Shown here: piece after piece, positions 1 to 32,000 of the stretch | Layout: the number at the start of each line of letters is the position of its first letter | How positions within the stretch are numbered: position 1 is the stretch's first letter | Assembly (NCBI GenBank): GCA_046497275.1 | Contig: JAWOFX010000080.1 | Coordinates: 45,562 to 77,561, forward strand | Length of the DNA: 32,000 nt | DNA from: Promethearchaeia archaeon | Lineage (GTDB): Archaea; Asgardarchaeota; Lokiarchaeia; Sigyniarchaeales; SOKP01 | Reading direction: 5' to 3' | Notes under the pieces: model-generated | Told to the model about the DNA's origin: nothing | Seen by the model: the letters and a program-made list of their open reading frames with translations, nothing else | Database searches by the model: none | Translations under genes and position numbers: made by a program

Positions 1-714
1 GACATCTCCATCAGAAGGTCTTAAAACTTTTCCCGAGTAGGGGCCACTAGCACTTAAAATACGTTCAAATTGAATACTGCTGAGCACATTTTTATATTTC
101 CCAAATCCCAAATTTTTATTTAAAGTAGGTTCAAACTCCTCAAATCCAAGAGCTAAAATGATTGAACCAACATTTATTTTAGAATTTTTATCTTTTAAAT
201 CATAATTAATAGCGTTCGCTTTACAAACTCCTCTACAAATCCCACATCCAATACAGATATCTTTGTTAATTGCATATACCAAAGGAACTGCTTGGGGATA
301 TTTTACTGAAGCTGCTTTATTTAATGATAACCCCTCATTGAATATGTCAACTGCTTCAGTTGGACATTCTTGACCACAAACTCCACATCCTGTACATTTT
401 TCTTGATCTATATATAAAGTTTTTTCAATTATTTCAACATTAAAATTACCAGATTCACCAGAAATATTTTCAATCTCAGAGTTTATTTTAATTTCAATAT
501 TTGGATGTCGTCCTGCTTCAACCAATTTAGGAGAGACTATACAAATTGCACAATCATTCGTAGGAAACGTTTTGTCAAGCTGGGCCATCACTCCTCCGAT
601 GCTTGTTGTTTTTTCCACGAGATAAACTTTAAATCCAGATTCGGCTAAATCTAGGGCCGCTTGACAACCGCCAATTCCAGCTCCGACCACCATCACTGCT
701 CCAACTTTTTCCAC
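1..714 (-). CDS. hdrA: Heterodisulfide reductase subunit A-like FAD/Fe-S protein, 5' part (runs off the window edge)
   Basis: Not in the ORF track. Manual translation from GTG 714: VEKVGAVMVVGAGIGGCQAALDLAESG...MAQLDKTFPTNDCAICI...CTGCGVCGQECP...CIGCGICRGVC...FERILSASGP. GGAGG lies just upstream, within the end of mvhD. Confidence 0.95.
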   Translation of the reverse strand, partial: MEKVGAVMVVGAGIGGCQAALDLAESGFKVYLVEKTTSIGGVMAQLDKTFPTNDCAICIVSPKLVEAGRHPNIEIKINSEIENISGESGNFNVEIIEKTLYIDQEKCTGCGVCGQECPTEAVDIFNEGLSLNKAASVKYPQAVPLVYAINKDICIGCGICRGVCKANAINYDLKDKNSKINVGSIILALGFEEFEPTLNKNLGFGKYKNVLSSIQFERILSASGPYSGKVLRPSDGDV

Positions 715-719
715 CTTTT

Positions 720-1490
720 TTATCCCTCCATCACATTTAGATAAATTGGTGTAATTCCTACAATCTTATCCATAGCAATTTGACCTCGTTGCTTCAATAC
801 TAAAATATGATCCAAAATTTCACTTGGCTTTATTTCAAACTCAATCGCTAAATCTTTTACTGATTTTGGATCTTTCTTTAATGAAACGAGAATACGATGG
901 CGAACATATTCATCATAAATTGCTTTAATGAAGAGTTCCTTAAATTCTTCCTCCGGAATTTTTTCTCCATACACATTTTGTTGCTCTGTTAATGCTCTTT
1001 CTCTGCCTACTAATGCCCTCATTCTATAACTCGTAGATGCCATCTCTAATGATTTTATTTTATCAACCAATTCGATATTCTTCTTCCTATTTTGTAGAGG
1101 AGAGGGTCCTAAATCTTTGATGTGATTTGTAAAATTCGTAATTATTTCGGCAAATCGATTTCCCTCTGATGCTGAGACCCATTCTAATCTGATTCGATCT
1201 TCAAAGCCAACAAAACTTAAGAATTGTGTGATCATTTCATATTTTATTTCTGCTTCATAATTGCCTTCAAGATAATGACAATCTCCCGGATGGCATCCCA
1301 TCACAATAATACCATCTATTCCACTTAGAAATCCTTGAAAGATGAATTCGGGATCCACTCTTCCACTACACATTACTCGAATTACTCTCAAGTTCGGGGG
1401 ATATTGTATCCTACTCACTCCTGCTAAGTCAGCTCCCGCATATGAGCACCAATTACATAGAAATCCCAAAATTTTCGGTTCATAACTCAT
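720..1490 (-). CDS. mvhD: MvhD/FlpD [2Fe-2S] hydrogenase delta subunit with a C-terminal extension ending in a winged-HTH-like segment
   Basis: FLCNWCSYAGAD, RVMCSGRV and GCHPGDCHY motifs in the first ~130 aa; tail KSVKDLAIEFEIKPSEILDHILVLKQRGQI looks like an HTH. Confidence 0.92.
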   Translation of the reverse strand: MSYEPKILGFLCNWCSYAGADLAGVSRIQYPPNLRVIRVMCSGRVDPEFIFQGFLSGIDGIIVMGCHPGDCHYLEGNYEAEIKYEMITQFLSFVGFEDRIRLEWVSASEGNRFAEIITNFTNHIKDLGPSPLQNRKKNIELVDKIKSLEMASTSYRMRALVGRERALTEQQNVYGEKIPEEEFKELFIKAIYDEYVRHRILVSLKKDPKSVKDLAIEFEIKPSEILDHILVLKQRGQIAMDKIVGITPIYLNVMEG

Positions 1491-3172
1491 GCGATTTCTC
1501 TCCCTCCTAAGGCATATATTTCTGATAATATTTGCTCATTTGTGAAATGTTTGATTTGGATTGCTTTCTTTGTACAAGAGGCACCACAAAGACCACATCC
1601 TTTACATAATGCTTGAATAATTTCTATTTCGTCCTCTTCATTTTTTCTTATTGCTCCATAAGGGCATATTTCAATACAAATTTCGCATCCTTTACATAAT
1701 TCTTTATTCCATTCTGGAATATAAGCGGTACTTCCTTGGATCTCTAAAGTATCATGAGAAAGTATTGTACTTGCTCTTGAAGCCGCTGCTCTACCTTGAG
1801 TTAACGCCTGACCGATATCAGTTGGCCATTTAGCAGAACCGCATAAAAATACCCCATCTGTAGCAAAATCTATAGGTCTTAATTTTACATGTGCTTCTAA
1901 GAAAAAGTTATTCTCTTCCAAAGGAATTTTTAAAAGTTGAGCAAGATTTTTATTATTCTCATTTGCTATTAAAGGAGTAGATAAAACCAGTAAATCATAG
2001 GGAATACTCATATCTCTTCCTAAATACTCATTAAAAACGTGAACTTCTTCTTTTTTCACTATTGGCTCTTTTTCAGGTGAATATTTAATGAATAATATTC
2101 CTAATTCTCTTGTTTTTCTATAATATTGTTCATTTCTCGTACCTGGAGTATATATATCTCTAAATAAAATGCTTATATTTGCTTCTGGATTTTTTTCTTT
2201 AATAATTAAAGAATTTTTTAAAGCAGTCATACAACAGATACTTGAGCAATAATTTCTCTCTTCACAGCGAGCCCCAACACATTGTATCATTACTATGTTG
2301 TTCTTGTCAAAGGATTCTTCTTTTAATATTTTCTCTAATTCAAGTTGAGTGACTCTCACTTTCCCATCATAACCATATATATTTACAGGTTGAAAGGTTG
2401 ATGCGCCTGTAGCAACTATAATTGCTCCCACTTGTAATTCCTGGATTTTACTATTTTGTTCAATAATTACATTAAAATTTCCTAAATATCCATTGATTTC
2501 TGAAACCGTTGATGATGTTAAAATCGTTAAATTATTCGCATCTTCTATCTGATTTTTTAAACCTTCAAGGAATTTTGATGCTTTAATATTATCGGGATAA
2601 ATCGTATTTAATGAATTTAGCATGCCACCAATTCTCTCTTCTTTTTCTATAAGAAATGTTTCAAATCCTTGTTTACTTAAACTTAAAGCAGATGATATGC
2701 CTGAGACTCCCCCTCCAATTACAAGCGCTTTAGACTCAATATCAATTGAGATATCCTCTAAAGGTTCTAATTTTTCTGCTTTAGAGACTCCCATCTTAAT
2801 TAAATCTAATATTTTATTATAAGCTTCATTAGGATATTTTGCATGAACCCATGTACATTGATCTCGAATATTGACGAAATTAAAGAGATATTTATTTAAG
2901 CCTGCCTCTTGGACAGTTTCTCTAAATAAAGGTTCATGAGTTCTTGGAGTACAAGAGGCAACAACAACACGGTTTAAATTATGTTCCTCTATAGCTTTTT
3001 TTATAGAATTTAACCCATTTTCAGAGCACGTATAGAGGTTATCCTCACTATATGCAACTTTTGGAAATTCTTTGATCTCTTCAGCCAATTTTTTACAATC
3101 AACTAAGCCCCCGATGTTAGAACCGCAATGACATACAAAAACCCCTATTCTAATATCATCATTATTAGTAAT
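1487..3172 (-). CDS. hdrA: HdrA-like protein (C-terminal half of a split long HdrA); true start probably ATT at 3170-3172
   Basis: The track starts at TTG 3088, but the frame stays open for 28 codons upstream through the conserved RIGVFVCHCGSNIGG motif. ALVIGGG, CSSICC and C-terminal ferredoxin (CKGCEICIEICP, CKGCGLCGASC) motifs are present. Confidence 0.9.
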   Translation of the reverse strand: MTNNDDIRIGVFVCHCGSNIGGLVDCKKLAEEIKEFPKVAYSEDNLYTCSENGLNSIKKAIEEHNLNRVVVASCTPRTHEPLFRETVQEAGLNKYLFNFVNIRDQCTWVHAKYPNEAYNKILDLIKMGVSKAEKLEPLEDISIDIESKALVIGGGVSGISSALSLSKQGFETFLIEKEERIGGMLNSLNTIYPDNIKASKFLEGLKNQIEDANNLTILTSSTVSEINGYLGNFNVIIEQNSKIQELQVGAIIVATGASTFQPVNIYGYDGKVRVTQLELEKILKEESFDKNNIVMIQCVGARCEERNYCSSICCMTALKNSLIIKEKNPEANISILFRDIYTPGTRNEQYYRKTRELGILFIKYSPEKEPIVKKEEVHVFNEYLGRDMSIPYDLLVLSTPLIANENNKNLAQLLKIPLEENNFFLEAHVKLRPIDFATDGVFLCGSAKWPTDIGQALTQGRAAASRASTILSHDTLEIQGSTAYIPEWNKELCKGCEICIEICPYGAIRKNEEDEIEIIQALCKGCGLCGASCTKKAIQIKHFTNEQILSEIYALGGREIA

Positions 3173-4485
3173 TAAAATTCACCTCCTTTAATAATCTCTG
3201 CTGCGCTTGATGCAGCAGCACTCGCCTCGGCCACTGTTTGTGGGATATCCATAGGTTCATGAGCACATCCACATGTAAAAATGCCTTCTCTTGAAGTCTC
3301 TATTGGAAAATAAGGATCTGTCTTGATAAAATCAAAATCATCTAATTGAATACTAAGAACATTAGCTAATTCTTGTATTCCTTTTGGTGGAACTATACAA
3401 GTAGCTAAAACAACTAAATCAACCTTCAATTTTTGGATTTCTGAAGTATCAAAATTTTCATAAGTTATAATGGGATTCTCTTTCTTATCTATACTAATTT
3501 CAGGAATTTTACTTTTAATATAATTAATATTATATTCATTTTCCCCTCTTTCTATAAATTTAGTAAATCCTTTTCCCCCTGCTCTAATATCAATATAAAA
3601 AATATAAGATTCAATTTCATTATCGTGTTCATAGGCTATCATTGCTTCTTTTGAAGTATACATACAACAAATAGAAGAACAATAATCTTTGTTTCTTTTA
3701 TCTCTAGATCCAACACACTGAATATATGCTATCTTTTTTGGCTTCTTTCCATCTGAAAGCCTTTTAATATGCCCTCCTTGGGGTCCAGAAGCACTTAATA
3801 ATCTTTCGAATTCTAAGGCAGTAATAACATTTCTAAATTCTTTATAACCATAGTGGTTTAGTGGGATTGAATCTTCTATAACATCATAACCCACAGAAAC
3901 GATTATAGAGCCAATGTTATCCAATTTTAATATTTCTTCTTTTTGATCAAAATCTATTGCATCTTTATCACAATTCTTTTCGCATATTCGACACGCTTCT
4001 TTTGTGAACCATAAACAATGTTCTGAATCTATAGTCATTACAGCTGGAACACCTTGTAGATAATATAAATATATGGCTTTACGGTGTCTTAAACCTCTAT
4101 CAAATTCATCCTCTACGCGCATTGGACATTTTTCAGCACACTCACCACAATTAATACACGCATCTTCTTTTACATACCGTGGCTTCTTTAAAATTTCAAT
4201 AGAATAATTTCCCTTCTCTCCATTAATTTTTGTTATTTCTGAAAGCGTATGGAGAGTAATATTAGGATGTCGATAACATTCAGACAATTTTGGGGCTAAA
4301 ATGCAGATTGAACAATCATTTGTGGGAAAAGTTTTGTCTAATTGGGCCATTCTGCCACCAATACAGGGTTGCTTTTCTATTAAATGAACATGAATATTCA
4401 TATCTGCTAAATCTAAGGCAGATTGAATTCCTCCAATTCCTCCGCCAACAACAACTACACTTTTAGAATTTTTCAAGGATCTCAC
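3172..4485 (-). CDS. hdrA: HdrA-like protein (N-terminal half of a split long HdrA)
   Basis: VVVVGGGIGG FAD motif, MAQLDKTFPTNDCSICIL, CINCGECAEKCP, FERLLSASGP, CSSICCMY. Confidence 0.93.
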   Translation of the reverse strand: MRSLKNSKSVVVVGGGIGGIQSALDLADMNIHVHLIEKQPCIGGRMAQLDKTFPTNDCSICILAPKLSECYRHPNITLHTLSEITKINGEKGNYSIEILKKPRYVKEDACINCGECAEKCPMRVEDEFDRGLRHRKAIYLYYLQGVPAVMTIDSEHCLWFTKEACRICEKNCDKDAIDFDQKEEILKLDNIGSIIVSVGYDVIEDSIPLNHYGYKEFRNVITALEFERLLSASGPQGGHIKRLSDGKKPKKIAYIQCVGSRDKRNKDYCSSICCMYTSKEAMIAYEHDNEIESYIFYIDIRAGGKGFTKFIERGENEYNINYIKSKIPEISIDKKENPIITYENFDTSEIQKLKVDLVVLATCIVPPKGIQELANVLSIQLDDFDFIKTDPYFPIETSREGIFTCGCAHEPMDIPQTVAEASAAASSAAEIIKGGEF

Positions 4486-4525
4486 TTCTCTTTAATTATT
4501 TTATTACTTCTTATTGAAAGCCAAT

Positions 4526-5416
4526 TTATTTAAGAAAATTGAGTTCTTGCAGTAAAGCAGTAGGTTTAGCTCTATGATAATTGAACCCTAGTTCGTTTGG
4601 ATTTATCCCAAATGCCAAAGCAACCAATTCGGATAAATAAAAAATCGGAACATCATAATTAGTTTCATTTAATTTATTTAACTCCCTTTGATTAAAATCA
4701 AATTGTTGGTAACACGCGGGACATACTAACGCCACACAATTGGCTCCAGAATTAATGATAGATTCAAGTTTGTTCCCAATCATGAGAAGGGATAAATCTT
4801 TATCGGATTTATCAACAGGATTGCCACAACATTCTAATTTCAACTCATATTCTATAGTTTCAGCTCCAAGAGCTTGAATTATGCTGTCTATAGTAAACGG
4901 TTCAAAAGGATCATCCCAATCTATTATTTCTGATGGTCTTAAATAATGGCAACCATAATGCACAGCTACCTTAAACCCATCTAAAGGATTTACAAGATTT
5001 TTCTTAATCAATTCTAAATTTTCATATAAAACCTGACCAAAATGCTTTACACTTGTTAAACCATCATATTCTTTTCCGACTTTTTTTAATATTTTATTAG
5101 TCTTTGCCTTGACTTCTTCATCTTTCTTGATATGATAATTTACTCCCTTAAGCGTTTCGACACATCCAGAACAAAGCGAAATAATCCCACCGTTTCCATT
5201 ATTGCTTAAACTTAAGTTTCTAGCCCCCAATGCTAACCAGGTATTTTGATCAATCTGCTCTATCCCTGTTGGGTCCGGACAACAACTAAACCCATCAACA
5301 TCATTAAGTTTTATCCCCATCTTGTCAAAAATCTTTCGAGCAGAAGCCTCAAGGAAAGGAAGCCTGGCTGGGATTACGCATCCCAAAAATAAATCATACT
5401 CCATCTCATTTCTCAC
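4526..5416 (-). CDS. hdrB: Heterodisulfide reductase subunit B (CCG domains); start may be ATG 5404
   Basis: FLGCVIP, SCCPDPTG, CSGC, HYGCHY, CCGN, CPAC motifs. Confidence 0.93.
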   Translation of the reverse strand: MRNEMEYDLFLGCVIPARLPFLEASARKIFDKMGIKLNDVDGFSCCPDPTGIEQIDQNTWLALGARNLSLSNNGNGGIISLCSGCVETLKGVNYHIKKDEEVKAKTNKILKKVGKEYDGLTSVKHFGQVLYENLELIKKNLVNPLDGFKVAVHYGCHYLRPSEIIDWDDPFEPFTIDSIIQALGAETIEYELKLECCGNPVDKSDKDLSLLMIGNKLESIINSGANCVALVCPACYQQFDFNQRELNKLNETNYDVPIFYLSELVALAFGINPNELGFNYHRAKPTALLQELNFLK

Positions 5417-5903
5417 CTAATTTAATTTTATTTTCTATTCCCGTTTCTTTAAAAATTGGCTCTAATTCCTTCATCTCTGCTGTTTTAATCTCCGGGAGAT
5501 TCATCTTTTCTCGTCTAGATAAAATAGATTTTGAGAAGGGGATTGCAATACCTTCGTTAACAATAGCTTGGGCTTGTAATAAAAATGCTTCTGGCAATTT
5601 ACCTCTCTCAAAGCAACGGTTTTTAATCACGGAAAAGATTTCTGTTAATTCTACTTTTTGAGGACATAATTCTAAACATTTTTGACATGTGGAACATAAC
5701 CACACATTTGGGTTTTGCTCCTCAATTAACTCCTCTTCAAATCCAAGAAGTGCAAGCTCTATTATTTTCCTTGGATTATATTTTCCTTTAGTCATTAACG
5801 CTACAGGGCATCCGCTTGAACACGTAGAACATTGATAACAATAACTTAATGACGCATTATACTGCAAAATCTCATTTCTAAATTCAAAATTAATTAAACT
5901 CAA
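5406..5903 (-). CDS. hdrC: Heterodisulfide reductase subunit C
   Basis: CYQCSTCSSGCP and CSTCQKCLELCP; TTG start 6 nt after GGGTGA. Confidence 0.93.
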   Translation of the reverse strand: MSLINFEFRNEILQYNASLSYCYQCSTCSSGCPVALMTKGKYNPRKIIELALLGFEEELIEEQNPNVWLCSTCQKCLELCPQKVELTEIFSVIKNRCFERGKLPEAFLLQAQAIVNEGIAIPFSKSILSRREKMNLPEIKTAEMKELEPIFKETGIENKIKLGEK

Positions 5904-6002
5904 TATTTATCACCCAAATTTACAAATTCTTTTTAAAAAATATCTCAATTCTTTCCAACCTTATTATTTTTATTCTTAATTCTTAATTTTTTTAAGAAAA
6001 TC

Positions 6003-6272
6003 CTATTTTTGACCTAATTGCTTATCAATATCAATGAATATGGGGATTTGTTCCTCATCCTTCTGAATTATCACCTTAAGGATTCCATCTTCGATTTTTG
6101 TACTAATTGGCGTTATTTTTTTCGGTTTTGGCTTCCCTGATTTTTGTTGTTGCATATTCAAACATGTATGCTCTTCATCATAAAGATTACATCTGGAACA
6201 ACAAAACCCAATAGGCATATATCCCACTATACTGCACTTTTCATAATTGTCGCAATTACAATTATTACACAA
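6003..6272 (-). CDS. Small Cys-rich protein, paralog 3 (TTG start)
   Basis: MCNNCNCDNYEKCSIVGYMPIGFCCSRCNLYDEEHTC; GAGGTGA upstream; same motif as its two neighbours. Confidence 0.85.
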   Translation of the reverse strand: MCNNCNCDNYEKCSIVGYMPIGFCCSRCNLYDEEHTCLNMQQQKSGKPKPKKITPISTKIEDGILKVIIQKDEEQIPIFIDIDKQLGQK

Positions 6273-6306
6273 CTTCTTGGCCTCACCTCTCTAATTTAAG
6301 GAATTT

Positions 6307-6537
6307 TTACGGAAAATTCTCTAAATCTCTGTCGGATATTTTTAATTTTTCTAAGAACTTTTGAGCAATTTCAATATCTTCTTTATGATCCTCTATTTTT
6401 TTCTGGACTTGCTCTTTTAATCTCTTACAAGTCGTTCCCTCTTCATAAAAATTACAATTTGGACAACAAAATCCCAAGGGTATATTCCCTACAATTGAAC
6501 ATTGATATTGGTTATCACATTGGCAATAGTTACAAAT
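6307..6537 (-). CDS. Small Cys-rich protein, paralog 2 (76 aa, putative ATT start; missed by the ORF track)
   Basis: Manual translation: (I/M)CNYCQCDNQYQCSIVGNIPLGFCCPNCNFYEEGTTCKRLKEQVQKKIEDHKEDIEIAQKFLEKLKISDRDLENFP*. Aligns without gaps to both neighbours over 37 aa. Confidence 0.85.
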   Translation of the reverse strand: MCNYCQCDNQYQCSIVGNIPLGFCCPNCNFYEEGTTCKRLKEQVQKKIEDHKEDIEIAQKFLEKLKISDRDLENFP

Positions 6538-6559
6538 GATACATCACTCAGGTTTTTGA

Positions 6560-6808
6560 TTATGGATATAATTCAACCGATTTTTCTAATCCACTTTCTA
6601 ATGTTATGCCAGTTTTCACTTGAAATGGCTCGGGAAGAACCTCGAACATAACCATTTCTTCCACTTTCGGTTTTATCACTTGGCTTATATAATGTGAACA
6701 CGTATGCCGCTGGTCGTAATTCACGCATTTCTCACAGCACGCGCCGAAATGCAAATGTCCGACTATAGAGCAAAGATAGGAATTTTCACATTCGCAATTA
6801 TTACACAT
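6560..6808 (-). CDS. Small Cys-rich protein, paralog 1 (ATG 6808; the track extends it to GTG 6817)
   Basis: MCNNCECENSYLCSIVGHLHFGACCEKCVNYDQRHTC; GAGTGA 5 nt upstream of the ATG. Confidence 0.85.
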   Translation of the reverse strand: MCNNCECENSYLCSIVGHLHFGACCEKCVNYDQRHTCSHYISQVIKPKVEEMVMFEVLPEPFQVKTGITLESGLEKSVELYP

Positions 6809-6961
6809 TTTTTTCACTCTTTTTTTTTTGAGATGTTTGTGATTTTTTTATCACAAGAATCTTAGTGATATATTATTCAAGTCACCTATATAAATCTAAT
6901 GATCGGAATCGTGCAAAAGCTCTGTAAAGTGACAAAAATCTCTATGAGATCCACGAAAAGG

Positions 6962-7033
6962 AACATAAATCAAAATTCACTATCGAGAAAAAGATAATTA
7001 TAACAAAAAAAGACCAAAAACTTGCATAATATA
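6962..7033. repeat. 72-bp dispersed direct repeat, copy A (partner 9091-9162)
   Basis: 66/72 identical by manual alignment. Confidence 0.9.
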
Positions 7034-7408
7034 GAATTCCACAACAAATTTAAAATAATATTTAGGAAAATCATAATCTCAGAAGAGTATAATTTTCATT
7101 TCACGATAATTATAATGAAAACCATTTTTGAGAATGAATATTTATAAAATGAAATTCATATCCTAAGAAAGAGAAGAATTAGATTTACAATAATTGAGTC
7201 TGGAAAAGTGATCGAAATTGATCAACATCTCGGAAAAATTATTAAGGTTTAGACCAAAAAAAATTAATTTGAAATATAGGTTATCTTTTGGTTTATTTTA
7301 ACTATAATTATATCTTTCTTATTAAACAGCCCAGCTCGCCCTAAAGGGTGATTTATCCGTGATTCATTAAGGCTGAAATATCATAGTTAAAGAATTAATC
7401 ATTTTAAG

Positions 7409-7818
7409 TTACTTGATAATTTCCTTAAATTCTTGAATTATTTTTAGTGTATCCTCTTGAAAGTTTTTTAAATAGGAAAAGATCTTTTCAGAATTGACCT
7501 TAATATATTGATGTACTAAAAAATTTCTTAAATTCTTAAATTCTTAAATTCTTTAATTAAATCATAGTTTTCAAGTTTTGGCTTTAAAAGTTCAAGGATC
7601 GAATCTTCAGATGTCGGAGGTCCTAAGTTAAAAAATTTCACTAATTGAATACAAATTTGAATTATTGCTTCTATTATGTTTTGCATATTTCGCTCTATCG
7701 CAGCCTGAAGTTTTAAATCTCCGAGGAACACTTCTTTGTTCTCTGGTGTCCATAGCCCTAATAAATTTAATTGATTTTCAATAAAAGCAATTCTTTGAAG
7801 AATTCGTTCATAAGCCAT
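7409..7818 (-). pseudogene. DUF86/HepT-type HEPN RNase toxin frameshifted by an extra 8-bp repeat unit
   Basis: Removing one AAGAATTT unit gives ...KEFKNLRNFLVHQYIKVNSEKIFSYLKNFQEDTLKIIQEFKEIIK* (133 aa) and restores the RX4HXY motif. Confidence 0.85.
7521..7553. repeat. Tandem octamer repeat (AAATTCTT)x3 plus one variant unit
   Basis: Perfect units at 7530-7537, 7538-7545 and 7546-7553; variant AAATTTCTT at 7521-7529. Confidence 0.95.
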
Positions 7819-8188
7819 TTTTGACCGGCTCCAAATATAATTCATAATATGGTCGGAATGATTCCCATTCTTTTATAATATTAATGAAAATATCAAATAT
7901 TTGAGAGTAGTCCTTGTAAAATAGAATTTTTCCTTTAATCGCCTCTTTCGCGATAATTATAGGCATATCGGTTAGAAAATGCGCATCAAACTTTTCTGGG
8001 AACTGTAAAAGATATTTTAAAGATTTGGAATTTGAGTTAGGCTTTCTAACTATAGCAAGATCGATATCATTATAATTATCAGAATTAAGTGCGCTCCCGT
8101 ATAAAATGGCAGCTAGAATATCGTCATCTTGCTTTAGTTCTGTAATTATTCTGTACAATTTTTTTTTATCATTATCAGAGAGATACAT
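7808..8188 (-). CDS. Minimal nucleotidyltransferase (MNT) antitoxin
   Basis: LYGSALNSDNYNDIDLAI (GS...DxD); overlaps the HEPN start. Confidence 0.88.
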   Translation of the reverse strand: MYLSDNDKKKLYRIITELKQDDDILAAILYGSALNSDNYNDIDLAIVRKPNSNSKSLKYLLQFPEKFDAHFLTDMPIIIAKEAIKGKILFYKDYSQIFDIFINIIKEWESFRPYYELYLEPVKNGL

Positions 8189-8441
8189 ACCCAATCACAA
8201 CGTACTTTTTTGCATATATTAATCTGAAAAAGACTCGTGAAATTTCAATATTAAATATGAGTAAAAACTTAAGTTGATATATATAATCATAAAATGCTCT
8301 TATATTTAAAGGATCTATAAAAATGTTTAGAGTTATAATTTTCTATTAGGAATTGTAGAAATGGATTCATTAAGGGTTGGCTTTCTTCTACTTACACCTA
8401 AATCACTATTTATTTGTCTAACAGCGTTAGGAAAAGCGGTA

Positions 8442-8532
8442 TGGATTGGTAAAAAAAGAGACTATAAGCTGCCTTTAAGTCCCTACTAAAACTTTTTTAT
8501 TTGATTTCTCTCTATTTGGATCTTTCAGTTCT
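8442..8532 (+). repeat. Duplicate of the 3' end and T-rich downstream region of the 10281-10742 membrane gene (partner 10695-10784)
   Basis: ~90 bp with 4 substitutions and 1 indel; encodes WIGKKRDYKLPLSPY*. Confidence 0.9.
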
Positions 8533-8627
8533 TGGGGAAAAAAATATATATTTTATAAATTTAACTGAGAAATAACACGAGACGAATTTAAAATCTTTGA
8601 AGAAACAAGTTATAACTACGAAGTTAT

Positions 8628-9047
8628 TTATTTACTAAAAGATATATTCTTTAACTTTAAGATAAGGAAAGAATTTTTGAAGATTTTTTCGAGGGTATGC
8701 AAGGTTATTTTCCTGTTTAAATCGTATGCTACAATGAGACAATCATTATAAGAGAGGATGTTTGAATGAGAACATTTTAATTCACCTGCCTTAAACATCA
8801 GTGATTTATTAAGAGATACGAGTTTAACTGGCATATTGGTTAAGAACGATGCGACTCGTATTTCTGCTTGAACTCTTCCCAATAATTTACAGATATGATA
8901 ATATACTTCAACCATTAAAGGTTAAATAATATGAGCTGTAAGTTCTTTGCTTTTTATTTTGTTCATTAAATTAAGAATTTCATCAGGGGGACTCTCTGAA
9001 TAATATTGAGTAATAATCCCCGTATCTATACATACTACGGTTTTCAC
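8628..9047 (-). pseudogene. vapC: PIN-domain (VapC-like) toxin with an internal TAA
   Basis: From GTG 9047: MKTVVCIDTGIITQYY...ELTAHII*PLMVEVYYH...LSYNDCLIVA...LHT. IDT, E and D PIN positions are present; in-frame TAA at 8922-8924. Confidence 0.75.
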
Positions 9048-9090
9048 AAACTCTCCTTCTCTAATTCCTCTTCCCTGATTTTTGAAAAAT

Positions 9091-9162
9091 AACATAAACC
9101 AAAATTCATTATCGAGAAAAAGATAATTTTAGCAAAAAACGACCAGAAACTTGCATAATATA
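9091..9162. repeat. 72-bp dispersed direct repeat, copy B; contains the palindrome ATTATC-N8-GATAAT
   Basis: 66/72 identical to 6962-7033. Confidence 0.9.
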
Positions 9163-9221
9163 TTGAAATTACGGGATTGATTCATGGAATCAGTAGTGGT
9201 GTTTTAAATGACAAAGAACAT

Positions 9222-9587
9222 CTAGATTTTTCGAATTCTTAAGGTTTTTCCATCTGAAACAATGAATTTGTTTTTTATAATGATTTTTTGTGTATTTAAT
9301 TGGTTAAGAATATGGTGTATTACAGAGAAAATAAATTCCGATGATTGTGGATGTATTCTAATTAAAATTACTCCATAGGGACGTGTACCCTTACGATATG
9401 CCAAATAACCAAAATCCTTATCCATTGTGATAATCGGTCTCTTATATTTCTTACTTAATTCTATTATTTTTTCATCGTCAATCCCCCTAAAATCTTCTCT
9501 AATAGAAAGGATTTCAAAATCTAAGTTTCTTAATCTAAATATTACTGAATTTGGAATGTTTTCATCCATTATTAGTTTAAAAGACAT
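9222..9587 (-). CDS. DUF5615 family PIN-like protein
   Basis: LIMDENIP...GIDDEKI...IITMDKDFG pattern; directly downstream of a DUF433 gene. Confidence 0.85.
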   Translation of the reverse strand: MSFKLIMDENIPNSVIFRLRNLDFEILSIREDFRGIDDEKIIELSKKYKRPIITMDKDFGYLAYRKGTRPYGVILIRIHPQSSEFIFSVIHHILNQLNTQKIIIKNKFIVSDGKTLRIRKI

Positions 9588-9638
9588 TATAGATTTCTCC
9601 TAAATTACATATTACAAAATAAGAGACGACGAATAGTT

Positions 9639-9866
9639 TTATGGAAAAATTTTAAAAACTTCCTCTTCACGTACTACTTTGGAGGCATATTTAAGAACTG
9701 CCAGTATATCTTCTCTTTTAATTTCATATTCTTCTTGGATCTGGTTAAAATTCCAACCTGAGGCTAATAATTCCAAAATAAAATCAACAGAAAGACGAGT
9801 ACCCTTTATGCAAGGTTTTCCCGCACATTTTTTCTCATCAATAACGATTCTTTCTGGAATATTCAT
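9639..9866 (-). CDS. DUF433 family antitoxin-like protein (start ATG 9866)
   Basis: RIVIDEKKCAGKPCIKGTRLSVDFILELLASG...EDILAVLKYA. Confidence 0.9.
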   Translation of the reverse strand: MNIPERIVIDEKKCAGKPCIKGTRLSVDFILELLASGWNFNQIQEEYEIKREDILAVLKYASKVVREEEVFKIFP

Positions 9867-10280
9867 ATACTCTAATTGGAAGAACCAAAATAAATAGTTT
9901 TCTATTATTTCCAATAAGATTCAATAAGATAAGATATCAAATGTTCTTAGACTACTCGTTAAATTAGAATTTTTTACTTATAGTCGCATGTTTTTTAGTC
10001 TAAATTGGAAAGATTGGTTTCCAAGCTACTAAAGAATCCACCATGCAGCTCAAAAACACTTTCATAAGATTCCCTGTATAATATAAATTAATAATAATCT
10101 AATCTAATTGAAATATTCCAATTAAAAATCTTGTTAATTCGATTTAAATCCAAATTTTGAATTGAAAATTAATTAAATCTTTAGAGATCATTCCAAATCG
10201 ATTTTCTTTTTACAGAAGGATTAAAGGAGTATAAGTAGGTAAAAACATATAGGAGTGATTCATATTCTTGTAATGAAAAA

Positions 10281-10742
10281 ATGAATGACAATAAGGATGA
10301 ACATAATTTAAATGAAAAGGGAGAAAAATCTAAGAGGCCTGAATGGTGGACACCATTTTGGATAGCGATGGGAATTTCAATGATTGGCTCAGGAATTTTT
10401 AGTTATTTTTTTTTATCCCGTGATTTTATACGCATTCTTATTCTTGAAATTGTTTTTTTGATAGTTTTGGGGCTCGCTTATTATTTTCGCGTTAATCCCT
10501 CAAAGAAAGCAAATAAAATTGCATATATTTTATTGGGAATCACTCCTATTGGATTTGGTTTATGGGTGGTTTATGCTGTCTTTTGTGGGCTAACAAATTT
10601 TTGCCATTTTCTAAACAATTTAGAGCCCTATGGATTTCTGATTAATTTAACTTTTCAACTACTTCTTTATGTGGTGGGAGGATTTATTGGAAATTGGATT
10701 GGTAAAAAAAGAGACTATAAACTGCCTTTAAGTTCCTATTAA
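10281..10742 (+). CDS. Hypothetical membrane protein, about 4 TM segments
   Basis: Four hydrophobic stretches; GGAGTGA upstream. Confidence 0.8.
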   Translation: MNDNKDEHNLNEKGEKSKRPEWWTPFWIAMGISMIGSGIFSYFFLSRDFIRILILEIVFLIVLGLAYYFRVNPSKKANKIAYILLGITPIGFGLWVVYAVFCGLTNFCHFLNNLEPYGFLINLTFQLLLYVVGGFIGNWIGKKRDYKLPLSSY

Positions 10743-11074
10743 AACTTTTTATTTGATTTCTCTCTATTTTGATCTTTCAGTTCTCTAATTACATTCAAAT
10801 CAATAATAAGAATTTCTTTATAAAAATATATCTGATTAGGAAAGCGATATAAATTCATTATCATCTCGAAGATCAGAGATTCGAGCATAACTAATTTTAA
10901 TTTCTTTTTTATTTTTTTTCATAATTTTTACTATCGATCTTAGAGTTAAAAAGCAAAATATCGGATCAAACTAAGAAGGATTAGAATTTGTGTGTCTAAT
11001 TATCTCATAAATTTAAAAAAAGAATAAAAATTTTTGGGGAAAAAATTTATATTTTTTAACAAAAGGTTTTAAAT

Positions 11075-11320
11075 TTGACAGAAGGAACAGTAAAATGGTT
11101 CGACAGCCGAAAAGGCTATGGATTTATTAATTCCGAAGATGATGAGGATGTATTTGTTCATTACTCCGCTATTGAGGGAGATGATGCCGCATACAAATCG
11201 TTAAACGAAGATGATAAAGTTGAGTTTAATAAAGTAGAAGGCAAAAAAGGTCCTCAAGCAGAGAACGTTACCGTAACAGAAAGAGCACCTCGGAAAGAGA
11301 AAAGAGGATTTCGCTTTTAA
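11075..11320 (+). CDS. cspA: Cold-shock domain protein
   Basis: [15 protein letters not shown] (RNP1), DVFVHYSAI (RNP2), KGPQAENV; basic RGF-containing tail; TTG start. Confidence 0.95.
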
Positions 11321-11772
11321 GTAGGTTTTTTCTACTAAATAATGCTCTGTTCTTTATAGCATTATATTATCGCGTAATAAGATCCATATAAAATAAAAGC
11401 TTTACAAAGTACCAAATTAATAAGCAGTAAGTAATAATTAGTAACACTATATATAACTTAAGGATCTCCTGGTTATTCTAATTTACAGTTGTTGCCGAGA
11501 CTTATCTTTTTTTTAATTTCACTTTATTATATTACAATAATAGATAAATATTAGATAATTATTGAAATCTTAGGAAGAGATTAGAAACTGAAAATAAATA
11601 AGTGGAAGATTTTCTAATTTAACCAGAATTCCTTTTAGAAATTTTTGCATCTTAAAATCACCCTTTTATTCAATTTTTTAAATTTTTTGATAAACAAGAT
11701 AAGGCTTATGAATTTTATATCAGCTTAAAAGAAATTATTAAAGATGGTAGAAAAATTATTTTATCTAGCAAA

Positions 11773-12216
11773 CTAGTTATTTAATATCCATGAATTCTTA
11801 GATCTTCGAATAGTATCATTTTCTAACAATTTTTTAACTCGTTTTTTATATTTTTTTCCCACACCCTCATCATATAATAAAATTCCGTTATATAGTGCCT
11901 CTAAAGTAATTGGATGGAATTCCTTGACCATTTCATCAAATTTATCTATATTATATACAAAAAAGTCGATTCCACCAGATGAAATATCATACATTTTTCT
12001 CAATTTTTCAAAATAATCTCCTTCTATAGAATCACTCACAATTAACAAATCAATGTCACTTCTATAATTGAAATTCCCTTTAGCGCTCGATCCAAAAAGA
12101 ATGATGAATTCTGCTTGATATTGTGAATAAAATTTTTTCAAAAATTCAATTAATTTATCCCTTTTTGGATGACTTTTCAAGAGTTCTGTTATTTTATTTA
12201 ATTTTTTCTTGTACAT
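11773..12216 (-). CDS. MNT nucleotidyltransferase
   Basis: ILFGSSAKGNFNYRSDIDLLIV. Confidence 0.9.
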   Translation of the reverse strand: MYKKKLNKITELLKSHPKRDKLIEFLKKFYSQYQAEFIILFGSSAKGNFNYRSDIDLLIVSDSIEGDYFEKLRKMYDISSGGIDFFVYNIDKFDEMVKEFHPITLEALYNGILLYDEGVGKKYKKRVKKLLENDTIRRSKNSWILNN

Positions 12217-12580
12217 ATTCTAATATTTCTTTTGCTAATTTTATTGCATCTAGTGCTTGCTGCTTAGAAAATTTTTCAGAAGGATGCCCACTTGTAAAGG
12301 CGTCGGGATATCTTGTAGATATATAATACAAATTTAGAGTTTTGCTATTATCTAAGATTTTTTCCGGAATTTTAATCTTTTTTTCTAACTCTTCTATTAA
12401 ATCCACTAAATCATGACCCCATAAAAAAATATTTATGTATTCCCCCAAGGCTTTTAATGCCTTTTCCGCTGTCTGTTGTGCTAAAAAGCAAGACCAAGAA
12501 AAATCATTTGTATCTAAAAGATGATTTGCCGCTTCTAAATCTGATTTTCCTTGCTCTAACCAATCCTTACTTCGATCCAT
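12194..12580 (-). CDS. HEPN domain protein (COG2250-like)
   Basis: WLEQGKSDLEAA...CFLAQQTAEKALKA...GHDL...YISTRYPD. Confidence 0.9.
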   Translation of the reverse strand: MDRSKDWLEQGKSDLEAANHLLDTNDFSWSCFLAQQTAEKALKALGEYINIFLWGHDLVDLIEELEKKIKIPEKILDNSKTLNLYYISTRYPDAFTSGHPSEKFSKQQALDAIKLAKEILEYVQEKIK

Positions 12581-12739
12581 TCCAACTCTCTAATTACTTA
12601 AATTTCACACCTACTATAAATAAAATCTTTTAGACTTAAATTCTTAGCTATAAAAATAAGTTTCACATCTACACTGTTTTAGGTTAGAAAATTAAATCTT
12701 TATATAATCATTCTCACCAAAAAATTAAATTTATTTCTA

Positions 12740-13170
12740 AAAAGGGTATTATTCCTCCCAGATACCTGATAAATGAATTGGTACAGTAAATCCAGATCCT
12801 GAACACATTTTATCAGATTAGTAGAATTTTGAGCATGATGATTTTAAATAATTTAAATTTCAACTGATTTTTCTTATTAATTTGAAATTTTTCATTCCAA
12901 AACCTTCGCAAGGCAGTCCTCTTATAGCTAATATTTTTCCATAAGAATCATCCGTTTGGATTGAATTATTTTTTAGATAAGCAACATATCAAAATAAAAG
13001 GGAATTAGGGACATAATATATGCTCATCCAGAGGGCTCTCCGCTGTTAGGTTGATTCAATGTGATAACTAAGAAAATGGTTATAAAGGTAGCTATAGCTG
13101 AAAGTATTATCAGGACTAGTGCTAATCTTTTTTTCCCAATTTTCAACCTTTTAGTTGAAATCGCAATCAC
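12740..13170 (-). pseudogene. Probable remnant of an N-terminally membrane-anchored or secreted protein gene
   Basis: 48-aa ORF at 13024-13170 (basic N-terminus plus TM segment LALVLIILSAIATFITIFLVITL), followed by short broken coding-like fragments. The left boundary is approximate. Confidence 0.35.
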
Positions 13171-13280
13171 CAATCTTTTTATTATTTATTCTTATTATTA
13201 TTTTATTCACTAATATTAATCATTAGAATATTAATTTAACTATGGAATTTACTTTCACGGCTCTGGCTCTTAGTAAAAAA

Positions 13281-13601
13281 TTATAAATCTAGGCATTATT
13301 AAAAATCCTTTAAATATAAGAGCATTTTATGATTTTAAATCTCAGTTTAAGTTTTTACTGATATTTAGTATTGAAATTCCACGAGTGTTTTTTATATTAA
13401 TATATGTAAAAATTTGTTTGAGAGTGTCTATGCATCTTTCAGATAATGATAAAAAAAGATTTCACAAAATAATTACCAAACTAAAGCAAGATGAAGATAT
13501 TCTAGCTGCCATATTATACGGGAGCGCTCTTAAATCTGATAGTGGCTTATGAACGTATTCTTCAAAGAATCGCTTTTATTGAAAATCAATTAAATTTATT
13601 A
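13281..13601 (+). pseudogene. Inverted, internally deleted copy of the promoter-MNT-HEPN locus at 7760-8338
   Basis: Matches the reverse complement of 8338-8077, then jumps to 7818-7760. Encodes MHLSDNDKK...ILAAILYGSALKSD fused to AYERILQRIAFIENQLNL. Confidence 0.9.
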
Positions 13602-13602
13602 T

Positions 13603-13998
13603 TCATAAAGAGAGCAATTCTTCTTTAGAAAGTGTTTGGCGATGTTTCTGATCATTCCATAATTTTCTATAAAAGTAAAAAAATTCATAAAGGTCATATT
13701 TATTTGGGCTGTATATAATAATTCCATTTTGAATAACACGAATTTTAATATAGAGAGGGAATTCTTGGAATAATCTAATATCATATTTTTTTAAAGTAGC
13801 ATTAATATGTTGCAATATAAATGAAATAAGTTTCACGGGGTCTTCATTTGGTGCCACGACGCATATATCGATGTCGCTTCTATTTGTTTGTGTCCCCTTT
13901 GCATATGAACCAAATAAAAGAACTCCTAAGATGGGTTTATTCTTAATAATAGGTAAAAAATCTTGTCGTAATTGGATTAAGAGTTCTTCACTAACCAT
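13603..13998 (-). CDS. MNT antitoxin (MntA-like)
   Basis: LLFGSYAKGTQTNRSDIDIC; GGAGGTGA Shine-Dalgarno. Confidence 0.9.
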   Translation of the reverse strand: MVSEELLIQLRQDFLPIIKNKPILGVLLFGSYAKGTQTNRSDIDICVVAPNEDPVKLISFILQHINATLKKYDIRLFQEFPLYIKIRVIQNGIIIYSPNKYDLYEFFYFYRKLWNDQKHRQTLSKEELLSL

Positions 13999-14414
13999 CT
14001 ATTCACCTCCTCTTTATAATCTTTAAAAATTTTTATTAAGACTAAAATCCTCTCATATGCAATTAAGTCGTCAAGACCATTATAATTATGAACTATCCTA
14101 TTTCTAAGGCCATTTGCTTCCTTTAACTTAACACCAAGTTCATTTTTAATAATATTTTTCTCAATAAGAGAATTTATATTTGAATAATCATCTTTAGGTA
14201 AGATTTTTTCATCCTTTATTATCATAGCGGTTATATCTGATATAATTTCAACTACAATTTGAAAAGCATGATAAATACTGTATCTTTTCTGTAATGCTGT
14301 TTCCTTAATAAAGACCTTATCTTCAATATCATACGTCCAATCCGTTAAATTTCCAATTGTTGTTTCCAAATATTTCAATTTTTCTTTATATCTTAATAAT
14401 CGCTCTTCATCCAT
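13977..14414 (-). CDS. DUF86/HepT-type HEPN RNase toxin, intact
   Basis: NGLRNRIVHNYNGLD (RX4HXY). Confidence 0.9.
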   Translation of the reverse strand: MDEERLLRYKEKLKYLETTIGNLTDWTYDIEDKVFIKETALQKRYSIYHAFQIVVEIISDITAMIIKDEKILPKDDYSNINSLIEKNIIKNELGVKLKEANGLRNRIVHNYNGLDDLIAYERILVLIKIFKDYKEEVNRWLVKNS

Positions 14415-14785
14415 CGTTATGATGTTAATTTCTTTTGACTATTTTAATATTAATATATTGATTTATTAACGTTCAATTTTTAAGTTCTAGTTGGTTTTTA
14501 AACATTTCTCAAGTAATAGTTGATTAAACCCTCAGATGAATCCTATTTCATATATGTAATTTTTATGATTCTTCAATATCTTAAGCACAATTCTCTCATT
14601 TAAATCTTATCCCAAAAAGAATCTGGGTCAATTAGCTCTTTTTTATTTCTTATTTTCAATATTACTTGTTAAACAAGATTTTTGAAATCCTCTAAAAATT
14701 TATCTAGAAAGGTAAAATTTATTTCAATCTTTTTTATGAAGCTATATTCTGTGTCTTCCTGCAGCAACATCCGAACAGAAATTCC

Positions 14786-15916
14786 TTACCAATTAAGTGT
14801 GGCATAATCATTCAAGGGTAATTGAATTCTCTTATTCCTGCGTTGAGATTCATATGAAGCTAAAACAATTTCCAAGGCAGCTCTTCCATCATAAATTGTA
14901 GGAATCCATTCTTCAGGAAATCCAACATCTTCATTTGATCTTTCTAGAACCCGATTGATAAATGAGCGTATTTCTCGAGCATAAGGTTGTTCCATAGGAT
15001 CTTTCGAGAGAGATATATTTGTTTTCACAAGCTTATAGGTTTTCTCGTCTTTGATATATTTTTCCAGCTCCATTGGTTTCTTTTTATATTCCGCTTGAAC
15101 GCTGAAAGTATAATTTCCTTGTGTTCCATGAATCCTTCCTCTCTCATCACCATATACATCACCTACAATGGCTTCTGATCGTTCGAAAAGCGCAACGATA
15201 TCGCTATCTTTAAAAGTTAATATAACTAACGAATGATCCTCATTTACTCTAGTTTCATGAATACGCCGTATCCGCGCATCAATACTTTCTACAGGACCAA
15301 ACCACCACCTGAATAGATCAAAGTAATGAGGTCCATGATCTAAAAGATCTCCGCCACCACACCGTTCATCTGTCAATCTCCATAAGCCAATTTCTTGAAT
15401 CAATTCTTTGCTAGGCTTTTCTTCTAAAAATTGAGCCATAGAATGATACCAAAATACTGATGCTTGGAAAATAGTACCTATCTCTTTTTTGAGAATTCCT
15501 TCCTTAATATATTGGTTTCCCAAATCAAATCTCTTCTGGGTCGCGGTTTGAAAAATAACATCGTTCTTCTCAACCACTTTAATTAATTCATCGATTTCGT
15601 CTAAATCTTGACCAACTGGTTTTTCACATAAAATATGCTTGCCATTTTTTGCTGCTTTAATTGCTTGTTCTGTGTGAAGCCAATGAGGAGAGCAAATACT
15701 TACTGCTTCAATATTAGGATCGTCTATTAAATCATTGGCATTTTCATAACCTTTTGGTATTTTAAATTTATTTTGAACTTTCTTAAGATGTGCTTTAAGC
15801 GGGTCAGCAACGGCAACTACTTCAGCAAGAGGAGATTTCTGATAAGCTGGTAAATGGCCAATATTAGCCACCATCCCGCAGCCTATTACTCCTACCTTTA
15901 ACGTTTTATTGGACAT
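14786..15916 (-). CDS. Gfo/Idh/MocA family NAD(P)-dependent oxidoreductase
   Basis: VGVIGCGMVA, HILCEKP, GGGDLLDHGPHYFD. Confidence 0.92.
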   Translation of the reverse strand: MSNKTLKVGVIGCGMVANIGHLPAYQKSPLAEVVAVADPLKAHLKKVQNKFKIPKGYENANDLIDDPNIEAVSICSPHWLHTEQAIKAAKNGKHILCEKPVGQDLDEIDELIKVVEKNDVIFQTATQKRFDLGNQYIKEGILKKEIGTIFQASVFWYHSMAQFLEEKPSKELIQEIGLWRLTDERCGGGDLLDHGPHYFDLFRWWFGPVESIDARIRRIHETRVNEDHSLVILTFKDSDIVALFERSEAIVGDVYGDERGRIHGTQGNYTFSVQAEYKKKPMELEKYIKDEKTYKLVKTNISLSKDPMEQPYAREIRSFINRVLERSNEDVGFPEEWIPTIYDGRAALEIVLASYESQRRNKRIQLPLNDYATLNW

Positions 15917-16194
15917 ATTTCTATTAACAAGTTATTATTATCAGGTTTTATATAATAGAATTATTATGAATTCCTTTTAACCCTATATATTCATTTAAAG
16001 AAAAAAGTTATTTTCAAAAAATTCACGAATAAAGAAAATCGTAACAATTTTTTACTATTTGATCAAAAACGATCATTAAAATCAAATCTATTTTCAATTT
16101 CAGTTATATTTATATTAGCAACTATTCTTATATTATAATATTTGAAAAAAAATGTAAAAATATATGAATAATTAAATTGAGGTGAAAAGTCTTA

Positions 16195-16506
16195 ATGGCG
16201 TTTTTTATGGTAACCTTTACGTATCCACCGAATAAAGCGAGAGAGGTTGGGGAGGCATTTCTTTCAGGAAAGGCACCTAAATTGCCTGAATTTGTAAAAC
16301 AAGAAAAAGTATTTGTCGTGTTAGATGGACAAGTTAAAAATTATATTATCTATGAGGTGGAGAATGAAAAGACTCACGAAGGTTTAATGGCAATTACAAA
16401 TAGATTTTCGGGGTATTTTAATATTAATGGTTCTGAATTTAAAGTACAACATCTTATGACTACCCGGGAAGCTTTACCTTTAATTGGGTTAAAAAAATCT
16501 GATTAA
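16195..16506 (+). CDS. Hypothetical protein (103 aa)
   Basis: Clean ORF with GAGGTGA Shine-Dalgarno; no motif recognised. Confidence 0.8.
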   Translation: MAFFMVTFTYPPNKAREVGEAFLSGKAPKLPEFVKQEKVFVVLDGQVKNYIIYEVENEKTHEGLMAITNRFSGYFNINGSEFKVQHLMTTREALPLIGLKKSD

Positions 16507-16615
16507 ATTTCTCTTTTTTTCAATCTTTTTTTATTGCTGAAATAAATGGAAAATGATTTATATGCAAAACAATTCAATATGCTTAGATATTAAAAAAAAT
16601 ATAGATAATGAATAG

Positions 16616-17827
16616 ATGGAAACCCCTCTCAATAAGGATAAAGATAATCAAAACGAGAAAGATAATCTCTATCTTTTGAATTATGTGAAGCATCTGGAAA
16701 AAAGAATTAGAAATCTTGAATCAGAAAGACAATTATTAGAATCTGAAAGATTGCGCTTAGAACAAGAAATTCATGGAGTACGAAACGAGATTGACCATTT
16801 AAGAGAACCTCCCCTTATTACTGGTACAGTTATAGATGTTCTTGATCCAAATAAAAATCGTGTCATTATTCGATGCTCAAGTGGACCGAGTTTTATCGTG
16901 ACCACTTCAAAAAAGATAAAAGAATCGCTACAATCTGGTATGGAAGTAGCGTTGAATCAACATACGTATTCTATCATGGAAATCTTACCTATGAATTATG
17001 ATCCCCTCGTGAGAGGGATGGAGGTCATTGACTATGTCCCGGATGTGACCTATGCAGATGTCGGTGGATTAGAAGAACAAATTCAAGAAGTAAAAGAAAT
17101 GGTTGAATTACCATTAAAAAAACCGGAACTCTTCTTAAAAGTGGGAATTGAACCCCCAAAAGGAATTCTTTTTCATGGTCCTCCAGGTACTGGAAAAACT
17201 TTATTAGCAAAAGCCGTTGCTCATGAGACAAATGTGGCCTTCATTAGAGTTATCGGTTCTGAATTAGTTCAAAAATATATTGGAGAGGGTGCGAGATTTG
17301 TACGGGAAATTTTCAATTTGGCTCGGGAAAAGGCACCTGCAATTCTTTTAATTGATGAATTAGACGCCATAGGAGCGATGAGATTGACGGATGCTACTTC
17401 GGGAGATAGAGAAGTTCAAAGAACCTTAATGCAACTGCTCAGTGAACTTGATGGGTTCTCTTCACGAGGAGATATTAAATTTATAGGCGCAACTAACAGA
17501 ATAGATATTCTTGATCTCGCACTGCTTAGATCAGGACGATTTGACAGAATTATAGAGTTTCCTATGCCAAATGAAGTTGCGCGCGAGCAAATTTTTAAGA
17601 TACATACAAAAACGCTCAATCTCGATAAATCTGTCAATCTTAACTATTTGGTCCATATCACGAAAGATGCCTCGGGAGCTGATATTAAAGCTTTCTGTAC
17701 TGAAGCAGGTATGTACGCAATCAGGAGAAATTCAGATATCATTTCTCAAGCAGATTTTTTAAATTCTGTTGAAAAAGTAATGAAAAGGGTTCAAACTAAA
17801 CAACCGCCTTCAAGTATTTTTGTATAA
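16616..17827 (+). CDS. pan: Proteasome-activating nucleotidase
   Basis: N-terminal coiled coil plus PPL OB start, GPPGTGKT, KYIGEG pore loop, IDELD, GRFDR, and a C-terminal hydrophobic-aromatic-X tail (IFV). Confidence 0.95.
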   Translation: METPLNKDKDNQNEKDNLYLLNYVKHLEKRIRNLESERQLLESERLRLEQEIHGVRNEIDHLREPPLITGTVIDVLDPNKNRVIIRCSSGPSFIVTTSKKIKESLQSGMEVALNQHTYSIMEILPMNYDPLVRGMEVIDYVPDVTYADVGGLEEQIQEVKEMVELPLKKPELFLKVGIEPPKGILFHGPPGTGKTLLAKAVAHETNVAFIRVIGSELVQKYIGEGARFVREIFNLAREKAPAILLIDELDAIGAMRLTDATSGDREVQRTLMQLLSELDGFSSRGDIKFIGATNRIDILDLALLRSGRFDRIIEFPMPNEVAREQIFKIHTKTLNLDKSVNLNYLVHITKDASGADIKAFCTEAGMYAIRRNSDIISQADFLNSVEKVMKRVQTKQPPSSIFV

Positions 17828-17995
17828 TAAGCATTTTTTCTGGTTCTTGTTTTTTCCTTTGAGATCATTATCTGCAATTTAAAATTTAATAATATCTCTC
17901 CTTAAGATATTGAATTAGGAAACAAAAATTATAAATGAATAAATTAATCAATAAAGTAATAAGAAAATATTATAAATTTTATAAATTAAAAAAAT

Positions 17996-18838
17996 GTGAT
18001 CAGTTTGACGAAAAAAAAAAAGGAAGATGAAGAACAAAAAAGGGAGAAAATCGTCTATAAGGACATCAAAGTTAGTTTCTGGCGAACTCGTTTGCATGAT
18101 GAGGAACTCGGTCTTCACCAAGAAATGAAATATCAAGCGAAGACACGTTGGTATTCCAAGAGTTTTGATATGGAAGGGCTTATTGAGGTTGATGATAAAA
18201 AAGAATATGTCATTGCGTTTAATAAGAAGGATTGGGAAGATGCTCCGAAAGATGCAAATAAACGATTTATCTTACGTATCTTTACAATAATGGAAGAGGA
18301 ATTTGACGGAAAGGATCTTAAGGGTGGAAATTATCATGGAGGTATTGAATTAAGTATTACTCATTCATTAGTTCAGAGCTTTGAAGTAAAAAGACCTGCA
18401 CCAGTATTCTTTATTCAATTACCAAGAGATATAAATCTCTATCGGGTTGTTGCAGGATGGAGATTAATTGGAACTAGATGGAGCTGGCCTTTACTTCCCG
18501 AAAAGAAAGGAGATAAACTTCAGATGATTTTGGCGAAAGGGGTAATAGGACCAGGGAGAAATTATAAGATTTATCTAGGAGATGTGTTGATTGCCAGAAT
18601 TGATGGACAACCCATACAAAAAGAGTATGAAATCGAAATCTACAACGAGGATTATGCAAAAGACACAACATTTGTGAAGCAATTAATCCTATTTGCGTGT
18701 TCTTGTGAATTTATGGATGAGAGTGAGAAAATGATTAAGCGATTATTTAAAAAGATGAAAAAAACTGGAACCTCCGACTATAAAATTCCGAAGTCTGAAC
18801 GCGATCTTTTCCGAAACCCGAGAATGATGAGAAGATAA
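17996..18838 (+). CDS. Hypothetical protein, possibly tubby/LURP1/scramblase-like fold
   Basis: Long ORF; beta-rich pattern followed by a C-terminal hydrophobic helix. The fold call is inference only. Confidence 0.7.
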   Translation: MISLTKKKKEDEEQKREKIVYKDIKVSFWRTRLHDEELGLHQEMKYQAKTRWYSKSFDMEGLIEVDDKKEYVIAFNKKDWEDAPKDANKRFILRIFTIMEEEFDGKDLKGGNYHGGIELSITHSLVQSFEVKRPAPVFFIQLPRDINLYRVVAGWRLIGTRWSWPLLPEKKGDKLQMILAKGVIGPGRNYKIYLGDVLIARIDGQPIQKEYEIEIYNEDYAKDTTFVKQLILFACSCEFMDESEKMIKRLFKKMKKTGTSDYKIPKSERDLFRNPRMMRR

Positions 18839-18936
18839 ATTCAAGTTCTTATAAATAACATTTTATTATTTTCTTTTCTAATTTTCTTAGAACCTATAAC
18901 AAAAAAATTAAAAATAAATTGATAGCTTAGTTAAAA

Positions 18937-19713
18937 TTACTTTAGATCGTATTTTTTCTTCCACTCAATGTAGCCACTAGTTTCTTTTCCTTTATAAATT
19001 GCTTTTTTGCCGGTTTGCTTTTTATAAACTTTTCTACGGGTCTTCTCATCAGCACCCCTTAGCTGTTCTTCTTTAATACGTTCATCGACTTCAATTTCCT
19101 CTTCTATTTGCTTTATATTTTTCACAACAAAATATACCCCATGGTTCCAAAAATAGAGAATAGTGAAGAAAATCCCTAGAATGATAAATCCAAATATTCC
19201 TATGTCTAATAGCCATTGCCAAATTCTCATATGACCAAATAAAAAGACAAACCCTTGAAGAATCAAATTCAAGAAACCAGGTACAAGACCAATTAATAAA
19301 CCAACTAATACAGTTAGTCCTCCTAGAACTGCTATACCAATTAACCAACGAAGGCTGTCATAATCTTCATATTTTTTTGCGACTTTTCTATCTTTAAAAA
19401 TCGCACGGCAAATTTTTAATATTCCTCCCCTCAGTAATGTATAAAACAGCACGATAATCAACAGATGACCAGTTATGATCCCAGCCCACATGGCAATTTG
19501 GAGCCCAACGTTTAATGCAAAAAATTCTGCCCATAAACCGAATACAATTAATTTGCCTATTATATACGCCCATATACCTGAAGCAATGAAAATTGAGCAT
19601 ATAATTGTAGTATATAAAAAGAATTTTGCGATTCGTTTATCCCACATACTATATTCATCAAGTGGGTCGGGGCCCATTTCTGGAGCGGTTCGAGCTTTTC
19701 TTCCTCTTGGCAT
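18937..19713 (-). CDS. Hypothetical membrane protein (about 4 TM) with a basic C-terminal tail
   Basis: Hydrophobic segments; tail YKKQTGKKAIYKGKETSGYIEWKK. Confidence 0.8.
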   Translation of the reverse strand: MPRGRKARTAPEMGPDPLDEYSMWDKRIAKFFLYTTIICSIFIASGIWAYIIGKLIVFGLWAEFFALNVGLQIAMWAGIITGHLLIIVLFYTLLRGGILKICRAIFKDRKVAKKYEDYDSLRWLIGIAVLGGLTVLVGLLIGLVPGFLNLILQGFVFLFGHMRIWQWLLDIGIFGFIILGIFFTILYFWNHGVYFVVKNIKQIEEEIEVDERIKEEQLRGADEKTRRKVYKKQTGKKAIYKGKETSGYIEWKKKYDLK

Positions 19714-19823
19714 GATTTACTCAATTTAATATATTATTTTGTATAGATTTGATACTCATCTATGTACTAATATATCTAATTTATTATATTAGTTATTAAA
19801 TTTATTATTAATTTGAGGAGAAT

Positions 19824-20291
19824 TTATTTTTCAATTCTATCTTTTAGACTTGCCCCGCAATTTGTACATTTAGCGGATCTCTTACTTAATTCTGCGCCGC
19901 AATATGGACAGAAGATCTTATCTTCTTCCATCTCCTCTTCCTTGTCTTTTTTGGGTTTCTTAGGCTTCTTAGATTTTTTAACCTCTTTTTTTCGAGTGAT
20001 CGGTTTACCCGCTTTTTTTAGAACCTTTTCCCTAGGTGTTCTTGGTTCTATTTCCTCTTCAGGCTTTTCAAAAGCTTGTGTTGAGGTTGCTAATTTACTA
20101 TTACATATTGGGCAGTATTGCTTATTTTTGTATCCAAAATAATAGATCAAGAAAGGGAATAGTCCAATCCCAACTGTGCCTAGTATTATAATTACCCAGA
20201 CTACTTTTTGCATTGAAGTCATTGGTTTGCGTATTCGGTCTTCGGGTTCAATTTCTTTTTTACAAACGGGACAATAATAGTAAGTTACCAT
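19824..20291 (-). CDS. LITAF-like Zn/membrane domain plus C-terminal double zinc ribbon
   Basis: CPVC - hydrophobic stretch - CPIC, a Lys/Glu-rich linker, then CPYC...CTNC. Confidence 0.8.
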   Translation of the reverse strand: MVTYYYCPVCKKEIEPEDRIRKPMTSMQKVVWVIIILGTVGIGLFPFLIYYFGYKNKQYCPICNSKLATSTQAFEKPEEEIEPRTPREKVLKKAGKPITRKKEVKKSKKPKKPKKDKEEEMEEDKIFCPYCGAELSKRSAKCTNCGASLKDRIEK

Positions 20292-20427
20292 TTCATTCTC
20301 CTCTCAACTTAGATAATGATGATATTATATTTTTAATGATAGAGATTATTTACTAAAAAATTTTTTTATCTCTACTATATTATTTTCCTTTAGAAAATAT
20401 ATAATTTATTAACTATAAGGGCTAAAT

Positions 20428-21762
20428 TTGGAACTGTCGATAATTAAAGATAAGACGTTTTATATTGAGACTTATGGATGTGCAGCAAATAAATTCGATT
20501 CATATATTATAATTGATCTTTTACAGAAGGCAGGTTATAAGCAAGCTAATTTTGAATCTGCAGAATATATTATAATCAATACTTGTGGCGTAAAAGAACA
20601 AACCGAAAATAAGATCAGAGCGCGGCTAAGAAAATTATCAGATTTGAAATATAATAATCCTAAAAAGAAACTCATCATTGCTGGATGTTTACCATTTATT
20701 TCTTCAAATTATATGAAAAAAATTAAAGAACTTATACCAAATTATTCCGCTATTATCGGATTAAATTCAATTTTTAAAATAGTAGATGTATTCGAAAAAC
20801 TGCAAAATGATGAGGAAAATCTAATTTTAATTACGAATCAAAAGCATGATAAAGCTATTTATATGGTAGATTATACTCCAAAGAAGATCACTGGTATCGT
20901 TCCTATTTCAGAAGGATGCATAGGGTCATGCACTTACTGCTGTGTAAAAAACGCACGTGGAAGATTAACATCCTACTCTCCTGATAATATCATAAAAAAT
21001 GTGAAACATCAATTAGAGCAAGGTATCAAGCAAATATATCTCACCTCACAAGATTGTAGCACCTATAAATTTAATGGAATTGAATTAAGTGAAATTATAA
21101 GAAGAATAAATAATCTTCACCATGAGTTTTTCCTAAGAGTAGGCATGCTTAATCCAAGTTTTATAATTGACAATTTAAATCAGATAAAAGAAATTCTTAA
21201 TTATCCAAAGACTTATCAATTTCTACATATTCCCATTCAGTCGGCGAGTACTAAAATACTTAAGAAAATGAATCGTCCCTATACCCTCTCGGATATTATT
21301 GGGAAAATAACTGAATTAAGAACAGAATTCCCCTATCTTACTCTTTCTACAGATATTATCTGTGGGTTTCCAGGGGAAACTGAATATGATTTTTATAAAA
21401 CCCTCAATTTTATCAAATGGCTCCAACCAGAGATCCTAAATATTTCTCAATTTACACCCCGTCCAGGAACGAAAGCAAAAAAGATGGAGCAATTAAAAAG
21501 TCAAATTATAAAGGAGAGATCAACCCGATTATCTAATATTTTTAGAAATAGTTTAGATTTTATTAATGAAAAATGGACAGGATGGAGAGGTAAAATGTTA
21601 ACACTCCATAAAGGGGGAGAAAAAAACCAGGTTTTTGGGAGAAATTTTGCTTATAAAAATGTGTTTGTTGGTAATTATTCAGGGAATTATGGGGAATTCA
21701 TTGAGGCGGAAGTGTATAAGGTTGATGGGTTTAATTTATACGCAAAAAAGATAGAAAAATAG
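20428..21762 (+). CDS. mtaB: tRNA t6A37 methylthiotransferase (archaeal MtaB/CDKAL1-like radical SAM)
   Basis: YIETYGCAAN, INTCGVK, IAGC, CIGSCTYC, HIPIQS, DIICGFPGET and a TRAM-like C-terminus. Confidence 0.88.
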   Translation: MELSIIKDKTFYIETYGCAANKFDSYIIIDLLQKAGYKQANFESAEYIIINTCGVKEQTENKIRARLRKLSDLKYNNPKKKLIIAGCLPFISSNYMKKIKELIPNYSAIIGLNSIFKIVDVFEKLQNDEENLILITNQKHDKAIYMVDYTPKKITGIVPISEGCIGSCTYCCVKNARGRLTSYSPDNIIKNVKHQLEQGIKQIYLTSQDCSTYKFNGIELSEIIRRINNLHHEFFLRVGMLNPSFIIDNLNQIKEILNYPKTYQFLHIPIQSASTKILKKMNRPYTLSDIIGKITELRTEFPYLTLSTDIICGFPGETEYDFYKTLNFIKWLQPEILNISQFTPRPGTKAKKMEQLKSQIIKERSTRLSNIFRNSLDFINEKWTGWRGKMLTLHKGGEKNQVFGRNFAYKNVFVGNYSGNYGEFIEAEVYKVDGFNLYAKKIEK

Positions 21763-21769
21763 AAAATTT

Positions 21770-21840
21770 GTTGGTTGTACCCGCGCAGGGCAGTCATATC
21801 CAATCTATAGTTTTTATTAGATATTTCATCCTAAACCAAC
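21770..21840 (-). promoter_or_regulatory. Candidate eukaryote-like SECIS element for vhuU
   Basis: Minus strand reads GTTGGTT-TAGG-ATGA-A-ATATCTAAT-AAAAACTATAG-ATTGGATAT-GAC-...-AACCAAC: AUGA/GA core, 9-bp upper helix with one G-U, A-rich apical loop, and a complementary lower helix. Folded by eye. Confidence 0.65.
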
Positions 21841-21978
21841 GTTTAGATTTCGTGAGTAAATCTCGTCTCCCTCTTCATTAACAAAAGTGATATGGGCGGC
21901 GCATGATAGTCAACAATCATAACAGCGAACTATCATTTCTAAGAGATTTACTAACCCTTCATCAATTTCTTCACTCAT
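21826..21978 (-). CDS. vhuU: Selenoprotein VhuU, the [NiFeSe] hydrogenase C-terminal peptide (50 aa; UGA codon 23 = Sec)
   Basis: Not in the track. MSEEIDEGLVNLLEMIVRCYDC(TGA 21910-21912)LSCAAHITFVNEEGDEIYSRNLNVGLG*. Matches the RxYDP-C/U-xxCxxH L2 motif, which the upstream large subunit lacks. Confidence 0.93.
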
Positions 21979-22044
21979 TTTTATTTACTAGGTTGTTTCA
22001 ATTGGAAATATATTTTAAATTTTAATAAAAATAATTTCTGTAGC

Positions 22045-22932
22045 TTATTTTAGATTATATTTTTCTAAGAGATCATTAGCTCGAGCTCGATGGTACTTCA
22101 TTCCAATATCATCTGGACTAATTCCAAAAGATAATGCTAATAATTCCGTAACATATAGAATTGGAATATTATATTCCTCGTCGAATAATTTCTTAAGATT
22201 TCTCTGATTGGTGTCCATTTGTTGGAAACAAGCAGGACAATTGATAACAAAACATTCGGCACCTGCCTTTAAAGCACTATCAAATTTATTTTTTAAGATT
22301 TGCATCGATGGTTCTTCTTCAGCATTTCCGACTGCATTGCCACAACAAAGCACTTCTTCCTCATAATCTACTGGAGTCGCGCCGGTAAGTTTTACAATCT
22401 CTCTTAATTTTACTGGTTCCATTGGATCATCAGTTTGCAGGATTTCTGAAGGTCTATTATAATGGCACCCTGTATGACATGCAACCTTAAGACCGGATAA
22501 ATCATTGACTACATTTTCTTTTATTTTATCGGGGTTAATATCATAGAGAACTTCCACAAAATGTTTTACATCTATAGTACCTTTGAATTCTTTATCAATT
22601 GTTTTTAAAATTTCATTAACTTTTTCCCTTACCTTTTCATCATGCTTTAATTCATGATTTACGCATTTAAGAGTTTGAAAACATCCATTGCATAATGAAA
22701 TAATGTTTTTCTCTTCATTCTCTCCGATAATTAGATTATTGGCACCCATCGCTAACCAGCTTGTATGATCAACTTGCTTAAAACCAGTAGGATCTGGGCA
22801 GCAACCAAAAGGGCCTTCAGATGTCTTTATTCCAAGAATATTAAACACTTTTCTAGCAGAAGCTTCTATAAATGGAATTCTATTTCCAATCACACATCCT
22901 TCGAATAATTTGTATTCCTCTACTTTTGCCAT
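22045..22932 (-). CDS. hdrB: Heterodisulfide reductase subunit B
   Basis: FEGCVIG, GCCPDPTG, CNGC, HTGCHY, CCGN, CPAC. Confidence 0.93.
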   Translation of the reverse strand: MAKVEEYKLFEGCVIGNRIPFIEASARKVFNILGIKTSEGPFGCCPDPTGFKQVDHTSWLAMGANNLIIGENEEKNIISLCNGCFQTLKCVNHELKHDEKVREKVNEILKTIDKEFKGTIDVKHFVEVLYDINPDKIKENVVNDLSGLKVACHTGCHYNRPSEILQTDDPMEPVKLREIVKLTGATPVDYEEEVLCCGNAVGNAEEEPSMQILKNKFDSALKAGAECFVINCPACFQQMDTNQRNLKKLFDEEYNIPILYVTELLALSFGISPDDIGMKYHRARANDLLEKYNLK

Positions 22933-22935
22933 TTC

Positions 22936-23454
22936 TTATTCCTCTTTATTTTGTTGTAAAATCACATTTAATTTAGATTTATTGAAAATTTTTTGAATCT
23001 CCTCAATATTAGGAGCTTCGATCTTGGGTAGTCCCAAATCATCTCTTCTTCTTTCTATAGCAGATTGCATAGGTATTGCTTTTCCATTTTCATAAATAGT
23101 AGTAGCTTGTTGAGTATAGTATTCAGGACCCTCCCCTCTTTTAACACTCATATTTTTTAATACTGTAAAAATTTCTGTTAATTCAATGTTTTGCGGACAT
23201 ACTTCATCACAAGTATCACATATAGTACAGCCCCAGAGATAAAATGAATCTTCTGAATCTAAAATACTTGGTTGAATGCCCAAAAAAGATTTTAAAATGA
23301 TATCTCTTGGGTCATATCTCCCGGGAGCGACTTTTGCGACGGGACAATTATCTGTGCAGCGATTGCACTGATAACAATACTTTAACGTATCATGAATATG
23401 AGCATCCATAATTAACTTTCTAAATTCATAATCAACACTTACCATAATTCTCAC
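22936..23454 (-). CDS. hdrC: Heterodisulfide reductase subunit C
   Basis: CYQCNRCTDNCP and CTICDTCDEVCP. Confidence 0.93.
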   Translation of the reverse strand: MRIMVSVDYEFRKLIMDAHIHDTLKYCYQCNRCTDNCPVAKVAPGRYDPRDIILKSFLGIQPSILDSEDSFYLWGCTICDTCDEVCPQNIELTEIFTVLKNMSVKRGEGPEYYTQQATTIYENGKAIPMQSAIERRRDDLGLPKIEAPNIEEIQKIFNKSKLNVILQQNKEE

Positions 23455-23493
23455 TTTTTTTATATTTGATTTTAATTAAAAAATATTATTATT

Positions 23494-24798
23494 TTATTTA
23501 ATCCATGGATCTGGTAAATTTAATCCTTCTAATGCTTTATCTTCAAAGACTTGTTTGGCTGTATGCATCAGTGATTTCTCAATTCCTGCGATATTATGAT
23601 TCGTGGCAACTAACAGATTCAGTTTCTTGCACATGCCTTCAGCATCCGACCAGATATGATACAAGAGTACGCCTCGTGGAGCTTCTGTGACACCTACCCC
23701 ATTTCCTTCTCTTGGTTCCACATCTAAGGTTTTACAATCGGGATTCACGATGTCGGGATCTTCAAGGAGAATTTTAACATTTTCAATTGCTTCCACGGTT
23801 TCTATTAATCGCGCCCAATGATATGCAAATGTATGATGAGAAATTTGTCCAACTTTATCTCGAAATTGCTGTAAAGCATCTTGTGCTAATGGTGTTGCCA
23901 TCTTATCGGCGGCATTAATCATTGCCAAAGTATTTGCTCGATAAATTCCTTCCGGATATCCAGCGGGCTTATAATACATGTGTGTCGCGTAGGAATGTTC
24001 TGGAATGTGTTCGCCTAAGGCATCAAGATAATTCTGTACTTTATAGTCCGTTTTCTCTCCTTCTGGAGAAACAATGCGAATATCACCTTCGTAAATATCA
24101 TGAACACCCCCTTTAGTCATCCCTAAATAATATGTAGGAACGACACCGACATTAGCAACAACATCCCAATAATCTTCGACAACTTTTAGCCCAATCTCAA
24201 CAGTTTTCTTGGTAAATTCAATTTGTTCATCGACTTGTTTTAAGAATCTGTCTCGCGCATCTTCATCCATTGGTTTTTTCATCCCACCAACGATTGCGGA
24301 AATTGGATGGACTGACTTCCCTCCAATTTCTTGACAGAGCTTTTGTCCGAAATCCATCATCTTTAATGCCATTTTGCCGACATCGGGCATTTTATTGATC
24401 ACGTGAACAACATTACGTTTTGCGGGATCGGCAAACGGTCCTAACAAGAAATCTGGTGCTGCCAATGCGTAGAAATGTAAGATATGTGAAGAATACTGCT
24501 TTGCATTCATTATTAATTGTCGCAATTTATAGGCAGGTTCCGGAATCTCTACTCCCCATGCATCCTCAACTGCTTTTGTTGGAGTAATATGATGGGGAAT
24601 TGGACAAATCCCGCATATTCTTGGTGTGATTCGCGGTACATGTTCGCAATATCGCCCTTCCACAAATTTTTCAAAAAATCGAGTGGATGTGATATTGAAT
24701 TGAACATCCTTAACCTTTCCACCATCATCAATTACTATATGTAAGTCGCCATGGCCTTCTAATCGAGTGACAGGCTCAACCTTAATTTCTTTAACCAT
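23494..24798 (-). CDS. vhuA: Group 3c-type hydrogenase large subunit lacking the C-terminal Ni-binding segment (VhuA)
   Basis: EPVTRLEGHG, RICGICP (L1), EAPRG; ends LPDPWIK at a true TAA with no DPCxxC. Confidence 0.93.
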   Translation of the reverse strand: MVKEIKVEPVTRLEGHGDLHIVIDDGGKVKDVQFNITSTRFFEKFVEGRYCEHVPRITPRICGICPIPHHITPTKAVEDAWGVEIPEPAYKLRQLIMNAKQYSSHILHFYALAAPDFLLGPFADPAKRNVVHVINKMPDVGKMALKMMDFGQKLCQEIGGKSVHPISAIVGGMKKPMDEDARDRFLKQVDEQIEFTKKTVEIGLKVVEDYWDVVANVGVVPTYYLGMTKGGVHDIYEGDIRIVSPEGEKTDYKVQNYLDALGEHIPEHSYATHMYYKPAGYPEGIYRANTLAMINAADKMATPLAQDALQQFRDKVGQISHHTFAYHWARLIETVEAIENVKILLEDPDIVNPDCKTLDVEPREGNGVGVTEAPRGVLLYHIWSDAEGMCKKLNLLVATNHNIAGIEKSLMHTAKQVFEDKALEGLNLPDPWIK

Positions 24799-24800
24799 TT

Positions 24801-26204
24801 TTATTCCTCCTCCATATGCGTATCATGATATTTATGTCCTAAAGTACTATCTGCTAATGTAAATCTATTAAATAAACCAGCAGGATCTTTTATTAATTTC
24901 ATAACTTCCTCAACATCTCTATCTGCGCACAGAGAACCTAAAGCGCTAATAAATTTAGAACCTTGTTCCTTAATACCTGGTGGCGGACCATAGCATCCTA
25001 AACATGGAGCGTTTGCATTATTTGGACAAATTGCTCCGCATCCTGCTTGCGTTACTGGTCCTAAACAAATATAACCTTGCTCTAAAAAGCAATCCTCCTG
25101 ATTAGGAAGGCCTTCATAATCTCTTTTCAATGCTACTGGTACTTTGTCAGCTACTTCTCTGTCGCAGTGACTACACACTGTCTTAGAACTAAATTTGAAA
25201 TTGGGATCATCTCTTAATACATATAATGCGAGTCCTAGAATTTCGTCAATTATGTTATTTCCAGTTTGATTAACATCTAATGTAAGTTTTGTCCCTTCTT
25301 CAGTTTCAATTTCTTTAGTATCAAAGCTTCCAGGTTCGTATGCTAATCTTTGGAGTAAATCGCCTCTAAAGTAAAAATTGGTGATATTTGAGACACTTAG
25401 ATATAAATCGAGAAAATGTTGTAAGCTGGCTGCGGTCTCTTCATCTAATAAATCAATATTCTCAATCATGGTTTTTAATTGTTCTGCTTTTTCCCCAGGT
25501 TTTGCAGTAGGTTTAAAGCAACCATAACAATAATCTCCATTATTAGGACACATTAGATCACAACCTGCTGCTGTTATTGGACCATAACATAACTCTCCCT
25601 TGTCTAAAAAACATCCTTTCTCAAATAATTCACAAGTATCGCAAACACAACCCTCTTTATTAAGAGATTCTGGACCCTCTCCAACTAAAGTTAATAGATA
25701 ATAGATAGCTGCGATAATATTTTCTGTGCGAGGAGGACATCCAGGGATAAACATATCAACATCTATGATTTCTTTTACGTTCACAATATAATCCTCAAAC
25801 CCTGGTACATGTTCTGTTGGTTCTTTAGGATCATTATCAGTGATTGACTCAACATCCATAAATTTTCTTTTAATTAAATCTTGAGGATCATATAAATTAG
25901 CTAAACCTTTTACACTGCCATAACAAGCACAAGCTCCAAGTGCAACTATTACTTGACACTTTTTTCTCATTAATTTAACATGTTCAGTATCTCCCTTTGT
26001 TCGCGCGACGCCCTCAATGAATCCTACAACAATTTCCCCGTCATCTCTTTCTTCCAATGAATCTATCTTGAAATCTACGACTGCTGGCCAATATACAATC
26101 TCTAACTCTGGTAATATCGGCAATAAATCAAGATGTGCATTTAAAAGACTCTGATGACAACCCCAGCAAGAACTGAGCTGCATGAAAGCTACTTTAACTG
26201 GCAT
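24801..26204 (-). CDS. vhuG: Hydrogenase small subunit VhuG/MvhG with a duplicated Cys-rich C-terminal domain (start ATG 26204, 467 aa)
   Basis: SSCWGCH, GACACYG and PGCPP motifs; two copies of CxxC...C...CxGP...GC...CP...CxGC. Confidence 0.9.
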   Translation of the reverse strand: MPVKVAFMQLSSCWGCHQSLLNAHLDLLPILPELEIVYWPAVVDFKIDSLEERDDGEIVVGFIEGVARTKGDTEHVKLMRKKCQVIVALGACACYGSVKGLANLYDPQDLIKRKFMDVESITDNDPKEPTEHVPGFEDYIVNVKEIIDVDMFIPGCPPRTENIIAAIYYLLTLVGEGPESLNKEGCVCDTCELFEKGCFLDKGELCYGPITAAGCDLMCPNNGDYCYGCFKPTAKPGEKAEQLKTMIENIDLLDEETAASLQHFLDLYLSVSNITNFYFRGDLLQRLAYEPGSFDTKEIETEEGTKLTLDVNQTGNNIIDEILGLALYVLRDDPNFKFSSKTVCSHCDREVADKVPVALKRDYEGLPNQEDCFLEQGYICLGPVTQAGCGAICPNNANAPCLGCYGPPPGIKEQGSKFISALGSLCADRDVEEVMKLIKDPAGLFNRFTLADSTLGHKYHDTHMEEE

Positions 26205-26515
26205 ATTTTTTTCAATTCTTTCGAGTATTTTAATTATTATTGATTTTGAAAATTTTAAATAAATTATAAAATTTGTCAAATGAGTTTTTGTAAGATGTTC
26301 TTTTCTATAAGAACTTTCTATACAAAAACTTAAACTTTAATAAAGAGAAATGTAGATCAAAATTAAAAATTATTATTATCTCGGATAAGAAAGGAGTTTA
26401 ATTTTATTATATGGAAGTAGATTTTATTTAATAAAACTGGAGAGTTTTAATTAAAAAAAATAAAAGATCTTTTTACTTCCTTTTTAGATTTTTGTTAGTA
26501 ACTTATGTTTAATTT

Positions 26516-26961
26516 TTACTCAGGTTTTTTCAATTTAAATCTTCCTATAATTGTTAAAATAACACCTAAAAATCCAAATCCTCCATTCAAGGCTAAAAGT
26601 CCAATCATCCACGTTAGTAATTCAGAAGATAATGTTCCTGCATAGATTCCTGCAATAAAATATACTATTAAGCCTATAAGACCCAAACCTGCCCCCAAAG
26701 AAATAATAAATTTTCCAATACCATATTGCCCCAAAGCTACAATAATAACTCCGATGATGACAGATGCTCCACCACCTAAGGCAATATAATTAAAAATTCT
26801 CAAAATTAAATTCAATATAGGAGCCAATTCAGGAACCTCAGAAGTTATTATAGCAAAAATAGTAGCAAAAAACCAACGTCTCCGATTGTTGATCCTATTA
26901 ACATTAGAACTCCGCCGATTGCACATAAAACCATCCATTTTTTATTTTCCAATTTAGCCAT
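26516..26961 (-). pseudogene. Membrane protein with a 1-nt frameshift in a T6 tract (26867-26872)
   Basis: ATG 26961 gives MAKLENKKWMVLCAIGGVLMLIGSTIGDVG. Adding one T joins it to FFATIFAII...RFKLKKPE (148 aa). The track's N-terminus (MDGFMCNRRSS...) is out-of-frame junk. Confidence 0.75.
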
Positions 26962-27040
26962 TTAAAAAGATATTTATTTAAAAAACAAATAGGCGTTTTT
27001 GTTAAGAAAATTTTGTATTCAAAATGGGATAGAAATAGAT

Positions 27041-27859
27041 TTATAACTTAATCCTAAAAGGATGCGTATAAATATTCATTCCTTCATCTCGAACGAATCC
27101 GATTAATGTGATTCCATAATTATCAGCTAATTTGATTCCTGACTCAATTGGTGCGGAAATTGATGCTACAATAGGTATTTGTGCACGAACAGCTTTTAAG
27201 ACAGAATCGCCTGTTAGACGTCCTGTTGAACACAAAATTAGATTTTCAAAGGAGATGGTATTTGATAAAACATCTCCTATTGCTTTATCAATAGCATTAT
27301 GTCTCCCGATATCTTCCATTATAGTTATTAAATTCCCGTTTTTGTTAAAGATTGCACATCCATGGCATCCTCCCGTCTCTTGGAAGAGTTTAGTTTCCGA
27401 TTGCATTCTCTTGATGAAATTTGAAATAGAACTAGCTGTTATAATTATTTTATTTTTAGATATAGAAATTGTCTCGCCTGAACCAAGTGTCTTTGTTATT
27501 ATTTTCCTTAAGGGAGTAGAAATCCCAGAAGTGATATCCACAACACGACCTAATGGATTTAATGATAAAATTTCGGGTGTGATTTTGATTGAATCATCCA
27601 ATTTAACATCAATTTTTTCTTTTTCCTCGCTTAATTTTATTTCGTTAATATCATTTATTGAGTTTATAACTCCAGTCGAAAACAGAAACCCAATTGTTAA
27701 TTCTTTCAAGTTTTTGGGTAAACATAATATATTTGCAAATGATTCTGAATTAATTTTGATATCAATGGGCTTTTCAATCAAAACTTCATCTTGTACTTCA
27801 AATATTTTATTTTTTTTTACTTTCAGAACGGTAATTTTCTTTTTAAACATATTTCTCAA
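27041..27859 (-). CDS. fdhD: FdhD family formate dehydrogenase accessory protein
   Basis: ELTIGFLFSTG, FQETGGCH, EDIGRHNAIDKAIG, TGRLT, ITLIGFVR. Confidence 0.9.
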   Translation of the reverse strand: MRNMFKKKITVLKVKKNKIFEVQDEVLIEKPIDIKINSESFANILCLPKNLKELTIGFLFSTGVINSINDINEIKLSEEKEKIDVKLDDSIKITPEILSLNPLGRVVDITSGISTPLRKIITKTLGSGETISISKNKIIITASSISNFIKRMQSETKLFQETGGCHGCAIFNKNGNLITIMEDIGRHNAIDKAIGDVLSNTISFENLILCSTGRLTGDSVLKAVRAQIPIVASISAPIESGIKLADNYGITLIGFVRDEGMNIYTHPFRIKL

Positions 27860-28007
27860 ACTTTTGTACTTTTTCTTTTATGTTTTTTATTTGCTATTAA
27901 CAGATATATCAATTAAAACTTTTTATATTAAATTTTATTGAATGTGCGATACTTGACTTATATAACTTAATATATTATAAAAAGAATAAAAAAAATAAAA
28001 AGAAAAT

Positions 28008-29384
28008 TTAACTTGAAAATGAGATATCATCGATTACCATTGTCGGTGCGTCCATCTTCAGCGCAGTTCGAGCTATATCATTTCCAACCATTGTAATTTT
28101 TTCTAAAGCTTTGACAAAATTTCCAGAAAGGCTAATATTATCTAATGGATGTTGAATTTCTCCATTTTTTACTAAAAAAGCATTATTGGAAATCAAACTA
28201 AAATCTCCAGATAGCACGTTAGCAGTATGGAGTCCTTTTGGATAACCTTCAATATAAATAGCATGGTCATGTTCAGCAATGATTTGATTAAAATCTTTTT
28301 TTCCCGGATTTATCATAAATTTATGTGCTCCAACTAAGGGTGTTTGTTCAAAAGGTATTCCTCCGAACATAGTGGTTCTTACTGCATTTCCAGTACTAGA
28401 TGTCTCTGCTGCGTTCCCATAGCGATGGTCATAAAGAAATGTTTTGAAAATACCATCAGAAATTATTTGTGTCCTCTGAACAGATGATCCTTCGGTATCA
28501 ATAGCAACAGTCCCGATGGATTTCACATCTTGACCATTATCATATAAATTTAGCCATTTTGGAGCAATTTGACTGCCTAATTTTTCTTGTAAAGGGTTTG
28601 CTTTTTGGACATATGTGGAACCATCAAATAAGGCATTCATAGCGAAACTAAAGACTATTGATGCAGTCTTTGGATGAAGGATCAAAGTTAATTTTTCGGA
28701 TTTTCCAAACGGGACATTATCTAGGCTGTTCATTGCTTTCTGAAAAGCAAAATTAGCGATTCCAGCTAAATCTTGGTAGGTTCTTCCAGATCGAGTTTCA
28801 TAATAAGTTTTTCGTTGATTTCCTTTTGCTAATATGACTCCAGATGAGTTTTCATGAGAAGTATGTAGAGTTGCTTGATGACATCCTTCAGTAGTAGCAA
28901 TTGCATAACCATGCCATTGCACGGTAAAATCATTATCTACTGCTACGATTAAATCATTCGAAAGATCTAATCCATCCAAGGCAATATCTATATCTGCGAT
29001 TAATTTGTCTGCTTCAATTTGTAAAATCTCAGGATCTAAAATTCCTTCTTGTCCAGAGTGATTACTAGCTATGAAACCCGGAAAATTTGGAGTTTCAGGA
29101 CTTTTTTGTGCAATTTGGTATGCTTTTTCTAAACTTGCTTTCAAAGCAGATTTAGTAAAACCAGTACAAGATGAAAATCCAACTTTTTTCCCGATAGCAA
29201 CCCGAAGACCGACACCTTCGATTCTTCCTCCACGAGCACTAATTTTTCCCTTTTGTTCATTCACATCTATACGATTTTGTTTAAAAACGAATGCTTCCGC
29301 ACTTGGGATGTTCATATCTCGTGCATATTTGATAGCATCCTCCGCAATTTGTAGAATATTACTCCGAATTTCTTCTAATTCCAT
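28008..29384 (-). CDS. pmbA: PmbA/TldE family protein
   Basis: GVGLRV, IDTEG, TGNA, SGDFS and ISLSGN patterns; no HExxH; TAATG overlap with tldD. Confidence 0.88.
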   Translation of the reverse strand: MELEEIRSNILQIAEDAIKYARDMNIPSAEAFVFKQNRIDVNEQKGKISARGGRIEGVGLRVAIGKKVGFSSCTGFTKSALKASLEKAYQIAQKSPETPNFPGFIASNHSGQEGILDPEILQIEADKLIADIDIALDGLDLSNDLIVAVDNDFTVQWHGYAIATTEGCHQATLHTSHENSSGVILAKGNQRKTYYETRSGRTYQDLAGIANFAFQKAMNSLDNVPFGKSEKLTLILHPKTASIVFSFAMNALFDGSTYVQKANPLQEKLGSQIAPKWLNLYDNGQDVKSIGTVAIDTEGSSVQRTQIISDGIFKTFLYDHRYGNAAETSSTGNAVRTTMFGGIPFEQTPLVGAHKFMINPGKKDFNQIIAEHDHAIYIEGYPKGLHTANVLSGDFSLISNNAFLVKNGEIQHPLDNISLSGNFVKALEKITMVGNDIARTALKMDAPTMVIDDISFSS

Positions 29385-30811
29385 TATTTACTACCTCCAA
29401 TTAATACTTCATTTACTAATAAATCAGGACCACCCATTCCACAAAATAGAGGAAATTGTCCTGCTTTGCCACATCCTCCGAAGATCCCTGTTCTTAACTT
29501 AAATCGGGTAGTTGCGCCTTTTATTTGCTTTAGAAAATCAAGAATATTCCCTGATAAAGCTACATCTCTAATCGGATATTTGATTTCTCCATCTTCTACA
29601 TAAAAACCACGAGAACATTGGAATAAAAAGTTTCCATCCATCCCTACTTGACCACCCGAAGATTTTATAGCATAAATTCCTGTTCCAAGTTGTTCTAGAG
29701 CTTCATCCACAGATAAAGTTCCAGGAGTAAAATAAGTATTTTTCATACGTGGGATGGGGGGATGCATATAATTTACAGCTCTGCTATTTCCTGTAGTGTC
29801 CATATCTAGTTTATTAGCACATCCTCGATTAAGAAGAAATCCCTTTAATATGCCCTTCTCTAGTAAAATTGTCTTTTGAGTTGCAGAACCTTGGTCATCA
29901 AAAGGAAAATAATGAGCACTGTCAGAATCCGTAATCCCTTCGTCAATAATGGTTGCGTGTTTTGTTCCTAATTGATTACCTAATTGTCCTGCAAGAGGAG
30001 AAACACCATTCACAATTCTATCACCTTCAGTTAAATGTCCGAAACTCTCGTGCGCTAAAACTCCCGATAAAATGGGGCCAATTAATGCACTATATTTTCC
30101 TGATTTGATAGCTTTTGCATTTAAATTAGCTTTACAATATTCTCCAGCCTTTTTACCCACATATTCGGGTGTGGATTCTTTCTGCTTGAAAGCTTCTAAT
30201 CCTAAAGATGATACTGCTTGTTCCATTCCCATTCTCTGTTCTCCAGAATCAGTCATCCCAATAGCAAGCCCCCCAATATTTACGATTAGAGGGTGCCATA
30301 TAATCTCAGAGCCTTCACTGTTGACAAAGAGCTTCTCTCCCCAATATTCACCATAAAGAACTTTACTCGCTTTTAAATCAAGAATTTCATGCATATTTTC
30401 ATCGATTCGATCGAGTAATTCAATTTTTGTTGAGATTTCTATATCTTTAGGATGAAGTTTTCCTCGACTTGGAATCTTTTCTTTTTTAGGAGATCGATTT
30501 TTAATAGGTAGCTTCAATTTATTTCTTCGTGAACTTGCTTTTGCAATCGAGAACGCAGTAGTAACCGCTTCCTCTATACTTTTCTGAGATAATTCTGGAG
30601 TAAAACTTGCTCCTTCTGAACCCTCATAATAAGCCATAATGCCTATCCCTCTTCTGAGTTTACTATCTGCTTTTTCGAGTTCTTCATTTACTTTTGATAA
30701 ATTCGTAAGTATAATATTGTCATATCGAGCTTCTATAAAGCTAGCACCTAATTTCTCACCAAATTTTACTGCTTTGTGAAGTAAATCGAAAACATATTCA
30801 TTATTCGTCAT
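29384..30811 (-). CDS. tldD: TldD family metallopeptidase
   Basis: HESFGHLTEGD (HExxGH), FDDQG, TGNSRA, PRMKNT, CGKAGQ. Confidence 0.92.
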   Translation of the reverse strand: MTNNEYVFDLLHKAVKFGEKLGASFIEARYDNIILTNLSKVNEELEKADSKLRRGIGIMAYYEGSEGASFTPELSQKSIEEAVTTAFSIAKASSRRNKLKLPIKNRSPKKEKIPSRGKLHPKDIEISTKIELLDRIDENMHEILDLKASKVLYGEYWGEKLFVNSEGSEIIWHPLIVNIGGLAIGMTDSGEQRMGMEQAVSSLGLEAFKQKESTPEYVGKKAGEYCKANLNAKAIKSGKYSALIGPILSGVLAHESFGHLTEGDRIVNGVSPLAGQLGNQLGTKHATIIDEGITDSDSAHYFPFDDQGSATQKTILLEKGILKGFLLNRGCANKLDMDTTGNSRAVNYMHPPIPRMKNTYFTPGTLSVDEALEQLGTGIYAIKSSGGQVGMDGNFLFQCSRGFYVEDGEIKYPIRDVALSGNILDFLKQIKGATTRFKLRTGIFGGCGKAGQFPLFCGMGGPDLLVNEVLIGGSK

Positions 30812-31376
30812 AATATGTTAAAAACTGTGTTACTATAAAATTTATTTTTTTCAATAAATCCATTTAGTGTTTATATTGTATCGTTTGGTTTAAAATTTCG
30901 CTAATAATTTTGAGATACGAGAAAACATTTCTTTTTAAAGAAACAGATAATAGTCTTGCTCTCTTCTCACCGTATTAAATTAATTAGCTTGAACGAGAAA
31001 TAGTGGAATACTTTCCTCGATTGGATCTTCTTTTTCAAAACAAAGATTGAATATCATTAGATCAAATTCTAAATTTTCTATAAATTTATTCAAATTAAAA
31101 TAAATTGTTCAAAGAGGATATGATGGATGATTAAAATTTTAATTTTTTCCATTTCCAAGAAGCTGGTAATATTGATCAATCAGCTTGCTGTTTTAATACT
31201 TTTTTTATTTTTTTTATATTATATAAGACATACTTATCTTTCTATTATGTGTAGTGGCGCTGTTCATACATTCTATAGAACTCCAATCTTTTAGGTTTTA
31301 TAGTCTTATAGTCTTATATTAGAAAATTTCTGAAATTTGAGAAAAAAAGAGAAAAAATATATTTTAATTTTGAATG

Positions 31377-32000
31377 TTACTCTCCCCAGCAAAACATATC
31401 ATATGTTGGTTCTTCGCTTAGTTGTCCATCTTTAATCCAAATATTTTTTCCTAATGGATGTTGTGATACAACTTGAGCAATTCTTGGATCATGAGTCACA
31501 ATAACGACTGTTTTACCATTTTCAGCAAGCTTAATTAAAAGATCTACAATGGATTTTCCCGTTTCTGAATCTAAATTTCCTGTGGGTTCATCTGCTAATA
31601 TTATTTTTGGATCATTGATTAAGGCACGAGCAATAGCGATTCTCTGTGATTCCCCACCTGATAATTTTCCTACTTTACTTTCTCCTCGATTCCCCAATCC
31701 AACTAAATCAAGCAATTCTTGCGCTCTTTGTCTATTTTCTGATTTAATTCCATAGGGAATTAATGGGATTAGAATATTATCCATAACATTTAGATTTGGC
31801 AATAAATAAAAAGTCTGAAAAACAAAGCCTATCATTTCTTTTCTATAAGTAGCAAGTTTTCTTTCGGGGACAGAACTTATATCCGTTCCCCCCACTATCA
31901 CATTTCCCGAGGTTGGACTGTCCATAGCACCTAAAAGATTAAGTAAGGTACTTTTTCCACTTCCAGAAGGGCCCATAATGGTTATTATCTTACCCTCTTC
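31377..32000 (-). CDS. ABC transporter ATP-binding protein (LolD/MacB-like), 5' end beyond the window
   Basis: GPSGSGKST, LSGGESQR, ILADEPTGNLD; frame is open to the window edge (EEGKIITI). Confidence 0.92.
   Translation of the reverse strand, partial: EEGKIITIMGPSGSGKSTLLNLLGAMDSPTSGNVIVGGTDISSVPERKLATYRKEMIGFVFQTFYLLPNLNVMDNILIPLIPYGIKSENRQRAQELLDLVGLGNRGESKVGKLSGGESQRIAIARALINDPKIILADEPTGNLDSETGKSIVDLLIKLAENGKTVVIVTHDPRIAQVVSQHPLGKNIWIKDGQLSEEPTYDMFCWGE

Follow-up and report, generated by a model that had tools for sequence, protein, structure and literature searches.

HdrABC-type complexes have a central part in how anaerobes conserve energy, and in methanogens the disulfide substrate of Hdr is CoM-S-S-CoB. 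To our knowledge, the Hdr substrates and accessory subunits of non-methanogens, including the Asgard archaea, which are the closest to eukaryotes, are largely unknown. In sulfate reducers (Desulfovibrio), DsrC has been postulated to be the disulfide for FlxABCD-HdrABC (PMC5296606; PMC6470260). DsrC (PF04358) is about 105 aa long; its core is folded and helical, a C-terminal arm bears two cysteines, and its gene does not lie beside hdr. Another small protein of such complexes is MvhD/FlxD (FlpD, PF02662), a [2Fe-2S] adaptor linking HdrA to the electron-input module. HdrB itself carries the CCG domain (PF02754), in which the motif CXnCCGXmCXXC extends over about 85 residues and holds a noncubane [4Fe-4S] cluster.

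We analysed a stretch of DNA of 32,000 nucleotides from Promethearchaeia archaeon (GCA_046497275.1 JAWOFX010000080.1:45562-77561), which as a whole is called the window here. A preliminary description had reported three adjacent co-oriented genes for small cysteine-rich proteins, and we found the open reading frames on the minus strand where it had placed them (Table 1). The spacers are 22 nt between g3 and g2 and 34 nt between g2 and g1; the upstream neighbours of the trio are toxin-antitoxin pairs, and downstream, on the same strand, hdrC starts 99 nt past gene g1 (position 5903), in agreement with the distance of about 100 bp given for the hdr genes. The partner had been called an Hdr/Mvh complex. 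The Hdr part of this name stands, but "Mvh" is imprecise, as the operon is of the form hdrCB-hdrA-mvhD-flxDCBA-frhB; the operon stretch examined showed no hydrogenase subunit. Followed beyond the window (locus L066), the operon comprises mvhD (256 aa), hdrA (1002 aa), flxD, flxC, flxB, flxA and, as its last gene, a member of the FrhB family. It carries three FlpD genes in all and encodes dozens of Fe-S sites.

Table 1. Features of the microprotein genes and of the adjoining operon; positions are counted from the first nucleotide of the window.
Feature	Position	Strand	Description
Gene g3	6560-6808	minus	82 aa, ATG start; 8-Cys module + 'LPxxF(C/Q)xK ... LYP'-type tail
Gene g2	6307-6537	minus	76 aa, ATT start; 8-Cys module + charged tail ending NFP
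Gene g1 ('type A')	6003-6272	minus	89 aa, TTG start; module, Lys-rich linker, conserved beta tail
Module of gene g3, codons 1-37	6698-6808	minus	from alignment
Module of gene g2, codons 1-37	6427-6537	minus	from alignment
Module of gene g1, codons 1-37	6162-6272	minus	C-x2-C-x-C-x5-C-x10-CC-x2-C-x8-C, from alignments
Tail domain of gene g1, residues 50-89	6006-6125	minus	PISTxIEDGxLKVxI...IPIxIDxxKQL; AlphaFold2 and orthologue conservation
Shine-Dalgarno-like GAGTGA, 5 nt before gene g3 ATG	6814-6819	minus	read from sequence
Shine-Dalgarno-like GAGTGA, 6 nt before gene g2 ATT	6544-6549	minus	its TGA is an in-frame stop
Shine-Dalgarno-like GAGGTGAGG before gene g1 TTG	6281-6289	minus	read from sequence; orthologue upstream strings
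hdrC	5406-5903	minus	165 aa, 4Fe-4S dicluster
hdrB	4526-5416	minus	296 aa, two CCG domains; PF02754 E 1.7e-22
hdrA	3172-4485	minus	437 aa
hdrA	1487-3088	minus	533 aa
mvhD/flpD	720-1490	minus	256 aa
Start of double-module hdrA (about 1000 aa)	1-714	minus	runs beyond the window

The initial description let the shared module begin with methionine, and at the level of codons this holds for gene g3 (ATG), but the corresponding codon is TTG in gene g1 and ATT in gene g2. Each of the three starts is preceded at 5-10 nt by a Shine-Dalgarno-like GAGTGA or GAGGTGAGG. In gene g2 an in-frame TGA lies three codons upstream of the ATT and there is no usable ATG, GTG or TTG. We considered the reading of this TGA as selenocysteine, with a TTG 10 codons further upstream as the start, and rejected it: the extension is not conserved and overlaps the end of g3, and all other members of the family begin with Met-Cys. 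The genome G278, of the same genus, has a corresponding trio in the same order and its orthologue of g2 also starts with ATT; the orthologues in G170 and G175 have GTG at the equivalent position. We read the codon immediately preceding the first cysteine in 79 unique members of the family from related genomes: it was ATG in 69, TTG in 3, GTG in 3, ATT in 2 and ATC in 2. Several database entries of the family start at the internal Met19, and these look like gene-calling errors due to the non-ATG starts.

The three genes were compared with their orthologues in G278, between which and the present genome synonymous sites are near saturation. The values were pN 0.27 and pS 0.90 for g1, pN 0.18 and pS 0.71 for g2, with pN low in its module and tail alike, and pN 0.27 and pS 0.80 for g3. 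Judged by these substitution patterns, all three genes are under purifying selection, in the module as well as in the tails. Because the ATT is kept in the G278 orthologue of g2 and pN is much lower than pS, it is a conserved feature and not the sign of a broken gene. In addition, 100%-identical pieces were present in salt-lake metatranscriptome contigs from two studies. They covered the 5' region of g3 (6669-6833, three runs), the g3/g2 junction (6453-6669), gene g1 (5981-6131), the g1-hdrC spacer (5801-5951), and also hdrB and hdrC; uncovered stretches (e.g. 6132-6452) are uninformative. The pieces are consistent with transcription, with DNA carry-over possible and the contigs having no transcript ends. 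Together, the low pN relative to pS, the Shine-Dalgarno-like motifs at fixed spacing and the identical metatranscriptome pieces indicate that the genes are real.

Residues 1-37 of the three products align without gaps, exactly in the eight-cysteine pattern that had been described. The BLASTP E values of 4e-15 (g1 and g3) and 6e-17 (g1 and g2) are far beyond chance, so the three genes are clear paralogues. Invariant in the trio are C2, N3, C5, C7, N9, C13, S14, I15, V16, G17, G22, C24, C25, C28, Y31, T36 and C37. The cysteines are also conserved in homologues: in 78 diverse members they were present, in order, in 77, 78, 78, 78, 77, 78, 77 and 72, so that each is kept in 72-78 of them, and the positions between them vary freely. 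The signature of the family is a Met-Cys start followed by C-x2-C-x-C-x5-C-S-[IV]-x-G-x4-5-G-[FA]-CC-x2-C-x2-[YF]-x5-C in a protein of 50-110 aa, and it is found in all three proteins of the window, in the 79 unique members from related genomes and in 75 clusters of 1.84 billion proteins.

The module always begins at residue 2, at an exposed end of the chain, has a cysteine content of 22% and shows no predicted secondary structure. AlphaFold2 gave no confident fold for it, even with an alignment of 78 sequences; its pLDDT was 50-63 over the two runs (50-59 within gene g1, run with 41 sequences; 57.7 for the module alone with 78 sequences). Conserved cysteines together with failure of structure prediction are typical of cofactor-dependent mini-domains. 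From eight near-invariant cysteines within 37 residues, the lack of a hydrophobic core and the failure of folding in silico, we infer that the module is very probably scaffolded by a cofactor and binds metal.

Several described metal-binding proteins resemble the module in part. Rubredoxins and 2x[4Fe-4S] ferredoxins are also very small proteins with Cys-ligated metal, are often encoded beside the oxidoreductase that they serve, and have knuckles that the CxxC-type motifs of the module may resemble. The module, however, has no CxxCxxCxxxCP and no Fer4 or rubredoxin Pfam match at E 10, its eight cysteines in 37 residues are too compact for two cubanes, and the microproteins have additional tails that are not cysteine-rich. 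Rubredoxins and zinc ribbons are built from two CxxC knuckles about 20-30 residues apart in a small beta fold. In the module, C2-x2-C5 and C25-x2-C28 could be such knuckles, but there was no Pfam or PDB match and the model (pLDDT 58) is too poor for a comparison. The CCG domain of HdrB differs as well: the microproteins gave no PF02754 match, and they have CC-x2-C but no CCG, within 37 residues only. Bacterial metallothioneins (SmtA/BmtA type) share the cysteine density, the CxC, CC and CxxC motifs and the expected dependence of the fold on metal, but no homology could be detected.

The preliminary description did not recognise the family, and neither did our searches. The three proteins matched no Pfam family (hmmscan, E up to 10) and in NCBIfam there was only a single chance-level row, for gene g2 (E 0.15, 10 bits against a cutoff of 635 bits). 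A sequence profile search of the PDB (E up to 10) gave no match, a scan of the whole window against Rfam found no family, and in the literature we found no described Hdr-linked Cys-rich small protein of Asgard archaea. The names in the databases are all "hypothetical protein". An exhaustive HMMER search of 1.84 billion representative proteins with a 41-sequence profile (E up to 1e-3) recovered the 75 clusters mentioned above, 74 of which are 44-110 residues long; the only longer one, P0081, is described below. A word-indexed search of 5.8 billion proteins listed 253 longer matches, and the best 120 of these were proteins of 82-134 aa without Pfam domains, called "hypothetical protein" where named (Lokiarchaeota/Promethearchaeota MAGs). 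The ESM Atlas contains two clusters of the family (105 and 88 members), 100% from Archaea and most commonly from Promethearchaeota. The microproteins are a new family with a new domain and do not belong to any described one, while a small Cys-rich accessory of a redox complex is a familiar kind of protein.

The present genome has only the three module genes. In a survey of 400 genomes of the phylum, 115 had a match. The taxonomic family of this organism (f1; Promethearchaeota, Lokiarchaeia-type), with 134 genomes, accounted for 104 of these, each with one to three tandem copies, and there were only few matches in other families of the class. We also noted P0080, a protein with the module and two transmembrane helices (E 5e-4), on a 3.2-kb contig packed with unannotated small genes.

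We then compared the surroundings of the module genes. In 18 of 19 loci from the organism's own family (8-kb flanks) they adjoin an orthologous hdrC-hdrB-hdrA-hdrA-mvhD-hdrA cluster, at a distance of 0.04-1.7 kb from hdrC. When the match coordinates of module and hdrB were combined with the fetched loci, the module and an operon-type hdrB (68-77% identity) were found within about 2.5 kb of each other on one contig in about 85 genomes. In genera g1, g6, g8, g11 and g13 the genes are co-oriented and upstream of hdrC, with a gap of 43-280 nt between gene g1 and hdrC; in genera g5, g7 and g12 they are divergent from hdrC, with a spacer of 0.36-1.7 kb. Since both orientations occur across genera, the neighbourhood has survived at least one inversion, and it follows from the gap and from the divergence in three genera that the module genes are not translationally coupled to hdr. 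Similar arrangements were seen in other families of the class. In G144 the module genes are co-oriented and directly upstream of hdrC, in G125 they lie between flxA and hdrCB, and in G129 frhB and a divergent Lrp-like gene are followed by two module genes, opposite hdrC.

Of 135 genomes of the family, which as relatives are not independent, 96 had both the module and the operon, 5 only the operon, 9 only the module and 25 neither; five genomes of genus g2 (HdrB identity 60-62%) were counted as having the operon. In three of the operon-only genomes (G157, G199, G259) the contig ends before the expected place of the module gene, and in the other two (G152, G201) hdrB is within about 1.1 kb of the contig start. 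Contig ends or N gaps account for four of the nine module-only cases. Genomes without the whole operon are also without the module (e.g. G276, G277 (10 contigs) and G166), a co-absence which is partly trivial, as neighbouring genes are lost jointly when an assembly is fragmented (G203). There were two true exceptions. In genus g2 the operon and a pair of module genes are on different contigs (contigs 1 and 7 in G149), the pair being next to genes for an FMN reductase and a CxxCxxCC protein, and in G169 the neighbours of a type A gene encode a class-I disulfide reductase and MsrB.

Within the present genome the association is selective: CCG domains number 43, spread over about 22 HdrB/D-like proteins, and the module genes are found at one operon only. 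Neither the second hdrCB cluster of the window (22045-23454) nor L110, a shorter paralogous flx cluster, has any. In sister lineages, including the closed genomes G135 and G143, FlxA orthologues (56-68% identity) are present and no module was detectable with the 78-sequence profile. The microproteins are therefore a lineage-specific addition and not a core catalytic subunit.

Another characteristic that bears on their role is the protein P0081 (386 aa, E 7.6e-4), an FrhB-family protein with Fer4, FrhB_N and FrhB_C domains. Compared with the FrhB of the present operon (33% identity), it has an insertion of about 45 residues between the N and C domains, and this insertion contains the module, with seven cysteines at the family spacing and the C-S-I-V block. 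A gene for a free 77-aa protein of the family precedes the P0081 gene by 49 nt, and 1.9 kb away, beyond a second frhB, is a cluster of the order hdrC-hdrB-hdrA-mvhD-hdrA. As a sequence-level argument of the Rosetta-stone type, P0081 gives independent support to the idea that the module works physically within the Hdr-Flx-FrhB system. A prediction of the complex of the organism's own FrhB, g1 and two Zn, run without controls, had a score of 0.00 and speaks neither for nor against binding. The link to Hdr that had been suggested on proximity is thus strongly supported by a neighbourhood kept across genera and families and through inversion, and by an FrhB paralogue with the module inserted.

The tails had been called unrelated, which is correct between the three paralogues, but each tail is conserved among orthologues of other genomes. 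The AlphaFold2 model of the g1 tail (pLDDT 81-89) has three beta strands and one short helix; this tail is conserved in 35 type A orthologues, in which the module is followed by a Lys/Arg-rich linker and the tail PISTxIEDGxLKVVI...IPIYIDLQKQL. No other member of the family is conserved as widely as type A, which occurs in all multi-copy loci fetched and is the sole copy in the genus g12 loci examined. A hetero-oligomer of the three paralogues, one of the earlier suggestions, is therefore not obligatory, since many genomes (genus g12) have a single copy. In the group of g3, which includes P0005-P0007 and the G278 orthologue, the tails carry LPxxFCLK (its Cys lost in g3) and end in LYP; in the group of g2 the tail is charged and ends in K/N-[FY]-P. 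Fold searches with the g1 model gave no usable match in VIA-align wide (best Z 2.5), nothing significant in Foldseek against the PDB, where beta meanders of Mop/tungbindin-like proteins and FAD enzymes came up (best E 0.5), and nothing above noise in the ESM Atlas except clusters of the family itself. An ESM Atlas feature search for module and tail among named clusters was likewise without a usable match. P0078, in which a type A tail is joined to an N-terminus of CxxC type, comes from a 632-nt contig with about 1x coverage and was left out of the comparison.

The conserved and specific neighbourhood and the insertion into FrhB make an accessory subunit or adaptor the best-supported role. We hold this reading tentatively, at somewhat less than an even chance: the microproteins would be lineage-specific metal-binding accessories of this Hdr-Flx-FrhB complex. 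They would be cytoplasmic, with the module held by a metal (Fe-S or zinc) on its eight cysteines, and their partner would be a single complex of the electron-bifurcating type (hdrCB-hdrA-mvhD-flxDCBA-frhB). From homology, conservation and neighbourhood we infer a physical association and possibly a role in electron transfer, in which the Cys module might attach to the complex on its HdrC/B or its FrhB side, or lengthen the Fe-S wire there, as in P0081. The tails may select further partners, through a beta meander in g1 and through charged or 'LPxxFCLK' tails with aromatic-Pro ends in g2 and g3. MvhD/FlxD is comparable in being a small, Cys-containing, operon-encoded Hdr accessory that is sometimes fused to partner subunits; it is nevertheless an unrelated family, the microproteins have no FlpD match, and the module is a quarter of its size. 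Several observations count against an accessory subunit: the cysteine spacing differs from all known signatures of Fe-S proteins, rubredoxins and zinc fingers, the module genes are not translationally coupled to hdr, a divergent small gene also has the look of a regulator, the sister lineages have FlxA but no detectable module, and in genus g2 and G169 module genes are found away from the operon.

It is possible, although we consider it unlikely, that the microproteins are themselves a protein thiol/disulfide substrate, in the manner of DsrC, and form the physiological oxidant/reductant pair of HdrB in non-methanogens. The cysteines of the exposed module would then cycle between dithiol and disulfide at the noncubane clusters of HdrB. 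The operon is of the Flx-Hdr type, the genome, which is 98.9% complete, has no detectable DsrC gene (PF04358), the module genes adjoin hdrC/hdrB and not flx, and the module starts at residue 2, as an exposed end. The unlinked copies, too, adjoin thiol-redox enzymes (the disulfide reductase and MsrB in G169, the FMN reductase in G149). DsrC and the microproteins are both small, by hypothesis both work with a Flx-Hdr complex, and both have cysteines near a chain terminus. The sequences, however, show no similarity (no Pfam match), and the microproteins have eight cysteines in an N-terminal 37-residue module and no predicted core. A redox arm needs two cysteines, and eight near-invariant ones point to a structural metal site; an internal insertion between the domains of FrhB would be odd for a diffusible substrate, and FlxA orthologues occur in related lineages that have no detectable module.

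A transcription regulator that senses redox state or metal and controls hdr-flx, with the linker and the beta domain of type A binding the hdr promoter, seems doubtful. The divergent arrangement in genera g5, g7 and g12 is the classic layout of a regulator and its operon, the linker of type A is rich in Lys and Arg, and the spacer in genus g12 contains conserved GATC-containing repeats that are candidate operators. Yet the fold searches recognised no known DNA-binding fold in the tail of g1, the tails of g2 and g3 are quite different, a module within the enzyme FrhB fits poorly with a sensor that binds DNA, and the G129 locus has a canonical Lrp/AsnC-like regulator.

Even less probable is a dedicated maturation or metal-delivery factor, that is, a small Cys-rich chaperone bringing Fe-S or another metal to the complex. 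It would fit the high density of cysteines, the invariant Met-Cys N-terminus (similar to HypC by analogy only) and the strict tie to one operon with its dozens of Fe-S sites, but about 20 other HdrB/D-like proteins of the genome and the paralogous flx cluster (L110) do without such a factor, and a permanent insertion into FrhB would not be expected.

The strict operon association and the conserved tails outside the cysteines argue for a specific partner and not for bulk metal buffering. A metallothionein-like buffer or a RiPP precursor lying near hdr by accident is therefore very improbable: despite the CxC, CC and CxxC motifs, the 22% Cys and the tandem small paralogues with conserved N-terminus and variable C-terminus, reminiscent of RiPP precursor arrays, the hdr neighbourhood is kept across genera and families, the tails are conserved in orthologues (pN < pS), no Pfam metallothionein match was obtained even at E 10, no radical-SAM, YcaO or lanthipeptide-type maturase lies within 10 kb, and the conserved Cys block lies at the N-terminus, unlike the Cys-rich core of SCIFF/ranthipeptide arrays, which is C-terminal and has a maturase next to it.

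As for what the finding means, the AUU and AUC starts in archaeal microprotein genes appear to lead to gene-calling errors, and the family, which looks expressed but is often mis-called and annotated as "hypothetical", offers a clean example of a new Cys-rich domain beyond current structure prediction. Its members also provide a small and easily expressed handle on the Hdr-Flx-FrhB complex. There is, finally, a small chance that they are the missing redox partner of the Asgard Hdr-Flx system, either as a protein dithiol/disulfide replacing CoM-S-S-CoB or DsrC, or as a mini electron carrier. If this were true, the different tails would route electrons to different enzymes, and the microproteins would be candidates for what HdrABC homologues reduce in archaea other than methanogens.

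The microprotein family with the 8-Cys module repeatedly uses AUU or AUC as the initiation codon. Such starts were found in 4 of 79 unique members, as well as in G278, a genome of the same genus as the one studied here, and in the related genome G169. The codon lies immediately 5' of Cys1, the first cysteine of the module, in every case, and each of these starts is preceded by an SD-like motif. Public gene calls often place the start of family members at the internal Met19, or the gene is absent from the annotation.

Two outlying matches were considered. In P0080, a weak match, the module is joined to two predicted transmembrane helices; its contig is 3.2 kb long, densely packed with small genes without Pfam matches, and possibly represents a mobile or viral element. 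The other is a type A gene (g1-like, with a Lys-rich linker and a beta tail) on the 2.8-kb contig 24 of G075 (L053), a genome belonging to another class. Its tail is almost identical to that of the G189/G169 subtype, and it adjoins a dihydrolipoamide-dehydrogenase-like gene. Its presence in G075 probably reflects contamination during binning and not a distant member of the family.

A second hdrC/hdrB-like pair in the window, whose HdrB shows 51% identity, served as an internal specificity control for the association of the module with the operon, and no 8-Cys module genes were found near this pair. In the operon itself, the two parts of the first HdrA are separated by a gap of 83 nt. Each of the later copies joins two HdrA modules in one protein of ~1000 aa. 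Immediately past the frhB end lies a ribonucleotide reductase gene whose coding sequence is split by an intein containing a LAGLIDADG homing endonuclease. Upstream of the trio, a HepT-like protein of 105 aa, shorter than its 120-residue profile, is encoded together with an MNT nucleotidyltransferase; further HEPN/NT, HepT/MNT, PIN and DUF5615/DUF433 pairs reach 14.4 kb, and together they form a toxin-antitoxin-rich island that bounds the hdr operon.

Features and their coordinates
Feature	Position	Remarks
AUU/AUC starts	window 6535-6537 (g2 start)	also L015, L023, L025, L097, L105
First HdrA, split into two genes	window 1487-4485	437 and 533 aa
HepT-like/MNT nucleotidyltransferase pair	window 7528-8194	directly upstream of g1-g3
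Second hdrC/hdrB-like pair and adjoining large genes	window 22045-26279	
P0080	L113:705-1016	weak family match, E 5e-4
Class II-type ribonucleotide reductase gene	L066:4485-7928	own contig, beyond window start

In genus g12 (L039-L041, L047-L049), the module gene and hdrC are divergent, and an extra gene, inserted between hdrB and hdrA, encodes a paralogue of FrhB that shares 33-37% identity with the FrhB at the operon end. The spacer of 0.36-0.57 kb between the module gene and hdrC contains conserved GATC-bearing repeats, with words such as ATGATCAAAAGTGATCAAAA and GATCGATC, and a conserved box, TTTAAATA, ~100 nt upstream of the microprotein start. These repeats and the box may act as operators or promoters.

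Follow-up and report, generated by a model that had tools for sequence, protein, structure and literature searches.

A vhuU gene with a predicted selenocysteine codon at the end of a split [NiFeSe] hydrogenase operon in a Lokiarchaeial genome

The 32,000-nucleotide stretch of Promethearchaeia DNA analyzed here (the window) carries the genes of a hydrogenase that, without an annotated vhuU, looks defective, with two of its four metal ligands missing. Downstream of the large-subunit gene lies a short reading frame interrupted by TGA, which standard gene callers miss. The question raised by this locus is whether the frame is a remnant of a lost gene, or a working gene whose TGA is read as selenocysteine (Sec) and whose product completes the enzyme. 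The answer has practical weight, as metabolic reconstructions of Asgard H2 use would be wrong with vhuU left out. (Promethearchaeota and Promethearchaeia are the current names for the Asgard/Loki lineage.) We conclude that the frame (Table 1) is very probably the functional vhuU of a Lokiarchaeial (Promethearchaeota) group 3c F420-non-reducing [NiFeSe] hydrogenase.

Table 1. Coordinates of the features discussed. Positions refer to the window unless another locus is named; G, C and L numbers denote genomes, contigs and loci of the comparison set.
Feature	Position	Strand	Description or basis
vhuU coding sequence	21826..21978	-	50 sense codons plus TGA stop (21826-21828); ATG at 21978
In-frame TGA, codon 23 of vhuU, read as Sec	21910..21912	-	Aligned with the first Cys (terminal nickel ligand) of DPCxxCxxH
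hdrB-like gene, two CCG domains	22045..22932	-	Pfam CCG; TIGR03288 E=2e-83, under cut-off
hdrC-like gene, 4Fe-4S dicluster protein	22936..23454	-	TIGR03290 E=2e-27, under cut-off
vhuA, [NiFe(Se)] hydrogenase large subunit, 434 aa	23494..24798	-	Without the C-terminal metal-binding motif
vhuG, hydrogenase small subunit, 492 aa	24801..26279	-	VhuG NF045875 E=2e-71
lokiSECIS	21770..21840	-	Fold; covariation; match to the form in PMC4989117
lokiSECIS AUGA core	21826-21829	-	Includes the vhuU stop codon UGA
lokiSECIS helix II, 9 bp	21816-21824 with 21796-21804	-	Fold
lokiSECIS apical loop AAAAACUAUAG, 11 nt	21805-21815	-	Starts AAAAA, ends AG
lokiSECIS 3' GA	21794-21795	-	Fold
lokiSECIS helix I	21834-21840 with 21770-21776	-	GUUGGUU (codons Val47-Gly48-Leu49) pairs with AACCAAC
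GC hairpin in lokiSECIS	21779-21791	-	G-CCC, 5-nt loop, GGG-U
Oligo-T tracts (T4, T5, T6)	21744..21766	-	Directly after the SECIS; overlap the 3' end of a convergent radical-SAM gene
Within-genome VhuA pair	23494-24798 / L045:8199-9497 (G000:C44)		
Within-genome VhuA pair	L046/L047		
Within-genome VhuA pair	L064/L077		
Within-genome VhuA pair	L098/L108		
VhuD-type gene with two TGA	G000:C124:11535-11903		
VhuD-type gene with two TGA	G000:C171:7218-7586		
VhuD-type gene with two TGA	G000:C109:18407-18766		
VhuD-type gene with two TGA	G000:C24:4010-4375		

Under the standard code the vhuU frame stops after 22 codons. With the TGA read as U it yields MSEEIDEGLVNLLEMIVRCYDC-U-LSCAAH-ITFVNEEGDEIYSRNLNVGLG, in which a tail of 21 residues follows His29. 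Homology to the C-termini of group 3c large subunits identifies this product as a C-terminal fragment of a [NiFeSe] hydrogenase large subunit. The peptide was aligned to residues 423-449 of MvhA-type chains, and its residues 5-30 to the 27-aa VhuU chain 9sfi_M, which has X at the Sec site. Alignment to solved structures likewise placed the TGA codon on the C of DPCLSCATH in 9sw2_F and 5odc_F. An earlier, preliminary description of this DNA had proposed a 50-codon frame with TGA at the nickel-ligand position of the L2 motif, followed by a typical extension beyond the histidine; the sequence and the alignments to MvhA and 9sfi_M confirm the former, and the 21-residue tail agrees with the latter.

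The best NCBIfam family for the peptide was VhuU (NF041786; E=7e-14, model positions 2-39 of 45). The score of 51.3 bits, obtained with U scored as C, falls under the curated equivalog cut-off of 70 for this methanogen-based model, so that automatic naming of vhuU would probably fail, although that cut-off governs naming and does not mark a biological property. Pfam gave no family for the 51-aa peptide. The Sec codon sits in the motif R-C-[YF]-D-C-U-L-S-C-A-A-H (window 21898-21924, minus strand), where Cys replaces the usual Pro directly before Sec. The D-C-U type of motif is kept in about 89 of 92 homologues, counting the single Cys form (D-C-C), and the exceptions read D-P-U or D-F-U. A Cys adjoining the Sec nickel ligand could form a selenenylsulfide.

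The large subunit encoded upstream has the complementary structure. VhuA contains the N-terminal RICGICPIPH and ends in NLPDPWIK, with no C-terminal DPCxxCxxH, as the preliminary description had stated for its L2 motif, and the point of the split is that of 9sfi. VhuA covered positions 3-417 of the 418 in NF041785 (E=2e-146), and its best matches among solved structures were 9sfi_g and 5odc_F. In the split chain 9sfi_g (418 aa), positions 3-417 are matched by VhuA residues 4-418, an end-to-end alignment of 437 bits. Against the unsplit 473-aa MvhA of 5odc_F, VhuA residues 4-414 align to 3-414 and VhuU residues 7-38 to 426-455, so that the two tile one chain. This joint tiling of MvhA, together with the match to the split 9sfi/9t1s pair, indicates that the VhuU peptide would supply the two C-terminal metal ligands missing from VhuA.

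Alignment of the small subunit, VhuG, to MvhG (5odc_E) falls into one block at 28-204 and another at 364-477. The insert of about 160 residues between them (about 205-363) holds a second copy of the Cys-rich Fe-S module, with 45% identity over 51 residues (E=9e-13). VhuG of the more common operon type described below (type B) is also long, at about 434 aa.

At the 3' end of vhuU, and overlapping its last codons, lies a putative recoding signal of the lokiSECIS form (Table 1). In Lokiarchaeota this element was defined as AUGA, a 9-bp stem, an 11-nt loop starting with adenines and ending in G, and then GA or AA, with the stop codon of VhuU.1 inside the AUGA (PMC4989117); a lower stem of the form UGG_CCA has been mentioned for this gene family (PMC11227280). 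In the window element, AUGA and the stem are separated by one A more than in most homologues, and a subset of the homologues shares this extra A. The predicted pairing was evaluated on 56-58 homologous elements, in which helix II is paired in 93-94% of cells versus 19-51% with slid partners. Compensatory changes were found at seven of the nine helix II pairs and at two helix I pairs. Helix I varies at two positions, the wobble bases of the Val and Gly codons, and each covaries with its partner (UA 44, AU 7, GU 4, UG 2 and CG 1 at one position; CG 31, UA 22 and UG 3 at the other).

The lokiSECIS is not peculiar to vhuU: inspection by eye showed the same succession of AUGA, 9-bp stem, 11-nt loop and GA behind two VhuD genes of the genome, each of which has two in-frame TGA codons. 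A covariance model of 56 vhuU SECIS elements, searched against the genome itself, found only the two vhuU copies; the model is sequence-specific, and 150 of 11478 first-look candidates were scored. A scan of the window with Rfam at gathering thresholds gave no match, which is uninformative as Rfam appears to have no lokiSECIS family. Between the 3' GA and the 3' strand of helix I the element also contains a short, conserved GC hairpin, giving a three-helix structure, and a similar hairpin occurs after a VhuD SECIS in another locus (L155). In those parts of PMC4989117 and PMC11227280 reached by a term search, no mention of this hairpin was found.

Between vhuA and vhuU lie the hdrC-like and hdrB-like genes. 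Because the operon contains neither hdrA nor vhuD, the composition of the complex proposed below is a predicted one; 12 FlpD/MvhD genes are found elsewhere in the genome. Directly upstream of vhuG is a very hydrophobic ORF of 140 aa (window 26516-26938, minus strand) with no family match, which has a 46% identical homologue at the same position in L080. A second Hdr-type cluster lies at 720-5903 of the window, on the minus strand. Besides hdrC (5406-5903) and hdrB (4526-5416), it encodes two flavoproteins resembling HdrA (3172-4485 and 1487-3088) and, at 720-1490, a protein in which an MvhD/FlpD domain is joined to a weak HTH match; no hydrogenase subunit is encoded within it. Extension of the MvhD-like ORF through a TGA to position 1598 was judged spurious, as its FlpD domain already starts at residue 7.

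Gene order was compared across relatives found via VhuA, most of them named Promethearchaeota or Promethearchaeia and a few bearing other Asgard phylum names or evidently misbinned labels. The order of the window, vhuG-vhuA-hdrC-hdrB-vhuU (type A), is the minority form, present in full or as a contig-truncated part at 15 loci of several genera, the window included. The common form, vhuG-vhuA-vhuU-hdrC-hdrB (type B), was seen at 69 loci, and a third, vhuG-hdrC-hdrB-vhuA-vhuU (type C), at four loci of a sister family. The position of hdrC and hdrB between vhuA and vhuU, singled out as unusual when the locus was initially described, is therefore real and conserved. No mention of vhuU placed after hdrCB was found in the main text of PMC4989117 or PMC11227280.

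In the window, vhuA and vhuU are 1.5 kb apart, and vhuU is separated from hdrB by an AT-rich gap of 66 nt (21979-22044). The genome also has a type B operon (contig C44, L045). A 228-nt block comprising vhuU, the SECIS and the hairpin (window 21764-21987) is 84.6% identical to the paralogous L045 block, which suggests that vhuU and its SECIS moved as a module. T tracts act as archaeal terminators, and the oligo-T tracts directly after the SECIS likely mark the end of the transcript. A run of at least five T within 45 nt after the SECIS was present at all 13 type A loci scored versus none of 67 type B loci. This distribution is in line with a terminal vhuU cistron and a true 3'-UTR SECIS in type A, as opposed to an intercistronic SECIS in type B.

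Decoding of UGA as Sec requires a dedicated machinery, and its components were all located in the genome, a metagenome-assembled draft of 3.85 Mb in 188 contigs (98.9% complete, 4.4% contamination). Infernal with RF01852 detected tRNA-Sec at 49.4 bits, above the Rfam gathering score; its anticodon is UCA, and its T-loop has an insert of 30 nt. The insert matches the 31-nt T-loop intron described for Loki, where EFSec also lies nearby on the opposite strand (PMC4989117). ARAGORN reported no tRNA in the window and also missed tRNA-Sec on L001 and L002, likely owing to the 30-nt insert. SepSecS (486 bits) lies on the same contig as one tRNA-Sec, and an EFSec-like GTPase, whose SelB score is under the equivalog cut-off, is encoded on the opposite strand 3.3 kb from the second tRNA-Sec hit. 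A PSTK-like gene scored 173 bits over the whole model, under the equivalog cut-off, and the SelD gene has an in-frame TGA of its own. The components that the preliminary description had named as the place to look, namely tRNA-Sec, SepSecS, PSTK, EFSec and SelD, are thus represented, PSTK and EFSec by genes of their type. A gene for a HycI-type maturation endopeptidase is also present.

The two tRNA-Sec hits, with identical scores, are at the ends of two contigs (G000:C33:11-129, L001; G000:C165:63-181, L002), one of which carries SepSecS and the other the EFSec-like gene. The assembly probably breaks at the tRNA-Sec gene, and tRNA-Sec, SepSecS and EFSec may form one locus. That the machinery and the operon belong to one organism rests on binning, but the same combination recurs across relatives. 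Four of the 12 FlpD/MvhD genes contain two in-frame TGA codons and are VhuD-type selenoproteins (Table 1); the selenoproteome of this genome is thus sizeable, and gene callers would fragment it.

The presence of two operon types in one genome allowed their subunits to be compared. In the four genomes that have both, VhuA is 93.5-97.2% identical between types, and VhuG and HdrB are 48-52% and 58-62% identical, respectively; between genomes, VhuA within one operon type is 82-90% identical. Window and L045 VhuA are 96.1% identical as proteins and 86.5% at the nucleotide level, and the two VhuU copies are 84% identical. In a quick VhuA tree the type A and type B copies of the same genome pair up (SH-aLRT 93-98), and well-supported branches force at least five changes of operon type. 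Since VhuA copies group by genome and VhuG and HdrB are old paralogues, the data suggest that the catalytic subunit alone has evolved in concert or undergone gene conversion. Any conversion within the window pair would not be recent, given a nucleotide identity of 86.5%. One locus, L080:96-5413 (JAHQWS010000002.1), has a hybrid operon, in which vhuU and type B HdrC (51%) and HdrB (60%) come after a homologue of the window-type membrane ORF, a VhuG of type A (75.5% identity to the window VhuG) and VhuA. Such a hybrid could have arisen by recombination inside vhuA, or else in metagenome assembly, as a chimera joined at the near-identical vhuA copies.

Several explanations of the frame compete with a functional vhuU. 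If the TGA were a true stop, the frame would be the degenerating relic of what was once vhuU or the C-terminus of vhuA, in keeping with the 22 codons readable under the standard code and the lack of a Pfam family. The behavior of homologues argues otherwise. Of 41 related genomes covered by a read-through search, 37 contain a vhuU homologue, far more than chance would allow, and almost every homologue has a single in-frame TGA. Together with 80 further loci found via VhuA, this gave 91 different homologues of 150 nt; 90 of them, drawn from several families of the order, have TGA as codon 23, and the remaining one (L060) has TGT (Cys). This is a classic Sec/Cys pair, and the alignment of UGA with Cys that the preliminary description anticipated at this codon. 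Loss of conservation beyond the TGA, which that description took as the sign of a pseudogene, was absent: the protein is kept past this point (LSCAAHITVV...GLG). With the window copy as reference, post-TGA differences at codon positions 1, 2 and 3 numbered 427, 85 and 1285, and codon changes comprised 953 synonymous versus 516 non-synonymous. This third-position bias and excess of synonymous change indicate that the frame beyond the TGA is under purifying selection. With a covarying SECIS behind the gene and a complete Sec machinery in the genome as well, decay is so improbable that we give it next to no weight. An alternative that accepts vhuU as real has its UGA decoded by other than Sec-specific means, for instance near-cognate read-through with Cys or Trp, or has the gene translated only when selenium is available, the hydrogenase being otherwise inactive. 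Homologue L060 implies that a Cys form is viable. Yet the genome contains, besides the SECIS, a dedicated tRNA-Sec with a UCA anticodon. Searched with the vhuU query, it yielded neither a vhuU encoding Cys nor an unsplit copy of vhcA type, and both vhuU copies have TGA. Elsewhere TGA serves as a stop, as at the end of vhuU itself and of the gene at 1487-3088, and a general reassignment of the codon was rejected on the same ground. Decoding by such means is very unlikely, and we infer that selenium is incorporated at codon 23 of a functional vhuU.

A further explanation concerns not what vhuU is but which VhuA it serves. The two VhuA and two VhuU proteins of the genome might be interchangeable, with the window vhuU a second dose rather than a partner dedicated to the adjacent VhuA. 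The near-identity of window and L045 VhuA, and the grouping of VhuA by genome instead of by operon type, speak for this. Retention of the vhuU-SECIS block at the end of type A operons across several genera, on the other hand, suggests selection for a copy in cis, and we regard interchangeability as rather unlikely; it would in any case be compatible with a functional vhuU and does not replace that explanation. As a tentative account, possible though short of probable, the two hydrogenase-Hdr operons would be old paralogues, as the 48-62% identity of their small subunits and HdrBC suggests, with repeated recombination or gene conversion keeping the VhuA copies of a genome 93-97% identical. The L080 hybrid agrees with an exchange of this kind. 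The 228-nt vhuU-SECIS module would, in one lineage, have been relocated past hdrCB, so that it came to lie at the end of the transcript just ahead of the oligo-T terminators. If so, an intercistronic SECIS would have become a true 3'-UTR SECIS of the eukaryotic kind, and selenium-dependent translation of the last cistron would be the final step that completes the active site.

Taking vhuU as functional, the following mechanism can be proposed. The large subunit would be made in two parts, VhuA (434 aa) bringing the N-terminal RxCGxC nickel and iron ligands, and a mature VhuU of about 29 residues bringing the C-terminal ligand pair, Sec23 and Cys26, within D-C-U-L-S-C-A-A-H. UGA codon 23 would be recoded to Sec by Sec-tRNA(Sec) and the archaeal EFSec under direction of a eukaryote-like SECIS that starts inside the last vhuU codons, and the stop UGA within the AUGA core would lie too close to the SECIS to be recoded itself. 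Once the metal is in place, the HycI-type endopeptidase would probably cut off the 21 residues past His29. The VhuAGU module would then be expected to oxidize H2, the electrons passing through the Fe-S clusters of VhuG to the operon's own HdrBC-like proteins and to HdrA-VhuD pairs from other loci, of which four are Sec forms. Such a complex could perform flavin-based electron bifurcation onto ferredoxin and an unknown disulfide. What would set this operon apart is the vhuU-SECIS module after hdrCB, at the predicted 3' end of the transcript. Collectively, the tiling of VhuA and VhuU on MvhA, TGA conservation, the SECIS and the Sec machinery support the Sec-dependent split Vhu hydrogenase that was originally suggested for this organism.

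How much of this is new? The preliminary description called the vhuU gene hidden, which is apt insofar as gene callers miss it and the NCBI model would not name it at its cut-off. As a claim of novelty it was overrated, since vhuU and its SECIS have been known in Lokiarchaeota from 2016 (PMC4989117). That study (Mariotti et al. 2016) reported Sec-containing VhuU, VhuD and HdrA, the lokiSECIS, the stop/AUGA overlap and an intron-bearing tRNA-Sec. VhuU-type selenoproteins, counted as 'FrhA/MvhA/VhuU', were later recorded in 68.3% of Sec-using Asgard genomes (PMC11227280, 2024), and they also occur in Atabeyarchaeia and Freyarchaeia (PMC11291895). The window vhuU is accordingly a correct rediscovery, useful for annotation, unsurprising to a specialist and involving no new principle; with the gene and its recoding signal already published for Lokiarchaeota, only its operon position is unusual. 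The new points are modest, namely a second operon type with vhuU and the SECIS at its end, the apparent concerted evolution of VhuA, and the GC hairpin in the SECIS internal loop. Together they could inform how the position of the SECIS, intercistronic or in the 3' UTR, evolved on the way to eukaryotes.

Among known systems, VhuU.1 of Lokiarchaeota (PMC4989117) is one of the closest to this locus. In both, a gene of about 50 codons, one of them for Sec, is followed by a SECIS whose AUGA contains the UGA stop and whose 9-bp stem carries an A-rich loop of 11 nt with G as its last base; a T-loop intron in tRNA-Sec, with EFSec near it on the opposite strand, is likewise common to both, and the UGG_CCA lower stem is shared with the family as described in PMC11227280. 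The window differs in that vhuU follows hdrC-hdrB rather than coming directly after vhuA. Its SECIS departs from the published element in the extra A after AUGA, in having GA and not AA after the stem, and in the conserved GC hairpin. With methanococcal VhuA/VhuU (9sfi, 9t1s; NF041785, NF041786) the locus shares the split point, with a VhuA of about 418 aa in that system, and a small VhuU with U-x-x-C-x-x-H. In contrast to that system, the host here is not a methanogen, the SECIS is eukaryote-like and not of the GAA_A type, the motif reads D-C-U instead of D-P-U, VhuG is about 200 residues longer, and hdrCB is embedded in the operon. The unsplit MvhA of the MvhAGD-HdrABC complex of Methanothermococcus thermolithotrophicus (5ODC) is likewise a group 3c enzyme linked to Hdr, and VhuA and VhuU together cover its residues 3-414 and 426-455. 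MvhA, however, is one polypeptide with Cys, whereas the large subunit of the window is encoded by two genes and is predicted to carry Sec.

Follow-up and report, generated by a model that had tools for sequence, protein, structure and literature searches.

A lokiSECIS-type element with the vhuU stop codon in its core in a genome of Lokiarchaeia

The vhuU mRNA encoded in the 32,000-nt stretch of DNA analyzed here (hereafter: the window) carries a SECIS element that is real and strongly conserved, and the UGA stop codon of vhuU lies in its core. The element is the lokiSECIS of Mariotti et al. (2016, Mol Biol Evol, PMC4989117) or, in the terms of Huang, Xiao & Zhang (2024, ISME J, PMC11227280), the Asgard type I eSECIS-like element. 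All sequence features that the original prediction had listed for 21770-21840 are found on the minus strand base for base, and its assignment of a eukaryote-like SECIS of the lokiarchaeal type is correct and concerns an element that was already known. We put at about 0.93 the probability of the full reading, i.e. that the vhuU mRNA contains a SECIS of the published eukaryote-like type of Loki- and other Asgard archaea, folded as a three-way junction, and that the proposed recode-then-terminate mechanism (see below) operates on it.

Asgard SECIS elements have been proposed to bridge the archaeal and the eukaryotic mode of selenocysteine decoding, and supported examples help to define the ancestral design. 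Since both the overlap of the stop codon with the core and the distance rule discussed below have been in print since 2016 (PMC4989117), the finding is right without being new, and the element from the window adds no new principle. Its added value is comparative, and lies in the fixed 84-nt spacing from the Sec codon to the core, in the dual coding by five codons, in the tolerated insertion of one base, and in the three-armed shape.

The vhuU gene and its neighborhood

The source genome is metagenome-assembled (3.85 Mb, GC content 30%). The gene that ends within the element (Table 1) has two in-frame UGAs, at codons 23 and 51, and encodes a short peptide with the motif RCYDC-U-LSCAAH around residue 23. 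In alignments this peptide matches the very end of MvhA/VhuA chains (large subunits of F420-non-reducing hydrogenases) on the C-terminal side, with the Sec residue opposite the Cys of DPCLSCATH, and it can also be aligned with the 27-aa VhuU chain of a solved structure. Upstream are found vhuG (Pfam Oxidored_q6), vhuA, which is devoid of the C-terminal Ni-binding motif supplied by vhuU, and the hdrC-like and hdrB-like genes. The C-terminal alignment together with this set of upstream genes identifies the gene as vhuU, and its product is predicted to be a separately encoded C-terminal piece of the large subunit of a [NiFeSe] hydrogenase.

Table 1. Features of the SECIS element, the vhuU locus and the tRNA-Sec genes (positions on the window unless a contig is named; MFE, minimum free energy)
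Feature	Position	Strand	Basis or remark
vhuA, [NiFe(Se)] hydrogenase large subunit	23494-24798	minus	Pfam NiFeSe_Hases
hdrC-like ferredoxin gene	22936-23454	minus	Pfam Fer4 families; between vhuA and vhuU
hdrB-like gene	22045-22932	minus	Pfam CCG; between vhuA and vhuU
vhuU CDS, 50 aa and stop	21978-21826	minus	translation
Sec UGA, vhuU residue 23	21912-21910	minus	position kept in all orthologues
Stop UGA, vhuU codon 51	21828-21826	minus	translation
Whole SECIS element	21770-21840	minus	sequence and fold
Helix I 5' arm, GUUGGUU	21840-21834	minus	MFE fold; within last sense codons Val-Gly-Leu
5' internal loop UAGG, between helix I and AUGA core	21833-21830	minus	sequence, MFE fold
AUGA core, UGA part = vhuU stop codon	21829-21826	minus	sequence, translation
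Single additional A, putatively bulged, separating AUGA from helix II	21825	minus	sequence
Helix II 5' arm, AUAUCUAAU	21824-21816	minus	9 bp including one G.U
Apical loop, AAAAACUAUAG, 11 nt	21815-21805	minus	sequence, fold
Helix II 3' arm, AUUGGAUAU	21804-21796	minus	pairs with AUAUCUAAU
3' core GA and C (GAC)	21795-21793	minus	sequence
Third arm, GC-rich hairpin UGCCC / loop UGCGC / GGGUA	21792-21778	minus	MFE fold
Helix I 3' arm, AACCAAC	21776-21770	minus	MFE fold, covariation
U-rich tract 3' of element	21741-21769	minus	sequence
tRNA-Sec copies (loci L040, L041), at contig ends	C33:11-129 and C165:63-181		Rfam model

The hdrC-like and hdrB-like genes set vhuU about 1.65 kb apart from vhuA in the window. 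In most related loci vhuU directly follows vhuA and the distance from the end of vhuA to the SECIS is about 165 nt, and the order vhuA-hdrC-hdrB-vhuU recurs in only nine of the loci that were fetched (L043, L044, L045, L047, L048, L063, L075, L078 and L103). A second copy of vhuU, equipped with its own SECIS, is located on another contig (C44) of the same genome. The U-rich tract that follows the element in the window is likely an archaeal oligo-U termination region, and a convergent gene on the plus strand ends at 21762.

The genome encodes the Sec machinery. The Rfam tRNA-Sec model identified two copies of tRNA-Sec above the Rfam cut-off (49.4 bits each), one of them 2 kb from a gene for SepSecS (381 bits) and the other 3 kb from a gene for an EFSec-like GTPase (233.9 bits against the bacterial selB model). 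The tRNA-Sec matches are 119 nt long against the 91 positions of the model, which suggests an intron or an extension. Both copies were missed by aragorn, which reported 19 tRNAs and no tRNA-Sec for the whole genome. Two proteins of the L7Ae family are encoded as well; as for SBP2, no instance in Asgard archaea is reported in the text of Mariotti et al. (2016, PMC4989117) or by Huang et al. (2024, PMC11227280).

The 281-nt context of the element folds with an additional 8-bp hairpin, AUGAUAGU/ACUAUCAU (21903-21936, minus strand), the 3' arm of which contains the Sec UGA, and this was considered as a candidate recoding hairpin. Its sixth 5'-arm position is changed to U or C in at least 12 orthologues with no compensation on the other side, and the candidate was rejected for this reason; the hairpin probably arises as a consequence of conservation at the protein level.

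Predicted structure of the element

RNAfold applied to 21760-21850 returned one and the same three-helix fold as the MFE structure and as the centroid (-18.1 kcal/mol). The original prediction of a helix, an A-rich loop and a closing stem around the AUGA/GA core is recovered in this fold, together with a third, GC-rich arm on the 3' side. The z-score is -2.17 and 7 of 200 shuffled sequences folded equally well, so this energy lends modest support by itself and thermodynamics alone would not settle the fold. When 281 nt are folded, the MFE structure retains helix II and the GC hairpin and has other pairings in place of helix I.

Conservation and covariation

A DNA search of 40 relatives detected the vhuU region in 31 of them, in addition to the second copy in the source genome, and 37 orthologous or paralogous regions were aligned with ordinary MAFFT (alignment A1). 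RNAalifold predicted from A1 the identical three helices, with double-sided changes in 16 of the 18 pairs, i.e. the orthologous vhuU regions do covary. Counting of pairs over the 37 sequences showed 94.1% of cells to be paired and revealed 61 double-change cells, compared with 13.8 in shuffled alignments; none of the 500 shuffles reached the real alignment in any measure, and a control with the pairing partners slid along the alignment gave at most 52% paired cells.

A covariance model built from A1 (R1) was used to collect 83 vhuU elements of Lokiarchaeia (Promethearchaeota) from loci fetched via vhuA. In the resulting alignment, which was fitted to R1 and therefore leans toward the model, 98.0% of cells are paired. 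Compensatory changes occur in all three helices. In helix I a U-A pair is replaced by A-U in 17 sequences, and C-G and U-A alternate (45 and 28 sequences of the 83-element alignment, respectively). Helix II exhibits double-sided changes in 8/8 modelled pairs, with 97.9-98.9% of cells paired, and the CCC/GGG pairs of the third arm are retained in 95-98% of cells with few double changes. The unpaired positions are conserved as follows: AUGA is present in 80/83 elements (UUGA in 2/83), the apical loop is 11 nt long in 66/83, starts with AAAAA in 72/83 and ends with AG in 62/83, and the 3' core dinucleotide is GA in 45/83 and AA in 38/83, with the next A in 82/83 and C in 78/83. It is these comparative data, not the folding energy, that constitute the evidence beyond chance for the element.

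The same data discriminate between the two closing helices that the original prediction had offered. GUUGGUU/AACCAAC is borne out by both the fold and the covariation. The other candidate, TAGG/CCTG, pairs in 83% of cells, mostly by virtue of invariant letters; its A-U pair breaks in 14 of the 37 sequences of A1 and its CC belongs to the conserved CCC/GGG hairpin, and we rejected it on account of this failing pair and this competition. The TGCCC/GGGTA hairpin, which had been suspected as a competing fold, turned out to be a conserved part of the structure, namely its third arm.

The stop codon inside the core

The idea that a single UGA serves both as the terminator of vhuU and as part of the SECIS core, at a distance of 84 nt from the Sec UGA, applies far beyond the window: in 75 of the 83 vhuU genes the UGA of the core terminates the reading frame at a spacing of exactly 84 nt from the Sec UGA. 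The remaining eight comprise four members of a sister family (f2; loci L025, L028, L029 and L030) with UAA stops located 8-26 nt upstream of AUGA, three genomes in which a 2-nt insertion creates a UAG just before AUGA, and one copy with a premature stop. Because of these exceptions the overlap is regarded as strongly preferred, not obligatory. According to the text of Mariotti et al. (2016, PMC4989117), the AUGA of VhuU.1 also works as a UGA stop codon, so the dual use of this codon had been stated before.

The last five codons of vhuU, GUU GGU UUA GGA UGA, double as the 5' arm of helix I, the internal loop and the core, and their synonymous third positions are either frozen or changed only with compensation in the 3' arm. 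Thus, GGU to GGC is accompanied by AACC to AGCC, and GUU to GUA by AAC to UAC. The UAGG of the internal loop is nearly invariant, even at the synonymous third bases of its Leu and Gly codons; 81/83 genes have A at the end of the Gly codon (GGA), since this base is the first A of AUGA.

Of the 83 vhuU elements, 24 have the extra A after AUGA, and in the other 59 the stem follows without a spacer. This A always occurs together with a 3' GA and never with a 3' AA (0/38), and among the 21 aligned non-vhuU elements (see below) none has it. We regard it as a lineage-specific insertion of one base in a run of A, which indicates some tolerance in the kink-turn region; the inserted base may either bulge out or displace the non-canonical pairs. 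Owing to the extra A, an in-frame UAA (21819-21817, minus strand) appears three codons past UGA-51, inside the 5' arm of helix II, and readthrough of UGA-51 in the vhuU of the window would append only U-N-I.

Relationship to known SECIS elements

Mariotti et al. (2016, PMC4989117) define lokiSECIS by an AUGA before a 9-bp stem, a GA after the stem (AA in VhuU), and an 11-nt loop, the first five bases of which prefer A and the last of which is an ultraconserved G mostly preceded by A; they also call the stem shorter than that of eukaryotic SECIS. The element from the window agrees with the lokiSECIS of VhuU.1, as presented there, in the gene family, the position, the 9-bp stem, the 11-nt loop that opens with five A and closes with (A)G, the purine-A after the stem and the stop codon in AUGA. 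The differences from that description are the single A that separates AUGA from the stem, the dinucleotide GA following the stem (the paper gives AA for VhuU), and the hdrC-like and hdrB-like genes that part vhuU from vhuA. With the lokiSECIS features matched apart from the intervening A, the structure covarying and the Sec machinery present in the genome, the assignment to the lokiarchaeal type stands.

For the Asgard type I eSECIS-like elements, Huang et al. (2024, PMC11227280) reported that UGA stops often overlap AUGA, and described frhA-specific pairs of the lower stem, [U/C]GG_C[C/U][A/G], which are UGG/CCA in the element studied here. The latter also conforms to the frhA/vhuU elements of that work (PMC11227280) in the core GA_[G/A]A, in the upper stem (within 7-15 bp) and in the apical loop (within 8-20 nt). 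Their model has an internal loop on the 3' strand from the core to the lower stem, in contrast to the conserved hairpin that we find at this place. The sequence files of that study contain 74 VhuU sequences ending in NVGLG, and the exact VhuU peptide of the window is absent from these files.

The similarity to eukaryotic SECIS (type 1; Rfam SECIS_1) is apparent at the level of sequence only, and the upper helix of 9 bp, the overlap with the CDS and the third hairpin on the 3' strand set the element apart from them. An Rfam scan of the window reported no family at the gathering threshold, and around the element, with E-values up to 10, no SECIS family but only chance matches to Ref84, snoR17, SNORA66 and SNORD93. 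The lack of an Rfam SECIS match agrees with the experience of the authors of lokiSECIS themselves, who found that these elements are missed by the existing SECIS tools.

Methanogen SECIS elements with a kink-turn-like GAA/A motif (Peiter et al. 2025, PMC11881835) resemble the element in being 3'-UTR structures near the stop codon and in having a short stem composed only of GC pairs; they differ from it in an asymmetric GAA_A bulge, absent here, that is flanked by a GC-rich lower stem and an upper stem of three GC pairs. The GC hairpin was considered on its own as a SECIS of the methanogen type and rejected: it lacks the GAA_A bulge, and the essential second A is replaced by C (GAC). AUGA and GAC/AAC likewise occur in the vhuD SECIS of Methanococcales.

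The third arm

The GC hairpin is present in all 83 vhuU elements sampled, and the GC in its loop is conserved in 77-79 of 83. To this set we added 21 non-vhuU SECIS elements of the Loki type (nine from the source genome and twelve from relatives), aligned to R1. Although their helix sequences are unrelated, they retain the full set of three helices, with 91.1% of cells paired in this model-fitted alignment and a covariation of 0.73 against 0.19 in shuffles. Helix I shows double changes in 7/7 pairs, and the GC hairpin, of variable length, is found in most of the 21, with its pairs as aligned by the covariance model kept in 81% of cells. A scan of the source genome with a simple motif (AUGA, 9-bp stem, A-rich loop, GA) yielded about ten elements with a GC hairpin within a few bases downstream. 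Each SECIS of the Loki type detected in the source genome (loci L125, L126, L127, L138 and L150-L152 besides the vhuU element of the window) has such a hairpin, with a conserved GC in its loop, immediately behind the 3' GA; a lower helix closes most of these elements, several of which fold as three-way junctions on their own.

The topology is that of a canonical helix, a loop, a second helix opening with G.A/A.G pairs, and a third helix that interrupts the non-bulged strand. The same topology characterizes the k-junction of TPP riboswitches (Wang, Daldrop, Huang & Lilley 2014, PMC4005666), a similarity that covers the secondary structure only and is accompanied by covariation; the loop of our element (UAGGAU) is longer than that of the k-junction (PMC4005666), and an extra A follows the A of AUGA. 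The text of Mariotti et al. (2016, PMC4989117) mentions neither helix I nor the GC hairpin, i.e. the three-way junction, nor does the third hairpin appear in what Huang et al. (2024, PMC11227280) write; both statements refer to the running text. A literature search returned no paper that ties SECIS to a three-way junction in the k-junction sense. We tentatively suggest that SECIS elements of the Loki type may be three-way k-junctions and not simple kink-turn hairpins, a reading of the modelled secondary structure that we hold to be possible though less probable than its opposite. The third arm could be a required contact for the archaeal SECIS-binding factor, and searches for such a protein should allow for the three-armed shape. 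A more speculative view takes this arm for what is left of the upper stem, composed of GC pairs only, of methanogen SECIS elements; if this were true, the Loki element would be a literal structural intermediate.

Recoding, termination and alternative explanations

The covarying three-way structure, with its kink-turn-like core, starts 72 nt after the Sec codon. When the ribosome is at UGA-23, the structure would thus lie at least 72 nt downstream and be intact, and it would direct EFSec and Sec-tRNA(Sec) to this codon, either directly or via a kink-turn-binding protein. About 28 codons later the ribosome would have to unwind helix I and the core in order to place UGA-51 in the A site, and with the SECIS melted the codon would be read as a stop. 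We infer here the formation of the kink-turn, the binding partner and the logic by which melting means termination, and the last of these has the same inferential standing in the literature. The text of Mariotti et al. (2016, PMC4989117) contains the corresponding proposal, a requirement for a minimal distance that spares the UGAs proximal to the SECIS.

It could be argued that the SECIS is real and that the overlap plays no discriminating role, the stop codon being in the core merely as a consequence of a compact 3' region and an occasional recoding of UGA-51 being harmless. We consider this unlikely, even if a number of observations speak for it. The UAA at 21819-21817 limits the readthrough to three residues, and the C-terminal tail beyond CxxH is probably removed by cleavage, by analogy with the maturation of [NiFe] hydrogenases (the 27-aa VhuU chain of the solved structure stops just after the His of CxxH); together, the probable removal of the tail and the backup UAA would make the recoding of UGA-51 inconsequential. 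In addition, the elements of the sister family f2 with UAA upstream of AUGA and the three genomes with an adjacent UAG demonstrate that the overlap is dispensable. On the other hand, the elements without the extra A have no nearby in-frame backup stop, and the overlap with its exact spacing of 84 nt is held in 75/83 genes over many genera, which suggests selection on the arrangement. The observation that HdrA, located far upstream of a shared SECIS, never ends in UGA, made in the text of Mariotti et al. (2016, PMC4989117), also fits the distance rule.

Explanations that dispense with selenocysteine altogether fare much worse. A generic 3'-end element, i.e. a transcription terminator or a set of mRNA-stabilising hairpins, might be suspected from the position at the end of a transcript, from the U-rich tracts that follow and from the superficially terminator-like GC hairpin, but a scan for bacterial-type terminators called no site, and the conserved AUGA, GA, AAAAA and loop G are not features of terminators. 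Moreover, for five of the ten hairpin-bearing pattern matches in the source genome the upstream gene was assigned, and these five plainly follow UGA-containing ORFs (two vhuU, two vhuD-like and one small membrane ORF, see below); across 154 genomes of the order, each UGA-containing relative of the membrane protein has the motif downstream. This explanation is therefore highly improbable in our estimation. Equally little credit can be given to a kink-turn RNA with another role, such as a translational operator bound by L7Ae or a C/D-box-like sRNA. The AUGA/GA core is indeed kink-turn-like, the genome encodes the two L7Ae-family proteins, and there is a weak Rfam match to the C/D-box family SNORD93 (15.1 bits, E-value 7.5); yet this score is far under the gathering score of 60 bits, the element has neither C (RUGAUGA) nor D (CUGA) boxes nor a guide region, and it resides within an mRNA, overlapping a stop codon in a conserved frame. 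The SECIS that is first used for recoding and then melted for termination thus remains the preferred reading.

Other SECIS elements in the window and in the genome

A better SECIS elsewhere on the transcript would have been an argument against the prediction. R1, run over the whole window with the filters off, detected only the vhuU element and one further element (12881-12973, minus strand; 43.1 bits, E-value 2e-7), all other matches scoring at most 14.8 bits. This second lokiSECIS is reported 24 nt after a 66-codon ORF (12976-13173, minus strand) encoding a basic N terminus, one transmembrane helix, a Gly/Ser-rich linker, the motif GEPSG-U-AY and a hydrophobic tail. The ORF has no Pfam match, a homologue search with it returned only its own truncated 48-aa form, and the family is absent from the seven selenoprotein families of Huang et al. 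(2024, PMC11227280). In a genus-mate, both the UGA and the SECIS are retained in an orthologue, and weaker relatives occur in three other genera of the same family, with U-A-C, U-P-C or U-V-C followed in each case by a lokiSECIS. We propose this ORF and its relatives as a candidate new family of small membrane selenoproteins with a motif of the U-x-C type.

In the same genome, R1 also matches after vhuD-like and other UGA-containing ORFs. A pair of lokiSECIS-like elements, C185:8705 and C185:9275 (L151), is located on one contig 570 nt apart, and the core UGA of each is in frame with a short upstream ORF that ends with ...KK-UGA.
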